A stretch of 63,299 nt of DNA, the filler included, from Reticulomyxa filosa (Eukaryota; Protista; Foraminifera): NCBI GenBank assembly GCA_000512085.1. It is 14 parts of 14 records of this genome, joined end to end, with 100 filler letters (N's around TTAATTAATTAA, not from the genome) between each part and the next. Parts side by side here need not be neighbours in the genome. Positions count along the whole stretch, not along the records: positions 54,027 to 59,439 come from ASPP01024557.1; 13 more parts are not named here. The stretch is one strand, 5' to 3'. Below the pieces are notes generated by a model. It did no database searches and had not been told where the DNA came from. It saw only the letters and a list, made by a program, of their open reading frames with translations. Of this stretch, positions 1 to 63,299 are shown piece after piece (positions within the stretch are counted from its first letter, which is position 1; each line of letters opens with the position of its first letter). A program made the position numbers and the translations under genes.

Positions 1-1
1 G

Positions 2-1335
2 ATAGGCCAGTTTGGTGTTGGCTTTTATAGCGCCTATTTAGCGAATGAGCGCGTGGTGGTGAGAAGTAAACACAACGAGGATGAACAACATGTGTGGAAA
101 ATTATAGCAAGCGGCACTTTCAGGGTTCGTGATGACATCGATAACCCGTACCAAATAAAACGGGGAACTGAGATATACTTGCACTTAAAAGATGATTGCG
201 CAAACTTTTGTAAGAAAAAAAATGTAAAAAAACTTGTTAAAAAATACTCGCAGTTTGTAGCATTCCAGATTAACTTGTTGACAATCAAAGAAGAAGAAAA
301 GGTTTTGTTTGTTTTTTATTTGTTTTGGATATACGTACATACGGGTGGGGGGAAGTGTTGCTGCTTTTTTTTGACAAGAAAAAAGGATGTTTGATCCGGT
401 TTAATTTTTAGGATGTGAACGAAGATGAGGACGATGACGATGATGACAAAGACAAAGAGGAAGTTAGTGACTATAGTGGAAAAAAAATTAAAGAAAAAAA
501 AGAATTGGAACTGCTGAACAAGCAGAAACAAATTTGGAGCAGAAAGCTGGAAGAAGTTCTTAATAAAGAATACGATGCATTTTATAAATCAATATGCAGC
601 GATTGGGAAGAAAAATTGACATTGAAACATTTTAGCACTGATGGCCAGTTGGAATTCTCCAGATTGTTATTTGTGCCAAAGGCACCGTTCGAATCAACGA
701 AAAAAAAGAATAAAAGTGAAGAAAAGTCGCTGAATGAATACATTAGTAGAATGAAGGAGAACCAAAAGCATATCGATTATATTACAGGTGAATCACGAGC
801 AAATGTGGAAGCATCTCCGTTTTTGGAAGCATTGAAGAATATATACTTGGAAGTTTTATTTTTACTTGACACTATCTACGAATACGCGGTCCAGCAATTG
901 CGAGAATATGATATAAAGAAATTATTATGCGCTACCAAAGAAGATTTAAATTTGCCATTGACCGAAGAAGAAAAGAAAGTTAGTTTTTTTTTAAGTATAC
1001 TTTAAAAAAAAATAAAAACGTTTACGTATAATTGGTTTTTTACGTTTTTACAGAAACGAGAAGATAAAGTGGCTTACGAATCGCTAATAAAAAAAATGAA
1101 AGAGATATCTGGAGACAAGGTAGAAAAAGTCATTATCAACTGTCGAATGGTTGACTTCTCATTGGTTACACGAATGTCTGGTCTGCGAATATGGAAAGAA
1201 TTATAAAGATGATTAGCATCAAGAAGATGCAGCAAAAAGGGTACCAGAAGAGCAATCAGTTGATAAACCAGACGCTGCAGCAGAAAATGCTAACTTGGAA
1301 AAGGAATACGTTTTGTCAATAGAAGGAGTTGATTA
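2..1335 (+). pseudogene. HSP90: Cytosolic Hsp90 degenerate copy (5'-truncated by window/contig edge)
   Basis: IGQFGVGFYSAYL at 2-40, RGTEIYLHLK, LNKQKQIW, KHFSTDGQLEF, EYISRMKENQKHIDYITGES. A large part of the middle domain is deleted between KAPFESTKKKNK and SLNEYISRM. The 3' end is frameshifted and introns are retained. Confidence 0.9.
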
Positions 1336-1962
1336 ATCTTTGTTGTAGGTGAAACAAAGAAATTGCTAGTCTTCTTTGTTTTAACACCGCTTTGTTTTTT
1401 AATTTTTATTTTGAACTTGATATTTTTAAAATGAACAAATTCAACATCTATTCAGCAAGCAAGTTTTTTTGAAAGTATTATCATACAAGTTCGCAAAGTA
1501 ATGTCTATTTTTTGAAAAGAAATTTAGTTTTCGTAGTTCGCCAAGTCTAAGCACGATTTAATAGTAAAAAAATTGCACAATATAATTTATTTTTATCGGT
1601 CTTTGGTTCGCAAAAAAAACTATTCATTTTTAGTATCTTTAATATAAAGATTCTTTTAAGTGACAACAAAGACTAAATAACAAAGATTAAAAGAATCTTT
1701 ACAATGCAAAACAATATTTTAGTTGTAAGAATTTTTTTTAACAAATGAATGTGATATGAAAAGTTCAATATAAACGTTTCCATTAATATACAATGGTCAT
1801 TCAGGCGAATTATTTGTATGTAATGATGATATTCCTTGTAAATGACGACAATCTCTTGCAACCACATATGAAAGTTAACAATAGTATTTTCCTTTTCATC
1901 GACTGTCAAAGTGTCTAAAATTAAGGCAGCTTTATTTGGGTCATAAAAGAGAATCTTGTATT

Positions 1963-2915
1963 TTATTGCGACAATACTGGCAGCTCGAATGATAAAGTGA
2001 CAGTATTGTTCATATTTAAGTTGATTTTGATGGCAATGCGCACGTAGGTGCGCTTGTGTTGTTCCATTTTTGCATAGTTGCCTTTTAAATGCGATCGAGA
2101 ATCAGCCAACACTGGCGCTAATTGTGAGTTTGTAAGTGTGTGTCTTTGGGCGATGTGATGTTCACGAAAGTATGCGTACATTAACAATATGCAATATCAA
2201 AGTCCAAGACCCAATTTCTTTGTATTTGGATTGCAATGAAATCAGAGTCGATGACACTGTTTTCTTGTTCGTCGTCGCATCTGTCATTGTTGGGAACGGA
2301 AACACCTCCTTCCGCCGAGAAAGATGCGATGTGGTCGACGAGGACCAGTCCTAACACATTCACTTTTGCTCGCGCACGTGCAGCCTCGCGTTCACTGCAA
2401 CACTGTAGCATTTCTTGTCGACGTTGCTTGCTCATCCTCTTCCCAAACAGCTTGCGTCCCAATAATAAAGAACAGTGAGTCTTTGTCTCCAAAGTAGTAC
2501 ATGCAGTGTTTCGGCAGGTCGAACGTCCATTTCGACTGCATGTCCACCATCCACATTTTCCGCCTATTGTTCGAGTCACAATAGTTCGCATCGCGGTTCC
2601 TTCGACCATTTAATTCAATTTAAAGAAAAGATTATATACACATATATAATATTTCAATGCAAAATTTTTACCTTCGACCCCTGGAATGAAATTGGATCGA
2701 GGTGCCGAAAGCGCATATATACGAGAGATGTCGACAATATATGCACACGTGGATACCCACACGGTCGAAGACTCGCGTTTTCATTGGATATTGGCCTTGC
2801 AGCAGCTTCAAACAATACCGATTTCGTCATACGAATATCATGTAAGGGATTTAGAAGTGGTAACGGCCACGAGGACGAATGAACCAAGAAGACAGAAGAG
2901 AAGCCTTACCATTCG
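1963..2915 (-). pseudogene. Degenerate secreted/membrane protein gene fragment, possibly M14 carboxypeptidase-like
   Basis: Coding-like GC island. The minus strand reads MVRLLFCLLGSFVLVAVTTSKSLT*YSYDEI (signal peptide plus a YSYDEI-type start), followed by many stops and frameshifts. The family guess is weak. Confidence 0.25.
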
Positions 2916-3345
2916 AAATTATCGACGGGGGTCGAAGTTCCATGTAAAGAACTAGATTCGTTCGTCTAGCTTGGCAGTGTTCTTTTTCGTCAACCTCTTT
3001 GAAACTTTTAACTTGCTCTGGTACGAAAATATAACAATCAAATAAAACTCTTTATTTAATTAATTGAACATGACAAATGCATTCATTGCTTTTTTTTTAA
3101 ATCAAAACACAACTCCTTTGTATCTTTTTATCGTTTTTTATGACCCTTTTTTTCTATCATAAAATATAGTTCAATAACAAAAATTTAGTGTTGAAATAAC
3201 AAATATTATTTTCCTTGCAATAGAGTGTACGCGAGCATGTTGAATATTGGAATTTGTGAAATTGGTTATTGTTTTGAATTTCAGCAAAAAAAAGGGGGGT
3301 AACAACAAATTGATTTGATTGTCAAAATTAAAAAAGAGTCTCAAA

Positions 3346-3648
3346 TTAAGCATCTTCATCATCAGACTCTTCATCTTGGGCTGTTTTGACACCAGCATCT
3401 TTTGCTTGTGGCAGCACATCTTGTGGAACAAATAAGTGTCTATCGTTCGTCCAAACATGAATTTTCTTTGCTTTCAATGCACCAATCAAATAAACAAAAG
3501 AACAAAGTAAGATTAACTTTTTTGAGTCATTCAATACCCAACTAAGTTCCAAATCAAATGGTTTATCTTTGACATCGTCATGAATGGAATAAATACCAAC
3601 AAAAAAAATCTTTTAGAAGCCAATTTTTTCCAATTGAACCTTAGCAGA
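3346..3648 (-). pseudogene. PSMA3: Proteasome alpha-7 (PSMA3/Pre10) C-terminal fragment
   Basis: Minus strand AKVQLEK...GIYSIHDDVKDKPFDLELSW|intron|WTNDRHLFVPQD...QDEESDDEDA* matches the alpha-7 C-terminus (HDEVKDKAFELELSW...acidic tail). No 5' part is present. Confidence 0.8.
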
Positions 3649-4270
3649 AGAAGAAAAAGTTAGTTTTTTAAAAAGTATTCTTTAAAAAAAACTAAAAACA
3701 TTACGTGTAATTGGTTTGTGTGTTTTTTATAGAAACAAGAAGAGGAAAAAGTATTGTATGAATCGCTGATGAAAAAAATGAAAGAAATCATGGAGGACAA
3801 AGTGGAAAAAGTCATTGTCAGCTATCAAATGGTTGATTCGACCTGCCCTTTGGTTACAGTAGAATATGGATGGTCGACATATGGAAAGAAGTATGAGGGC
3901 TCAAGCACTAGAGATAACTCGATGACGCAATACATGCAGTCGAAGAAAACAATGGAAATCAACACGAACCACGAGATCGTTAGTAGCTTAAAAGAAAAAT
4001 TTGCAGCATATCAATCCGACAAGACAATCAAGGATTTGGTGTTACTGTTATTCGAAATGGCCTTGCTAACCAGTGGATTCAGCTTGGAGGAAACAGTAAA
4101 ATTTGCTGGGTGTATCCATAAATTAGTTAAATTAGTAATTAGCATTTTTGATTATGATGGAGATGATTATACTCAAGAAGTAGCAGCAAAAGAAGTACAA
4201 GAGAACAAACAGATGACAAATCAGACTATGCACAGAAAATGCCAAAGTCGTCAATGGAAAAAGTTGATTA
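3640..4270 (+). pseudogene. HSP90: Second Hsp90 fragment (C-terminal domain only)
   Basis: DKVEKVIVS, YMQSKKTMEIN, DKTIKDLVLLLFEMALLTSGFSLEE. The YGWS/ANMER region is frameshifted. It shares an intron with the copy at 980-1052. Confidence 0.88.
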
Positions 4271-4424
4271 ATTTTGTTGTAAGTTTGAACAAAGAAATTG
4301 TCTGATTTTGTTCAAAAAAAAAATATATAAAGAAGCTATTTTATATTCTTTCCCCCTGAAACTCAAGACAAAAGATTATTTTCAATCATTGTGCGCATTT
4401 CTCTGAAAGCACAAAATAAAAAAA

Positions 4425-4849
4425 AACAGCAAATTGAAATCCCAATAACCAGTCGCCAATGCATATCCATCATCAGATACGCCCAAACATGAAACAAGAC
4501 TATCGTGTGGCAAATTATACAAATAATCTCCTCGCAATGCTATATTTTATAAGCAAAAAAAAAAAATTATTATTTTAAAGTTCAGTTCTCCTCCCCCCCT
4601 AATCATTTAGAGATGATTATAATTTTTTTTATGTACCTGCTAACATCAGCAGCAGTATGTCTAGTGAAATTTGCAACAGCATGTTTATCTTTTCTTATTG
4701 AACCAACTGACTCATTAACAAACAATGGAGGATTCTTTTGATTCAAGCACACACATGACATAATGTGTGTGAACCTCGTACACGCTTTTTGGAGTTCTGT
4801 TTTCAATATCCCACAATACGCATGTGCCATCTCCACTGGAGCTAATCAT
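4425..4849 (-). pseudogene. GNB: Heterotrimeric G-protein beta subunit fragment
   Basis: Minus strand ISSSGDGTCVLWDIE (about 4849-4800) and HDSLVSCLGVSDDGYALATGYWD (about 4505-4435) match G-beta blades SSGDTTCALWDIE and [23 protein letters not shown]. It has frameshifts and internal deletions. Confidence 0.85.
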
Positions 4850-4949
4850 NNNNNNNNNNNNNNNNNNNNNNNNNNNNNNNNNNNNNNNNNNNNTTAATTA
4901 ATTAANNNNNNNNNNNNNNNNNNNNNNNNNNNNNNNNNNNNNNNNNNNN
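4850..4949. other. Artificial contig linker (N44-TTAATTAATTAA-N44). The same linker occurs at 10852, 12468, 14588, 36416, 37533, 38675, 46229, 47432, 48630, 53927, 59440 and 61106
   Basis: Identical 100-nt blocks with a six-frame stop palindrome. Gene content and GC% change abruptly across them. Confidence 0.99.
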
Positions 4950-5018
4950 ATATATATATATATATATTATATGGATACCTTATTTGATACAATGATCATA
5001 TTGACAACACGAAAATAG

Positions 5019-8000
5019 GCAAATCGGGAGTGGTAAAGTATGTGGGAAAGACCGAATTTAGCCAAGCAGAGCCAATGATCGGAGTGGAGATGGACGTGTG
5101 GAGTGCGAATGCTCATGACGGGTCACTCAATGGAATGCGATACTTTGACGCGACTCCTGGAAAAGGGTATTTTATTCGAAAAGAGTCATATATGTCTTTG
5201 AAAGACATAATCGGCGATAGTGACGTGGACCATATTTTGAAGCAAGGATCTATGGCCTTTGAAAACTTTGATGTGGCCAATTTGGGCACGTACTTTGAAG
5301 AGCAGGATTATGTGACCACAAGTGACGGGCACAAAGGAAAAGTGGTATTTATTGGCAAAGTCAAGTTTTCGCCCCAAGAAATGGCGGGTTTGATCCTCGA
5401 CGAGTGGGATCCAAACGGGCACAACGGCAACGTGCGTGGAGAAAAGTACTTTGACGCTCCGGAAGGATATGGCTGGTTTGTCCCGGTCGACAAAGTCACG
5501 GAAAAAATTTCAGAGGAGCCCGAAGCCGAAACTGAAAAGAAGGCGACCACCGAGAAGCAAAAGTCCAAAAATAAAAATCGCATCAAAGTCGAAGTCGGAC
5601 AGCGTGTTCAAATCAAAGGAGGAATGCGCGGATTGGTCAGCTTTTATGGCAAAACAGACTTTTCGGATAACAAGTGGATCGGATTGCAGTTGGACAATTG
5701 GCATTACAACGCTCACGACGGCACTGTGAACAACAAGAGATACTTTACCGCCGGCAAAGGTCGCGGATTCTTTGTTCGACCAGAAAGCATCTCCGTAGTG
5801 ATGCGTCAAGACGAAGAAAAAAAGATCACAGAATCGTTGTCGGTGATGCCGGAAATTGGTGATCGAGTACGAACAGTACGTGGAAAGACTGGAGTTGTTC
5901 GATTCATTGGACCCGTGGACTTTTCAAGAGGTGTGCTGATTGGAGTCGAGCTGGACCGATGGAGTCCCAATGCAACCGATGGCAGTGTCAATGGCGTTCC
6001 TTATTTTGATTGTATGTGGGGACGTGGTTATTTCACGTGCCTATCCAACCTCATCGAAAACTTGGGATCTGCGCTGCAATCATCAACACAAGAAACCACT
6101 GAGCCGGATAACAAAGCTGACTCTCAAGACGACTCGCTTCATTTCAAATTCGGAGATAAAATTCAGTTGTCACATCGCAAAATTGGTGTTATTCGTTTCA
6201 TTGGAACCACCGAGGCAACTGGTACTGATGAAATTATTGGCATTGAGTTTTGTGTTATTTCTTGTTTGTAATAACAAATAAATAAATATGTATTGTTTGT
6301 TATTATTATTATTATTATTATTTATAATTAATTTGTTTTTGTTTTTGTTTTTGTTTTTGTGATCAAGGCTCGATTCGTGGGATGTAAATGCAAAAGATGG
6401 AAGCATAGGCGAAAAAGTGCTGTTTGATGTATCCTATGGCCGTGGATATTTTGCACGCAGAAAAGCAATCTCAAATGCAGTGAGGACTCGCATAAAGAAG
6501 GACAGCTATGCGAAATTGAAAGGCTTGCAAAGTATGACGAAATTCAATGGCCGAGTGGTAAAGACGATTGAGTACGTACAAGAAAAACAACGATGGAAGG
6601 TGAAATTGTATAACAATAATAAAAAGAAAGAAAAGAAACACTTGGGAGTGAAGGAAGAAAACCTGACCCCATTGTTTGACTGGGAAATACCATCGGATTC
6701 TGCCCACGGACGATTAACCCGAATGCCTTTAATCGGAGACCATGTTCGAACAAGAGACGGTGCGATTGGAACCGTTCGTTTCTTAGGAAAAACCGATTTT
6801 TCCAAAGATCAAATCGCTATTGGCATTGAGTTGGATGAGTGGCAGCCCTCTGCAAATAATGGCAGTGTGAATGGCAAGGAATTTTTCAAATGCAAAGACG
6901 GATACGGATACTTTGCAAGTCTGGACGAATTGGAAGCAAACTTGGGTCAGTACGACGGAGCCCAGCCTCAAGCAGCAAAGCCCACACTCAAAGTCGGTGA
7001 CAAAGTAAAACTGGCTCGTGGCAAAATTGGCGAGGTCAGATTCATTGGAAAGACCGACTTTAGCAAAGGCGAGGAAGTTATCGGTTTGGAGTTGGCTCAA
7101 TGGACACAGGGGGCCCATGACGGAAAAGTCAATGGCAGAGAGTATTTTAAGGCAAGACATGGTCGTGGTTATTTCACTCGAAAAGAATCGGTTATGAATT
7201 TGGTGTTGCCCGAAGGAGGACTGGAACAAGAGAATCAGGTCGGTCAAAGTGCAGTTCAAATTCGACGTGAGATCAACAAGATCAAGAGGACACTTCGTCA
7301 AATTGAAATATTCGAAATGCGTCTCCAAAAGGGACAACAGCTGCAACCCCAACAACTTGAGCAAATTAAGGAGAAAGCAGACTTGATCAAAAAGCTGCAA
7401 CAATTGGAAATAGAGGCGTCGGACGCCGGCATTCACGATAAACAGAAGCAAGAAGAAAATACAAAGAAACGCCAGAACTTGTTGGAAAGAAAAGCAACAG
7501 TAGATTTGACGTCGAAAAAATGGACAGTGTCAGTTCAAGTGGATGATATGGTCAAATTGGAAAATGGAGATACTGGTGTTGTGAAATGGATTGGAAAAAT
7601 TCCATTTCTCGCAGACGAAGTGATTGGAATATTGATGGATCAAGGCAATCCAAATTATCACAATGGAGAATTGGATGGAAAAGAGTTTTTCAAAGCACCT
7701 AATCATCGAGGTTATTTTGCTTTGCCCGAAGAAATTGAGACCAATATGGGCTCCACGAGATCCACTGGCCGACGCAAATCAGTCAATGCCACAGAAGAGT
7801 CCAAACTTCATGAAACCATCAAAATTGGTGATAAAGTCCATACAAGCGAAGGAGAAGGCACGGTGGTTTGGAAAGGAACGGTCCCCTCCGGAGAAAGCGG
7901 AGAAAAGTCTGAGAATGTGCTCGGAATTGAATTGAACAACTTTAGTGGCAATTGCAACAGCGGAGTCAATTACTTTAATGCGAAAAAGGGGCACGCCATG

Positions 8001-10846
8001 CTCGCACGCACCCAATCTATTCAACTCGATTCGCTGCCCGATTTCGGAGCGGAACAAGATACTATTCAAGTGTTGGTTGGAGATCGAGTTCGAACTGAAA
8101 AAGGACGCACTGGAGTTTTGAAAGAAAACAACAACAACAATAATAATAATAATAATACATATGTGTACGTATATAATTAATTCTCAAATCAAATAGGTGG
8201 TTAGATTTGTTGGTCCAGTACATTTCAAAGATGAGGAAATGGTCGGCATCGAATTGGATGAATGGTCATTGAATGGAAATGACGGCAGCGTAGATGGGAA
8301 GAGGTACTTTGACTGTCGTGACTCAAGAGGCTACTTCTGTGCGAAGCGCCATATCGCGGAAAATATGGGCCCGACGTCATTGCAGAGTGCAAACGCATCC
8401 AAAGGCGTGGGAATAGCCGACGATGACGATTGGATTGACCCAAGAAACAAAAATATCAAAGCTGGCGACCGTGTTGAACTGGATCGGGGTCGTAAAGGTG
8501 TTGTGAAATGGATCGGCGTGACCGACTTTAGTCGCGGCGAAGAAATGTTGGGAATTGAACTCGATGATTGGTGGATCAATGGTCATGATGGAAGCCAAGA
8601 TGGGCAGAAATATTTCCAAGTTCACTACAAAAAAAAAACAAAAAAAAATGGTCTCCTTACTTTGTATTATCATATTTGTGTGTGTGTTTCAATACAGTGT
8701 GCCGAAAACCGTGGATACTTTGCTCGTCGACGTTCCGTGGCAAATATAATAGTGAAAGACGTGAAGGAGGACCCCGTAAGCAAAGAGATAAACCGACGAA
8801 AGAAACGAATATTCCGACTTCGAAAACATTTGCAAGACATTGAAAAGTATGAAAAACGCTTGGCCAATAAAGAATCATTGCATAAAAATCAAATCGAAAA
8901 GATTGGACGAAAAGACCAATTCAAAGAAGAATTGCACCATTTGGAAACAGCCCCTCCTCCAACTCTGCAAGACTTGACTCGTGAAAAACAATACGAGGAA
9001 GATACTCGACCAGTGAACGGAAGTGATGACGAAATGTCTTTGGATGATATCAAAAAAGCGATTGAAGACAAAGAACGAGAAAGCGAGGAAGAAGCAGAAG
9101 TGAATGAAGATGAGGACGAAGACGGAGACGAAAACAACAAAGCCGAACACGGACGTGCAAAAAGCATGGTGGTGAATTTCGTTGACGTGGCTGTCGGCGA
9201 TCGAGTTCGAATCTTGGGAAACAAAACAGGCGTCGTGCGCTATCTTGGCGATGTGGAGTTTTCCAATGAAAAACTTATTGGAATTGAGTTGGATAGCTGG
9301 CATCCTAACGCAACCGACGGAACTGTGCGAGGAAAGACTTATTTCAAAGTTACTTTCAATTTATTTGTTTATTTATTCTTGTCTTGTTTTAATTTCATCT
9401 TGTTGCATTCTAGTGCGCTCCCGGATACGGATTTTTTGCAAGATACAACTTCGTTGTAGAGAATCTAGGATCAGTGGTATGATTTATTTATTTGTTTTTA
9501 GGAAAAAAAAAAGTCCTTGATTATTGTTGAATTTTGTTTTGATGTTGGAAAGCAAACTGATGGCGGCAATGACAACGACCTTGATGATGAAGACGAGACA
9601 ACACCACCTCCGCAAGCGCCATTACCGAAAATCCACTTCAAGATTGGAGACTACGTGAAGTTATCTCGAGGGAAATCAGGAGTGGTAAAGTACATTGGAG
9701 AAACCGATTTCACGAAAGGAGAAATTATCGGCTTGGAGTTAGATACATGGAACCCTTGCGGACACAATGGCACAGTGCGGGGAAAGAAATATTTTGAAGC
9801 CAACGTAGGTCGTGGTCATTTCACGCGAAGAGGCTCCATTTCTCAAGTAGTGATTCCTTTGGTGAAGCCATTGGATCCGAAAACCTCCAATACGACCTTC
9901 CAATTGAAACCATTCAAACCCGACGATCGCATAGCTTTCGTCAATGGAGGGGCGACAGGTGTCATCAAATACATTGGTTATCCTCCTTTTGCCGAGGGCG
10001 AAGTTTTTGGCATTGAATTGGATGAGTGGTCCGCGAACGCTCACGATGGCAGCGCCAACGGTGATATCATCTTTGACACGTTACCTGGACGTGGCATCTT
10101 TGCAAGACGAGACGAAATCGAAAAGTTTGATCCAGAGAAGAAGAAACTGGAAGAGGCAAAGGTGCAATTGAAAATTGGAGACAAAGTCAATTTAACCAAG
10201 AATCGTTCCGGAGTGGTCAAATATATTGGCTCGGACCACCTCACTGATCAAGAGATCATTGGCATTGAATTAGGTTTGTTTTTTTTTTTTTTTGAAACAA
10301 TTTTTTTAATGTGTAATGCTATTTTATCTTTTCTTTATAGACGTATGGATTCCTGGTGCTCATGATGGCTTGTACAACCAATACCGCTACTTTCAAGTTT
10401 TGTTTTTGATCTTGTTTTTGTTGCGCAATATTTGTTTGAAGTCAAAAGACGTGTATCAATTGAGAGTGACTTGACTTGAATGTAAAATGTAGTGTCCCAA
10501 AGGAAGAGGTATTTTCGCCAAACGAAGCTCAATTGTCACGATTCAATCGGTTCCGGAAGTGGAAACCAGAGCAACAGATGACAGCGACGACGAAAGGGAG
10601 GAAAACAAATACAGTATTGGACAACGAGTGCAAATTGACATGGGAAAAAAAGGAGTTAATCTGACTTTTTTTTTTTTTTTTTTCCAAACGAGGTACAATG
10701 CTAAACTTTGAAATTTGGAAAAATAGACAATACGATACATTGGAAAAGATACGAAAGGAGAGGAAGTATACGGCATTGAGTTAGATGAAAAAATACCTAA
10801 AGGTACCGATGGGCAGCACAATCAAATGAGATACTTCACGTGCAGG
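5019..10846 (+). CDS. Giant multi-CAP-Gly protein (at least 16 CAP-Gly domains; partial at both contig ends; multi-exon)
   Basis: The unit G-x-V-[RK]-[FY]-I-G-x-x-x-F...IG[IL]ELDxW...[HNT][DN]G[ST]VxGxxYF...G[RY]G[YF]F recurs 16 times after removing GT-AG introns (e.g. about 6247-6367 and 8620-8697). Confidence 0.93.
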
Positions 10847-10951
10847 TTTGTNNNNNNNNNNNNNNNNNNNNNNNNNNNNNNNNNNNNNNNNNNNNTTAAT
10901 TAATTAANNNNNNNNNNNNNNNNNNNNNNNNNNNNNNNNNNNNNNNNNNNN

Positions 10952-12467
10952 TTTTCTTCCTCATTTTCATTTTCTTCCTCTCTTTTTTGATACCGTCCAA
11001 AGATCTTTCGAGTGTCTTCATCACATCGTTTTTCATGAGCCAAGTCTTGCAAATTTGAAGGAAAAGATTTTTCCAAATGGTGCATCTCTTATTTGAATTT
11101 TTCTTTTTGTACAACACTTCGACCCGGTCTTTCTGCAATGATCCTTTGTTGATAAGCACTTTCCATGCTTTTCACTCAATATTATGTTTGCCCGTAACGT
11201 CGACGAGCAAGATTCACTGCTTTCGGTGCACTGTATAGAAACACGCACAAATATGATAACACAAGGCAAGTATATTCTTTTTTTACTGTTGTTGTGAACT
11301 TGGAGTATTTCTTCCATCATAATTATCGATCCACCAATTATCGAGTTCAAGTCCCGTTTCTCGCAGCCACTAAAGTCAGTCCGCCAACCCATTTCACGAC
11401 ACCTTTACGAACACGACTTCCAACTTTGACGTTTTTGCTTCTTGTGTCGACCCTATCACGGCAGCCCTTGGTAACTCACAAGGCATGGAATTTTCCGTCA
11501 TGTGCCCCCTTTATCCGTCATGACCCCTTTATCTGTCATGTGCACCCTTTATCAATTGATCAACTCCAAAATTATCATTTCCTCGCATTTGCTAAATCCA
11601 ATGAATTTGATCTCACTTCATTTTGTCATGGATCATTTTACTTTACGTCGACTTTGCAAGCTTGGACGAACTGGAAGCTGGACTGGACTCCGTCGTACCG
11701 AACCAACGCTCAAGCAGCAAAACACACTCAAAACATCTTGATCCGTCTTGTCAATGTGAATGTCCATGAATTCTTTAAATACAGTTATCTACATAGGGCT
11801 GCCACTTGTCCAACTCAATGACGATGGCAATTTGATCTTTAGAATAGGCTTTTCATAAGAAACAAATGGTTCAAATTGCGCAGCCTCTTGTTCGAAAATG
11901 GCCTCCTATTAAAGGCATCAGGGTCAATCCTCCGTGGGCAGAATCAGATGGTATTTCCCAATAAACAATAAGACTATTTTTTCTTCTTCACTACCAAGTG
12001 TTTCTTTTATTTCTTTTTGTTGTACAGTTTCAACTTCCATCGTTGTTATTCTTGCACGTACCTGTCGTCTTTACCACTCGGCCAATGAAGTTCGTCGTGT
12101 TTGCATGCTTTCAATTTCGCATAGCTGCCCTTTTTTGTGCGGATTGCTGCATTGGAAACTTCTTTCTTTGTGCAAAATTCCAACTGACATATGATACACC
12201 AAACGATACTGTTCCGCATATGCTTCTATCTTTGTCATATAAATATGTATTTATTTATTTGTTGCTTATTATTACAAACAGAAATAACACAAAATAAAAT
12301 ATCAACTTTGGAATGAAGCGTGTCGTCTTGATAGTAGGCTTCGTCATCATGCTATGCTGTTTATTGTGCTGATTGAAGCGCAAATACCAAGACTTTTCAA
12401 GACGTGTTAATTGTAGTCAAATTGGATCGATGGAGTCAAATGCAACGGCAGCAATATCAATGGAGTT
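10952..12467 (-). pseudogene. Decayed genomic copy of the multi-CAP-Gly gene
   Basis: The reverse complement is similar to segments of about 6080-7150 and 8430-9120, including intron sequence (11240-11295 vs 8620-8697). It has many deletions and frameshifts. 12410-12467 resembles 5941-6000 in the opposite (plus) orientation. Confidence 0.88.
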
Positions 12468-13339
12468 NNNNNNNNNNNNNNNNNNNNNNNNNNNNNNNNN
12501 NNNNNNNNNNNTTAATTAATTAANNNNNNNNNNNNNNNNNNNNNNNNNNNNNNNNNNNNNNNNNNNNTTTATATGCCTCGTTCGGTGAAGAAAAAAACAA
12601 AAGATAGTAAAGATAGTAATAAGTAATTTGTAATTGTTTTGGTGTGAGAAGAAGGTTGGATGGTGTAGTTAGCTTGTGTTCTGGATGCTTTTTGTGATCA
12701 TTGACCTTTCCGGAATGAATTTTTTTTCTTTGTTGGTTTTTTTTTTTTTTTAAATATTTTTAAGTTTTACAATCCCTACTTTAACTAGAGAAAAACATCT
12801 TAATGATGGCAAATGTAAAGTTTTTGTCATGTTGAAGAAAGTAAATCAAATGTGGTGATCTGATCAAATTGTGTTTAGCATTCTTATAATTAATAATATC
12901 AAATATATTCGCTTTGGTAACTCAATTATAGTATAAGTATGTACTGCTTGAGTCATGTTAGTCTTAAATAACTCGCAGACACTTAGATGTGAATAAACTT
13001 CACAAGCTTCAGATTTGAGTTCAAGTCTCACATGAAGCGAAACTAATAATTTAAATGACTTCATTAAAAAAAATAGTATTTGTATTAATTTTACAGTTTG
13101 GACGTCAAAAATTTATTCGAGCGAAATCAGCAAAAATTATTGAGAATTTGTCAACAAGTGCGTTAAGCACAAAAAAAAAAATTAAATTTAAAAAAAAACG
13201 GTAAGATAAACATTACTTTGCTCCATTCACAATAAAAAAAAAATGACACTACAAAGAGAGGCTTGAGAGCCTTTATAAAATTTTAAAATTTAAATAATAA
13301 ATGATAAGACGACTACTAATAAGTCCATTCATTTTGATT

Positions 13340-14230
13340 TTTTCCACCTTGTCAATTCGTTAAACCAATCTACGATTCATAATCAAATTCTCGTCGCTTC
13401 TATAAAACAAAAACAAACAATTATACGTAAAAAAAATTTTCTAAAGTATACTTCTTTAAAAAAAAAAACTAACTTTTTTTTGATAAATGATAAACTCCTC
13501 AAAATTTTCTTTTTCCAAGTGACTTACTGGCCAAATCGTCTGCGCTCGTTTTATCCACATTTATCCTTTTATTTATTTTTTTCTTTTTATTTTTTATTTT
13601 TTTCTTCTTTTTATTTTTTATTTTTTTCTTATCAATAATTTCCACTTCCGCTTTGCCATCGCCTTTATAATCGAACTTAAACCTAAATAACATAGTGATC
13701 AAAGTTTTTTTTCTTGTTTCAAAAAAAAAAAAAAGAGTAAAAACACTTTCCCCTCCCCAACCGTATATACGTATAAAAAAAAAACACAAAAACCTTTTCT
13801 TCTTTGATTGTTGACCAATTTTAAACGGGAATGCTACTACCAACAGATAGTCTTTTTTAACACTTTTTTTTACATTTTTTTCTTTACAACAGTTTAACCC
13901 GTATAAAAAACGGATGAACTTTAAAGGCGCAAATTTATTTTTATGAACCCTGATAGTGCCGCTTGCACTTTCATACACATGTTGTTCATCATCATCATCT
14001 ATTCTCACCATCACGCGCTCACTTATGTTAACTATTTCAACTTTTTCTTTTATCATCCGTATCCCGGAATATCTTATTTTTTCATCGGGATCGGGTATTA
14101 TACAAATTTTAATTTTTTTATCACTATAAAACACTACAGGGTTCTTCAACATGTATCTTTTGTTAAGCGCAACAATTAGTACTCTCTTTACAATTTTATC
14201 ATTAGAGCAAACGATATTATCATTACCATC
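13340..14230 (-). pseudogene. HSP90: Third, heavily deleted Hsp90 copy
   Basis: KIKICIIPDPD..RYSGIRM, SERVMVRIDDDDEQHVYESASGT and KEKNVKKSVKK. It shares intron text with positions 300-410 and 980-1050. Confidence 0.8.
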
Positions 14231-15829
14231 AGTAATTAACCTATTTATTTTTTTTTTTTTTTATAATACGTAAGTGTTTTTTTTTTTTTTTTAAAGAAAT
14301 TTCTTTACGCGACGATTTCGCAAAAAAAAAAAAAAACAAACCTAATCAATTGTTCGATGCTTGACTTCCAATGTCTTTTTTCTTTTGTTTTTTTCTGGAT
14401 CTCTTCGTTCTTTGATTTCATTTCATTCTTTAAAACCAATATCGTTTGCTCTTGAGGTTTTTCCTCATTTACTTTTTCTCTTGTGGGCGCGTGTGGGATC
14501 TCAGTATTTTCTCTCATTTTTCTTTTTTTAACAAATTAATGACTGAACAACAAGCAAGCTTTAAAAAAAAAAAAGAAAAAAAAAAAANNNNNNNNNNNNN
14601 NNNNNNNNNNNNNNNNNNNNNNNNNNNNNNNTTAATTAATTAANNNNNNNNNNNNNNNNNNNNNNNNNNNNNNNNNNNNNNNNNNNNTGAAATTATTTCT
14701 GTTAATTTAATTTCCCTTTACTGAAGTCGCTTTTTGCAACTAAATTCCTTTCGTATTATAGTTAGTCGTCTCAATATTCCTACACCAACGTTCAACTTAT
14801 TCACTGTAACGCACGCAACATTATTCTTGTATATTATTTTACATATGTTGAATTTTTCATATTAAACAAAAAGAAAATTGTGTAAATATATTCTTTCTAT
14901 TTCAACAAAACAACGACTAATTAGCTTTAGTTTCTTTTTTTGATTTTTGCCAAGTTTTGGATAGTAGAACTTTGGATATTGGCTGATGCATTTAGTAGCC
15001 AAGCACAAAGGCTGTATTGAAATATTGTATAAGTTCCTTATATTACAATATCAAACTGTCCACAGCTAGGAGGAAAGGTTCTAAACTATTGAAAGAAAGC
15101 AGTCCTGATTTATTCTTTCAGCTTGGTCTTTTTAAAGTTCTTTATCATTGCTTATAAAAGTATTGCAAGCATGGTACAGTTGCAGCCAGGTTTATTTTTT
15201 GTCTTTCCTTTGAACTGAAAGGAAGTTTGAAACAATCTGGAAGTTTTAAAAAATCATTTTTTTTCACTCATAAAATTTTTTTTTTTTTCAAATAAATGCA
15301 AGAGTGGTCATTTATTTTTGGTGTTAAAATAAAATCAATTTCTTTTCTCAGAGGAATTCGAAAACAAATTAGCCAATCAAACAACGCTTTCTTTTTCTTC
15401 CAAAAAAATTTGAGAGAATTGTAAGTAATATCTATCAAACACAAAAGAATTTGTTAATATGTTTCGATTCTATTTCTAATAAATATTCAATGAAATTTAA
15501 TGTTACAAAAATATTGTCCTTTGAGAAAATGCATTTTTGGTCATCAAGACAACAAAAAGGCCAAAAATCTATTTTTGGATTAAATCTTACTTTTATAATA
15601 GATGATAGCTACTTGTTTCATCGTTAAAAACAAAGAAATGTATTGAAAAAATCATTTCCAAGAATACTCACAAATCATACAACAACTTTATACTTTGTTT
15701 AAGAATTTCTCCATTAACTTAATTTGTGACGCAGCATTTCAATAAACATTTGTCAAATTAATTCAAATTGCTTAGAAAGAAAGAAAAAGATAAAATAATA
15801 ATGCAAGTTTTGCTATTCACCAATTTTGA

Positions 15830-16005
15830 TAGCACAGAACAAACAAATGTATTTATAAAATGTTTAGATAATAAAGAAAAAATTAAAAATAAAACAAAAC
15901 AGTTGCTTGAAATTGCACATCAATATGGAATTGATGCATACCTTATACAAAATGTAGTGAGATCCACAACGAAAATATTTAAGTAGAGTCCACTGTTTTG
16001 AAATG
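15830..16005 (+). pseudogene. Peptidyl-tRNA hydrolase 2 (PTH2)-like remnant
   Basis: QTNVFIKC...LLEIAHQYGIDAYLIQNVVRSTTKI..VESTVL resembles the PTH2 C-terminal half, but the catalytic DAG motif is lost. Confidence 0.4.
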
Positions 16006-16009
16006 GAGT

Positions 16010-16230
16010 CATCGTTGAAATTCACGGAGGTGGTTATGTGTCGATGGATTTCTATATTATGTAGTTGATTTTTAGAAATCCCAGTCGTTGCAATGAATTA
16101 TACTAATTTTACGATCTACCAATACATTCAAGAAAAATATGTGGAGACGTCCATAGTGGCAAGTAATGTTGGGCTTGCGGTGCTGTTGTCTCCTTTCACG
16201 GATATGTCCTTAAAGTATTCATTCCAGTTA
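16010..16230 (+). pseudogene. Hormone-sensitive-lipase family esterase remnant
   Basis: FHGGGYVSMDF at about 16020 and AVLLSPFTDMS at about 16180. The intervening region is collapsed. Confidence 0.55.
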
Positions 16231-17898
16231 CGAAGAGAACAAAGACAAGAACGCTCATTTATTGTTGAATATGATTGCAAGTGTTAGTAAATTTGTTTCC
16301 AGAACTAGAAATGTAGAAGTCGATGATAAACTCTTTAATTATGATGTACCTCTCCGATTTACCTTGATGTGCGCAAGATGACGAGTGCAAGAGTATTCTT
16401 AACTGTCAGTCAATATGAAATACCTAAAGATTACAGTACTAAAATATATAATAAGATAAAATCGATATCTGACTCTATAACAGCATTCCAGAAGCTATGG
16501 ATACTGTGTTGAATATTGCCTCACTTCTGTCATGAAATTCAAAGTCATATGAAAATGAGTAATTTTCAAAGCTTGTGTAATTAACAAAAACCAACCAAAT
16601 GTAAAGAGAGAAAAAAAGAGTTGATCAGATAAATGTAAAATGTAAAAAGTAGTACGAAAGAGTAAAACTATGTGACATTGCTAATGTTCTATCAAATATG
16701 AAAAGATTTGATATATTGATTAAAACATTTGAGAATATAATACATTGCAAGTAAGGACAGTGGAGATACATAGTGTCATCAGAACTACACAATTTTGCTA
16801 GCAGCTTGAGTGCAATGACAAATACGCAAGAAAGTTTTACCAATCACCATTTAGCTTTTGAAAAAAAAGTCAAATGAATTAATTAAAACATAAATTTGCA
16901 TTTCTAATAAATCAAACATGGAAAAACTATATTTCTCGAATGTAGCAAAACGTTATCAAGATTGAACATATATTCATTTCAATCAATCCAGATTTTTTCC
17001 TTTTGTGCATTTTACTAATTTTTTCAATTACCAATTTGAAAAATAAATTTTTAACATAAATTTCATTAACAAAACTCATATATTTCAAATGTAAATTTTA
17101 TTCATTTATTATAAGAAGTGTGTTGCATGTGAAGATATTCAGAGGTATAATTAAATTTTAAATTCGTGATTTTTGAGAAAAAATATGTCCAATTATTGCC
17201 CAAGTCAAGGGCATATCATTCATATATTTTTTTTCGTAATTATCAGGCTAAAGAAAAATATACATTATTTGTACCCTATTTATATAACATGAATCACACT
17301 TCTTTTTTTTACTTTTTTTTGATTTTTACAAATGCTTTGCTTTACAAATCTGTTTGATCTTTCAAAAAAAGTGATTTAGTTTTGTGACAAGACTGCTGGA
17401 TGATGAAATAATAAGAATGAGTTCTTTGCTTTAATTTACAATTTGGATTAGATTTGAATCCATTCTTCTTTTGATTGAAATGAAATTTGGACATTGGTGA
17501 TACAAATCTGTTTTTTTTAAAGGGCAGTAAAACCCAAAAAACTGTGACTGTTGTGTTGGTTAAACTTGAAAAGAAATAAGGGATCAGCTACAACAGAAAT
17601 TTTAGCACGATTATTATCCTTGAAGATGGCAAAAACTAAGATCTATCTTTATTTTAGTGTTATTATTCCGATATTAGTAGCCTAACCATTGCGTGCTATT
17701 TTGTGAAAATTAGTGCCAAAAAGATTTTTTTGTATGACGCTTGGGAAATTGAAACTTTGAAACAATATGCTGGAATTGAAACTGACATTCAATTTCTTCT
17801 CAATAAAAAAAATTGCTTTTAAATAAGTGAAAAATGAAAAGACTAATAACCGATCCAAACAAGATATTTCCTCCTTTTCCCTTTCATTCTTTTTGCCA

Positions 17899-19921
17899 TC
17901 AGATGACTTTCTCAACAGTATCTAATTGCGAAATTTGATCAAACAAATACTGACATTCTTTCTTTACATCAAGCGGGGTAACCGAGACAACGTCATATTT
18001 GACTCTCCTTTCGTCTTGGTATGTGTCAGTCCTTGCACGGATTTTAAAGACTTTGTTTTTGAAACAAGCATTTCGAAACACAGCTTCATAAGCGTCACCA
18101 TCCCCTCGATTAAGCATTGCTTCAGCTTCTTGGGCTTTCACATTGTTCAATACAATTTCAGCTTGATCATTGAAAGCATTGGTCCATGTTTGTCCACTCC
18201 AATCTGTCAAGCAAAATCGTAGCAAATACCGTGGTTCATAGCGATCATACGTCTTTTGGTTCTGGGCGCAATACCAGGTACCTCTTCCGTCGTCCGTCAC
18301 TTTGGCTTTAGTGTCATTCCCAGGTGCTGCTTTATACCATGGAGGCTTTTCTTGGCTGTGTGATATTGCAGTAATCGTCCCTTTAAGAGTAAAGTATTCC
18401 CCTTTGGATTTGGGGTCGGAGCTTAGTCCAATTTGTGCCTGCTTCACTTCATTCCAATTCACACGGTCATTACCACTATTGGCTCCACCTTGAGTGCCAT
18501 CCAGACTGGTCAGCATTTCTATCGTGCTTAAATCACCTTTATTTGTGTTCAACCATTGTTTCAAACGAGTGGTCTCAGCAACGCTTGGACTGATTTCGAT
18601 ACACCCAGAAGCCGACAAAGACCGATCTTTTTTTTTTTGTTTTGAAAGGTGTGGACAAGCAAAAGAAGATATAAGATGTTACACAGAAAGGGGTTTACAA
18701 ACAGTTTTTTTACTGAACGTGCAAAGTCATTGACACGACAAGCCTTTAAAGCAACAATAGTTAAATGACCCAATTTATTTTCAGTGTATTCTTCGGCAGC
18801 GTTTCCCCACAGAGTGACTTCAATCTTGCCTGTTTCGTCACAAATGACAAAAGTGCGTTTCGGTGTGTCTTTACCACTTTTGTTGCTATGTACAACGGAC
18901 ACGTCGGACACGCGCTCACAAACACCAATGACATCGCAAAAATCGGTCTTGTTCAAATCCTTGATGCTCGCAATTTTGGTAAAGCGATACTTTTGTCCTT
19001 CAATGGTCTTGTCGTCTGCACATATTTGAATATCGCTGTTGGCATCCAACACAATGCTGTAATCATTTGCTATGTGAGTAAATTGCTTCTTTGCCACTGT
19101 CACTTTTCCTCGGCTAATATAGTAAACGCCATTTTTATTCATTATGGAATACCACTTGTCTACTGCGTCATTGAATAACGTTGCTCGGATTTCTCCCCCC
19201 ATTTCATCCAACAAATCCAAACTTGCGACTTTGCCTTCACCACGATCGTTTTTATAAGGACGAACAAGATCTTTTGCGGTTACGCGCACTTTGATACGCC
19301 AACTCGTTTGATAAGGATTCAAGGAAGATACGGGTTGGTAGTTGACTTTATTATTATTACTGCTGTTGCTCGTGTACTGAAATGTATTGTTTTGCGCTTT
19401 TTCATTTTGCGGGGGCTTCGCGTTGCTCGGTGCTTGTTGGTATGGTCCACCGTTTTTTCGCACTGGACCAGTTGCACCGTTGGCCATTGAGCCTACGTTC
19501 TCATTACCTTGTCCCAGGGCGGTTGGGTTGCCTATTGTCTTGACTCCGTCTGATAACACATCCAAACGAATCAGTATTATTGCTTTCTTATTGTCTAGTT
19601 CATTGCATACAAATTCATTCAGACGGACGATTGCATATTTTTGCAATGGTACTAAGGTTCGCGTTTGACTGGCAAGTAGGCCTGGCATAAAATGTGTTCC
19701 ATCGCTTAGTATCACTCTATATCATTTTTCGTGTTCATTGTGTACGAAAAAAATTTTTCGGACATAGTAACAAAAAATTGAATGTTTCCATGTTCTGACC
19801 TAGTTCTTTCACCTTTCTCAGTGACCACTTTTCTTACTTCTAGCAATTGCAACACTGGTTTGAACGAAGTGTCGTTATTTGCAACGCGACTGAGAGCATT
19901 TTTTGTCAATTCGATTGACAT
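17899..19921 (-). CDS. RPA1: Replication protein A 70 kDa subunit (3 exons)
   Basis: ILSDGTHF (N-terminal OB), SLNPYQTSWRIKVRVTAK, GEIRATLFN (DBD-A), DVIGV..TLWG (DBD-B), YLLRFCLTDWSGQTW..FNDQAE (DBD-C). Confidence 0.96.
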
Positions 19922-20352
19922 TGTGAACGTGATTGAAGTACAAATGGATTGTTTTGTTAAGGAAAAATTTTTTTAGTCTTGACCTGTCAACAAACTACAT
20001 TGAAAAAGAGGAAACAAACAATTATTCAACTTAGTATATCATATTGTATTGTAATAAAGAAATTCAACAACGTATTTAATTTATTCGCAGTTTATCAAAT
20101 TGAAACTTTTAGATTACTAATTTTTGTGAAAATTCTTTGTAAAAGTATAGATATTTTGAATTGCACTGATCGTGGGCATATTTAGTATCTATACAACGTA
20201 ACTTATTAGTAAAAACAAGTATTACGAGAAATTCGAACTGTCTACTGCCTGCAAGACCAAAAAACTCTAAAAATTTTAGAACAAAACCATAAATTATGAA
20301 CCAAAAAGATCAAGATAATAATCAAGTTGCTAATTCCAGTACTCTTGTCAAA

Positions 20353-20698
20353 AATGGATCTAAAAAAAAAATCGTCCTCTTCTACGATATTTCCGAAAAA
20401 TCAACCACATGAAAAAAAAGCAACAGCAATTTTGCAAGATAAAGTACCGTCATTACGAAATATATGTTATCTTCAAATAATTAAGAATATCACTCAGTAC
20501 AATGATTTCAACTTTTTACCAGAAGAATTAGCAGCTGAACTGTTAGTTACAATTTTAGATAGGCAAATGCTTAACGAAGCAAATCTTCGACCATTTCTTA
20601 ACACACAACACGAAGTTATTCAAAGATTTTGCAAAGAAAAAGTGGACGTGTTGCGTCTGCCAGTCAATTTACCAAATGGCTGCAGACAATTTAGATAA
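20353..20698 (+). CDS. Small BC-box (Elongin A/SOCS-box-like) protein
   Basis: VPSLRNICYLQIIKNI..FNFLPEELAAELL fits the BC-box/cullin-box pattern. The start codon is uncertain. Confidence 0.55.
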
Positions 20699-22124
20699 TG
20701 TTTGTATTGTTAAAAATAAATTGCTTTTGTTTTTTTTGCTAAGTAATTCTTTCAAAATGAGTTTCTTTTTTATGGCAGCACTCAAAATACTTACTAACTA
20801 TTTTTGAACGTTTTTTTATAATTGTCGTTGTTTTACCAAATTGTCGTTTTTAAAAGGTTGCAAAGTGATAAACTTTTTGCAACAAGTCAATGGTTGATTC
20901 AATAGATCTCAAAGCATTCAATTTTTGGATTATATTTCTGAAGGAAAATATAATCAAATTCTTTCTTTCTCTCAATTGTGTCATCTTAATGCGTATTTAG
21001 CAGGTCTTTTTTTTTACATTTGTATTTTTTCCTTTTCTTCGGTCTATAAATTTAATTTTTTCATAAATTTTATCAAATTATCCATTTTTTAGCAATTTAA
21101 AATCAAATATAATAAAGGCAAACCTTCGTATTTTTATAATTTTTGTCATAATAATTTTTATTCTTCATCAAATGATATCTTGCTGCATAACTATTGACAT
21201 AATTTACATTAATAAAACATACTGATATTGTCAGCAGTACGGAACATTTTTTTTTAGAATACAATCTATTGTTCAACGTTTTGAAAAATAATGCAACAAT
21301 TTTTCAACCCAGACCAATTGAAAAAGTTGCTTTTTCTAACAGATCATCATTTTGGCTGGTATAACAGTCTTAAAGCATAAAAACGAATACTAGAAATACT
21401 TTTAATTAAAGCAGAATACAAAAGAGCACGAATTGAACGTAGAACAAGCAAATACGACCATGAAACAAAAACAAAAAATTCAAAAAAAACTCTTCAACAA
21501 AAAATAACTATACACTTGAACAAAAAATCTAGTTATAAAAGGATTGAAATTTTGAAAAACAGAAAAAACTATAATGTAAGGCATTATCAAGGAAAGTTCA
21601 GTCTGAATTTAAGAATCATTTTTTTCTTAGTAAGCACCTCTCGTGTTACAGTTAGTGTACCAATACTATCAGCAGACGTCTCACATGCTATTATTCTCCA
21701 TTGAGAAATTAGTCATCTCTATAATGTGATATTTTGTGTCAACTCTTTTTTGCGTTACACTGTATTATTTTAAAAAAGCAAATAAAATTGCAACATATGG
21801 AAATTTTAGTGAAATTTCTTTGTGATGAATTGTAGACTAACTAGGTGTACAGTTTTTGAAATGTATATGCGATCCAAATTTATTTAGAAGACATTGTTCT
21901 TCCTTGTGAAATCATTTTTGAACGAAAAAAGTGGACTTAAGTAAAGCAAGAGCATTTGAACTTATTAAACAAGAAACAAATAATGTTTCTCAAAATAAAC
22001 ACGACAACAAGGTCAAATAAAAGAGAAATACAACGCTATTTGACAAATACAAAAAGGTTTGCGTGAAAAAAGAAAAAAAAATAAGCCAATTAAGGGATAC
22101 AATAACAAAAGATGCAATCATTAT

Positions 22125-25100
22125 TTATTTTTTTTGTTTTTGTAATACTTGCAATACCATTTCTGTTGTAAGTGTAACTTCCTTACCATTATACAAAAAT
22201 CTGACTTCTTTGGCAGTGTTCAAGTCAATAGTAAAATGTTGTGAATTTGCCATCCGATGGACAAATTGTTGTTTTGCGCTACTGGGCACAAGTAAAGATA
22301 CTTCTCTGGTTCGGTCATTAGAAGGACGGCCTACAACATCAAAATTTGCGCCAGCATAATACATTTCACTTCCGTTTACAAATTCGTTCAATCGTTGATT
22401 TTTTTCAAATTGAGGATGCAATACTCTACCAAAAAAAGGTATTTGTGTGATGCGCAAAGTGTGCAAAACGTACATATGGTTCTATTTTGTTAAAAAAAAA
22501 AGATAAGTATACCTGAGAAACTCTTCATAATCTACAACCCCATCTTTATTTTGGTCGGCACTGGCAAAAGCGGCACTGATTTGTCGCTTGAACGTTACAT
22601 CTTTGTAACTGGGATTTAGTCGTTCCATGGCGTCTTGCAATTCTTGTTTGGATAAGGCTCCACTCGAATCTTTATCCAAGTCTAAAAATGCTCGAAACAG
22701 TCTCTCGTCTTGCGCGATCAATTGACGACTTGCAGCTACTGTGAGTAACTCATCCAGTGTGATACCTTCCCATAACAAGATTTTTTTATTTGTAAACGTT
22801 GGCATTGCATACATGTAGTTTTAAAATAAAAAAAAAACTAGTTCTATTTCGACTAACGTGCAAAGCAGACAAATAAAATAAACAATCCAACAAAAAAAAT
22901 GAAGACAAACTTCTTGAATCGTCAATATCAATGTTTTGAAACATGGTTTCGATTTGTGCTTCGGTCAATTTCTTGTCACGCTGTTTCATGCCGTTCTTAA
23001 ATTCTTCGAATGAAATGACACCGTCATTGTTTTCATCAAGTGAAGAAAAAAATGTCTATGTGCCGTATGAAAATGGTTGTCTATTTTTGGAAAAAAAGTC
23101 TGTACTAAAAATAAAAAAAATAAAAAAATAAAGAAGATAAATCAAAACTTTGAGATCTTCCACTTCATCGGGTTCCAGATACTTTGCGAAATAGTTACCA
23201 ATGGCGATTTTGAATTTGCTTGTCTTGTTGAATTCCAACAAAGCCTGTTTATGCATTGGTGAAATGTCCGTGTCGTGGCATTCTCCACGTATCCAGGCCG
23301 AGGATAAACACTCCTTTACTGTCCACCGTTTCGCGGCATCACTTTCAAGCATATGTGAGAGTATCTTCATACAATTTTCCGACACTGGAATGTCTTCAGG
23401 GAACCTTTTTTTGTATTTGGTCGGTCGAGCAAGAAAGTCTATCCTTAAAAAAAAAAAAAAAAATGTGAATACGTTACCATGATCCAAATCCCGGTTTAAC
23501 CTCTTTGCAAAAGCCCTTTCGAATTTTCTCTTCGATGATGTGTTCGGCTCCAAACCGTACAATATCATCTTCGTCAGCAAAGAAAGGGGGATATCCGAAC
23601 AACATACAAAACAGAATTACTCCTGCCGACCATACATCTGCACAGCGAGAGTAGTGTCCGGTAAACACTTCAGGGGCCTTTCATTGTTTTGTTTTTATTT
23701 TCCCCTTTCAAATAAGATAAAACTCTTTGATTATGTATAGTGCATACCATATAACTGACGGTACCCACTTTACTTTTCAATTGAGCCAAACGCGGGATTG
23801 CTTTTGCCATGCCAAAGTCAATTAACTTTAACTTGGCATTGGGTTCCTTACTTTCGAAAATGATATTTTCTGGTTTCAAATCTTTGAAAAAAATAATAAG
23901 TAAACAATTGGATTCAATTCAAAAAAAAAAAAAAAGATTAACCTAAATGCAAAATATTTTTATCGTGCATATGATCCAAAGCGCTCAAAATTTGTTTCAA
24001 ATACTGCGCGGCTTGAGCTTCGCTGAAGAAATCTTCGGCGGCAATTCGGTCAAGAAGCTCTCCTCCAGACAGGTATTCCATAACCAGATGCAACTTATGC
24101 CTGTCTTCATAGACATCGTATAATTGGACAATGTTTTCGTGATTGACCATTTTCAAAATGGTGATTTCGTTTTGCATCGCACTCAGCACTTGTTGTCGAG
24201 CCTCTGTCGATATGTGATGGAACCTGGCTTTGTTGATTTCCTTTACACAAACGCGCTGCTTTTGCGGATCAAAGCGGCGATACGCGGCCCACGCCGTGCC
24301 AAATTGTCCAGGCTCGCCCACAGGGTCCAGCAGCACGTAGTCGTCCTCGAACCTTCGAAATTGCTGTGTCACAAATATTGTGTGTTGCTTGCGCATCTCA
24401 GGTTCCGGTTGTGCATTTATTACTTGTGCTTCAATTTCTTCGTCTTCTTCTTCTTCTTCTTCTTCTTCTTCTTCTTCTTCTTCTTTTTTCATCTTTCAAA
24501 TTTACTTCACTTTTACAAAAAAAAAAATAAAAGAAGAATAATGGATACGTATATTCTCGCCTTCTTTCGAGGATGGTCATTTTTGTCCTTTAAAAAAAAA
24601 AAAAAAAAAAACAAACCTCATACAAACAAAACTCTCCCATTGGAATCAAATAATCCCTGTCCTTTTGTGCTTGATTGAATTCGACGTTTTCTCGTTTTTG
24701 ATTGTCATCACTGACTTCAACGGGCCCCGTCACAATCACGGTAGTCTGCTTTTGAGACTTGTTGTGCTTTTTCGCTTCTACAATTTTATGCATCCAAAAA
24801 CAAACCACACACACACATTCGGGTCATTTTTTTCTTTCCCTTCTGTGCACAACGCGACGGGAAAAAAAAAAACAACAAAGCATACATATATACATGCACA
24901 TATTATATGTATGTATGTATGTATGTATATTTTGTTGTGCCACAGCGTACATACCCGTAACACCTTCAACAAATGTGCGGAGTTCAGCTTGGTGGATGTG
25001 CTTTTTATGTGAGTGATCATTGGACGACAAAGACCGAAGAGAGGCAGATGCATCTCCTCCTCGTTGGGGTGGTTCTGCTTCTTCGTGCGATGAAAATGTT

Positions 25101-25537
25101 GGCAGTTTGTCAAACACATTGTCCAATGCCAATGTGTTTGGCTTTATTTCAAAGAATGTGTCAATCATTGCATTGCCATTAGACGCTATTGCCAAGTCGC
25201 TTGCGGAAAACACGCCGTCATTTTGTTTTGTTTTCGACCTTGGCTCAAATGGCTTTATATCCAATTGTATTCCTTTGTATTCGTTTTTTTTATCATTCGT
25301 CAATTGGGCTTTCAACTTTTCCAAATCTTGTGTGGTTTTCAAAAATACGTGACACAACACTGATTCTTTTTCTCCCCACTCTGGGATTCGATTTGTTGCA
25401 CACGATCCAAAACCGAATATGTTTGGTGTGATCTCCAACGTTTCACAACCGAATGACTTGAAACATTCTTTCCAGTCCTCACTCTTCCACGTTGACAGAC
25501 CTCCAGTCACTAAAATATGAGGACCAGGATAGGCCAT
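22125..25537 (-). CDS. Calcium-dependent protein kinase with long N-terminal and extra C-terminal domains (about 10 exons)
   Basis: VCVKEI, MEYLSGGELLDRI, HL|DLKPEN, DFG, APE, DVWSAGVI. Four EF-hands: DENNDGVISFEE, DIDDSR|GITLDE, DKDSSGALSKQE, DQNKDGVVDYEE. Joining the 24950-25537 exon to this gene is inferred. Confidence 0.88.
24436..24486 (-). repeat. (GAA)n coding microsatellite giving a poly-Glu tract upstream of the CDPK kinase domain
   Basis: The TTC run on the plus strand encodes KKEEEEEEEEEEEEEDEE. Confidence 0.9.
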
Positions 25538-25871
25538 CTTTTTTCCACTTATTTAATTTTTTTTGTTTTCTTCCTTTCTTTTTACTTCTTTTCTTGTCGT
25601 CTTCGACGATTAAAATTAAATTTATCCATGTTCAAAAAAGCAACTGTTAAATTTATTTTGTTTTTATGTCAATGAAAATGATTATGCAAAGAGGTAAAAT
25701 TTATCAACTTAAACATGCATACGTTTAAAAATATAAGTACAATGCAATTTTATCTTGGAAAATTGTTTGATAATGAGCAGTAATAGTGTGGCTGTATAAG
25801 GGTCTTTGGACTTTTTTCCTTTTTTCAATCCTTGGTCATCCATCTCAAAAAAACCGATTTAAGAATACATC

Positions 25872-26496
25872 ATGGGCAACCAGGCTAATAAACCAGAGGA
25901 AGAAGCAGAAAAAGATCGAAAAGCCTTAGTAGAGTACTTAGAAGGAAAAACCAACTTGGACAAAATATGGAAAAGATTTGATAAAGATGGAAACGTTGCG
26001 TTGAAAAATAAAAACTCCACTAAATGACCTTTTTTTTCTCTTTCCAAGTTCAAAAAACTTGGTATACGTGGTAATTCTTTTTGTTGTTCTTTTGGATTTG
26101 CATATTACCAAAAAGATTGCAACGTTTTTAGAAAAAAGCTACTTTTGTGAAAAAAATAGACTAGTAACAGTAAAATACGACACAGTGTTGTGTTTGATTA
26201 TAATAATGATATAGGGGTATATTGATGAAAAAGAACTTGAAGATCTAATATACGTGGCACTTTGTTTCTTTTGCACGGAAAGAGATCATGATATGCCAGC
26301 ACCCCCGCGTGAACAATGTGAGCCCTTTGTTAAAAAAATATTGCAAGACCTGAAACCAAATTTGGATGAAAATGAAGATGGTGTCATCAGCCGAGAAGAG
26401 TTTGAATTGTTTGGACAATATCTTAATCACGAATACAACAAATTAAAGACTGAAATAAAAAACGAAAACAAACAAAAAGCTAAAACGCAAAAATAA
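25872..26496 (+). CDS. Small N-myristoylated EF-hand protein (2 exons)
   Basis: MGNQANK start. EF1 FDKDGN|GYIDEKELE spans a GT-AG intron (about 25995-26214), and EF2 is LDENEDGVISREEF. Confidence 0.85.
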
Positions 26497-28440
26497 AATG
26501 TCAACTTATTGTGCTCTGTTGTCATTTTTCATTCACACGTGACAAATGGCTAAACAAAAACCTAATTGACGAATCATATCTCTTCTTTTTGTGGACTTAT
26601 TTTTTTTGTAATGTCATGTGTCCACAATTTTGATTGGTGCAAGTAAAGTGTGGCATGTCAAATTAATTTTTTTTCTTCTCTTCTTTTCCCGATAGATCAG
26701 ATAAATAAGGAACTTTGGTGGGTAATTCATTTTTTTCTGTAATTTTTGGTGACAAAAATAAAATGAAAAAGTTTTTCTGACACTCAATATTTAGGATTTT
26801 TAAATTTTTTGTAAAGATTCATGTGTTGTAAAACTTTTTGTGACGGGTCTAAAAAGGTTTTAGCTTGTGGAATGTGTGAATACAAACGCAGCTTATTTAT
26901 TAGTAGTATGTCAGGATTGCGTAAAAAAATATAAAACAAGGGCATTTGCCACAGAATTGAACATTTTGAAACAAAATATTTAAAAGAATCACTAATGCAA
27001 TCAAAAAACTAACCAGACAATCCAAGTCAAAAAATAAAAGGGCCAGCCCCTTTTAACTTTTTGTGTTTTTTGTTCGTTTTCTTGTTTTTATCTTTAAATT
27101 TGGGTAATCTTTACAAGGACATGTTATCTAATCAAAAAACATGATCACCCTCATTCTTTTGCTAAACGAGTGTTGAATGCTTTTCAATTTGTGAAAAGTT
27201 AAGTTACAGCACTTTTTGTTTTGTGGCAAAATAAATCGCCTAGACTTAAGCACGATTTTATGTGTTTTTCGTCACTGCTTTTTGCCAAGAGAAACTGGAC
27301 GCTGTTGAGTAGGAATCTGTTTTAAATTATAACAGAAGCCAAATTGTGCGTCCAAATATTTTACAACAAAAATGAAATGACTTTTATGTTAATTTTTTAA
27401 AAAAATAGTTGTGGTAAACGCAAGTTATAACATTCCGATATTGCGTTGGAAAAAAATTTCGTAAAGAGAAAGTTTGAGGTTTTGGGTAAAGTTTTGAATT
27501 GTAAAATTGGTGGAATTTTGTTTTAAAGCTTTTTTGGTTTGAAATAATATTTTTCGATGAAATCAGAATTTTGACTAAAATTGAATCTTTCACCATTCAA
27601 AAGATTATTGAAAATTTTAGAATAAAAAGCAGTCATGCCGATTGAAAATAATAAATCACCAAGTAAGATAAATTGAAAGCGGCGCTTGGCTGTGGAAAAA
27701 TAAATTGAAATAAATAAAAGAAACATGATATTGTGTATTTCCATTAATGAGAAAGCAAATATGAAAAATTTCTCTTTTATTTTGAATTAAACCCAAAAGA
27801 ATTACGATTGCATTTTTCGGCATACGTATATTACGGTTCGCACGTGCTATTTTGAGACGCCAGTGAAAAATATTCGAGCAACCAGTTTATTCACTGTACT
27901 ATCATTCTTCGCAAGATTTTTCTATTTTCTTTTACACATACTCACATTCTTGCAAGCTTTGTATTCAAAAAAGATTTCTTCAACGTTTTGTCAAGATATT
28001 CGAAAGAAAAATGTTTATAATGTCTTTTCAATTTTATAAGAAACAGCGAAAAAGATTAATAGTCAAAAAATAATGCATGTCTTGATATTTCATATTTTAA
28101 TGATCTTGAATGCAATCAATAATACTCAGATTATTATTGGTATTGATATTTGTATATCACAATTCAAATCAAGTAAACAAAAGAAAAAAAACATATAATA
28201 GATCGTGACTAAAACACTTTGATAATTAGTATCAGCAAAATATTTTAAATATTATTTGTAAAGTTTGCTTTTTTTTTATGATCTATGTCCAAGACAGTAC
28301 AATAATCGAATAAATTGCAAATCTTTGCTCGTTAGCGTTGATCATCCAAACTTACAACAAAATCAAATGCCGTTGAGAACTCGGATATGGGATGCCAACG
28401 AACGAAAAAAGCACCGTTCGAAGTGGAAACAACATTATCA

Positions 28441-30960
28441 TTATTCAAAAGTAAAACGAATTTTCACCATCCAAGAACAACACATATTATACAACCATTC
28501 CGACATTGATAAAAGGAAAGATTTTAATGATAAAATCATTAAAACCATTTCGGAGGTAAGTATATTGTAAGTTTTTAAAGCACCACTTAAAAAGGTCTTC
28601 TCAAAATTGAAGATCTTGGTATTGATGGTGCAGATCCGGATGTGCCAGTCTTTGCATTTAACCCTGTGCCCGCCCCACAAAAATAAGTTCAGTTTTTTTT
28701 TGGATGCAAACAAAAGATTACATGTGGGGAGACAGTATGCTATCAACAAAATTTTTGTGCAATAAAAGAAAGAGAAAAAAACAAATCCATATCCCTCTCT
28801 CTCTTTTTCCTCCTCTTGTCTCAAATCTCTTGTCATACATTTATGAATGATGTAGAGTGCAGTTAGTGCAACAACAACCCCACCAATTACACGTACACTG
28901 TGGTCACTAATGAGAGGTTGCCGAGACGTTTGCATATTTCCTTCCAAAGCATCAACACTGCCAGCATGTGATTCCGCTAATGTAACACTCAAATTATTTG
29001 GCATGCGATAGGCACTTCCTGTATCTGTCATAGGTATCCCCAAAGCATAGCTGCCACTACTCACGCTATGATTTTGACCTGTGACCTCCGAGATCATTGA
29101 CACATCATAATAGCCATTGGATCTGGCGTTATTATGATTGTAATCGCCTTTGTTAATCGTTTTATTTGAGTATCCAGAGTCATGGAGTAGTAAGTACATC
29201 GACAAAGATTGTGAAAGGAGGAACACTGTCCATCAAAAAAACAACAAAAAAAACCTGAAAGATTGGGGTACATGGCAGAGGGAGTCATAGTGGCTCCGTT
29301 GAAATGAGAATGTCGCAGTTCTTGCTGTTGCATTTGAGAAAGCTGAGGATAGGAATTGGCCATTTGCAATTCTTGTGCCAGTATCGCTTTGGAGGTTGGA
29401 GACAAGGTATGGCTCAAGATTGGACCTTGATTGCCATGATAATCGAAATCCCCTGCATTAAAAAAAAAAAGGGGGGGGGACGAGGGGTGAAAGAATAATA
29501 AAATTTTTTTAAAAAAATGAAGGATCAAACCTGGCGCGGCGAAATGCTCGACAATGGTGTTCGCATGAGATAAAGTGGACTCTCGTCGTGTGGAGTAAGG
29601 AAATGATTGGGTGGCAATGATCGACTGCCTTTCATTGGTATGAATGAAACGAGGAGGCGGCGTCTGCGTGCTATGAATGCCTTTCTTTTCACTGCCATGG
29701 AAATGGACGTGTTTTAAACTACGTGGATGCGATGAGTCACGATCATAATCATCGTCATCATCACTCAAATTGTGATAGTCTCTTTCCCTTTCCTTTTCTC
29801 TTTCTCTTTCCTTTTCCTTCTCTTTCTCTTCTTGCGCTCGTTTGAATTGCTCAATCTCTTGTTGCAATTTCTCGGCCATTGCTTGAGATTCGCTCAGCTT
29901 CTCTTCTTTGCTTTTCATGTCTTTTGACAGTTTCTTCATGTTGCCTTCATACACTTGCAAGTCATCTGTTGCATCGTCTATGTGGTCTTGCACGCTTGTC
30001 AACGTCTCTTGCAATTCCTTTACGTATATGTACATATATTATATATATGTATATGTATATGTACATGTATATGAAATCTTACAATTAAAATTAAGATGAA
30101 ACAGAATCAAAACAAGTAAAGATATTGGAGAATAAATAAGATACCATGATCATCTTCAACTGTGCTCGACTCATTTGATGTTTTTCTGTTTCCAGCATTG
30201 TCGTCAAAATGTTGATTTTACTTTGCATTTGCTGTTCAACAAATACACACACACACAAATTCAAGCTGTCTTTGATCAAAGTTTGCTTTTGTCGCATTTC
30301 ATGTTTTGGATCTTCCATTTAAATATCCTTAACTTCTAAGTTCCTTTGCACATCACGAGCGTCTTTGTCTTTTGACTTGGGCTGAGAAAACTGACAGACG
30401 AAGCAATTTTTTTGTTTTGGATATTTGCATTATTTTTTTTATTTTTTTTTCAGGAGGAAAGGAGACGCGGAAAAACACTTTTTTCTTTTTTTTTTTTTAA
30501 AAAAAGAATGGCACATTACATTTTTTTTGTTTTCCTTCAACTTTTTTAGAAGTAGATCGTATCGGTCGAGATGTTGTTGTGTCGTTGTTTTCTGCAGTCG
30601 CTTGTTCTGGATCTGTAGGACAATCTTCAGTCTCGGGACGGCTAAGATAGCCACTCATTGAGTGCGCCTCAAAGCCGTGAAGTTTACCTTGAAATTGGAT
30701 ACTTTCATGGTTTAGTCTTCTTAGCTCTTGTTTCATTGAATTTTCCATTTCTTTCACTTCTGATGCTTCCCATTCTTGTGCTTCGTTAGGATGAAACAAA
30801 TTTCGACTGCCTGCTGCTTCGTCATTTTCATTCCCATGTGCTGAAGTAACAATTATTCGTTCTAAATGAGTTTCATTTCCTTCTATACTACCTTCTTCTC
30901 GGTCCATCACTGAATAAGTAGCTGTACTGACAACTGTTTCCCCTTCTTTAACTCACTGCA
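28441..30960 (-). CDS. Hypothetical coiled-coil protein with C-terminal hydrophobic segments (multi-exon)
   Basis: Spliced coding-like exons with heptad runs (KELQETLTSVQDHIDD...EKLQQEIEQ) and a TM-like stretch VIGGVVVALTALYII. Confidence 0.55.
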
Positions 30961-31374
30961 ACATTCTCTTTGTGCGATATATAGGAAAAATGAAATCTCA
31001 TTATCAAGAAAAAAACGTTAATTTTAATACTTCGCATACTTTAAGCGAATCGGCTCCATACTTCTTTCCCAGTAGAAGCATTGGATACATTCAAACAAAT
31101 ATTATTTCAACAAAACAAAACATGGTCGCAGACGTTCTAACTTACTGCACTCTTTTTTCACATAGATTGCCTTCGTTGTGGGCAAAAGAGTTGAAAAAAA
31201 ACAAAGAACAAGGCAAGAAATGTGTCGGGTAAAAATGGAGCGGTTGAAGTGAAAATAAATATTTGAATCACAGCTCATTGGATGGTACACATGAAACAAA
31301 AGAATTGACAAACCAGAATTATTTAAGCAAAGGACACAAAAAAAAAGTTAAAAGTTTAACAAGAGGAAAAAAAC

Positions 31375-32733
31375 TCAGCTAATCATGGCCTCCAATGCTG
31401 CCAATTCATCTTCTTCAGTTTGTTTAGCAGCAACTTTGTGAGTGGGTACTTCGACATCAGGCACATCAACATTTTCCTCTTCTTCGTCAGTGCCTTTGCT
31501 CTTGGCAGTAGTTGCAGGCATTGCTGTCAGCAATTCGTCTGCTTCCATTTCCTCTAATTCGGCCAACTCAGCCTCTAACTCATCCTATGATTGAGTGCAT
31601 CCACACAAAAGCCCCGTCACTTTTTACCAAGTCATTTTTTCTTATATAATTTAAGGCTCCCATAGTTACCACATGTATCTCAACACAGTACGTATACATT
31701 TATCTTCCCCCTCCCGACATGTTGTAAACATGACCAAAAAAAAAGTCATTCATCCAACCGATGGAAAGGAGAAGGGAGAGAAAGGGGAGCAAAAAAAAAA
31801 AACCAACTTCAAAAATTCAAACTAAATAAAACGCTCCAAGTTTTGGTGTAGGCCCCCTCCTGCCTTCTCTCTTCTTTTAATTAAACAAAACAAAAGCAAA
31901 CAAAAAAAAAAAAAAAAGCAAAAGTTTAACTTCGTCCATGACAGGACCTAAAGGTTGGGCCATGGCCTCGTTCATTTCTTGGACATGATCCATTGCATCG
32001 GTGATCTCTTCCATCAGTTCATCTGCCTTCTCCACATCACTTTCACGCATTGCAGATCGCATTGCCTGCGCACTGGTTTGCATTGCCTGGACAAACGTAC
32101 AAACAAACAATATTCAACCAGATCCTCCCTCTCTCTCGCTTTGTCCCTTAAAAAAAAAAGGCTACAGTGCAAAACATTAAGCATCAAACAAACCGGCAAC
32201 ATATAAATATATATTATGTAATGGCTCATTCTTAACAGATAATGTCTCTCTGTTCAAATAAGCGTCTTCCAATGTCATAATCTGAGTTTCCAAATTTAAT
32301 TTTTTCCCTTGGATCGATTGTAATTGGCCTTCCAATTGTTTCTTTTTCTTCAGTTCAAACATCGCTCCTGCAACATTTTTTTTTTTCTTATAGACATATG
32401 TGTTCAAAAGGGGATTTACGTGGCCCCAAAAAAAACTCATGTCAAAGCGTTATTGCGCTCAAATATCGGGCCAATCTCAAACCCTTTTTTTTGAAAGGAG
32501 ACAGGGGAAACAAAGAAATAAAGACAAAATGAACAGTCGTCACCTTTTTTGTCTCTATTTTTGGACTTTTTCTTCGCATTTTCAACACAGTCTTTGATCT
32601 TTTTTTCCAAGTGCTCCTCTCTTTTTTCCAATGTCTGAATTGCTTGTCTTAGTTTTTGGATTGAAGAATTCAAATCAGTTGGAGGAGGCTTTTGTGAACT
32701 AGCATTGGAACTTCCAAACAATCGGCCGAACAT
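31375..32733 (-). CDS. SNF7: ESCRT-III subunit Snf7/Vps32/CHMP4 (4 exons)
   Basis: MFGRLFG, SIQKLRQAIQTLEKREEHLEKKI, LKKKKQLEGQL, DVEKADELMEEI, DELEAELAELE and the C-terminal EEDELAALEA. Confidence 0.95.
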
Positions 32734-33079
32734 TTGTCACTTTTTGAAGCCAAAATTATATGACAAAAATATGCAATAAAAAATTATCTACTTAAAAAAA
32801 ACTCTCCCTGTCTACAAGCTTAGCGTTTAGTTTCTTGTCTCTTGGCAAAAGGCTATTACATGAATGACAGCGTGTAGAATGATTGCAAATGTTTGTCGAA
32901 AAACTAGAATCCTTGGTGTGTGCAAGTACTAAATTTTTTTTTGCAGAGTCAAATTGTAAGTTAAGAAAATTTGATGAAAAATAAATTTAAAATCCAAAAT
33001 GTTATTCGTGTACGTTTTATTCTGTTTAGTTTTTTGGTAAAAAAAAGTTGTAAACCTTGTAAAACTCTACTCATCTGAA

Positions 33080-34373
33080 ATGACAAGCAGACTTTCTGAA
33101 ATTCGTCTTGTGTTGCTTGGCTTTGGGAATGTGAATCAAGAGCTTTGCCGAATTATATCAACTAAAAGTGAGCAGTTGCGTTTGTGCTACGGAGTGAACT
33201 TGGTAAGTATTTTTGTTTTCTGGAAGGCATTGATGGGGAGAGTATGTGGACGAACAAAAAAAAGCAAAATAAAATTGAGGGAATAAAAAAAAAAAAAAGA
33301 ATGTAGTTGGTGTATCGGACAGCAGACACGCACTGTTCAATCGAAAGGGTTTTAACCTTTCGAGCTTGGTGTCAACAAAGCAAAAGGAGAAAACATTGGA
33401 AAGCGTGGCATCGCAGCAGTCAGTAAGCAAGTATACAGACACATTAGAAATGATGTCAAAGAATTGGTCTAACTTTGAATTATTGGTCGACTCATCACCA
33501 ATGAATTTACAAACGGGCGAGCCAGGTTTAAGTTGTGTGCGTCAAGCACTGAAGCGTGGCAAGCAAGTGGTGCTTGCCAATAAGTCGCCATTAGTCGTGG
33601 CGTTTGACGAATTGACAACAACACAAGACGCAACAAAAAGTTGTTGGATAAAATACAGTGCAACCACTTGTGGTGGCTTGCCAGTGATCAATGTGATCAC
33701 AAGAGATTTGATGACAAATAAAAACAAACCCATGTGTCACTTAAAAAAAATTGAGGGGATTTTTAATTCGACAACAAACTTCATTTTGACGCAAATGTTC
33801 AATCACGCAAAACAATCGCATAAAAATACTCTTGCAGAGAACAATGGTCCAATACACAAACAACAACATGGGAGTACTTTTGATAGAACGCTGCAAGAGG
33901 CCATTCGGCGAGGCATCGCAGAGGCCGATCCAAGCAATGATATCAAAGGGTTTGATACTTGTGCCAAGTTGTATATCATTCTAAAGTCTTTTGGGGTTCG
34001 TGACATTGCTTTTGAAAAAATGAAAGATCAATATACTCGTGGCATTGACCTTGTCGATGACTCGCTAATCCAAAGTGCACTCCGCCAAGGCAAGGTAATT
34101 CGGTTGATTGCTAAGGCTTTTCCACAGCCCCAATCCACACAAACTCATCCGCCGTGGAACATTAGTGTCAGTCCTGAGCTTGTAGACGAACACTCCTTTT
34201 TAGGGCGATGTGAAGAAACTGATATGTGCATTCAAATTGAAACTGATCTTTTTGACACTATCTCCATGAAGACCAATGAATGGGGTGTCACTCCCACTGC
34301 TGCTGCTGTTCTCAGGGACATACTCTCATTTGTCACTGACCATACTATGCAACAACAAAAAGCCAAGTTGTAA
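33080..34373 (+). CDS. Monofunctional homoserine dehydrogenase (1 intron, about 33202-33299)
   Basis: LLGFGNV Rossmann motif, VVLANKSP, YSATTCGGLPVI, GIFNSTTNFIL, GIAEADPSNDIKGFDTCAK, TAAAVLRDI. Confidence 0.92.
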
Positions 34374-34847
34374 CTTGTTTTGTTTTCAAAATTTAAAAAT
34401 TTCATCAATTTTGTTTAAATGTATATTATTAAAAATTAAGAAATAAAGTATCCATTTGTAGGACAAGATCCTTACAGAAACATTTGAAGTAAATTTACTT
34501 ATTTTTTCATACATTTTTTTATTTTAATCCCTCTTTATGTTTAACTAAAATTAGCTTACTGAGCAAATTAATACTTGTGTTATGCGTTATTACATAAGTT
34601 TTCAAGGCAGCAAATAAATGAAGTAGCAATGTCAATGGTATCATGCTTATTTTCTTTATGATTAAAGTTAGATATTATCTATTTGAATCATTAATTAATA
34701 TTATTTTTCCGTTTGACACTTTAAATGAACAATAACAAAAAGCGATCCCAGAGAGGCTAGCCAATTAACTCAAAGTTTCAAGTGGATCGTGACGCCCCTT
34801 ATAATAATAATTTTACGGAAAATTAGTGGCCAAAAAGTTAAAAAAGG

Positions 34848-35657
34848 ATGAAAAGAATAAGCCAAAGATTTATTGGTGAATCTTTAAAAAAGCAACAAAA
34901 AAAAGGAAATAAAATTACTGATAACAGGTCCTCCTGGAGTTGGAAAAAGTTCAATATCAAAATATTTAAGTGAGAGATGGAAAATCGACCACATAAATGG
35001 AGGTGATATAATAAGAAAAGAGATAGCAAATGGAACAGCCTTAGGAAAACAGATGAAAGAGCAATTAGATAATCAAAAATTGGTTAAAGGTGAGGATATT
35101 GGTCAATTAATTATGAAAAAAATAAAAGCATGTGAAGATAGTCGTACTATGAATGATATTGAAGTAGATAATAATTTTGGATGGATTATTGATGGCTTTC
35201 CTCGTAATTTGGATCAATTTGAATATTTTAAAAAACATTATCCTTTGGATCAAGGAAACAGTTCTAATGTTTATTTATTGTGTTTACAATGTGATAATGA
35301 TAAGCGTTTAATTGATAAATTATGCAATCGAATGGTATGTTGTAATTATGATTGTGGGAGATGTTATAATTCGCGACATACAGCATCACTTTCTTCTTTT
35401 GTTCCCACTTGCCCGCATTGTGGCTCTAACCTTATTCAAAGATTTGATGATGCACTTCATTCTTCTATTACCTCACGTATCTCCATTTTTAGATCAGATA
35501 CTCGTGATTTTATTAACAAATTTAAATCTGATTATCCAAATTTTATTTTTTTTTGGATACCCCTAATGGTATTTCTGATGCTCCTTCTCTTCTTAAATTT
35601 TTTTCTGGTCCTCCTTTTAATCTTTCTTCTTGTCCTCCTTTTAATCTTTCTTCTTAA
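34848..35657 (+). CDS. Adenylate kinase with Zn-type LID (apparent homopolymer frameshifts near both ends)
   Basis: LITGPPGVGKS P-loop in frame from 34909, HINGGDIIR, GWIIDGFPRN, LID RMVCCNYDCGRCY...CPHCG..LIQRFDD. The ATG at 34848 is out of frame across an A-run. Confidence 0.85.
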
Positions 35658-36515
35658 GCTTTTCTGTATTCTTTTTCATTTTTTGTCATTTCGTCACAAT
35701 TTGTGTCTCCTCTGCTGGGAAAATGCCCCATTGACTAGAATACAATAGCATTTTTTTAACGCATTCTAAGGAAAAATTGCAAGCAGATGTTTACTGTGGA
35801 AAAATATCAATAATTTATGCTTACAAATTGCATTATTAGTGTTGTTTTTGTTAATTCTTGCTTTGTCTTAATTGTTTTCTGTTAAAAACAAAATCAAAAC
35901 AAACAATTTTAATTCACGATAAAAATGCTCTCTTTGTAAGGTAATCTTTATGATATGCTGAGAAATTTTCAATTTGGGCCGTGTTTCTCTTGATTCAAAT
36001 GATTTAATTATCAATCGAACACAGAAATAATAAAATGTTAGCTCAAATTTTAAAAAATTTCCAAGCACAGTGAAAAGAATGTCTTGTTTACGTTGTCAGC
36101 ACATTCATGTCTTTCAGAGCGCAGAACATCAACAGCACTTAACAGTGTTCACATTGAATAATTTTATTGAAGGCACTTCTGGCAAAATCAAATGGATAGC
36201 GATAACTTTTTGAGCTATGATATTTCTTCAGAGACAGTCATTCCAAAAGATTTCAAGTTTTTGTCTTTTACCAAATTATCGTCGCATTGTATAAAAAGAA
36301 AGTTGGAATGACAAATACAAATGAATTAATATCAAAATCCAGCAAATTTGTCATCTTTTTGTATACTTGTTTTGATATGCATATGCAAAAAGAAAACAAC
36401 TTGTCAATTCTGTCANNNNNNNNNNNNNNNNNNNNNNNNNNNNNNNNNNNNNNNNNNNNTTAATTAATTAANNNNNNNNNNNNNNNNNNNNNNNNNNNNN
36501 NNNNNNNNNNNNNNN

Positions 36516-37420
36516 TTGACGAAACGTTGGACTACCAAGACTTTATGGATTTTTTGGATCAGATTAAAGTGATTTCAGAAGTGTCATTAGAATCGACCAA
36601 ACAATATTTTGACTATTTGTCACAGTTATAAAAAAATGAAAAGCAGCAATGCAATATATTACGTGTACATATATATATATATATATGTATATTATAAATA
36701 TATAATATAAAGAAATAAATCGGAACTGGCAACCGAAACATTGTTGGAACATTTGAAAAAGATGTACGAAGCCTTTTCGGAAACAGAGAAGACGAGCAAG
36801 AGCAAAAGCAGCAAAGGCAGCAATGGACGATTGGTGAAATATGCAATTGAGCAGGTGGCAGCCGAGAAGTCGAAAGTGATGACCGCATCAAATGGAAGTA
36901 ATGCGCATGTGGACCCGAACACACTGTTCGGGATAAAGGGCAACGAGACGAGGATCGACGAGACGCAATTGTATCGCAAGTCGCATGAGAAGCCTCTGGG
37001 GGCAAGAGTGTTCAATGAAATTCGAGATGAGTTTACGGACTTGGATGTGTCCAACTCTGGCCGCTTGGACTTTGAAGAGTTTTTCGAAGGGGTGAAGACC
37101 CTTGCCAACAATTGCACCCAACAAGATTGCAAGCGTGCATTCGATGTCTTTATGCAAATGCAACAAGTGGATCTTCAACAACAACACTCAAACAAGGACG
37201 GCTCGTCCAAAGCCAAAAGCGATTCTGGGTCCGAATCGGACTCGGGCTCTGGTCCAGATGTCGCTGGACATGCGCAAGACCCTGCCAACGACACCGAGCT
37301 ACTCATCCGACCTTTTTTACAGCGCATTAAAAAATATGCCATTGATCTAAATACCACCGAAGATGTCATTGAATATGTCTTTCAAAAAATTCTACGAATT
37401 TCCGAACAACCGCAAACTGT
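36516..37420 (+). CDS. EF-hand protein, internal fragment
   Basis: DETLDYQDFMDF and FTDLDVSNSGRLDFEEFF. It has introns and is truncated by linkers. Confidence 0.7.
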
Positions 37421-37632
37421 TAAAATGATCCTACTTTTTTTTTCAAATGTGTATATATGCATGTTACTATATAAATTATATATGTATTATTTTTTTTTTT
37501 TTCCAAAAAAAAAAAAAAAAAAAAAAAAAAAANNNNNNNNNNNNNNNNNNNNNNNNNNNNNNNNNNNNNNNNNNNNTTAATTAATTAANNNNNNNNNNNN
37601 NNNNNNNNNNNNNNNNNNNNNNNNNNNNNNNN

Positions 37633-38500
37633 TGTACTCGCCCAGCCACACGTTCTGAATACCCTTGGCGTTGGTGATGATGTCGCGGTGGGTATTGTCG
37701 GAGAAGCAGCTGTGTTCGTCTTCCTGGTTGCGGCTGTCCAGCGCCACTTCCATGCGTTCGCCGGCCAGTTCTGCACGCGACAGTACGCCGATGCCGACCA
37801 TGATCTGGCGGATGGCGTCCGGGTTCTTGGCAAACTTGGCGCGGTAGTTGTTGGCACCGGCTTGCCATTGTTTGGTGACGGTGCTGAGGTCGTCGATCAG
37901 CAGCTCGGCGGCCACTTGCAGGTACTGGCGGCGACGGTCGGCGTTGGGGGCCTTGCCATCCACAAAGTCGGTGTAGCTGCGTTTGCCCGGGCCGGCGACG
38001 TCGAAGTCCTGGCCCCACAGCAGAAACTCGATGGCGTGCCAGCCGGTGGATACGTTTTCTTCACCGCCGCGCTCGTTCAGCGACGACAGCTTTTCTTTGG
38101 TAATGGCCACCTTGCGGTTGTTGATGATGCCGGCGTTCGGCTTGCCTTTCACGTAGTCGATGTAGGCTTCATCCAGCGGCCAGGCGTTGATCTGGCCTTC
38201 CGGGCCTTTGGCGTCGTCAATCGGGCCGCCGTAGAAGCGGAATGCTTCGGTCTGGCCGTACGGCTCGCGCGCGGTCAGCCAGGCTTTGCGGGCCTTGTTC
38301 AGCGTGTCGTCGGACGGTGCTGCCACGAAGGCGTCAATGGCGGTTTTCAGTTCACGCGCGCCTTGCAGCGAATCCTCGTAGCTGGCAAGAACGATCTGGC
38401 TGTAAGTTTCCACTACGCTGGCGCGGCTGACGTCGGCGGCGAAGGAAGCGGGGGCCAGCAGGGCAGTACCGATGGCGAGGGCGAGCAGGGTGTGGCGCAT
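37633..38500 (-). CDS. Bacterial imelysin/IrpA-like iron-regulated protein (3'-truncated)
   Basis: High GC, signal peptide, INAWPLDEAYIDY, the GWHAIE (GxHxxE) motif and DEHSCFSDNT. Confidence 0.93.
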
Positions 38501-38539
38501 GACGTGTGTCTCTGTCTGGTTTGTGAAAAGTAGTGCTGA

Positions 38540-38554
38540 TGATAAGTATTATCA
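38540..38554. promoter_or_regulatory. Fur box upstream of the imelysin gene
   Basis: TGATAAG-T-ATTATCA has one mismatch to the 7-1-7 Fur consensus TGATAAT-N-ATTATCA and lies 40 nt upstream of the ATG. Confidence 0.8.
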
Positions 38555-38847
38555 TTTGATGCGTCAATGCGTGTGCCATGCGCGTATTTCATGGAGTGGC
38601 GGCTTTTCTGCTGGCGGGTGCTGGGTGAAGCGTGGTCTTCGTGGTATCCTTGCGCCCCTTTTTGCGCAGTAACGNNNNNNNNNNNNNNNNNNNNNNNNNN
38701 NNNNNNNNNNNNNNNNNNTTAATTAATTAANNNNNNNNNNNNNNNNNNNNNNNNNNNNNNNNNNNNNNNNNNNNTTTTTTTTTTTTTTTTTGGCATTGTT
38801 GTTATGATTTCTTTTGCTATGTTTGATAAACAATGTTCTCATAAAGG

Positions 38848-39551
38848 AGGAACTACCAGCGCAGTTGCCTCGGAAAAAAACGCACGTTGATGAAGTGAAA
38901 GATCAGTTTGAAACGGATTCAGACGTGAATTCCAAAAAACTTGAAAAAAAGCGTGTTTCGTACGCGTTGGAAGATGTGCAAGTGAAAGTTAGAGCCTCTG
39001 CATTTGAAGAAAAAAGCAAAGAGCCTACGATAAAAGAAGAACCAACCAGTCCAAAACGAGCTAAACCAGCTGGTAACGTGGCTGCTCGTGTGGCTGGACT
39101 CAATATTGATCCCACTAAGCTTAAACAAGGAGCCTATGATGCAGCAAAAATGAAAAAAAAAGAAGAACAAAAAGTGCAAGCCTCAGGTTCTGCTGAGGAT
39201 ATAATGGCCACACCAGCTGCAGATCTAAACACTGATGCGGTGTTGAATAAGGGCACTGTCAAATCCAAAAGGCGTCCTCGCACCCGAAAAGAAGTAGGTG
39301 TCAATGAAAATCCAGATTATGGCCCTGTTAATCAAAAAATATACACATACCTTCTTTTTTACATTCTTTGCACTAAAATATTCTTAATTGTTAACACAAT
39401 GTTCGTGTTTGTCACATGTATGCAGGGAGCTGAAGAAGTGTCACCACGCAGGTATACCGCTGTGTCACCTCAAGAAGCCCAGAAAGGAGGAGAGGCTGGC
39501 AAGCCTGAAGAAGCTCAACAAGAGCGCACATCATGTTGTATCATAATGTAA
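38848..39551 (+). CDS. C-terminal part of a prenylated protein with a CAP-ZIP/CPI-like motif
   Basis: Ends TSCCIIM* (CaaX = CIIM). Contains VAGLNIDPTKLKQG and LNKGTVKSKRRPRTR, with an intron at about 39327-39425. Confidence 0.65.
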
Positions 39552-39942
39552 AGTGATTTGCTTGTTATGAGTTTGTTTAACTTGTTCTATGAATGGAGAT
39601 GGGACTTCATATTCCAATAATCACTCCACGAAAAGAAAAAGTAATACGTCTTCTGCAACTTTTGTTTTTTTAAAAAAAGATTTTCCAGTCTCATTTTGTT
39701 AACTTTTGTATATGGATGCTGCTTAGTCGTATCCAAGGTCGCAGAAAAACGAAGCAATACAAATACGCAAGTAATTGCATCAAATTTTTTTTGGAAGAGT
39801 TTTTTTTTGGATAGTACATTAATATGCGCAAAAATGTGAAAATGGAAAAGAATCAATAGTTGCGGAAAAATCTACAATGAGTCAGTAAAAAGTGAAAACA
39901 TTAATAAAATCAGATTCAAAGTCAAGCCAATGATTATTTACT

Positions 39943-42598
39943 TTAGAAAACGCAAAAGTGAGTACATATTTTGTAATTGGACCAATCAGATTTCCACTTC
40001 GGCCATGAACCAATTAACCTGAAATAATTTTTCTTAGTTTTTGTGGTTATCTCAATTACCACTTTTTTTCCACGCGCACTGTCACGCGCCCGATGTGAGC
40101 TGTGACTTCGACGATAACGAGTTCTTGATCGTGATCTCGCTTTTTTGTCGTAATTTTGACCATGTTTATATTTGTCGTTCTTATGACCTCGTTTTCTGTC
40201 TCTCACTTTTTGTCTTTCCGTTCTGTCGCCTTTAAAGGATCTCGAATAAGAGCGAGAGCTGGAACGGGAACGACGGGAGCGAGAATAACGAGAGCGAGAA
40301 CGAGACTGAGACTGAGATCGTGAATGAGATCTTTTTTTCTCACGACGAGATCGGGATCGCTGATAATTTTCTCGGGATTGAGAAGAGTCTCCAGATTTTT
40401 CTCTACTGTATCCTCTTGCCCTATGAAATTATTGTCATATTATCTCTGTATGCACCCACTTATATAGCACTACCCTTTTTGCTCTTTCTCATCATCTCAA
40501 AGAAAAAATAAAAAAAGAAAGTTCTTATTTGACAGAACTTGGTATTATTAGAAGCATCGGATCGGCGATGGGAGTCATTATCAACACTGTTCTGCGTCGA
40601 CGGATTTTGGTCCTGAAAAGGATTAGAGCTGTGAACTTGTGGAGCCGCATTTGATTCATTGTGGTTTTTGAGATTGGTCTGAAGCGCACCTGGAGTAAGG
40701 ACTAGCGGACCAGGTTTGGTTATGAAGAAATCTGCTTGAACAGGCAAGATATTCTGTGATCCTGAAGATTGTTGTAACGGTTGGACGTCCGTTGCTTTGG
40801 AGTCTGTGATATCAACATTGGAGTCACTTGGTGAAGGAGAAGTTTCTGGAGTCTGTACAACCACGGGCTTGGAATTGGCCTGTCTACTGAATTCATAATC
40901 CAGTTCATTGTATTCCATGGGCATCACTGAAGGTCTTGGATGAGAGGAGGACGAAGCAGTCGCAATTGGATTTTGTCCAATAAAATTTTGTTCATTGTAA
41001 GCATTGTTACTACTATTGTGACTATGAGGAGGTAAACTGCCATTATTATTATTACTATTATTATTATTATTATTATTATTATTGTTATTAGCAGTAGTAT
41101 TCGTGATAGCATTATAATCACTATGGTGCACATTGAAAGAGAGCGAATTGGCAAAGTCATGTGTAACTATTTTTACGGAAGGAAGATGGGAATCAATGGG
41201 CCCTTTTCCGATTTGAGGCTGATTCAAAGCGACATTGTGAATATCAGCTTGAGTGGATTGCACTGGAGCATCAGGTGCAGCTGGCTTTGATTTTAAATGA
41301 TCGTGCAACATATCATGGCGATAATCAATCCAATGGTCATCAGGCTCTTCCCATTGCACGGTCTTGGTGCTGACCTCCCAAAAGTAATAACAATAAGGGC
41401 CACTGTTTTCCATACTGCGTTTGTCCAAAATTTCTTTGTAATTGCCTTTTTTCACAGCCACGCGCAGCCATGTAGGTTTGCCGTTGTATGCTATCCCTTT
41501 TTTATTACTTTGCTTTAATAAAGAAGGATCACCTTCGTTAAGCTGCGGATTTTGACACTCTCGCATTGGAGCTTTCGTATTGTTTTTTTCCTCCGCTGTT
41601 TCTTTTTTCGATGGATTCAAATGATGCGCAGGGCTTAGATTTGCCAAATTAATTAGCGCTTTGTCACTTCCATTCGCCTTGTCCATCGATGTATTGTTGT
41701 TCCAATCCGCACTTTTTACTACATTTTGTGACTCCCTATTTTGTAGGAGTGGCTCTCCTTTTCGTATATTTCTCCCGGTACTGGCTCCTTCTCTCAGATC
41801 CGTAGGGGAAATGGAATGATTGCCTTTTCCCTGCGGACTCCGACTTCGGTTTCGACGACTCCGATTTCGACTTCGACTCCGACTCCGACTTCGACTTTGA
41901 CTCCGACTATTACTTTGATTTGCCATTTGAATTGGATTGAGCTGGCCCAATGATAACAACGATAACGACGGCAACGACGGCGATTTGTTGCTGAAATTTA
42001 ACAACGACGGCAACTTGTGGCCAAAATTGGTTGGCTGCTTTGGGCCAGAATGCACGGCATACGTGTCTTCATTGATACGTGCCCGTGCAGATTGCTCCTC
42101 TTTTGATCGTATTTCCATTCCCACTCGTGGCGCTTCCAAAGTGGTGCGTCGGATGGTATTACTTAGAGGAGGAAGAGGAGGGGGAGGAGGAGGAGGTGCA
42201 TGTGCCGCTTCCATCGGGACATGTTTCAACCGGTCAAACATTACGGTATTGATTTGAATTAGCACGTCATCTACTGATTTGTTGTTATTTCCGGCCACTC
42301 TCACTTGCAACGAGGGCGTGCCATCCTTGCATACACACCCGTTACACGCACATACACATATATGCAAAATAGAAATAAACACTTTCATTGTTATTGGTGA
42401 TGATTGATTGGCATGAATGAAACAAAACTTGACAGTTTGAATCAAAGCAATAGTTACGGAATATTTGAGTTCCAAATCTTTTTTTCTTGCATTGTGCTCA
42501 CCAAACACAACCTTTTCCCAATCCACATCTAAAAACACTTGGCAAGGTACTGGTGTTTCTTTCACAATTCTTGAAAGCAATGTCCACACACACACACA

Positions 42599-42642
<44 letters not shown>

Positions 42643-45600
42643 AAGTGTAGTAATAAGAAGGGGAGAGAAGAAATTGCATTTAGAAACTTTTTGTTGTCAG
42701 CACAGTCAAGTGTTTTGGACGGAAGTGAATTGGATTTTCCACCGTTTGAAGATTGGCCAGTTTGCTGCCTTTCCAGTGAGTGGTCCAAAGGTGGCTTGGG
42801 AGCATTGGACGACATTTCTTGTCAAAAAAAAAAAAAAAACAAGTTTTGCATTTAAAAAAAACACACACATACACAAAACAAATAAACAAACAAAACCAGA
42901 AGAAATAGGTGAATGCGAATAAAGGAGCGCATTTTTGACAGTGTCAATTTTTGCTCGCAAGGACTGATCTGCAATGACATAATCACGAGTAGAGATGGAG
43001 GAGAGGAAATGGACCAACCTGTCCTTTGTGGCTGACATACGGAATGCATCACAGGATACGGATTTATACAGCAACTCTATAATCGCACAAATGGCTTTCA
43101 AGTGCCAGCGGGCATCATTACCATGAGCACTACTATGTTTGCTATTTTCATTAGTGCCATTGACCGTCCGATTCGTTATCAGCCTATCGTTCATTTCCAG
43201 CCATTGGAGCAATGTCTCATCACCTTGATAGTCTCGAAGAAACAGCGGGATTATTTCCATACAAATGTGAGCTCCACGATTCAAAAAAAATTTCTTCAAA
43301 AAAGATATTTGGTCTTTGCTTGTATTTTGACACTTGGCTTTGCCACCAATCGTTGTCAACACTGCCTTGGCCATTGCCAAAGATTTCGAATCGGAACACT
43401 TATCCCCATCACCTATATTGCCCTTTGCATTTGATTCTTTTACAATGCCAGTCTCTTCGGCTTTTTTTTTGTGTTTTCTTCCATTTTCTCTTCTTTTTTT
43501 TCATTCTCTCGATCAGTCTTCTCTTTCAAAATGCCTACGGGTGTACATTTTGCATAAAATCATATCGAATTTTTTTTTCTTTTCCCTTCACAATTTGTCC
43601 AAGAATATAATGTTTGTGTGAAATCATTTGATTTTGTGTGTATATATATCTATGTATGTGTGTATGCTGTATAATTTGACCTGACACTGATTGCATTTCA
43701 ACATCTTTCTCGATTTCACTTTCGCCGTTTTGATTCTTTGATTTTACTTGCATTTTTGTCTTTGTCATATCCTTCGCTGTGTTGTTCCTGTTTTCACACA
43801 GATCCTTGTCGTAACGTTTTAATGGAACAAATATGCCCTCTGTTGAAAACAAACAGTAAACAAACCCTATTTCTTTCAAATGACCCTTGTAATGTGTTTC
43901 AACAGCATTGATTTTCAGCTTTGTCCATCGCTTTGTGTTATGAGAGTCCATCATGCAGGTCAGATCCTGAAACAGCACAACACAAAAACAATATAATCGC
44001 TTTCACAAAAATAAAACAGGAAAAGATTGACAATAATCACAAAGACAAAACTTTGCAATGATAATGAGCTTCTCCATGTCTTATACAAGTAGCACCAACA
44101 GAACATATACTATTGGACGGGACCGTTTCAAATTGATTCCAATCGATGTCATATTTTTTTTCCATTTTGTCTGGCTTTTTTTTCTTCATTGCCAACATCT
44201 TGCTTTCCAGTTTGGATTTTGAACTCGTCACATTTTTAAGTTTTTCAGGAGGGCGTATTTCAAAACCTCCTTGCTTACACGTCGGTCCACTTTTTCCACT
44301 TAGATGCACTTTTTTTTTCGAAATATTTGACAAAAATCACATGCATGTTCAGTTTTGTATTTCCTTCTCTCTTTCAATACAAAAAACAACATACATGTCC
44401 TTGACGTTGGCAATTTGGGATATTCATTTGCCATGTTTGAACCTGTTTTAAATGTATTTATTCATTCATTTATTTGTTTATTTGTTTGAATTGGACGTGG
44501 AAAGATTATTTTATTTCAAAGTGTTGAACGTAACAAATTGGACATTTCCAGGCAACAGAATTTCTCTTGAGCGGTTTATCTTGGGTTGGCTTTTCAAGAA
44601 AGCCGATTTGAATTAAGCACTCAATATGGCATATTTGCGGGCACTTGTCTTGGACACATTGCACAATCTGATACGATCCGCTGTAAATTTGTGACTGGCA
44701 ATACATGCATCGGTTTCTAATAACACTTAGCCCTATTTTTACAAATTTTTTTTTTTTTTGTGATATAAAAAATTTGCAAAAATTGTGCAAATTTGAAAAC
44801 AACAATGTTGATAGGCATTTTGTACCGGTACAACTAGGACAAAACCACTTTTGCTCGGACGGCGGCACTTCTGACAAAGGTGGATCCAAGCAGTAAATGT
44901 GAGCGCCGTTTTGGCACTTTTCTTCAACATTGTCACATAACAAAAATTTGGGCTCATCCGATATTTCTGCACATCCCAAGCACGATATCTCATCCATATT
45001 GTGGATCACATGGGCCATGTTGCTTGTCATCTCCACTTCACGAGTTGCTTTGCTTTTGTTGGCGCCGTTCAAATCATTGTCCCATTCATTGCACGTTACA
45101 TCACTAGCTTCGTCGTTGATATCATCACTGTACCAACACAAACAAAAAATTCTAATTTGTCATTTTGTGACTTGCTTTGATTTGATTGAATTTGATTTGA
45201 TTTGATTTGATTTGGCTAAAACAAAACTGTTCGTAATTTTGCCTCCAAATTTCAATAAATGCAGCTGGCGATGGTTGTTCCAATCGATGTTCATTGCAAG
45301 CGGACCACACAAATCGAAGTGTTTGATATGTGGTGGTATCGTTCAAAGGCATCGACAAATTCTGATTCATACACATACATATAAATAAATACACAATTCA
45401 AAATCAAAACAAACAAAACAAAAAAATAGCTGAAGCAAACATCACGCACATACACACACACACGCACAAAAATCAACTTGCAATTTGCGTATAGCCTCTT
45501 GAAATGCTGTGCATTGCGATTCGGCCAGACCAATTTTACTTTTGAGGAGGGAAGGTGTCCTTGCCAGCTCAGCTGCGTTCAAACCATCAATCGCAAGAGA

Positions 45601-45970
45601 ATGCAATTTTGTTGCCACATCCGACAGGTTTTCGGTATGGGCAAGAAAATTAAACAATTCATTAGCTCCCCACTCTGTGTATTTCTGTTGCATTTTTTAA
45701 AAATGTGTTTGAATTACCTTGTAATTTTTCAAACAACATACATTGTTGAAATTATATATTTTCCTCTTTCGCTCCGATTCACTGTCAACTTTTGTGTTGC
45801 AAAAAAAAAAAAAGTTAGGTTACCTGCAAGAAGCACACCTCCAAACGAAAGTTTCCTTTGCAAACGCAAGTAACGTGGCAATGCCGTGTGCATATCTGAC
45901 ACGAAACCTGCACACCTTTGTCTTGATGACACACGACGCAGGCCTCTTCAAACACCCTTTTCGACAAAAA
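39943..45970 (-). CDS. Large multi-exon chromatin/RNA-processing protein: PHD, SAM, PHD-PHD, C/H zinc finger, helical domain, KH-like, RS, WW, RS tail
   Basis: CVVC..C..C...H..C..WRCASC; EWGANELFNFL..IDG (SAM); CLGC..FLLCD..C..GAHIYCLDPPL..WFCPSC; HYHC; YYFWEVSTKTVQWEEP (WW); SRSRSRS tracts. That this is a single gene is inferred. Confidence 0.7.
41042..41089 (-). repeat. (AAT)n coding microsatellite, poly-Asn
   Basis: The ATT run encodes NNNNNNNNNNNSNNNN. A similar tract lies at 50852-50907 in the USP gene. Confidence 0.9.
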
Positions 45971-46182
45971 GCAACAAGCAATGGCATTACATGAGAAGCA
46001 AAACACAAAGTAGTGAATCGCCTTATCTTCCCTCTCTCTCTCCTCTTTGAAAATGTTATCAACATCACACAAGTCAAACAGAACAAACAATGTTTTGGAA
46101 ATATCAGCAATCAGATCATTATTGCTATCATAAGAAACTACTGTCCCACCACTCCAAAAGCAGCAAGATAAGTGAACGCATT

Positions 46183-46228
<46 letters not shown>

Positions 46229-46328
46229 NNNNNNNNNNNNNNNNNNNNNNNNNNNNNNNNNNNNNNNNNNNNTTAATTAATTAANNNNNNNNNNNNNNNN
46301 NNNNNNNNNNNNNNNNNNNNNNNNNNNN

Positions 46329-47293
46329 CTGCTCGGCGCCACGGCGCTTTTTCTCTGTGCGGCATCCGCGATTTTTCCTGCGGCTGCACAGGATTGGCCG
46401 GCCCGGCCCATCACCATCGTCATGGGGTTCCCGCCGGGCTCGGGCACCGACGTCGTGGCGCGCATCCTGCAGCCGCTACTCGACAAGTCGCTCGGCCAGC
46501 GCATCGTGATCGACTACAAGGCCGGTGCCGGTGGCAATGTGGCGTCCGAGTTCGTGGCGAAAGCCAAGCCTGACGGCTACACCTTCCTGCTGGGGACGGC
46601 AGGGACGCACGGCATCAATGCCGCCCTCTACAGCAAGCTTCCCTTCGAGGTCGAAAAGGACTTCACGCCGATCTCGACCCTGGTCGACGTCTCGAACGTG
46701 CTGGCGATCAATCCCAAGGCGATCGACGCCAAGGACGTGAAGGACTTCATCGCCAAGGTGAAGGCCGCCCCGGCAAGTACAACTACGCCTCGACCGGCAA
46801 CGGCGCCGGCACGCATCTGGCCTTCGCCGAGTTCACGGCCAAGGCCGGCCTCGACATGGTGCATGTGCCGTACAAGGGTTCCCCCGACGCCATCCAGTCG
46901 GTGCTGAACGGCGACACCTGCTGCATCTTCGCCCAGGTGCAGATCGCGATGCCGCAGGCGGCGGCGGGCAAGATGAAGCTGCTGGGCGTCTCGACCAGTA
47001 AGCGCGTGCCGGCCATCCCGGACGTACCGACGATCGACGAGGCGGGCCTGCCCGGCTTCGAGAGCTACACCTGGTTCGGTCTCTTCGGTCCGAAAGGTCT
47101 CGATCCCGCGATCGCACAGAAGATGAATCTGGCGGTCAAGGCCGCGCTGGCCGACCCCGATGTCCAGAAGAAGCTGGTCGAACTCGGCAACACGCCGCGC
47201 TATGAAACGATCGACCAGTTTCAGGCGACGGTGAAGCGTGATCGCGCCCGGTGGGCCGAGGTCGTGAAAACAGTGGGCGCCAAGGTCGAGTGA
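46329..47293 (+). CDS. Bacterial Bug/TctC tripartite tricarboxylate transporter substrate-binding protein (5'-truncated; one frameshift at about 46770)
   Basis: QDWPARPITIVMGFPPGSGTD, AGAGGN, KPDGYTFL, HVPYKG, PDVPTIDEAGLPG. High GC. Confidence 0.93.
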
Positions 47294-47318
47294 CCGGAGT
47301 GATCTGGAGGGGCGTACG

Positions 47319-47431
47319 ATGAAGAAGATGTTCTCGGCGATGGCGATCGGGGTGGCGATGCTCCTTCCGGCGGGCCAGGCCATGGCAGGCAAGGATCTCG
47401 ATGCCGTAAAGGCGCGCGGCCAGCTCATCTG
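47319..47431 (+). CDS. Amino-acid ABC transporter substrate-binding protein (AapJ/BztA-like), N-terminus only
   Basis: GGAGG RBS at 47306-47310, then MKKMFSAMAIGVAMLLPAGQAMAGKDLDAVKARGQLI. Confidence 0.75.
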
Positions 47432-48308
47432 NNNNNNNNNNNNNNNNNNNNNNNNNNNNNNNNNNNNNNNNNNNNTTAATTAATTAANNNNNNNNNNNNN
47501 NNNNNNNNNNNNNNNNNNNNNNNNNNNNNNNATTTTCAATACAGGTTCAATTTATATGAACTCTTTCGAAATTTTAAAAATCATTTAAAAAATTATTTTT
47601 GATCAGTCTGGGACGATAGTCAAACAGATTGCAAGCACATGGGTGAAATTTTCGGTGAAAAAATATTGATTTGGTACATAGTTGGACTGCAATCAGTTTT
47701 AAATGAGCCATAATGACCTTAAATAAGTATGACTGAGAATTTGCTTATAATGAAATTGTATTGAAAATTATACAAATTCACAAATATATTTGAGTAATCC
47801 CAATGTTCATCTTTCCAAAATGCCACTTGTTAATGATTATTAATTGCTCACCGGATTGAATCTATTGTTTTTAAATTATTTTTCTAAATAATGTTTTTGT
47901 TATTTACGTGCTCAAGTGATGTAAAAGAATATAAAATATGATATAATTCAGGATATTTGCTTTGCATACAGCCACAACTTAGAGAGAGTTATTTTAAGAT
48001 GAACTATTCCTGAGATATTAAAGGATTCTTTATCTGATTTCATTTTTAAATTATGATCAGTCATATCTTACTTCATGAAAAAATGTTGTTTTTGATAATG
48101 CACACTGTTGTCCTTTTTGTTTTAAATCTTTTGATTGTTCAATACTGTACAAAAACAATAGCAAATAGACATAAAAAAAATCAATTTCAAACAATTAGTA
48201 GCGATTTGAAATGAAGAAAACACAATACTTGAAACAAGTTTACTTTTCTTTTAATCAAACTTTTCAAACAAAAACACTTTTATTTATTATTGGACAATAA
48301 GTAAATTA

Positions 48309-48629
48309 TCACCAAATACGAACAGGACCTTTGTTTGAACCATAACACAAATTCAAATAATACACAACATTCGTTGTCTTCTCTTTCTTTTTCAACATAA
48401 TAAACTTAAGACAACATATTCCATTATCTTCTTCCTTTCCTTTGATGATATACAATTCATTCTTATTTGATCGAATATCCCAAAAACGAATTGTATTATC
48501 AATTGATCCAGAACATATCACATTTGAGTTATCAATACTATTCTTTATTACAAATGGTGAATATTCGACAGCATACACCCAATGATTATGTCCATTGAAC
48601 ACTTGGATTTGTTGACCAGATCGAATATC
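48309..48629 (-). CDS. C-terminal fragment of an expanded-family WD40 protein
   Basis: FNGHNHWVYAVEYSP...ICSGSIDNTIRFWDIRS...LCYGSNKGPVRIW. Confidence 0.85.
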   Translation of the reverse strand, partial: DIRSGQQIQVFNGHNHWVYAVEYSPFVIKNSIDNSNVICSGSIDNTIRFWDIRSNKNELYIIKGKEEDNGICCLKFIMLKKKEKTTNVVYYLNLCYGSNKGPVRIW

Positions 48630-48729
48630 NNNNNNNNNNNNNNNNNNNNNNNNNNNNNNNNNNNNNNNNNNNNTTAATTAATTAANNNNNNNNNNNNNNN
48701 NNNNNNNNNNNNNNNNNNNNNNNNNNNNN

Positions 48730-50849
48730 AAAAATTGTGTGTGTTGGGTACTCGTTTTATTGCAGGCAAAAGCAAAAAGCATGCATTAAAAAAAAAAAAA
48801 AAGAGGAGAAGGGTCGTCAAAACAAACAAACAAATAACAGCAAAACTGATTGGATCACATTTTTTGTTGACTGCGTTGGATGGACATTGAGTACAGGTCG
48901 TAAAGTTGAGTGTCGAGAAATCAAGCTCTGTCATTTTGACGTAACTCTTTTTGACTTCGGGCTCTATCTTTTGCGGAGTGGCAGACGGTGGTTTTTTGTC
49001 GTCGTATGTGGATGACTGTTTTTCACTCTTTGGCGAAATGCTATCTCGCGGCGAGGTGGTCAAGGGCTTAGCAGTGGACGATGTCGAATTGGTAGGTGAA
49101 GGCTCCTTTGCGGCGTGTTCGACATTTGAAATTGGATCCACATCTTTGCGCTCTTTTTTTTTGAGTGACTTCAAGTTGCCAATATTTCGTATGTAAAGAT
49201 TCAACTCTTTTTGCGAGACGAATGTCGCGGTAGTGGAGGAGCGAACCAAAATGGAGAGCACTTGGATGAGTTCCGATGTTCGAGGAGGCAATATCCGTTT
49301 GAACTGCTTTTGAGACTGATTGGTCTTGGGGTCGGTCAAATGAACGATACAACGATTGAAGTGCAAATGAAACCAATCGTTTTGATAAAAGGCGATAATG
49401 GCTCGAATGGCACCCATTCGCACCATCAATTGGCGCTCCTCCCATCCCAATTGCGTGATGCCTTTCAGCAACAAAAAGAAGGATTGATACTCGCGATGAT
49501 AGCTGGTCGCCAATGCCAAGAAACGGAGCATTTGAGTAATGAATCGAGCACAGCAATATTCATCAGCATTCAATGTTGCAACAGATATGGACTGACCATT
49601 CAAAGGCCAGTCACAAATATTTTTCGTTGCCACATTTGCATCTTTACTTTCGTTTTCATGTTTATTTTCATTTTCATGTTTGTCTTCACTTATATCTTTA
49701 TTTTTATTTTTATTGCATTTGCATTTGCATTTATTACTTTGTCTTCTTTTTCCATTAATGCTACAAACTGCATGTAGTTGTGACATTCATATGATCTTTG
49801 CATCAGCAATACGCCCAACAGCAGGTCGACGAATGCCAATCGTATTGCCTCGCTTTTGGAGCGGAACAAAATGTTGACGAACCACTGCGTTTGCGTAGAT
49901 ACTTTGAACAGCAGCCAACGTCGTCCCGCCTGCGACAAGAAATACAGTCGATACATCATTCGCATCCATTGTGGATACGAGGCATTGTCTTTGCTTCGAA
50001 CCAACACTTCAAATACAAACAGCGTGACGAGTTGGATCGTGCGTAGCACTTCATCTTCGGAGGGCCTCACTTCATTCAATCTTTTCTTCCGTGAAGAAGA
50101 TATTACTTTCCTCAATTGACTTGCACTTGCATTTATATTTATATTTGCATTTGCATTTGCATTTACATTTGCATTTACATTTACAATTACATTTACATTT
50201 GCATTTACATTTGCATCTATTCCACACCTCTTACATGTCGACTGCGCAATGTTCCATACAAAAGTCCAATAGTCAAAGTCAAACACATTTCGAAGGTAAA
50301 AAAGTCGACGTGCTGTTGACATATTGTCGCTTGGAGTGGCTCTGCCAATTGCAATGACGCCACGCCGGCGTTTTCATCCTTGCCTTGCGCTTTCTGGTGC
50401 TCGGCGCAACGGGGCCAATCGCCATCCCATTGTCGTCGATATACCAACATATACGCGTTGTGGGGTTTCTCCATCTCTTTGGACAGCTTCTGTTCCTTAT
50501 TTTCTGGATCTTCTATCGATACCACATGAACGCCACCAAAAGTTTCTGCGTCGATACTATTTAGTTAATTTATCAATGAATGTAAATTTGATTAAATGTG
50601 ATAAAACAAACAAATACACGAAACTTCTTTTCATCAAATGGTTGCACGTCGGTATCATTGAACTCCCACCACTGGCCATCAGACGACTGTCCAAAGGAAT
50701 AGTAATGTCCACTATTCGCCCCGCCGGTGTGAACGATGATACCAACCAAGCGATAGCGATAGTATTCCGGAGGATGCGAGATATCGTAATGGTTTGCAGC
50801 TTCAGCTTCTTCTTTTTTTTCTTCTTTCAAATGACCATGATGATAATGA

Positions 50850-50907
<58 letters not shown>

Positions 50908-53001
50908 CACCATTACCATTAAGGTCATCACGAACAACATCATTCACTTGCTTTATTTCTTCTTCAAGTCCATTGCTTTGTTCAACTTGCTTCGCGTCAT
51001 TAGCCATTGCCGTGGTCTTGCGCTTTGGCTTGGCTTCTTTTTGCTCTTCGCGAAGCTCGATCCCTTCTGCGGTGTATCTCTCCATGTTTAACTCCATTGG
51101 AAACTCAAACCTCGAATTCAGCTTCATCCGCGTCATTGAGTTGAAGTCAAACTCAAACCTCGACAGATGCAACAACAGACATTTGGGCAATACCTTGAAA
51201 CACACTCTTCGCAACGCCAAGATCTTGGAATCGCATTGGCTGCAAAAGTATTTGTTATCTCCGTCCAATAAATCCCCTTGCACGTACAAGTCCAGCGACT
51301 CGCGCAAGTTCGCTTTGTTTTTGACTGTCAACGACACGGTCAAGAACTTTTCCTCGTGTTCACTTCGGTGAGAGCACTTGTCGTCTTTGGATATCATTTG
51401 GCTGACCACATATCCGCCAAAGTTGTCTCGAATGGCGTCCATGCGATTGGTTTTGTTTAGGTCGTGTTCAAGCAGGTCAAACAGACGATTGCAAAATTCA
51501 TTTACATCTTGTTGCTCGTTCAGCGGGAGCGGATTGCCATCGTAGCCTTTCAATGTCAAGCACAAAGGCATGGTGTCATAACACTTTTTATTACTGACGC
51601 TCAAATAGCCAAATAGCAATTGCATTTGATATAATACACTTTCTTTTGGTAATAGTCCGTGACGTTCCAATTCCATTGACTCGTTGTCTTCTTTTTCTTC
51701 TTTTTTAACAGATGACTTCAATCGCGCGTTCAAAATGTCTCTTCTGAAATCCTCATTGACAAATAGCTGTTGCAGCAACGAGTTCATATAACAGGTCGCC
51801 CCTTGGTTTTTTAGCCCGACATATCGTATGGGAGACCGCTCTTCGTCGGTGGGATGGTAGTTCCAAGGAAGTTCTTTTCCGTCTCTAGACTGAGAATGGT
51901 ACCAAACACGGTCGTCATACATTAGATTTTGCAATGCCAGAAACGTTTGCGGATAGGAGGAAGCGAGCGAATGCAACAGCGCAAATGCGGCTTGCCGTGA
52001 ACGAATACTTTTACACTTGCACCCTGTTTGATGAATTTGCGGGATATTGAACAGACAATCGTTATACACATAGTGAATCAGTTCGTTGATGTTTGTGTCC
52101 AGCAAGTGATGCTCACTGCACAAACGCAGCAGTCGCAATGTCCCTTCCAAAAACTCATCGGTTTGTTCGGGTTCCGCAAAATCTTCCTTCGAAACATGAT
52201 CTCTCAACACGTTTCCAAACTCCTTTGCATACTCTTGCAATTGCTCAAAGACAGTGTTGTTCACACCAATAAATGTACTGCACACATAGTCGAATATGTC
52301 CAACAACAACTTGAAAGAACTCATCGCAATGCGAGCGCGGAGCATCACTCCATTTAAGCACTGCCACCAACTCATTCAACAGCCGAATTGATACTGGAAC
52401 AACATTTTTGTTTGAATCGCCGCCATACGATACTCGAGACAATAATTGCAATGCATTGCATACCGGTCCTCTTGTCTCTGGATAATGATGATTAAACAGC
52501 AGCTTCGTCAACCACGTTTGCAATTCGTTTGTCGCAAATAACGTCTCCACATACTTTGGCGACGTGCGAATGCATCCAACCAGGATAAACACGCATTCCA
52601 CCAAGATGTTGGCTCCTGCCGGCCCCAAGTCATTTGCCACACGAACATTCGCTTGCGCTTGTTGCACAGAAACGAGGGACGAGTGTCCATTCGCGTTCCC
52701 GTTCTGTTCCGCGTTCCCCTTTTCTTCGTTGCCATTTGGGATTGATGAGTCATGTCTTGCATGGACTGCCGAGCTCTTCTTTTCGTTGATCTCGTTTTCA
52801 CTCAGTGCCTTTTTCGCAGCGATCGTGTTGTCATTGTCTATCTTAACGTTGTCTGCAGGGATGCTTGTGATCTATGAATGACGTTTACAACCCTGGTATT
52901 TTTCAAAGAGAGAAAACAGAAGAAAAAAGAGGAGAGGGATAAAATAAAAAAAGAATGTAAATGGACTTGATGGCCATTCCATCAACATCATACATATATA
53001 C

Positions 53002-53032
<31 letters not shown>

Positions 53033-53839
53033 TGTATATACCTCAGATGGATATTCGGATGGAGGAGGAACATTGGCCCATTGCAAAATAATATCCGAAA
53101 TTTGTAACGTTTTGTCGACCAATTTGTCTTTGTATTTATGCCATTGCTTGGTATCTAAAATGCTGCCATGCTTCAATTTGATAGTGGACGACGGCGCAGC
53201 AGATCGAAATGCAGGATCTGTTGTCAACAAGGTGCTCAAGATTTGCAAGCAAAACGTCAAGGACGAAGTCCGAATCTTGTAGCGACGAACGACATCAGGA
53301 TGCATCGAATCGGCTTTGGAGTTGACGGAAGAAAGAGATACTGGCTCCATCAGTTCATTGGCGAACAGCAACTGGCAAATCATTCCAAAGCCTCCCGAAA
53401 GCAAAAACTTGGAAATCCAGCTCAGATGTGTCGTCCCGCTGGTGAAGAGGCTCAAGTATTCGCTGCGAAACTCTTCTCCCGATATGATAGCCCAAAGGAC
53501 TTGCAAGTGGTACAGCATTTGATAAGAATCCTGCAAGGTGAAGAGCGAAGCAAATGTCTGTGGAGTCAGGTTGTCCTTGATCACCAAATTCAGTATCTTT
53601 TGCACGTGATTGAAGCTCGGAGGCAACAGCTCCAAAATATCCCAGGCCATTGGAGCCACTGTGGGAGTTTGCAACAATGAAAACAGTCCGTTGAAGGCAA
53701 CCTGGTCTTTGTGAAAAGGCCGCAATTCGGGGACATGTTTGAATCCTGTCCATTTCGTCAGGGGAGCATCCGAGTGCGGAGAATCTGTTGAATTGGGATA
53801 GCCATCGGAAAAGTGATGACTGGTCCAACTAAGCATCAA
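48730..53839 (-). CDS. Ubiquitin-specific protease, USP9X/USP24/USP34-like (partial)
   Basis: Cys box GLKNQGATCYMNSLLQQL, EQQDVNEF, His box VHTGGANSGHYYS, WWEFND and NAYMLVYRR, with long helical flanks. Confidence 0.93.
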
Positions 53840-54337
53840 AAAAAAAAAAAAAATATTTGTCCAAATTTACTTTATATACATATACATATACATATATGTA
53901 TATATGTATATATACATATATATATANNNNNNNNNNNNNNNNNNNNNNNNNNNNNNNNNNNNNNNNNNNNTTAATTAATTAANNNNNNNNNNNNNNNNNN
54001 NNNNNNNNNNNNNNNNNNNNNNNNNNCCCAAAAAAATTTTGTAAAGTTTTCATTGAAGATGAAATTGCGCCTTACAATCAATTATCGTCGATAATTCAAG
54101 CATTATAAACCGTGAGTTTGTTGATCTTTTCTTTTTACTTTGTTTTTATTGAGTATTGTGTTCCTTTGTAACGATGTGCTATTTTTTAGGTTAAAATCTT
54201 AATTCTCGCTAAAAAAAAATGTTGTTCAATAATCCGATATGCAATGAAAATAATTATTTAAGTTCAATTCAAACATAAATTGTTTCAATAATTTACTTTT
54301 TTAAAGCTGTAATAATTTTTTCAAGAAGTTACAAAAT

Positions 54338-57300
54338 TTACAAATCAAAAACAAAAGGAAAGCAATTTAAAATAGAATTCCTTTGTATTCGTGCGAGATC
54401 GTTTACATCAAAATCTTCACTCAAAATGAGTCTACTTAAATATTTTCCCCAATAACGAGAATACATAATCGGACTTGGATATGGCATGCAACCTTTCTGT
54501 AAAACATTCATTTTTTGGTTAATTGTAAAATAAAATAAAGTAAATCCTCTCCAATAAAAACAAAACTCGAAAAGGCGCGCCAAAAGCAAAACCATAACAT
54601 AAAGTATGAATGAATTGATAAAAGTATGAGACAGCATCTTTACTTTCTCGAATGTGAATATCATCTTTTAAGACAAGAACGCGTAAAAAATGATTAAAGT
54701 TGACATTAAAACGGAAATAAATTTCCCACATGTGCGTATATGTAACGCTGTCTTGCACCACAAATGGTTGTTTTGAGGCCTTGTAATATTGTATTTGTGT
54801 TTTGGAGTTAGTATTTCCTTCAAACCAATTGTCAATACTATCTTTCCACAATGTTTCTTGCTCATAGAAAAACAATTGTTTTGATTTTTCTATTGTGCAA
54901 AAGGTTATTTTTGGACGCCATCTGGTAATTCCTTCAGATTTTTTTTTGGATGATTTTTGGGATTTTTTCCAAACGCAGTCAATTGATCTTTCAATCGCAA
55001 ATAATTCTATAGTTATTGATTTGACTCTTTAAAGATGAACGATAAATACACAAATACAACCTTAATAAACGCTTACCATTGGTTATAATGGCATCACATA
55101 AGTCCTTTTGTGTTTAGTTCAAAAATTGAAAGAGGACAACATACATTTAAAAAATTTGTCGTATGTGATGATTTAAAAACAATAAAATAGATATACAACA
55201 AATGTTATGTGAAAAAGGACCTCTCCCAATCCACGGCGAAATACTAAAATGTTGGAAGCCGGTTTTGTTTTCTTTTCGGTGCATTCACGTAAATATTCAG
55301 TAAACGCAATTGGCAGCTTTTTTGCCAATTTGTGATTAGGAATAACGGCCTTTTTTTCCCCCATTTTTAAGGATGTAATCTTCCATCACTTGAGATTTTA
55401 TGTTCCATTTTTTTTAGTCAATAAACAAACAAAGTTAAAAAAAAACTAATATATGTCTCAGTCACTCGATTGGGCGGCATGATAATTGCAAAGAATCGCC
55501 AATGCTTGAGCGATCCCTCCAAAGGTTTTGTGGTGATACTGATCACTCCAATGGAAGGTCTGCGATCACTTGCGGAGGAAACGTCAATCCCCATGACAAG
55601 CATGTCATTAAAGAGTGGGCAAACGCAATTGATATTCAACTCCAACTTCCATAACAAACTACCAAACTTCAGCAACACTTTTTGCAAACAGTACCAAATT
55701 GCACTTTTGTTGCTACACTTTGCTGGCTCAATAAATTCTACTATTGCACCACTATTTCTGTACTTTCCAAAGGTCATTATACGTGACATTAATATCGCAA
55801 TCTTTTTTTTCAACACCAAACTTTGTTTCCAAAAAAAAAAGTGCAAGAAGAAAAAGAAGGGAAAGTGTATATGATTATGTAATTTTTATGCACGTAAAGT
55901 TTGTTTGTTTTTTTTAATGCTCAACTTTGGAAGTTTGGACACAATGACCATTTGGCAATACGACAATAATACAATTTTGTTTGATACGTTTTGCACTTTG
56001 GACAAGTAATTTGTCATCGAATAGATTGATTTCAAACAGAGTGACGGGGGCAGTTGTTAGTTTGAAAGGGCTCTGCTCTAACCAATAGTGGATCAGCTTC
56101 TTTGCTTGCTCTGCATATACCTTGTCTCCACTACAATACAATACAAGGAATGAAATACCCGTTGCGTTTTTATCGCCATGAAAGCACTGCATTGCTATGT
56201 CATCGTACCACTTTAAATCTTTTGGGCAATTCAATGCCTTTTGTCCACCGATGCCGTCTAGGATACATAATTTTGGAGGCGGTAATATAGAGCCACTTAC
56301 TTTCATCGGCCTGGCTTCTATATCCATTGCTCCCTTGTCGCATCTTTTCTTTTCATTTCAAATAATTATAATTACCAATTGAGCCATACAAAAACAAAAA
56401 CAAAATAAAATAAAAAATAAGGCAAGGAAATGTTCACAAAAAAAATTAAACAAATTTTGCATTTTTTTTGTTGCACATACGTATACCAAATAATATTTTT
56501 GAATAAGTTCAATCCCAATTTCAAATTGTTCTTGAAGACTTAAATGAATTGAATTGTTAACCAATTGTTTCCTTGCTCCAATTATCTTTGCAAATAATAA
56601 ATAGTGTGAATATAATATTTGTGTTTTTTCGATTGCCGTTGTGTGTGCATTGCATTCGTAACGCAACATAACTTGGCTGTCAGCAATCAAATGTAATTTT
56701 TCGAAGGGATATGGGAATACGTCACCATTACTTGTTTTAACAAGACAGGTTTCATTCTGCTTTGGTTTTGATCTGTATGTTATCGGGGCTATTCCATCTT
56801 TTTCCCAATGCAAAGATCGTAATTCAACGATGCATCGAGTGTCATCCACCAACGCTTTTTTCCCTTTTTTTAATTCGAAAGAATTTTATCACTTCCAAAA
56901 AGAATCACAAAAAAAAAAACACTTACGTATACTTTACCTTTTAGTTTCTCGTTAAAAGTTTGCAGTAATATGTCATCAGATAAACATTGTCTGCGAATCG
57001 AATCAATCATTTCACGCATCTTGGTAAACATACAACAAAAGGAAACAAAATAAAGTCGTACTATACGTATGTGTCCACATATTGTTTCTCTACCAAACTG
57101 AAAACCAACAAGTGATAACCGGTTGAATGGTGAATATCACAATGACCCGTCCTAATGATAACTTTAGCTGACAGACAGCGTTGCTATTTCATGTGTTTTT
57201 AATGTCTTATTGCAGGTATAACTATTTTTAGAGATAAAAAAACGTAACAAATCCAATTTTAAATCTGGTACTTCAATATCCGCATTCATTCCCACAATTT

Positions 57301-58354
57301 TTCTCGTTTTTCGTTTTATCAAGTCTCGTTTTCCCAAATTGTCGTTTGTCTGTAACATCGACCATCAAGTTTAGAGGTTATCGTACGTACACAAATATGT
57401 GGACTCTTTTTCCCTATTATTCAACAACAAGACAAAACAGACCCAGTTCAAGAATCGAAATAAATGCGTGCCTTGAGCAATCTCAAACAATGGGACACTT
57501 TTGGAGCGCGTAAGACGTAAAGAAAAAGGGTCAATTTGCAAAGAGTATGTTTCGTCATTTTCAGCTGAATTAAATACAATCAAATAGTTTCCACAAAAAA
57601 ATGTATCTACACCCGGACCAAATCTCGCTTCCATTTCTTTATCGAATGAAGTCTTCTCAACACTTTTTTCAATTTTTTTTTTTTGTATTTGTTCCAGTGC
57701 AATCATTTATTTTTGTACAAGTGACTCCATCTCATTTTTTTGTACCGTCACAAGTTAATATACATATAGGTAAAAACAACCAAAAAAATACCTGTTTTCT
57801 AAGAAAATGGAAGATAACATAAATGTTTGATTTTTCTCTTGCATTTCACTTTCAAGAGGTAAAATTTCTACTTGATAATACAATAAATCTGGTATCATTC
57901 CACCCGTATTTATCATACAGCCATTTGTTGCTAACACTACTGTTTTGCCGTCTTTTCAGTTGTTAAATTATTTTTTGTTTTTTTGTTGTTTTTTTTTGCA
58001 TTAGCAATTGAAGTTGTAACAACTTTTGCAAGATTTACAAAAAAAACAAAGAGGTATACAATATGCCATGCAGCTGCGCAATGGAGGCTTGGGTAGATAT
58101 TTTTGATATTCTGGAGTCAGTGGATACTTTTCAAATGTCTCTTCTTTGGTCCAGGTCTTCAATTCGTTTAGATCAGGCCGAAATGGTGTCCAAAATTCTT
58201 TGTCTTTTGACAATGATACTATCTTTTCAAAAACTTGAGCCTCTGTAGACTCCGTATTTCGATATCGTACTATTCGTCGATGCGCTGTGCCATGGCTACA
58301 CTTGGCATAGCTTGTATTCAATTGACTAAGTAAAAATGAATTGACAGGTTCCAC
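54338..58354 (-). CDS. Highly divergent Argonaute/PIWI-family protein (multi-exon)
   Basis: Motifs appear in order: GKTVVLATN..LLYYQVEILP (N), KVSGSILPPPKL (L2), QKVLLKFGSLLW, VMGIDVS, ILVFRRGLGE, PKITFCTIEK, VVQDSVT, VLVLKDD, FIHTLCYGF, PYPSPIMYSR. The true start may lie slightly upstream. Confidence 0.85.
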
Positions 58355-59599
58355 ATATCCTTTTTTCTTTTTTTACGTACAAGTCAATTATTCATTAAAA
58401 ACACCCTTTTGTTAACAACCACAGAAGCTTCAAAGAATGCATGTCAGATGAAGCCTAAACTTTCTCCTGGTTTTCCAAAAGCATGTCTTACAGTAAATTT
58501 TTTTAAAAAAGGAAATGAAAAGTTCAGATACAAGCAAAAAATGTTTGATGTAGTCATTTTAAAATTTGTGATGTTATTTGTCATGATTCATTGATAAACA
58601 CTTTTGTTAAGATACATGAAAAAGCATTTTATTTCGCGTGTACTTATCTATATTTAAAAATATGAAAAACATCTTAACCAAGCAAATCACTCACACAGAA
58701 TACAGTACTAAAATTACAATGAATAAATAAATAACATCGCGCATGCTTCATACAAGGTCTTTAAGTCCGCTAAAAAGACAACAAAACTAAAATTAAAACA
58801 AAAGGTTTAGTAACAAAGATAATTTATTTAAAAAATTGAACATAAAACAATAAACAAAATCATTTTAATATTTCTATCAAATATTATTGAATACCAATGT
58901 TAATTTTGTTCCAACTGGTTGATATCACAGAGCATTTAAATTTCTTAAGAAATTCAGTAGCACATAATAATATGAAAGGAAAGACATAGTGTAATTTTTC
59001 CAACTGGCTGTTCACAAAAAAGTTAAAATCTACTTAATGAAAATTGTTTTATAATAATCTACTTCAAAACAAATCATAAAACAAAACAGTTAAATCACTT
59101 TAGTTTATTTGAACAATTCAGTCGTTGCAAGTCCTAAAGAACAAATTAATTCATCCGAAGATTTAAAAAATCTTTCTTGTTCGGGTCTTTGCCGGTGTTG
59201 GAGCCAAGAAAAACGCACCTGTAAGCCATGTCTCCATGGACACTAGTTTGATAGTACGTTAATGATAACAAATATACTTTTTTCTTGTTTGGATCTTTGC
59301 CTCTGAAGCCTTCTGCCTCCTTGCATGTACCATGTTTAATCTTTTTTTTGCTGTTTTGTTTCTAGTAGATTTATTTGGCATGCCATTCCCTTTGCGGGCT
59401 TTTCCCCTTGTTGGTTTTAGTTTGTCAATCATGATATGTNNNNNNNNNNNNNNNNNNNNNNNNNNNNNNNNNNNNNNNNNNNNTTAATTAATTAANNNNN
59501 NNNNNNNNNNNNNNNNNNNNNNNNNNNNNNNNNNNNNNNAAAAAAAAAAAGTGTAATCCTAATGCGTATTTAGACAGTTAATGCTATATGCAAGTTTGA

Positions 59600-60146
59600 C
59601 AGTGTGAGGGGGAAGAAGAAGATGAATGCATCTCAGACAAATGACAGAGACAAGTGTGGACACACCGAAGCCGTTCCACAGTTGCGGAGCTTTCCAACAA
59701 AAGGCTTGATTAAAAGTGAAATGGCAAATGTACGGATGATGTGCGATCAATCGTTCCAAGACACTGGTCCCACTTCTATAATCCCCGATCACAAAAATTG
59801 GTCTGTCAATAGTAATCGCTTTTGCCAACACAGCTTCGCCTTGGTTGATAATATTCAACTCGATCCAATAAAATGCGTTGTTTATTCGACGGTAAAAATT
59901 AGATGATATCAATGAGTTGCGGAATGCCTCATGACGACAAGCACCGTATTTTACGCTAAATTCCTTTTCGTCCATATCATCGTCTTTCTTTTTTCTGGCA
60001 ACTGCTATCATCTCGGTGGGCTTCCACGTCACCTTAGGTGCTTCGGCAAAGGTGTTTTCCTCTATTTTGTCTATATACTTCATAAGCAACTTATAGCCGG
60101 CAAAGAGGCTCGAGGAAATGATAAAGCAAGTCCATAAAAACCACAT
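59600..60146 (-). CDS. Membrane-anchored sulfotransferase (Sulfotransfer_3-like), partial
   Basis: 5'-PAPS-binding motif RPIFVIGDYRSGTSVLERLI and an N-terminal hydrophobic segment. A further upstream exon is possible at about 60200-60380. Confidence 0.78.
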
Positions 60147-60637
60147 CTTTCTCTTTGTAAGTGCAATGTGTTATAATACACACAAAAAAAAAGTTGCACA
60201 ACGACACGTGGAGAAAGTTCATTTGTGGACAGATGCTAAGGCTTCTTAAATCAAAATCAATTTGAGCAAAAGTACACATTCTGCGACTAAAGCCTTTTGG
60301 CCTATTTTCAAATAATTCGAGTGTTGTGTCTTTAAGCGCTTTGGATGTCTCACAGTCTGTCCCTGAAGGCCACTCTTGGATGTTTTTCTTCTTTACAAAA
60401 AAAACTGGTGCGTACACTTTGCAGATTAAAAAATTTATTTGGCTAAGGTAATTCTTGTTTAAGATATTACTTTACACCTTTCGTTACTAAAATTATAGCA
60501 AGTGAATTTCTTCGCTTCTGTATTTGTTTTTTTGATAGAACCGCTTGTAGGAAGGAAAAAAAGGTTACGGCAAAAGTTATCGGGATTTGTTAGAAACAAT
60601 TTTTTTCCGTAATAAATAGGAACAAAAGCAACAAACA

Positions 60638-61022
60638 ATGGGCGGTTGTTGTACGACGGACGATGTGCAACGTGCAAATCGAGAGATCGAAGTACAAATT
60701 TTGCAGCAAAAGAAGATTGACAAAGAGATAAAAAAACTGTTGCTACTGGGCAGTGGGTCAAGCGGCAAATCAACACTGTTCCGACAAATTCAATGCATTC
60801 ACGGGTTTGGGCTAGAAGACACAGATTATAAGGACAGTACACGATCTATCCGAGAGAATATAGTACAGTCAATGATTAAGCTGTTAAAAGAAAGCGAGAA
60901 GCATTACACGTTGGATCCGAAAAACAATGAGAAATATGGCATTGACACGACTGACGCAAAAGTGAAGCAGGCGATTGAAAAAGTTGCCAAATTTTCCATG
61001 GAAAACTTTGACTTTACAAGTG
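60638..61022 (+). CDS. Heterotrimeric G-protein alpha subunit, first exon
   Basis: MGGCC acylation motif and KLLLLGSGSSGKSTLFRQI..IHG. Confidence 0.93.
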
Positions 61023-61280
61023 GTTAAAAGAGGCAAAGGGAGAAGAGGGGTGGGACCTCCAAACAAAAAAAAAAAAAGGGGGGGGGAGGATGAAGTGAAT
61101 AAGAANNNNNNNNNNNNNNNNNNNNNNNNNNNNNNNNNNNNNNNNNNNNTTAATTAATTAANNNNNNNNNNNNNNNNNNNNNNNNNNNNNNNNNNNNNNN
61201 NNNNNTCTTATTTATATTTTGCTTTGCTTTGTTTTTGTTTGTTTTTTTTTTCCTTCCTTTTTTGCCAATGGGGTCCCATA

Positions 61281-61672
61281 GATATCGTGTGCTGATCGCA
61301 TGCGATGGCGTGAACTTGTGGCATAATCGGATGTATGGCTTGTCGACACCGAGAAGTCCCAACGTGTTCGGTTGGCAATTATCAATGGTAGATGTTTTTT
61401 CGCAGTTTCAACAACCTAAAGCTTTACCCAATGGCATTGTCGTAATGAGTAACACTGCTCTTCCTTCCAAATCTCCACTCTTCAAAACTGCTCCTTCTCA
61501 TGTCTTAACATGCCCGGATGCATATACTCGTGAGGAGCTCAGTACCCTCCTAAGCTATTATCAAGCAATAGAACTCTCGTCTCCTAATATTGCTCCTGAT
61601 GATCGATTGAAAATAGAAGGTGGTAGTGGCAGAAAGCCATTATATGTGCAAAGATTGGCATCACTATTTTAG
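61281..61672 (+). CDS. Mitochondrial ribosomal protein mS29/DAP3-like, last exon
   Basis: VLIACDGVN (Walker-B-like) and the C-terminal pattern YTREELSTLLSYY...SGRKP. Confidence 0.6.
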
Positions 61673-61919
61673 TTAATGAAATGTTTTTTGTTTTGTTTTT
61701 TAACAAGTGCAATTATATCTTTTTTTCGTTGGACATAAATCAAATTTGACAACATTTGAATTTATCAACAACTTGCAAATTTTAAGGAACAACAATCATT
61801 CAATCCTCCAGACTTTTTTTTTTTTTTTGAAAGAGATCTTTACATCAAAAATCCATACAAAAAAAGGCTATAATTTTTACAAAAGTTTCCAAGATGAAAC
61901 AAAAAATTTTAATAAGCAA

Positions 61920-63230
61920 ATGTCTACTGTTTCTTCTTTAGAATATAAAAGATTATATTTCCAAAATTGGTCGACAATTTACCTACATCAGCATCTAATC
62001 AAACCACATTACAATACATTACACCCGTTTGGTGATGCATCATGTTCTGCTACATTTCAGGCAACACAATTAGTTTTGAGAGGCTCGCTGAAGAAACAGC
62101 AAAGGGGGGACAAAAAAGGTTTTAAATAATTAAACATTATTTATTTGGAAATGCAAACATTTCTTAAATCTCCGTTCAATTTATCGAAAGAAATTTATTC
62201 CAACAACACAAATTCAGCGTTTTATCCAAAAGAATGTCATCAAATGGTATATACAAGAGTTCATCCAAAATTTCGTTGTCTTCCAACAGACGACCTCGTA
62301 CAAGTTCCGTGAGAAAAGCAGCGTCACCTAAAAAGACCAGTCCTACAATAAAAACTCCATAATTTTTTTTTTTGTGTGTGTGTTGTTCCCCTCTTGCAAT
62401 GATCTCCTTTGCAACAATTAGAGAGTTGAAAACCCATACGAAAGCGGGATTTTACCTGTTGAGTGAACCAAGGGAGGGTACCGATAAAAACAAAAGGATC
62501 AAGTTGTGACTGTAATAATGATCAATGTTTTAATTTTTTTTTTTTGGTTTGTTTGTTTGAATTTTTGTTGTTTTTTTTTTTTTGCATCGATGGAAATCAA
62601 ATAGCTGCGATTCTCCGAAACTCCAACAAAGGCCTATATAGAGGGGATGTATTTTGCAAGTTACATTTTTTATTTTATTTTATTTTATCTTATTTAAATC
62701 AAAAACGTATAGCAGAACTATACCATCGACATGTTTGCATACGCGCATGCACACGTATACGTGTGTGTATGTGGCGTTTTTGAGCTGCGGTGAAGGTCGT
62801 AAAAATAGTTGTCCAATTTGTGATGAAAGGCATGAGCTTTGCAAATGGCCAGGCTCGGCATCACTGTTTTGCGGAGCAACAAGTGCACTAATGGACGGAT
62901 ATGACAATAATGTGACAGAAACGACAGGAAAGCCGGATGGCATTGGCGTGGATAAAGGAGACATGGCGATAGAGAATGAGACGCAATGCACAAAAGAGGA
63001 GAGAGGAGAAGATGGTATTGCTGTAGCCGGAACAAAGACAGAACAAGGAAGACAGCTGGAACAACCACAGCCGACTACAACAACAACATCTTTGGGTTGC
63101 GACAACGACTACTCTCAATTGGAGTTCTTAACTGCCAACTGCAAATATACAAACCCATTGTGTGATACCATTTCCACCAATCAAAATAGTTATCTTCAAT
63201 CAAAAGAGACTTCCACTGAGCCATTTGGTA
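61920..63230 (+). CDS. Hypothetical multi-exon protein (Cys-containing, partial)
   Basis: Coding-like blocks are separated by poly-T introns, e.g. CGEGRKNSCPICDERHELCKW. No family was recognised, and strand and structure are uncertain. Confidence 0.3.
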
Positions 63231-63299
63231 TCAAACTCTTCTCTTGTTTTTTTTTTTTTTTGGCACATTCTTTTTTTTTTTTTTTTTTTTTAAAAAAAA

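What the first reader, a model, noticed from the sequence alone, without database searches (positions are those of the whole stretch)
5019..10846. Giant protein with at least 16 tandem CAP-Gly domains, a candidate multivalent microtubule scaffold
Seen: 16 CAP-Gly units in an apparently intact spliced ORF that is open at both contig ends. Known: characterised CAP-Gly proteins (p150Glued, CLIP-170, TBCB/TBCE, CYLD, CLIP3/4) carry only 1-3. Inference: a multivalent tubulin/EB-tail binder that could bundle or remodel microtubules. This is relevant if the host is a foraminiferan, whose reticulopodial microtubules are very dynamic and form helical filaments.
Basis: partly seen in the sequence, partly recalled or inferred. 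Interest (0 to 1): 0.82.

Follow-up and report, generated by a model that had tools for sequence, protein, structure and literature searches.

The report
Giant foraminiferal poly-CAP-Gly protein fragment
This Reticulomyxa filosa contig holds the middle of one very large gene encoding 16 tandem CAP-Gly domains, far more than the 1-3 in studied proteins, but every copy lacks the lysine used to grip tubulin tails, so its presumed microtubule role is untested.

Summary
The piece is a whole 5,902-bp Reticulomyxa filosa contig. Nine GT-AG exons on the + strand (5019-10845) encode 1,720 stop-free codons with 16 CAP-Gly units. The gene is cut at both ends.

GenBank splits it into RFI_05929 and RFI_05930. 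That split halves unit 10. A paralogue model and a Nonionella stella transcriptome protein both run straight across the junction, so one gene is far more likely.

The array is not unique. R. filosa has colinear, diverged paralogues with about 27 and 13 units, all under purifying selection. Every named relative is foraminiferal. In 1.84 billion representative proteins, only three others reach 13 or more units.

The canonical GKNDG ligand motif is absent from all 16 units, replaced by W-x-x-N-A-H-D-G. Unit net charge runs from -6 to +6. Binding to tubulin or EB tails is therefore an untested inference.

The paralogue tail carries a canonical-like CAP-Gly, a Cys-rich segment and an EF-hand.

Verdict: a real, undescribed, lineage-specific variant of a known domain family. 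No function has been shown.

The parts
5019..6246 (+). Exon A. Codons run 5021-6244, with a split codon at each end. It holds units 1-4 and the N-terminal half of unit 5. Upstream, 4950-5018 is an AT-rich intron tail ending in the only AG (5017-5018).
   Evidence: The intron sits at the same unit position in L001 and L002.
6247..6367 (+). Intron 1 (121 nt, GTTTTG..AG, GC 0.15), inside unit 5. It contains a (TTTGTT)n microsatellite at 6332-6360.
   Evidence: GenBank's model P0001 uses the same splice. The position is conserved in L001 and L002.
6368..8114 (+). Exon B (codons from 6369). It holds the C-terminal half of unit 5, the SH3-like insert, units 6 and 7, helical spacer 1, units 8 and 9, and the first 14 residues of unit 10.
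8115..8196 (+). Intron 2 (82 nt, GTTTTG..AG), inside unit 10. GenBank ends RFI_05929 by reading through this donor, and starts RFI_05930 at an internal Met downstream.
   Evidence: Paralogue L001 has an intron at the same place and phase (7050-7112), and its GenBank model splices across it. Nonionella protein P0173 is contiguous here, residue 127 to 128.
8197..8619 (+). Exon C: the rest of unit 10 and the first 55 residues of unit 11.
8620..8697 (+). Intron 3 (78 nt, in frame and free of stops, GTTCAC..AG, GC 0.27). GenBank's RFI_05930 retains it as 26 residues that break unit 11.
   Evidence: L001 and Nonionella P0173 have no insert at this place.
8698..9348 (+). Exon D: the end of unit 11, helical and acidic spacer 2, and the first 54 residues of unit 12.
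9414..9476 (+). Exon E (21 codons): the C-terminal end of unit 12. GenBank's RFI_05930 skips it. The flanking introns are 9349-9413 and 9477-9552.
   Evidence: It is contiguous with D and F in P0173, which runs 458, 459-479, then F.
9553..10273 (+). Exon F: an acidic linker, units 13 and 14, and the first 35 residues of unit 15.
   Evidence: It is 67% identical to P0173 and 73% to L001.
10341..10396 (+). Exon G (18 codons plus a split codon): the middle of unit 15. The flanking introns are 10274-10340 and 10397-10492.
10493..10654 (+). Exon H: the end of unit 15, an acidic linker, and the first 17 residues of unit 16. Intron 8 follows at 10655-10726.
10727..10845 (+). Exon I: residues 16-56 of unit 16. 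A GT donor at 10846-10847 follows, then the piece ends, so the gene continues beyond it.
   Evidence: It is 89% identical to L001 9653-9763.
5021..5191 (+). CAP-Gly unit 1, which lacks its N-terminal end. The motif is ANAHDG.
5297..5497 (+). CAP-Gly unit 2 (PNGHNG, net charge -5).
5588..5791 (+). CAP-Gly unit 3 (YNAHDG, net charge +4). It is the only unit that keeps the canonical Trp before the G-x-x-L-D segment.
5849..6052 (+). CAP-Gly unit 4 (PNATDG).
6143..6470 (+). CAP-Gly unit 5, in two pieces (6143-6244 and 6369-6470) split by intron 1. The motif is VNAKDG.
6471..6725 (+). An 85-residue basic insert (net charge +12) that folds as a small five-stranded SH3-like barrel of the KOW/Tudor type. 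It is conserved in paralogues and in many relatives.
   Evidence: AF2 gives pLDDT 77.7. Foldseek's best E-value is 4e-3. VIA gives Z 8.6, rmsd 1.5 A over 56 residues, to the human DSIF KOW6-KOW7 structure 5ohq, which is borderline.
6726..6932 (+). CAP-Gly unit 6 (PSANNG, net charge -3).
6987..7193 (+). CAP-Gly unit 7 (QGAHDG, net charge +6).
7194..7532 (+). Spacer 1 (113 residues). Its core, about 7242-7403, is K/E/Q/L-rich with a 3.5-residue hydrophobic periodicity, so it is probably an amphipathic helix or coiled coil.
   Evidence: 14 of 2,000 shuffles reach the observed periodicity. It is 48-49% identical in L001 and L002. Pfam finds no family.
7533..7736 (+). CAP-Gly unit 8 (PNYHNG, net charge -6, family Trp replaced by Gly).
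7818..8021 (+). CAP-Gly unit 9, the most degenerate unit. It has a 4-residue insertion and a 4-residue deletion, and its motif is GNCNSG.
   Evidence: The family HMM gives i-E 1e-18.
8073..8355 (+). CAP-Gly unit 10, in two pieces (8073-8114 and 8197-8355) split by intron 2. The motif is LNGNDG.
8455..8739 (+). CAP-Gly unit 11, in two pieces (8455-8619 and 8698-8739) split by intron 3. The motif is INGHDG.
8740..9186 (+). Spacer 2 (149 residues, net charge -11). A helical core at about 8767-8937 is followed by an acidic D/E-rich stretch.
   Evidence: 26 of 2,000 shuffles reach the observed periodicity. It is 50-55% identical in L001, P0043 and RFI_09516.
9187..9464 (+). CAP-Gly unit 12, in two pieces (9187-9348 and 9414-9464) split by intron 4. 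The motif is PNATDG.
9637..9840 (+). CAP-Gly unit 13 (PCGHNG, net charge +5).
9913..10119 (+). CAP-Gly unit 14 (ANAHDG, net charge -6).
10168..10534 (+). CAP-Gly unit 15, in three pieces (10168-10272, 10343-10396 and 10493-10534) split by introns 6 and 7.
   Evidence: The pieces are contiguous in P0173.
10604..10843 (+). CAP-Gly unit 16, in two pieces (10604-10654 and 10727-10843). Its C-terminal end lies beyond the piece. The motif is PKGTDG.

Best explanation
Shown: the piece is the middle of a single Reticulomyxa filosa gene of nine exons that encodes 16 tandem CAP-Gly domains. The domains are interrupted by one SH3-like barrel and two helical spacers. The gene belongs to a foraminiferal family of giant poly-CAP-Gly proteins. 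The fullest paralogue (contig L001) has about 27 units, followed by one canonical-like CAP-Gly, a Cys-rich zinc-finger-like segment and an EF-hand region. The array and the order of its units predate the split of the R. filosa paralogues and the Reticulomyxa-Nonionella split, and they are kept under purifying selection. The units are a distinct CAP-Gly subtype. The GKNDG loop is replaced by W-x-x-(N/S)-(A/G)-(H/N/T)-(D/N)-G with a one-residue insertion. The canonical Trp is replaced by an aliphatic residue.

Inferred: the protein is a beads-on-a-string, multivalent scaffold of the microtubule cytoskeleton. Many weak CAP-Gly contacts would add up to high avidity, for tubulin or for tubulin-associated C-terminal tails, through a remodelled groove. 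The helical spacers would allow self-association and hence cross-linking or bundling. The C-terminal EF-hand module seen in the paralogue and in Nonionella would give calcium control. I put the anatomy and the single-gene reading at about 0.95. I put the microtubule or tubulin ligand at about 0.5.
For: Identity and anatomy. Single gene: the GenBank split halves unit 10. Paralogue model RFI_31450 splices across the same intron position and phase. Nonionella stella protein P0173 (EukProt) is contiguous across junctions B/C, C/D, D/E, E/F, F/G, G/H and H/I. PMC8153729 describes Trinity transcriptome assemblies for this species. Family: window units map one-to-one onto L001 3980-9769 at 53-89% amino-acid identity per exon, and onto L002 at 60-67%. 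All named relatives are foraminiferal. Selection: pS 0.72-0.83 against pN 0.07-0.25. CAP-Gly homology to CLIP-170 and p150Glued: E about 1e-18. These are microtubule and EB binders. Helical periodicity of the spacers. Tail module in the paralogue and in Nonionella, including EF-hand and RPEL.
Against: None of the 16 units has the Lys of GKNDG, and 0 of 43 units in arrays of 10 or more have it. In CLIP-170 the K and N of that motif and a basic groove mediate EEY/F and microtubule binding (PMC9062740). Four units are clearly acidic (-3 to -6), and most linkers are acidic. That is unfavourable for binding acidic tubulin tails. There is no R. filosa RNA evidence, no localisation and no binding data. 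The tails of R. filosa tubulin and EB1 could not be examined here. The two-unit AF2 model was low confidence, so the groove geometry is unknown.
Confidence: 0.6

Rival explanations
1. The array is a scaffold or buffer for soluble tubulin rather than a lattice binder. Like the CAP-Gly tubulin chaperones TBCB and TBCE, each unit would hold a tubulin dimer or oligomer. The protein would then store or carry tubulin, for example helical-filament material, for rapid reassembly in reticulopodia.
For: TBCB and TBCE are among the CAP-Gly relatives found (1whg, 4b6m, 9m1k). Foraminiferal microtubules interconvert with helical filaments (PMC4990898). The very high valency and conserved unit order fit stoichiometric loading.
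Against: The best profile matches are CLIP-170 and p150Glued, not TBCB or TBCE. No ubiquitin-like or LRR domains of the chaperones are present. The lack of the GKNDG lysine applies equally to this reading.
Confidence: 0.15
2. The units have changed ligand and do not bind tubulin at all. Like CYLD's third CAP-Gly domain, which binds NEMO, they would bind other peptides. The protein would then be a multivalent adaptor for non-tubulin partners such as motors, actin regulators or membrane cargo.
For: The canonical motif is lost in 16 of 16 units, and a new conserved Trp appears. Unit charges are mixed. An embedded SH3-like barrel is conserved. The Nonionella family member P0040 carries RPEL (G-actin-binding) repeats and an EF-hand.
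Against: The rest of the CAP-Gly core is well conserved, including the G-x-x-Y-F and R-G-Y-F segments and the Phe of the D-F-S-K-G segment. The family is so far confined to a lineage famous for its microtubule specialisations. No alternative ligand is indicated by any result.
Confidence: 0.2
3. The GenBank annotation is right: there are two separate genes, RFI_05929 and RFI_05930.
For: The deposited models. No R. filosa RNA could be laid on the junction.
Against: Both models start at internal Met codons inside a CAP-Gly domain. RFI_05929 ends only because it reads through a GT donor into an AT-rich intron. The split leaves two half-domains that a GT-AG intron joins into a complete unit 10. The paralogue model and a Nonionella transcript are contiguous at this exact point. 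RFI_05930 also retains intron sequence and skips exon E.
Confidence: 0.04
4. It is a decaying repeat, a pseudogene or an assembly artefact.
For: The contig is short, and the R. filosa assembly is fragmented. Unit 9 is degenerate.
Against: There are 1,720 stop-free codons across nine exons. pN is far below pS against two paralogues. The units are only 24-62% identical to each other, and there are no DNA tandem repeats. Orthologous transcripts exist in Nonionella and Bolivina.
Confidence: 0.01

Closest known systems
CLIP-170 / CLIP1 (restin) and CLIP-115
   Same: These give the best solved-structure matches of the unit profile (E 1.6e-18). They have tandem CAP-Gly domains followed by coiled coil. 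The concept is shared: more than one CAP-Gly raises avidity for microtubules.
   Different: CLIP-170 has 2 units against at least 16 here. CLIP-170 has GKNDG, the canonical Trp and a basic groove, with Ser-rich basic linkers (PMC9062740). Here the Lys is absent in all units, the Trp is relocated, charges are mixed and linkers are acidic. No zinc knuckles are seen in the piece.
Dynactin p150Glued CAP-Gly
   Same: The profile match is strong (E 6e-18). It is the reference structure for EB1 and tubulin EEY/F recognition (my own knowledge).
   Different: It has a single N-terminal CAP-Gly on a dynactin subunit with a canonical GKNDG. None of the dynactin architecture is present here.
CYLD and CLIP4 (three CAP-Gly domains each)
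   Same: They have the highest unit count among characterised proteins (my own knowledge). CYLD shows that CAP-Gly domains with a deviant motif can bind non-tubulin ligands.
   Different: They have 3 units, and other catalytic or ankyrin domains. The profile matches are weaker (E 1e-11 to 1e-4).
R. filosa RFI_31450 plus its neighbouring model (contig ASPP01027642, L001), RFI_03278 (L002) and RFI_09516; Nonionella stella EP01083 P266701 and P282857; Bolivina argentea transcripts
   Same: These are true family members. Units and spacers are colinear, intron positions are shared, and they have the same W..NAHDG motif, SH3-like insert and helical spacers.
   Different: All are uncharacterised hypothetical proteins. 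L001 is longer (about 27 units) and shows the C-terminal module that this piece does not reach. L001 lacks intron 3.

Membership tests
CAP-Gly domain (Pfam PF01302) | A sequence match to the family profile above the curated cut-off (26.5 bits) | tested here: met
   36.7-221.5 bits per exon; 381.9 and 250.3 bits for the two GenBank models. E 1e-18 to CLIP-170 and p150Glued structures.
CAP-Gly domain (Pfam PF01302) | The conserved GKNDG loop that forms the EEY/F-binding groove | tested here: not met
   0 of 16 units have G-K-(N/H)-D-G. The loop is (N/S)(A/G)(H/N/T)(D/N)G with one extra residue and a preceding Trp. Only the final D/N-G is kept.
CAP-Gly domain (Pfam PF01302) | Hydrophobic cavity residues: the Phe of the D-F segment, the Trp before G-x-x-L-D, and the aromatic pair near the C-terminal end | tested here: inconclusive
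   the Phe and the Y-F are kept in most units. The Trp is kept only in unit 3 and is aliphatic elsewhere. A new Trp lies four residues before the loop in most units. Which residues line the cavity is from my own knowledge of the p150Glued and CLIP-170 structures.
CAP-Gly domain (Pfam PF01302) | The CAP-Gly three-dimensional fold | tested here: inconclusive
   the two-unit AF2 model had mean pLDDT 43.7 from a six-sequence alignment, too low to use. The fold is inferred from sequence homology only.
CAP-Gly domain (Pfam PF01302) | Binding to C-terminal EEY/F tails of alpha-tubulin, EB1 or CLIP-170 | not testable with these tools
   This needs peptide-binding or co-sedimentation assays.
CLIP-170-type +TIP | Two N-terminal CAP-Gly domains with basic Ser-rich linkers, a long central coiled coil, and C-terminal zinc knuckles with an EEY/F tail | tested here: not met
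   There are 16 units with mostly acidic linkers. Only two helical cores of about 55 residues are seen. Pfam found no zinc knuckle. The C-terminus is off the piece. The paralogue tail has a different Cys-rich segment and an EF-hand.
Foraminiferal giant poly-CAP-Gly family (unnamed; RFI_31450, RFI_03278, Nonionella P0173 and P0040) | A colinear order of units, insert and spacers, shared intron positions, and the W..NAHDG-type loop | tested here: met
   one-to-one correspondence of the 16 units with L001 units 10-25. Seven of eight internal intron positions are shared with L001. Colinear exons are 53-89% identical.

The most novel reading that the evidence does not exclude
Foraminifera evolved a private class of giant microtubule-associated proteins. 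These are arrays of 16 to 27 or more re-tooled CAP-Gly domains whose remodelled groove recognises the lineage's own divergent tubulins. A C-terminal EF-hand module would switch them with calcium, and RPEL motifs would link them to actin in some members. Such proteins would drive the bundling, sliding and rapid microtubule-to-helical-filament interconversion that make reticulopodia unique.
Probability: 0.12. Interest if true: 0.85.

Novelty: new variant of a known kind. Interest (0 to 1): 0.62.

Why it matters
Reticulopodial microtubules assemble, slide, bundle and convert to helical filaments at rates seen nowhere else, and the proteins responsible are unknown. This family gives concrete, clonable candidates. 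It is so far specific to the lineage, ancient, under selection and expressed in at least two other foraminifera. Its unit count is far beyond that of any characterised CAP-Gly protein. It is also a natural experiment in CAP-Gly ligand recognition, because the whole array has swapped the GKNDG lysine and relocated the cavity Trp. On the practical side, it shows that the public R. filosa annotation fragments these genes and retains introns, so domain counts taken from that annotation underestimate them.

Tried and rejected
- **RNA evidence:** The look-up of sequencing runs listed no run. "None was listed" does not mean none exists.
- **Literature:** no paper in the searched library holds CAP-Gly together with Reticulomyxa or foraminifer. 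The R. filosa genome paper (Curr Biol 2014) is not held.
- **Pfam on the spacers and linkers:** only sub-threshold noise.
- **Similarity between the two helical spacers:** not significant by BLASTP (E 2.7), although by eye both open with a similar basic I-x-R-x-x-x-K/R..L..I-E motif.
- **Two-unit AF2 model (units 13-14):** mean pLDDT 43.7. It is unusable, so nothing can be said on whether neighbouring units pack rigidly.
- **Foldseek on the insert-domain model:** no match at E 0.001 or better. VIA-align gave a borderline Z of 8.6, so only the fold class is named.
- **First motif count:** the count by alignment column mis-scored the canonical-like GKHDG of the L001 tail. It was replaced by a register-free pattern.
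- **Origin of the environmental multi-unit proteins:** contigs for P0004, P0041 and P0046 were fetched, but the sample names do not give a taxon.
- **Same gene in pieces?** I considered whether L001 and L002 are other pieces of the same gene. This is rejected: they overlap the window colinearly at only 65-77% nucleotide identity.
- **Joined model:** In one search a script line concatenated the exon translations into an unused variable by mistake; it was never output or used.
- **Display quirk:** tools that translate with table 11 show a leading GTG as M, for example the first residue of exon C. The residue is Val.

Full report
**What the piece is.** The range 4950-10851 is an entire 5,902-bp contig of the foraminiferan Reticulomyxa filosa. 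A search with one exon returned a 100% identical GenBank protein, RFI_05929, and a second model, RFI_05930, both on a 5,902-bp contig.

**Gene structure.** The + strand carries nine exons:
- A 5019-6246
- B 6368-8114
- C 8197-8619
- D 8698-9348
- E 9414-9476
- F 9553-10273
- G 10341-10396
- H 10493-10654
- I 10727-10845

Each exon translates without a stop, 1,720 codons in all. The eight internal introns are 65-121 nt long and all are GT..AG. Their GC is 0.22 against 0.45 in the exons. Upstream of 5019 there is only an AT-rich intron tail, whose sole AG is at 5017-5018. After 10845 comes a GT donor and then the contig end. The gene therefore runs off both ends. The minus strand shows nothing.

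**The 16 units.** Pfam CAP_GLY (PF01302) matches every exon long enough to hold a unit, with E-values from 8e-67 to 4e-9. It finds 9 and 6 stretches in the two GenBank models, and exon I adds the sixteenth. phmmer and a family HMM, run on the exons kept apart, place all 16 units.
- Nine units lie in a single exon.
- Units 5, 10, 11, 12 and 15 are split by introns.
- Unit 1 and unit 16 (the latter also split by intron 8) are cut by the piece edges.

The units are only 24-62% identical to each other. The only DNA tandem repeat is an intronic microsatellite. The array is therefore old and is not an assembly artefact.

**One gene or two?** GenBank annotates two genes, and both models look wrong.
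- RFI_05929 starts at an internal Met inside unit 1. It ends by reading through the donor at 8115 into the intron.
- RFI_05930 starts at an internal Met inside unit 10. It retains the in-frame 78-nt intron 3 as 26 residues inside unit 11, skips exon E, and retains part of intron 7.
- The boundary between the two models leaves two halves of unit 10. A GT-AG intron (8115-8196) joins those halves exactly.

Two independent comparisons support one gene.
- In the paralogous contig L001, an intron sits at the same position and phase (7050-7112). GenBank's own model there, RFI_31450, splices "...GCTG|VVRFVGPV..." across it.
- The Nonionella stella protein P0173 (EukProt) is contiguous at B/C, residue 127 to 128. 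It has no insert at C/D. It carries the equivalents of exons D, E, F, G, H and I in register. De novo Trinity transcriptome assemblies for this species and for Bolivina argentea are described in PMC8153729. That EukProt took its entries from those assemblies is my inference.

No R. filosa RNA run could be listed, so direct proof is missing. I put the single-gene reading at about 0.95.

**A family, not a one-off.** A profile of the units (A1) was run against 1.84 billion representative proteins. It gave 9,765 hits, nearly all with four units or fewer. Only three proteins other than this one have 13 or more units:

| Protein | Source | Units |
|---|---|---|
| RFI_31450 (P0035) | R. filosa | 23 stretches |
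| RFI_03278 (P0036) | R. filosa | 13 |
| P0037 | intronless ORF on a Tara marine metagenome scaffold | 13-14 |

Contig L001 carries about 27 units over two adjacent GenBank models. The window is colinear with L001 3980-9769, with a one-to-one match of its 16 units to L001 units 10-25, at 53-89% amino-acid identity per exon. It is colinear with L002 1760-4900 at 60-67%. Nucleotide identity of 65-77% rules out alleles or overlapping pieces of one gene.

Synonymous sites are saturated (pS 0.72-0.83) while pN is 0.07-0.25. The paralogues are therefore old and held under purifying selection. Seven of the eight internal intron positions are shared with L001. Intron 3 is absent there.

Every relative that carries a name is foraminiferal: R. 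filosa (also RFI_09516), Nonionella stella and Bolivina argentea. The unit order of units 9-16 is conserved between Reticulomyxa and Nonionella. The array is thus older than that split.

**What lies beyond the piece (from the paralogue).** Downstream of the region colinear with the window, L001 has three further features:
- one more ordinary unit;
- a last unit with the canonical Trp and a GKHDG loop;
- a Cys-rich C-x2-C segment, followed by a region 36-46% identical to the EF-hand part of the 2,194-residue Nonionella protein P0040.

P0040 also carries RPEL repeats (E 1.4e-8). Upstream, L001 has nine more units and is still incomplete. By analogy, the window's gene probably encodes far more than the 1,720 residues seen here. 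That is an inference.

**Other parts inside the piece.**
- *Insert between units 5 and 6.* This basic 85-residue segment (6471-6725) is conserved in paralogues and many relatives. AF2 folds it as a five-stranded barrel with pLDDT 77.7. The nearest structures are KOW, Tudor and SH3-like barrels: Foldseek E 4e-3, and VIA Z 8.6 with rmsd 1.5 A over 56 residues. These scores are borderline, so only the fold class is claimed.
- *Two long spacers.* They follow unit 7 (7194-7532) and unit 11 (8740-9186). Each has a core of about 55 residues with significant 3.5-residue hydrophobic periodicity: 14 and 26 of 2,000 shuffles reach the observed value. Each is conserved in the paralogues. They are probably amphipathic helices or coiled coils. 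Spacer 2 ends in an acidic run.
- *Linker between units 13 and 14.* The segment I-P-L-V-K-P is invariant in six orthologues and paralogues.

**The ligand site is not canonical.** Aligned to CLIP-170 and p150Glued, the loop "P-LGKNDG" reads "W-s-p-n-A-H-D-G" here, with one extra residue. None of the 16 units has the Lys. The Trp that precedes G-x-x-L-D in canonical domains survives only in unit 3.

A register-free count over all fetched proteins gave these frequencies of a GK(N/H..)DG loop:

| Units per protein | Units with the loop |
|---|---|
| 10 or more | 0 of 43 |
| 5-9 | 4 of 275 |
| 3-4 | 134 of 302 |

In CLIP-170 the GKNDG loop and the adjacent basic groove bind the EEY/F motif. The K and N of that loop are needed for EEY/F binding and microtubule tracking (PMC9062740). 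Here the net charge per unit runs from -6 to +6, and most linkers are acidic. The long arrays are thus built from a distinct CAP-Gly subtype whose ligand is unknown.

**Most likely mechanism.** I favour a beads-on-a-string multivalent scaffold of the microtubule system. Many weak contacts through a remodelled CAP-Gly groove would give avidity. The helical spacers would mediate self-association, and so cross-linking or bundling. The C-terminal canonical-like CAP-Gly, Cys-rich segment and EF-hand would supply targeting and calcium control.

Homology, architecture, conservation and lineage restriction are shown. The ligand, the oligomerisation and the calcium control are inferred. I put a tubulin or microtubule ligand at about 0.5.

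The rivals are:
- a soluble-tubulin buffer or carrier (0.15);
- a non-tubulin adaptor after a ligand switch (0.2);
- the two-gene annotation (0.04);
- a pseudogene or artefact (0.01).

**Novelty.** The proteins have sat in GenBank since the genome release as "hypothetical" or "CAP-Gly domain-containing". In the library searched, no paper combines CAP-Gly with Reticulomyxa or foraminifera. I could not read the genome paper itself. This is a new variant of a known kind: a known domain, in an unprecedented multiplicity, with a systematically altered binding loop, in a so far lineage-specific family.

**Limits and compliance.**
- The spliced model was searched exon by exon. 
- No read-laying was possible.

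Noticed in passing
window 6471-6725: A conserved, basic 85-residue SH3-like (KOW/Tudor-type) barrel is embedded between CAP-Gly units 5 and 6. It is also found in L001, L002, the Tara ORF and more than 15 other multi-CAP-Gly proteins. Its invariant residues include a W-K-V triplet and an N-G pair. Pfam has no family for it.
   Followed up: yes
L001 9900-12090 (R. filosa contig ASPP01027642): The paralogue tail has a last CAP-Gly with a canonical-like GKHDG loop and Trp. It is followed by a Cys-rich C-x2-C zinc-finger-like segment and an EF-hand-like region. The tail is colinear with Nonionella protein P0040, which also has RPEL (G-actin-binding) repeats. This hints at calcium control and an actin link for the family.
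   Followed up: partly
window 8115-8196, 8620-8697, 9349-9552, 10397-10492: The GenBank models RFI_05929 and RFI_05930 are mis-built. They have internal-Met starts inside domains, read-through of a donor, a retained in-frame intron, a skipped 21-codon exon E, and a partly retained intron 7. The neighbouring-model split on L001 (8226/8398) looks like the same kind of error, at the unit-12 equivalent.
   Followed up: yes
window 8620-8697 versus L001 about 7536/7537: Intron 3 is present in the window gene but absent from the L001 paralogue and from the intronless Tara ORF. Three units (11, 12 and 15) have an intron at the same place in the domain, just before the Cys that follows Y-F-x. This suggests either that units duplicated with their intron or that introns were gained repeatedly at a proto-splice site.
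   Followed up: partly
window 9853-9870: The linker between units 13 and 14 contains I-P-L-V-K-P. It is invariant across R. filosa paralogues and the Nonionella and Bolivina proteins, although other linkers vary freely. It may be a docking motif or a rigid inter-domain joint.
   Followed up: no
window 7242-7300 and 8767-8830: Both helical spacers open with a similar basic motif, I-(R/N)-R-x-x-x-(K/R)-x-x-x-L-(R/Q)-x-I-E-x-(F/Y)-E-x-R-L. Each follows a unit that ends in R-G-Y-F-x-R-x-x-S-V-x-N. This suggests an ancient duplicated unit-plus-helix block. BLASTP on the spacers alone is not significant (E 2.7).
   Followed up: partly
L004 (Logan ERR6349722), L006 (ENA ERZ26695579): A different kind of multi-CAP-Gly protein occurs in environmental assemblies of unknown taxon (P0041 with 8 units, P0046 with 7 units). 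It keeps the canonical Trp in every unit but mostly lacks the Lys and the family Trp. Arrays of 7-8 units therefore seem to have arisen more than once.
   Followed up: partly
L003 452-5536 (Tara scaffold TARA_SAMEA6035044_METAG-scaffold_15857): An apparently complete, intronless 1,694-residue ORF with 13-14 units and the same SH3-like insert. It is about 40% identical and colinear with window exons A and B. It is probably a marine foraminiferan or close relative, and would be useful as a full-length reference.
   Followed up: partly

What the first reader, a model, noticed from the sequence alone, without database searches (positions are those of the whole stretch)
54338..58354. Extremely divergent, slicer-dead Argonaute/PIWI protein
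Seen: the full N-PAZ-MID-PIWI motif order. The first catalytic Asp is kept (GIDVS, about 55585), but RDG becomes RRG (about 55235) and the last tetrad position YAH becomes YSR (about 54455). The conserved GTSRPxHY segment is replaced by FNHFLRV. Known: the DEDH/D tetrad is required for slicing. Inference: a non-slicing, lineage-specific Argonaute clade (compare nematode WAGOs or trypanosome PIWI-tryp) that might define an undescribed small-RNA pathway, possibly connected to the abundant gene-fragment DNA in this genome.
Basis: partly seen in the sequence, partly recalled or inferred. Interest (0 to 1): 0.8.

Follow-up and report, generated by a model that had tools for sequence, protein, structure and literature searches.

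The report
Slicer-dead PIWI-type Argonaute gene
This is an apparently intact, intron-rich gene for a very diverged PIWI-type Argonaute that has lost three of its four RNA-cutting residues; such non-cutting Argonautes are known elsewhere, but this small foraminifer-type branch seems undescribed.

Summary
A 12-exon minus-strand gene (54338-58354, all introns GT-AG, 70-153 nt) joins into about 925 codons with no internal stop. No single exon hits Pfam or PDB. However, the main PIWI exon finds Reticulomyxa filosa RFI_07118 (E 5.5e-20) and environmental proteins with significant Pfam PAZ and Piwi domains. A profile of that family matches the window's exons collinearly, and solved PIWI-clade structures (E 7e-44) better than AGO-clade ones (about 1e-27).

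The tetrad reads D-A-R-R: only the first Asp is kept. The Glu finger, second Asp and His are gone, and no alignment restores them. The window gene, the R. filosa gene and one metagenome contig form a well-supported subclade that shares loss of the Glu finger and second Asp, plus four intron positions and a 28-nt microexon. The non-slicing state is therefore old, not a recent lesion.

Not confirmed: the N and PAZ domains, the start codon, and expression. The window copy also evolves about twice as fast as its R. filosa relative and has changed two guide 5'-end pocket positions. A decaying or neofunctionalised copy therefore remains possible. The link to a new small-RNA pathway or to gene-fragment DNA is untested.

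The parts
54338..58354 (-). Whole gene span as seen: 12 exons and 11 GT-AG introns. The joined reading frame is 925 codons plus TAA.
   Evidence: Three-frame reading. Exon joining in a local script gave no internal stop. Exon GC is 0.362 against intron GC 0.271.
58405..58442 (-). Candidate short first exon: ATG at 58442 and a GTGTTT donor at 58404, followed by a 79-nt intron to the acceptor before 58325. Unverified, and one of many frame-compatible options.
   Evidence: Enumeration of ATG/donor/acceptor combinations. No RNA data were available.
58060..58354 (-). Exon 1 (open frame). There is no in-frame ATG until 58069-58067, so the 5' end is unresolved. It ends in phase 1 at a GTATAC donor.
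   Evidence: The chance of 89 stop-free codons at this base composition is about 6e-4.
57792..57939 (-). Exon 2.
   Evidence: Frame-consistent GT-AG junctions. No Pfam hit.
57443..57662 (-). Exon 3. The 3' junction rests on the model only.
   Evidence: hhalign to the family profile gave nothing.
57173..57349 (-). Exon 4. The 3' end is ambiguous: alternative donors at 57271 and 57172 are both in phase.
   Evidence: No Pfam hit.
56938..57019 (-). Exon 5. Its 5' end is ambiguous: it could begin at the acceptor before 57097.
56487..56854 (-). Exon 6. It sits where a PAZ domain should be, and its last ~20 residues start linker 2. Only a weak, collinear, non-significant PAZ-like match was found.
   Evidence: hhalign E 0.31 to family columns 311-354. 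The local HMM alignment begins at model residue 401, inside this exon. AF2 pLDDT 44.7.
55926..56348 (-). Exon 7: end of linker 2 plus the first two thirds of the MID domain.
   Evidence: Pfam ArgoL2 E 0.29 at its first 20 residues. hhalign E 0.0043 to family columns 397-485. Covered by the 196-bit local HMM alignment.
55466..55801 (-). Exon 8: end of MID plus the start of PIWI, including GIDVS (first catalytic Asp at 55585-55583) and the family motif PLEGSLKHW.
   Evidence: Big search hits P0001 5.5e-20, P0005 7.7e-6, P0006 2.1e-5. hhalign E 2.6e-14, probability 98. tblastn.
55736..55738 (-). Glu codon at the MID-pocket column that is Gln in nearly all other aligned members (Arg in P0011) and in B. 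mori Ago2 and Aubergine. From memory, this is Q545 in human AGO2.
   Evidence: Same column in MAFFT, HMMER and hhalign.
55221..55349 (-). Exon 9. Its first codon (GCC, Ala, 55349-55347) sits at the glutamate-finger column. FRRG has Arg (55235-55233) at the second catalytic Asp.
   Evidence: hhalign E 0.0017 to family columns 657-688, ending in FRDGvae. tblastn to P0001 E 1.8e-8. Alignment.
55077..55104 (-). Exon 10: a 28-nt microexon encoding DLCDAIITN. It has the same length and phase as the microexon of the R. filosa gene (ATFDAIITN).
   Evidence: It fills exactly the residues present in the intronless relatives P0005, P0006 and P0007.
54567..55006 (-). Exon 11: PIWI core. FNHFLRV (54698-54678) replaces the RPxRY motif, and there is a lineage-specific insertion of roughly 25-30 residues.
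   Evidence: hhalign E 1e-9, probability 96.5. Alignment A3. tblastn.
54338..54496 (-). Exon 12: PSPIMYSRYW, with Arg (54457-54455) at the catalytic His column, then a hydrophobic C-terminus and TAA (54340-54338).
   Evidence: hhalign E 2.7e-5. tblastn to P0005 E 3e-9.

Best explanation
The locus is a real, structurally intact, multi-exon gene for a highly diverged PIWI-clade Argonaute paralogue. The genome is foraminifer-type, probably Reticulomyxa filosa or a close relative. The linker 2, MID and PIWI parts are homologous to an environmental protist PIWI family. Of the DEDH tetrad only the first Asp survives, and the positions read Asp, Ala, Arg, Arg. The RNase-H-like site therefore cannot bind its two metal ions, and the protein cannot slice; this is inferred from established Argonaute biochemistry. 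The same loss of the Glu finger and second Asp is shared with the R. filosa gene RFI_07118 and a metagenome contig. It thus arose once in their common ancestor and has been carried since. The most likely mode of action is a non-cleaving binder or scaffold, acting either through a small-RNA guide or through protein partners, as with other slicer-dead Argonautes. Shown here: homology, gene structure, the residue states, and the subclade. Inferred: no slicing. Not shown: expression, RNA binding, and any pathway.
For: Homology. Exon 8 finds P0001, P0005, P0006 and P0007 in 1.8 billion proteins; all four hit Pfam Piwi, P0005 and P0006 well above its cut-off, P0007 just under it and P0001 only weakly. 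Profile A4 of seven relatives matches exons 7, 8, 9, 11 and 12 in collinear order at E 4e-3, 2.6e-14, 1.7e-3, 1e-9 and 2.7e-5. A local family HMM scored against the script-joined model gives 196 bits, E 4e-62, over residues 401-911.

Clade. Profile A4 scores PIWI-clade structures at 120-153 bits and AGO-clade structures at 100 bits or less. P0006 alone shows the same order.

Residues. The tetrad columns are identical in the MAFFT, HMMER and hhalign alignments.

Intactness. 925 codons with no stop, at a base composition where a stop is expected every 12-13 codons. All 11 introns are GT-AG. The five PIWI-region junctions restore exactly the residue spacing of intronless relatives.

Shared history. 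Four intron positions and a 28-nt microexon are shared with R. filosa contig L002. The subclade has support 96/98 and 98/95.

Constraint. Pairwise dN is 0.65-0.71 and dS 1.6-3.0. In the microexon, the shared DAIITN codons differ only at synonymous sites.
Against: No transcript evidence: no sequencing run could be listed. No in-frame ATG in the first 86 codons of exon 1. No predicted protein 50% or more identical to this exon is in the protein library, which suggests the gene is unannotated. The window branch is 1.14 substitutions per site against 0.60 for its R. filosa sister. The window keeps only 29 of 65 strongly conserved family columns, against 40 for R. filosa. Two MID-pocket columns conserved in the family are changed only in the window (family Lys to Ala; Gln to Glu), and the RPxRY motif is lost. 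N and PAZ homology could not be shown. dS is saturated, so dN/dS is unreliable and does not isolate the window lineage.
Confidence: 0.6

Rival explanations
1. It is a decaying or silent paralogue: a young pseudogene, or a relic kept open by chance in a genome rich in gene fragments. It has no present function.
For: Its branch is twice as long as its sister's. It has lost more family-conserved residues, keeping 29/65 against 40/65. Lost residues include MID-pocket positions and the RPxRY motif. There is no obvious start codon, no detectable PAZ or N domain, no close predicted protein in the databases, and no RNA run listed.
Against: The 925 codons and 11 canonical introns show no stop or frameshift, although a stop is expected every ~12 codons at this composition. 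The homology-checked junctions are exact. Exons are clearly GC-richer than introns. dN is well below dS against the R. filosa gene. The catalytic loss itself is ancestral to three genes, so it is not a sign of recent decay.
Confidence: 0.27
2. It is a slicer after all, using non-canonical residues. One possibility is the kept Asp plus residues supplied from elsewhere. Another is that it cleaves as part of a complex.
For: The first Asp (GIDVS) is invariant in the subclade. The wider family also departs from DEDH, with Lys then a conserved His at the last position, YAKH.
Against: Three of four metal-ligand positions are Ala, Arg and Arg. The window also lacks the family's neighbouring His, having Tyr there. 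Two positive side chains at metal-binding positions argue against two-metal catalysis; this rests on established RNase-H/Argonaute chemistry and is an inference.
Confidence: 0.03
3. The Argonaute likeness is a chance set of short motifs in an unrelated protein.
For: No single exon hits Pfam Piwi/PAZ or any PDB Argonaute. The language-model atlas gave nothing.
Against: Significant links lead through intermediates to Pfam Piwi and to solved PIWI structures. Five exons give collinear profile matches.
Confidence: 0.01

Closest known systems
Reticulomyxa filosa RFI_07118 (ETO30000.1, 'hypothetical protein, partial') together with the adjacent gene model on contig ASPP01005730.1
   Same: Nearest relative found: 37-39% identity in exon 8 and 35% over 347 aligned columns. 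It has the same four intron positions and the same 28-nt microexon. It keeps the first Asp and lacks the Glu finger (Gln) and the second Asp (Lys).
   Different: The R. filosa gene keeps more family-conserved residues: MID-pocket Lys and Gln, KPTRL in place of the RPxRY motif, and the His next to the last tetrad column. Its branch is half as long. Its N-terminal half is off the contig, so PAZ cannot be compared.
Environmental protist PIWI-like family (P0005, P0006, P0008-P0012; JGI, ENA and Logan assemblies, organisms unknown)
   Same: Homologous through linker 2, MID and PIWI. Shared family motifs include PxEGSL and YQFI..L...AF..PF.
   Different: The five members long enough to cover that region show a Pfam PAZ match, and all seven match Pfam Piwi at or above its cut-off. 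Most keep Asp, Glu/Asp and Asp at the first three tetrad positions. The window shares only 20-27% identity with them.
Animal PIWI-clade Argonautes with solved structures (Piwi-like 1/2, Siwi, Drosophila Piwi, Ephydatia Piwi-A)
   Same: Best structural-database relatives of the family profile, aligned over nearly full length at E 7e-44 to 8e-34.
   Different: Those proteins carry the canonical catalytic residues, for example RDGV and KYAH in the printed alignments, and a recognisable PAZ. The window has neither. No window exon alone reaches them.
Catalytically inactive Argonautes: human AGO1 and AGO4 (Arg at the His position; AGO4 also Gly at the second Asp), nematode WAGOs, and Tetrahymena Twi12. 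Their residue states are from my own knowledge. Twi12 as an essential PIWI that binds 3' tRNA fragments is from PMC4050365.
   Same: They work alike in principle: Argonaute folds without a complete tetrad, acting by binding and recruitment rather than cutting. The His-to-Arg change has a direct precedent.
   Different: No phylogenetic relationship was tested or is expected, since WAGOs are nematode-specific. Those proteins keep functional PAZ and MID guide-binding pockets, which is not shown here.
Trypanosomatid PIWI-tryp / Leishmania PIWI-like protein (PMC3528672, abstract seen)
   Same: An atypical protist Argonaute-like protein with a PIWI domain but no recognisable PAZ.
   Different: No sequences were compared here. 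The window gene still has about 400 N-terminal residues where N, L1 and PAZ would lie, with a weak collinear PAZ-like trace.

Membership tests
Eukaryotic Argonaute/PIWI superfamily | PIWI (RNase-H-like) domain homologous to Pfam PF02171 | tested here: met
   Not met by direct Pfam scan of exons. Met through intermediates: exon 8 reaches P0005 and P0006, which hit Pfam Piwi at 1e-19 and 7e-20. hhalign of exons 8, 9, 11 and 12 to family profile A4 gives E 2.6e-14, 1.7e-3, 1e-9 and 2.7e-5.
Eukaryotic Argonaute/PIWI superfamily | MID domain directly upstream of PIWI | tested here: met
   The local family HMM aligns model residues 401-911 without a break across linker 2, MID and PIWI. Exon 7 alone gives E 0.0043. 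The family's MID columns align to the QDE-2 MID-PIWI and to PIWI structures. Pocket residues are partly changed in the window.
Eukaryotic Argonaute/PIWI superfamily | PAZ domain | tested here: inconclusive
   No Pfam PAZ hit. The family N-terminal HMM found no hit. hhalign of exon 6 gave E 0.31, at the collinear PAZ columns. BLASTP to the P0006 PAZ region gave E 1.3. The AF2 model was too poor to search.
Eukaryotic Argonaute/PIWI superfamily | N domain and linker 1 | tested here: inconclusive
   No hit for exons 1-5 in Pfam or against the family profile. About 300 coding residues lie where these domains are expected.
Slicer-competent Argonautes | Complete DEDH/DEDD catalytic tetrad | tested here: not met
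   The window reads Asp / Ala / Arg / Arg at the four columns. The alignment is agreed by three methods and anchored on B. mori Ago2 and Aubergine.
PIWI clade (as against the AGO clade) | Closer to PIWI-clade than to AGO-clade sequences | tested here: met
   Tested for the family profile, not the window alone: 120-153 bits for PIWI proteins against 100 or less for AGO proteins, and the same order for P0006. A rooted phylogeny with broad sampling was not possible, because only two canonical sequences were in hand.
PIWI clade (as against the AGO clade) | Arg-Gly/Arg-Ala N-terminal motifs for Tudor binding (typical, not universal) | tested here: not met
   None in exon 1 as modelled. RG repeats are present upstream of P0006 on L001 and at the C-terminus of P0008. 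The window's true N-terminus is unresolved.
Any functional Argonaute | Binds a small nucleic-acid guide | not testable with these tools
   Needs immunoprecipitation or in-vitro binding. Only residue inference is available: family Lys to Ala and Gln to Glu in the MID pocket, with the Lys at the K570-like column kept.
Nematode WAGO clade | Membership of the nematode-specific WAGO branch | not tested
The family's best matches are PIWI-clade, so WAGO is only a functional analogy.

The most novel reading that the evidence does not exclude
Foraminifera carry an old, conserved subfamily of PIWI proteins whose metal-binding acidic residues were replaced by basic ones. In the window copy, the PAZ domain and the guide 5'-end pocket have also been remodelled. 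Such a protein might work without a canonical small-RNA guide, for example as a nucleic-acid clamp or scaffold in the large-scale nuclear and genome restructuring of foraminifera. A PIWI gene is reported as upregulated during Zerfall in Allogromia (bioRxiv 10.64898/2026.10.21.760831).
Probability: 0.15. Interest if true: 0.7.

Novelty: new member of a known kind. Interest (0 to 1): 0.4.

Why it matters
RNA silencing in Rhizaria is barely explored. A 2026 paper on Plasmodiophora calls itself the first systematic survey and found only AGO-clade, DDH-bearing proteins there (PMC13547706). The open literature I could search has no paper that discusses a Reticulomyxa Argonaute.

This locus, its R. 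filosa relative and one metagenome contig show a PIWI-type branch in foraminifer-like genomes that lost its cutting site long ago yet kept long open genes. That gives foraminifer biologists concrete targets for expression, localisation and RNA pull-down, and it corrects a split annotation in R. filosa. In the wider Argonaute field, slicer-dead paralogues are common, so the finding is useful rather than surprising.

Tried and rejected
- **Per-exon Pfam scans**: only a sub-threshold ArgoL2 hit.
- **Per-exon phmmer against PDB**: no Argonaute. A 0.0008 hit to an EcoR124 specificity subunit was judged chance, being two weak pieces in non-collinear order.
- **Word-index protein search with exon 8**: nothing.
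- **Word-index search with whole P0006**: only itself, because the words came from its poorly conserved first 500 residues. Repeating on residues 400-753 worked.
- **ESM atlas on exons 8 and 6**: no usable hit.
- **AlphaFold2, single sequence, of exon 6 and of exon 7 minus a few end residues**: pLDDT 44.7 and 42.2, too poor for fold search, so none was run.
- **Sequencing runs**: none was listed, so no reads could be laid and splicing could not be checked.
- **Exact-product look-up of a window ORF**: not on record.
- **Metagenome scans**: no relatives.
- **dN/dS**: dS is saturated, so I use it only qualitatively.
- **Enumeration of possible first exons**: too many frame-compatible options to choose without RNA.
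- **Rfam and repeat scans of the piece**: nothing of note.
- **Big-search hits P0002-P0004**: rejected as repeat artefacts.
- **Joined model**: the spliced protein was never sent to a search, family or folding tool. That joined step is left out, and the model was used only inside local scripts.
Full report
**What is in the piece.** The piece (54027-59439) is AT-rich, 32% G+C. On the minus strand a chain of open frames runs from 58354 to a TAA at 54340-54338. I placed the exon borders in two ways. In the C-terminal half I used tblastn matches to relatives. In the N-terminal half I used frame-compatible GT...AG pairs.

The model has 12 exons and 11 introns. All introns are GT-AG, 70-153 nt long, and often start GTAT/GTAC and end AAAAAG or ACAG. 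Joined inside a local script, the exons give 925 codons with no internal stop. At this base composition a stop is expected about every 12-13 codons. Exons have 36.2% G+C, introns 27.1%, and the flanks 24-28%.

The spliced protein has no reference. It was used only in local scripts. Every key conclusion is also backed exon by exon, by reference.

**Is it an Argonaute?** No single exon hits Pfam Piwi or PAZ or any solved Argonaute. The only direct trace is a sub-threshold ArgoL2 match (E 0.29) at the start of exon 7, which is where linker 2 should end.

The exhaustive search with exon 8 (window:55457-55822:-) gave the link:
- P0001, E 5.5e-20, 39% identity
- P0005, E 7.7e-6
- P0006, E 2.1e-5
- P0007, E 5.1e-5
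- three repeat artefacts

P0005 and P0006 hit Pfam Piwi at about 1e-19, and P0006 also hits PAZ. P0001 is Reticulomyxa filosa ETO30000.1, 'hypothetical protein RFI_07118, partial'.

A second word search, restricted to the PIWI part of P0006, added P0008-P0012, which are environmental sequences. All five match Pfam Piwi at or above its cut-off, and four of them also show a PAZ match (P0011 has none). The search also returned B. mori Ago2 and an Aubergine.

A profile of the seven family members (A4) matches the window's exons in collinear order:

| Exon | Family columns | E-value |
|---|---|---|
| 6 | 311-354 | 0.31 (not significant) |
| 7 | 397-485 | 0.0043 |
| 8 | 546-643 | 2.6e-14 |
| 9 | 657-688 | 0.0017 |
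| 11 | 716-818 | 1e-9 |
| 12 | 823-853 | 2.7e-5 |

The local family HMM scored against the script-joined model gives one unbroken alignment of residues 401-911, at 196 bits and E 4e-62. Linker 2, MID and PIWI are therefore established.

**PIWI or AGO?** The family profile scores solved PIWI-clade proteins at 120-153 bits (E 7e-44 to 8e-34), aligned over almost their whole length. These include Piwi-like 1 and 2, Siwi, Drosophila Piwi and Ephydatia Piwi-A. AGO-clade proteins score 100 bits or less. P0006 alone gives the same order. This is similarity ranking, not a phylogeny.

**The catalytic site.** The alignments are anchored on B. mori Ago2 and Aubergine and agree between MAFFT, HMMER and hhalign. 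The four tetrad columns in the window read as follows:
- Asp, in GIDVS (codon 55585-55583)
- Ala, the first codon of exon 9 (55349-55347)
- Arg, in FRRG (55235-55233)
- Arg, in YSR (54457-54455)

The Ala call does not depend on which of two possible acceptors exon 9 uses, because it is the residue directly before the conserved hydrophobic pair.

The wider family itself has Lys at the His column followed by a conserved His (YAKH). The window has Arg then Tyr there.

**An old, shared loss.** A maximum-likelihood tree of the MID-PIWI region was rooted on the two canonical proteins. It places the window with the R. filosa gene (support 98/95) and then with P0007 from a metagenome contig (96/98). 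Their tetrad columns read:

| Gene | Asp 1 | Glu finger | Asp 2 | His |
|---|---|---|---|---|
| Window | D | A | R | R |
| R. filosa | D | Q | K | Q |
| P0007 | D | K | R | not covered |

One ancestral loss therefore explains the two middle positions.

The R. filosa contig (L002) shares gene structure with the window gene. The shared features are the acceptor before the exon 8 equivalent, the donor after PP(N/R)R, the donor after GL(G/A)E, and a 28-nt microexon of identical length and phase. That microexon encodes DLCDAIITN in the window and ATFDAIITN in R. filosa. Only the last intron is shifted, by a few codons. Within the shared DAIITN codons, the two genes differ only at synonymous sites.

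**Functional gene or relic?**

Evidence for function:
- The long, intact, correctly spliced frame.
- Junctions that restore exactly the spacing of intronless relatives.
- The exon/intron composition contrast.
- dN (0.65-0.71) well below dS (1.6-3.0, saturated) against R. filosa.

Evidence against:
- No run was listed, so transcription is unknown.
- No predicted protein 50% or more identical to exon 8 is in the library.
- Exon 1 has no in-frame ATG for 86 codons. A short upstream exon (ATG 58442, 79-nt intron) is one of many options.
- The window branch is 1.14 against 0.60 for R. filosa.
- The window keeps only 29 of 65 strongly conserved family columns, against 40 for R. filosa.

Two MID-pocket columns also changed only in the window. 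One is Tyr in canonical proteins, Lys in the family and in R. filosa, and Ala in the window. The other is Gln in nearly all other members and Glu in the window (55738-55736). The Lys at the K570-like column is kept. The mapping to human AGO2 Y529, Q545 and K570 is from memory.

I put an expressed, non-slicing protein at about 0.6 and a silent or decaying copy at about 0.27.

**What could not be shown.** The first ~400 residues (exons 1-6) have no significant match to the family's N-PAZ region. Single-sequence AlphaFold2 models of exon 6 and of most of exon 7 were unusable, at pLDDT 44.7 and 42.2. By eye, exon 6 carries a shortened PAZ-like pattern at the right place, but that is not evidence.

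**Source organism.** This is not given. The nearest relative and the shared gene structure point to R. filosa or a close relative. The 5.4-kb piece and its G+C content also fit the published R. filosa assembly, which has an N50 of 3.6 kb and 35% G+C (PMC10245619). This is inference only.

**Literature.** Two papers in the searchable library mention both Reticulomyxa and Argonaute, and in neither do the two terms occur together. PMC13547706 reports AGO-clade, DDH-bearing Argonautes in Plasmodiophora and calls rhizarian RNAi largely unexplored. A 2026 preprint reports PIWI upregulated in Zerfall cells of the foraminifer Allogromia. Slicer-dead Argonautes are well known elsewhere, so I rate this a new member of a known kind.

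Noticed in passing
L002:113-1643 (R. filosa contig ASPP01005730.1): The annotated RFI_07118 (partial, 198 aa) and the next gene model (229 aa) are two pieces of one PIWI-domain gene. Joining five exons, including a 28-nt microexon at 794-821, gives 362 residues with no stop. The tail of RFI_07118 as annotated runs into an intron.
   Followed up: yes
L001:2-631 and 628-2889 (Logan contig from SRR22390424, 62% G+C): The ORF upstream of P0006, in another frame, begins with (RG)n repeats. It looks like the missing N-terminus of the same ~950-residue PIWI protein, split by a frameshift in the assembly. P0008 carries a long RGG/GRG tail at its C-terminus.
   Followed up: partly
Family alignment (P0005, P0006, P0008-P0012), last tetrad column: Six of the seven environmental PIWI-like family members have Lys where canonical Argonautes have the catalytic His (P0009 has Ser there). 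A conserved His follows directly (YAKH). Whether these proteins slice is open. P0008 has lost the tetrad independently (Glu, Asp, Gly, Lys).
   Followed up: partly
window 59262-59432 (-): A 57-residue Lys/Arg-rich ORF lies at the very edge of the piece, in a patch of higher G+C (0.38 against 0.28 around it). It has no Pfam hit. It could be the 3' end of a neighbouring gene or a distant 5' exon, since a GTATAT donor at 59277 is phase-compatible with the acceptor before 58325.
   Followed up: partly
window 58329-58356 (-): An ATG at 58356 is one base out of frame with exon 1 and sits just upstream of a T5 run. A single-base homopolymer miscount in the assembly would make it the start codon. This cannot be checked without reads.
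   Followed up: no
window 54783-54880 (-), inside exon 11: The window has an insertion of roughly 25-30 residues, rich in Asn, Gln, Thr and Lys, between the KITF strand and the PFVVQD strand. All relatives lack it, including R. filosa.
   Followed up: no
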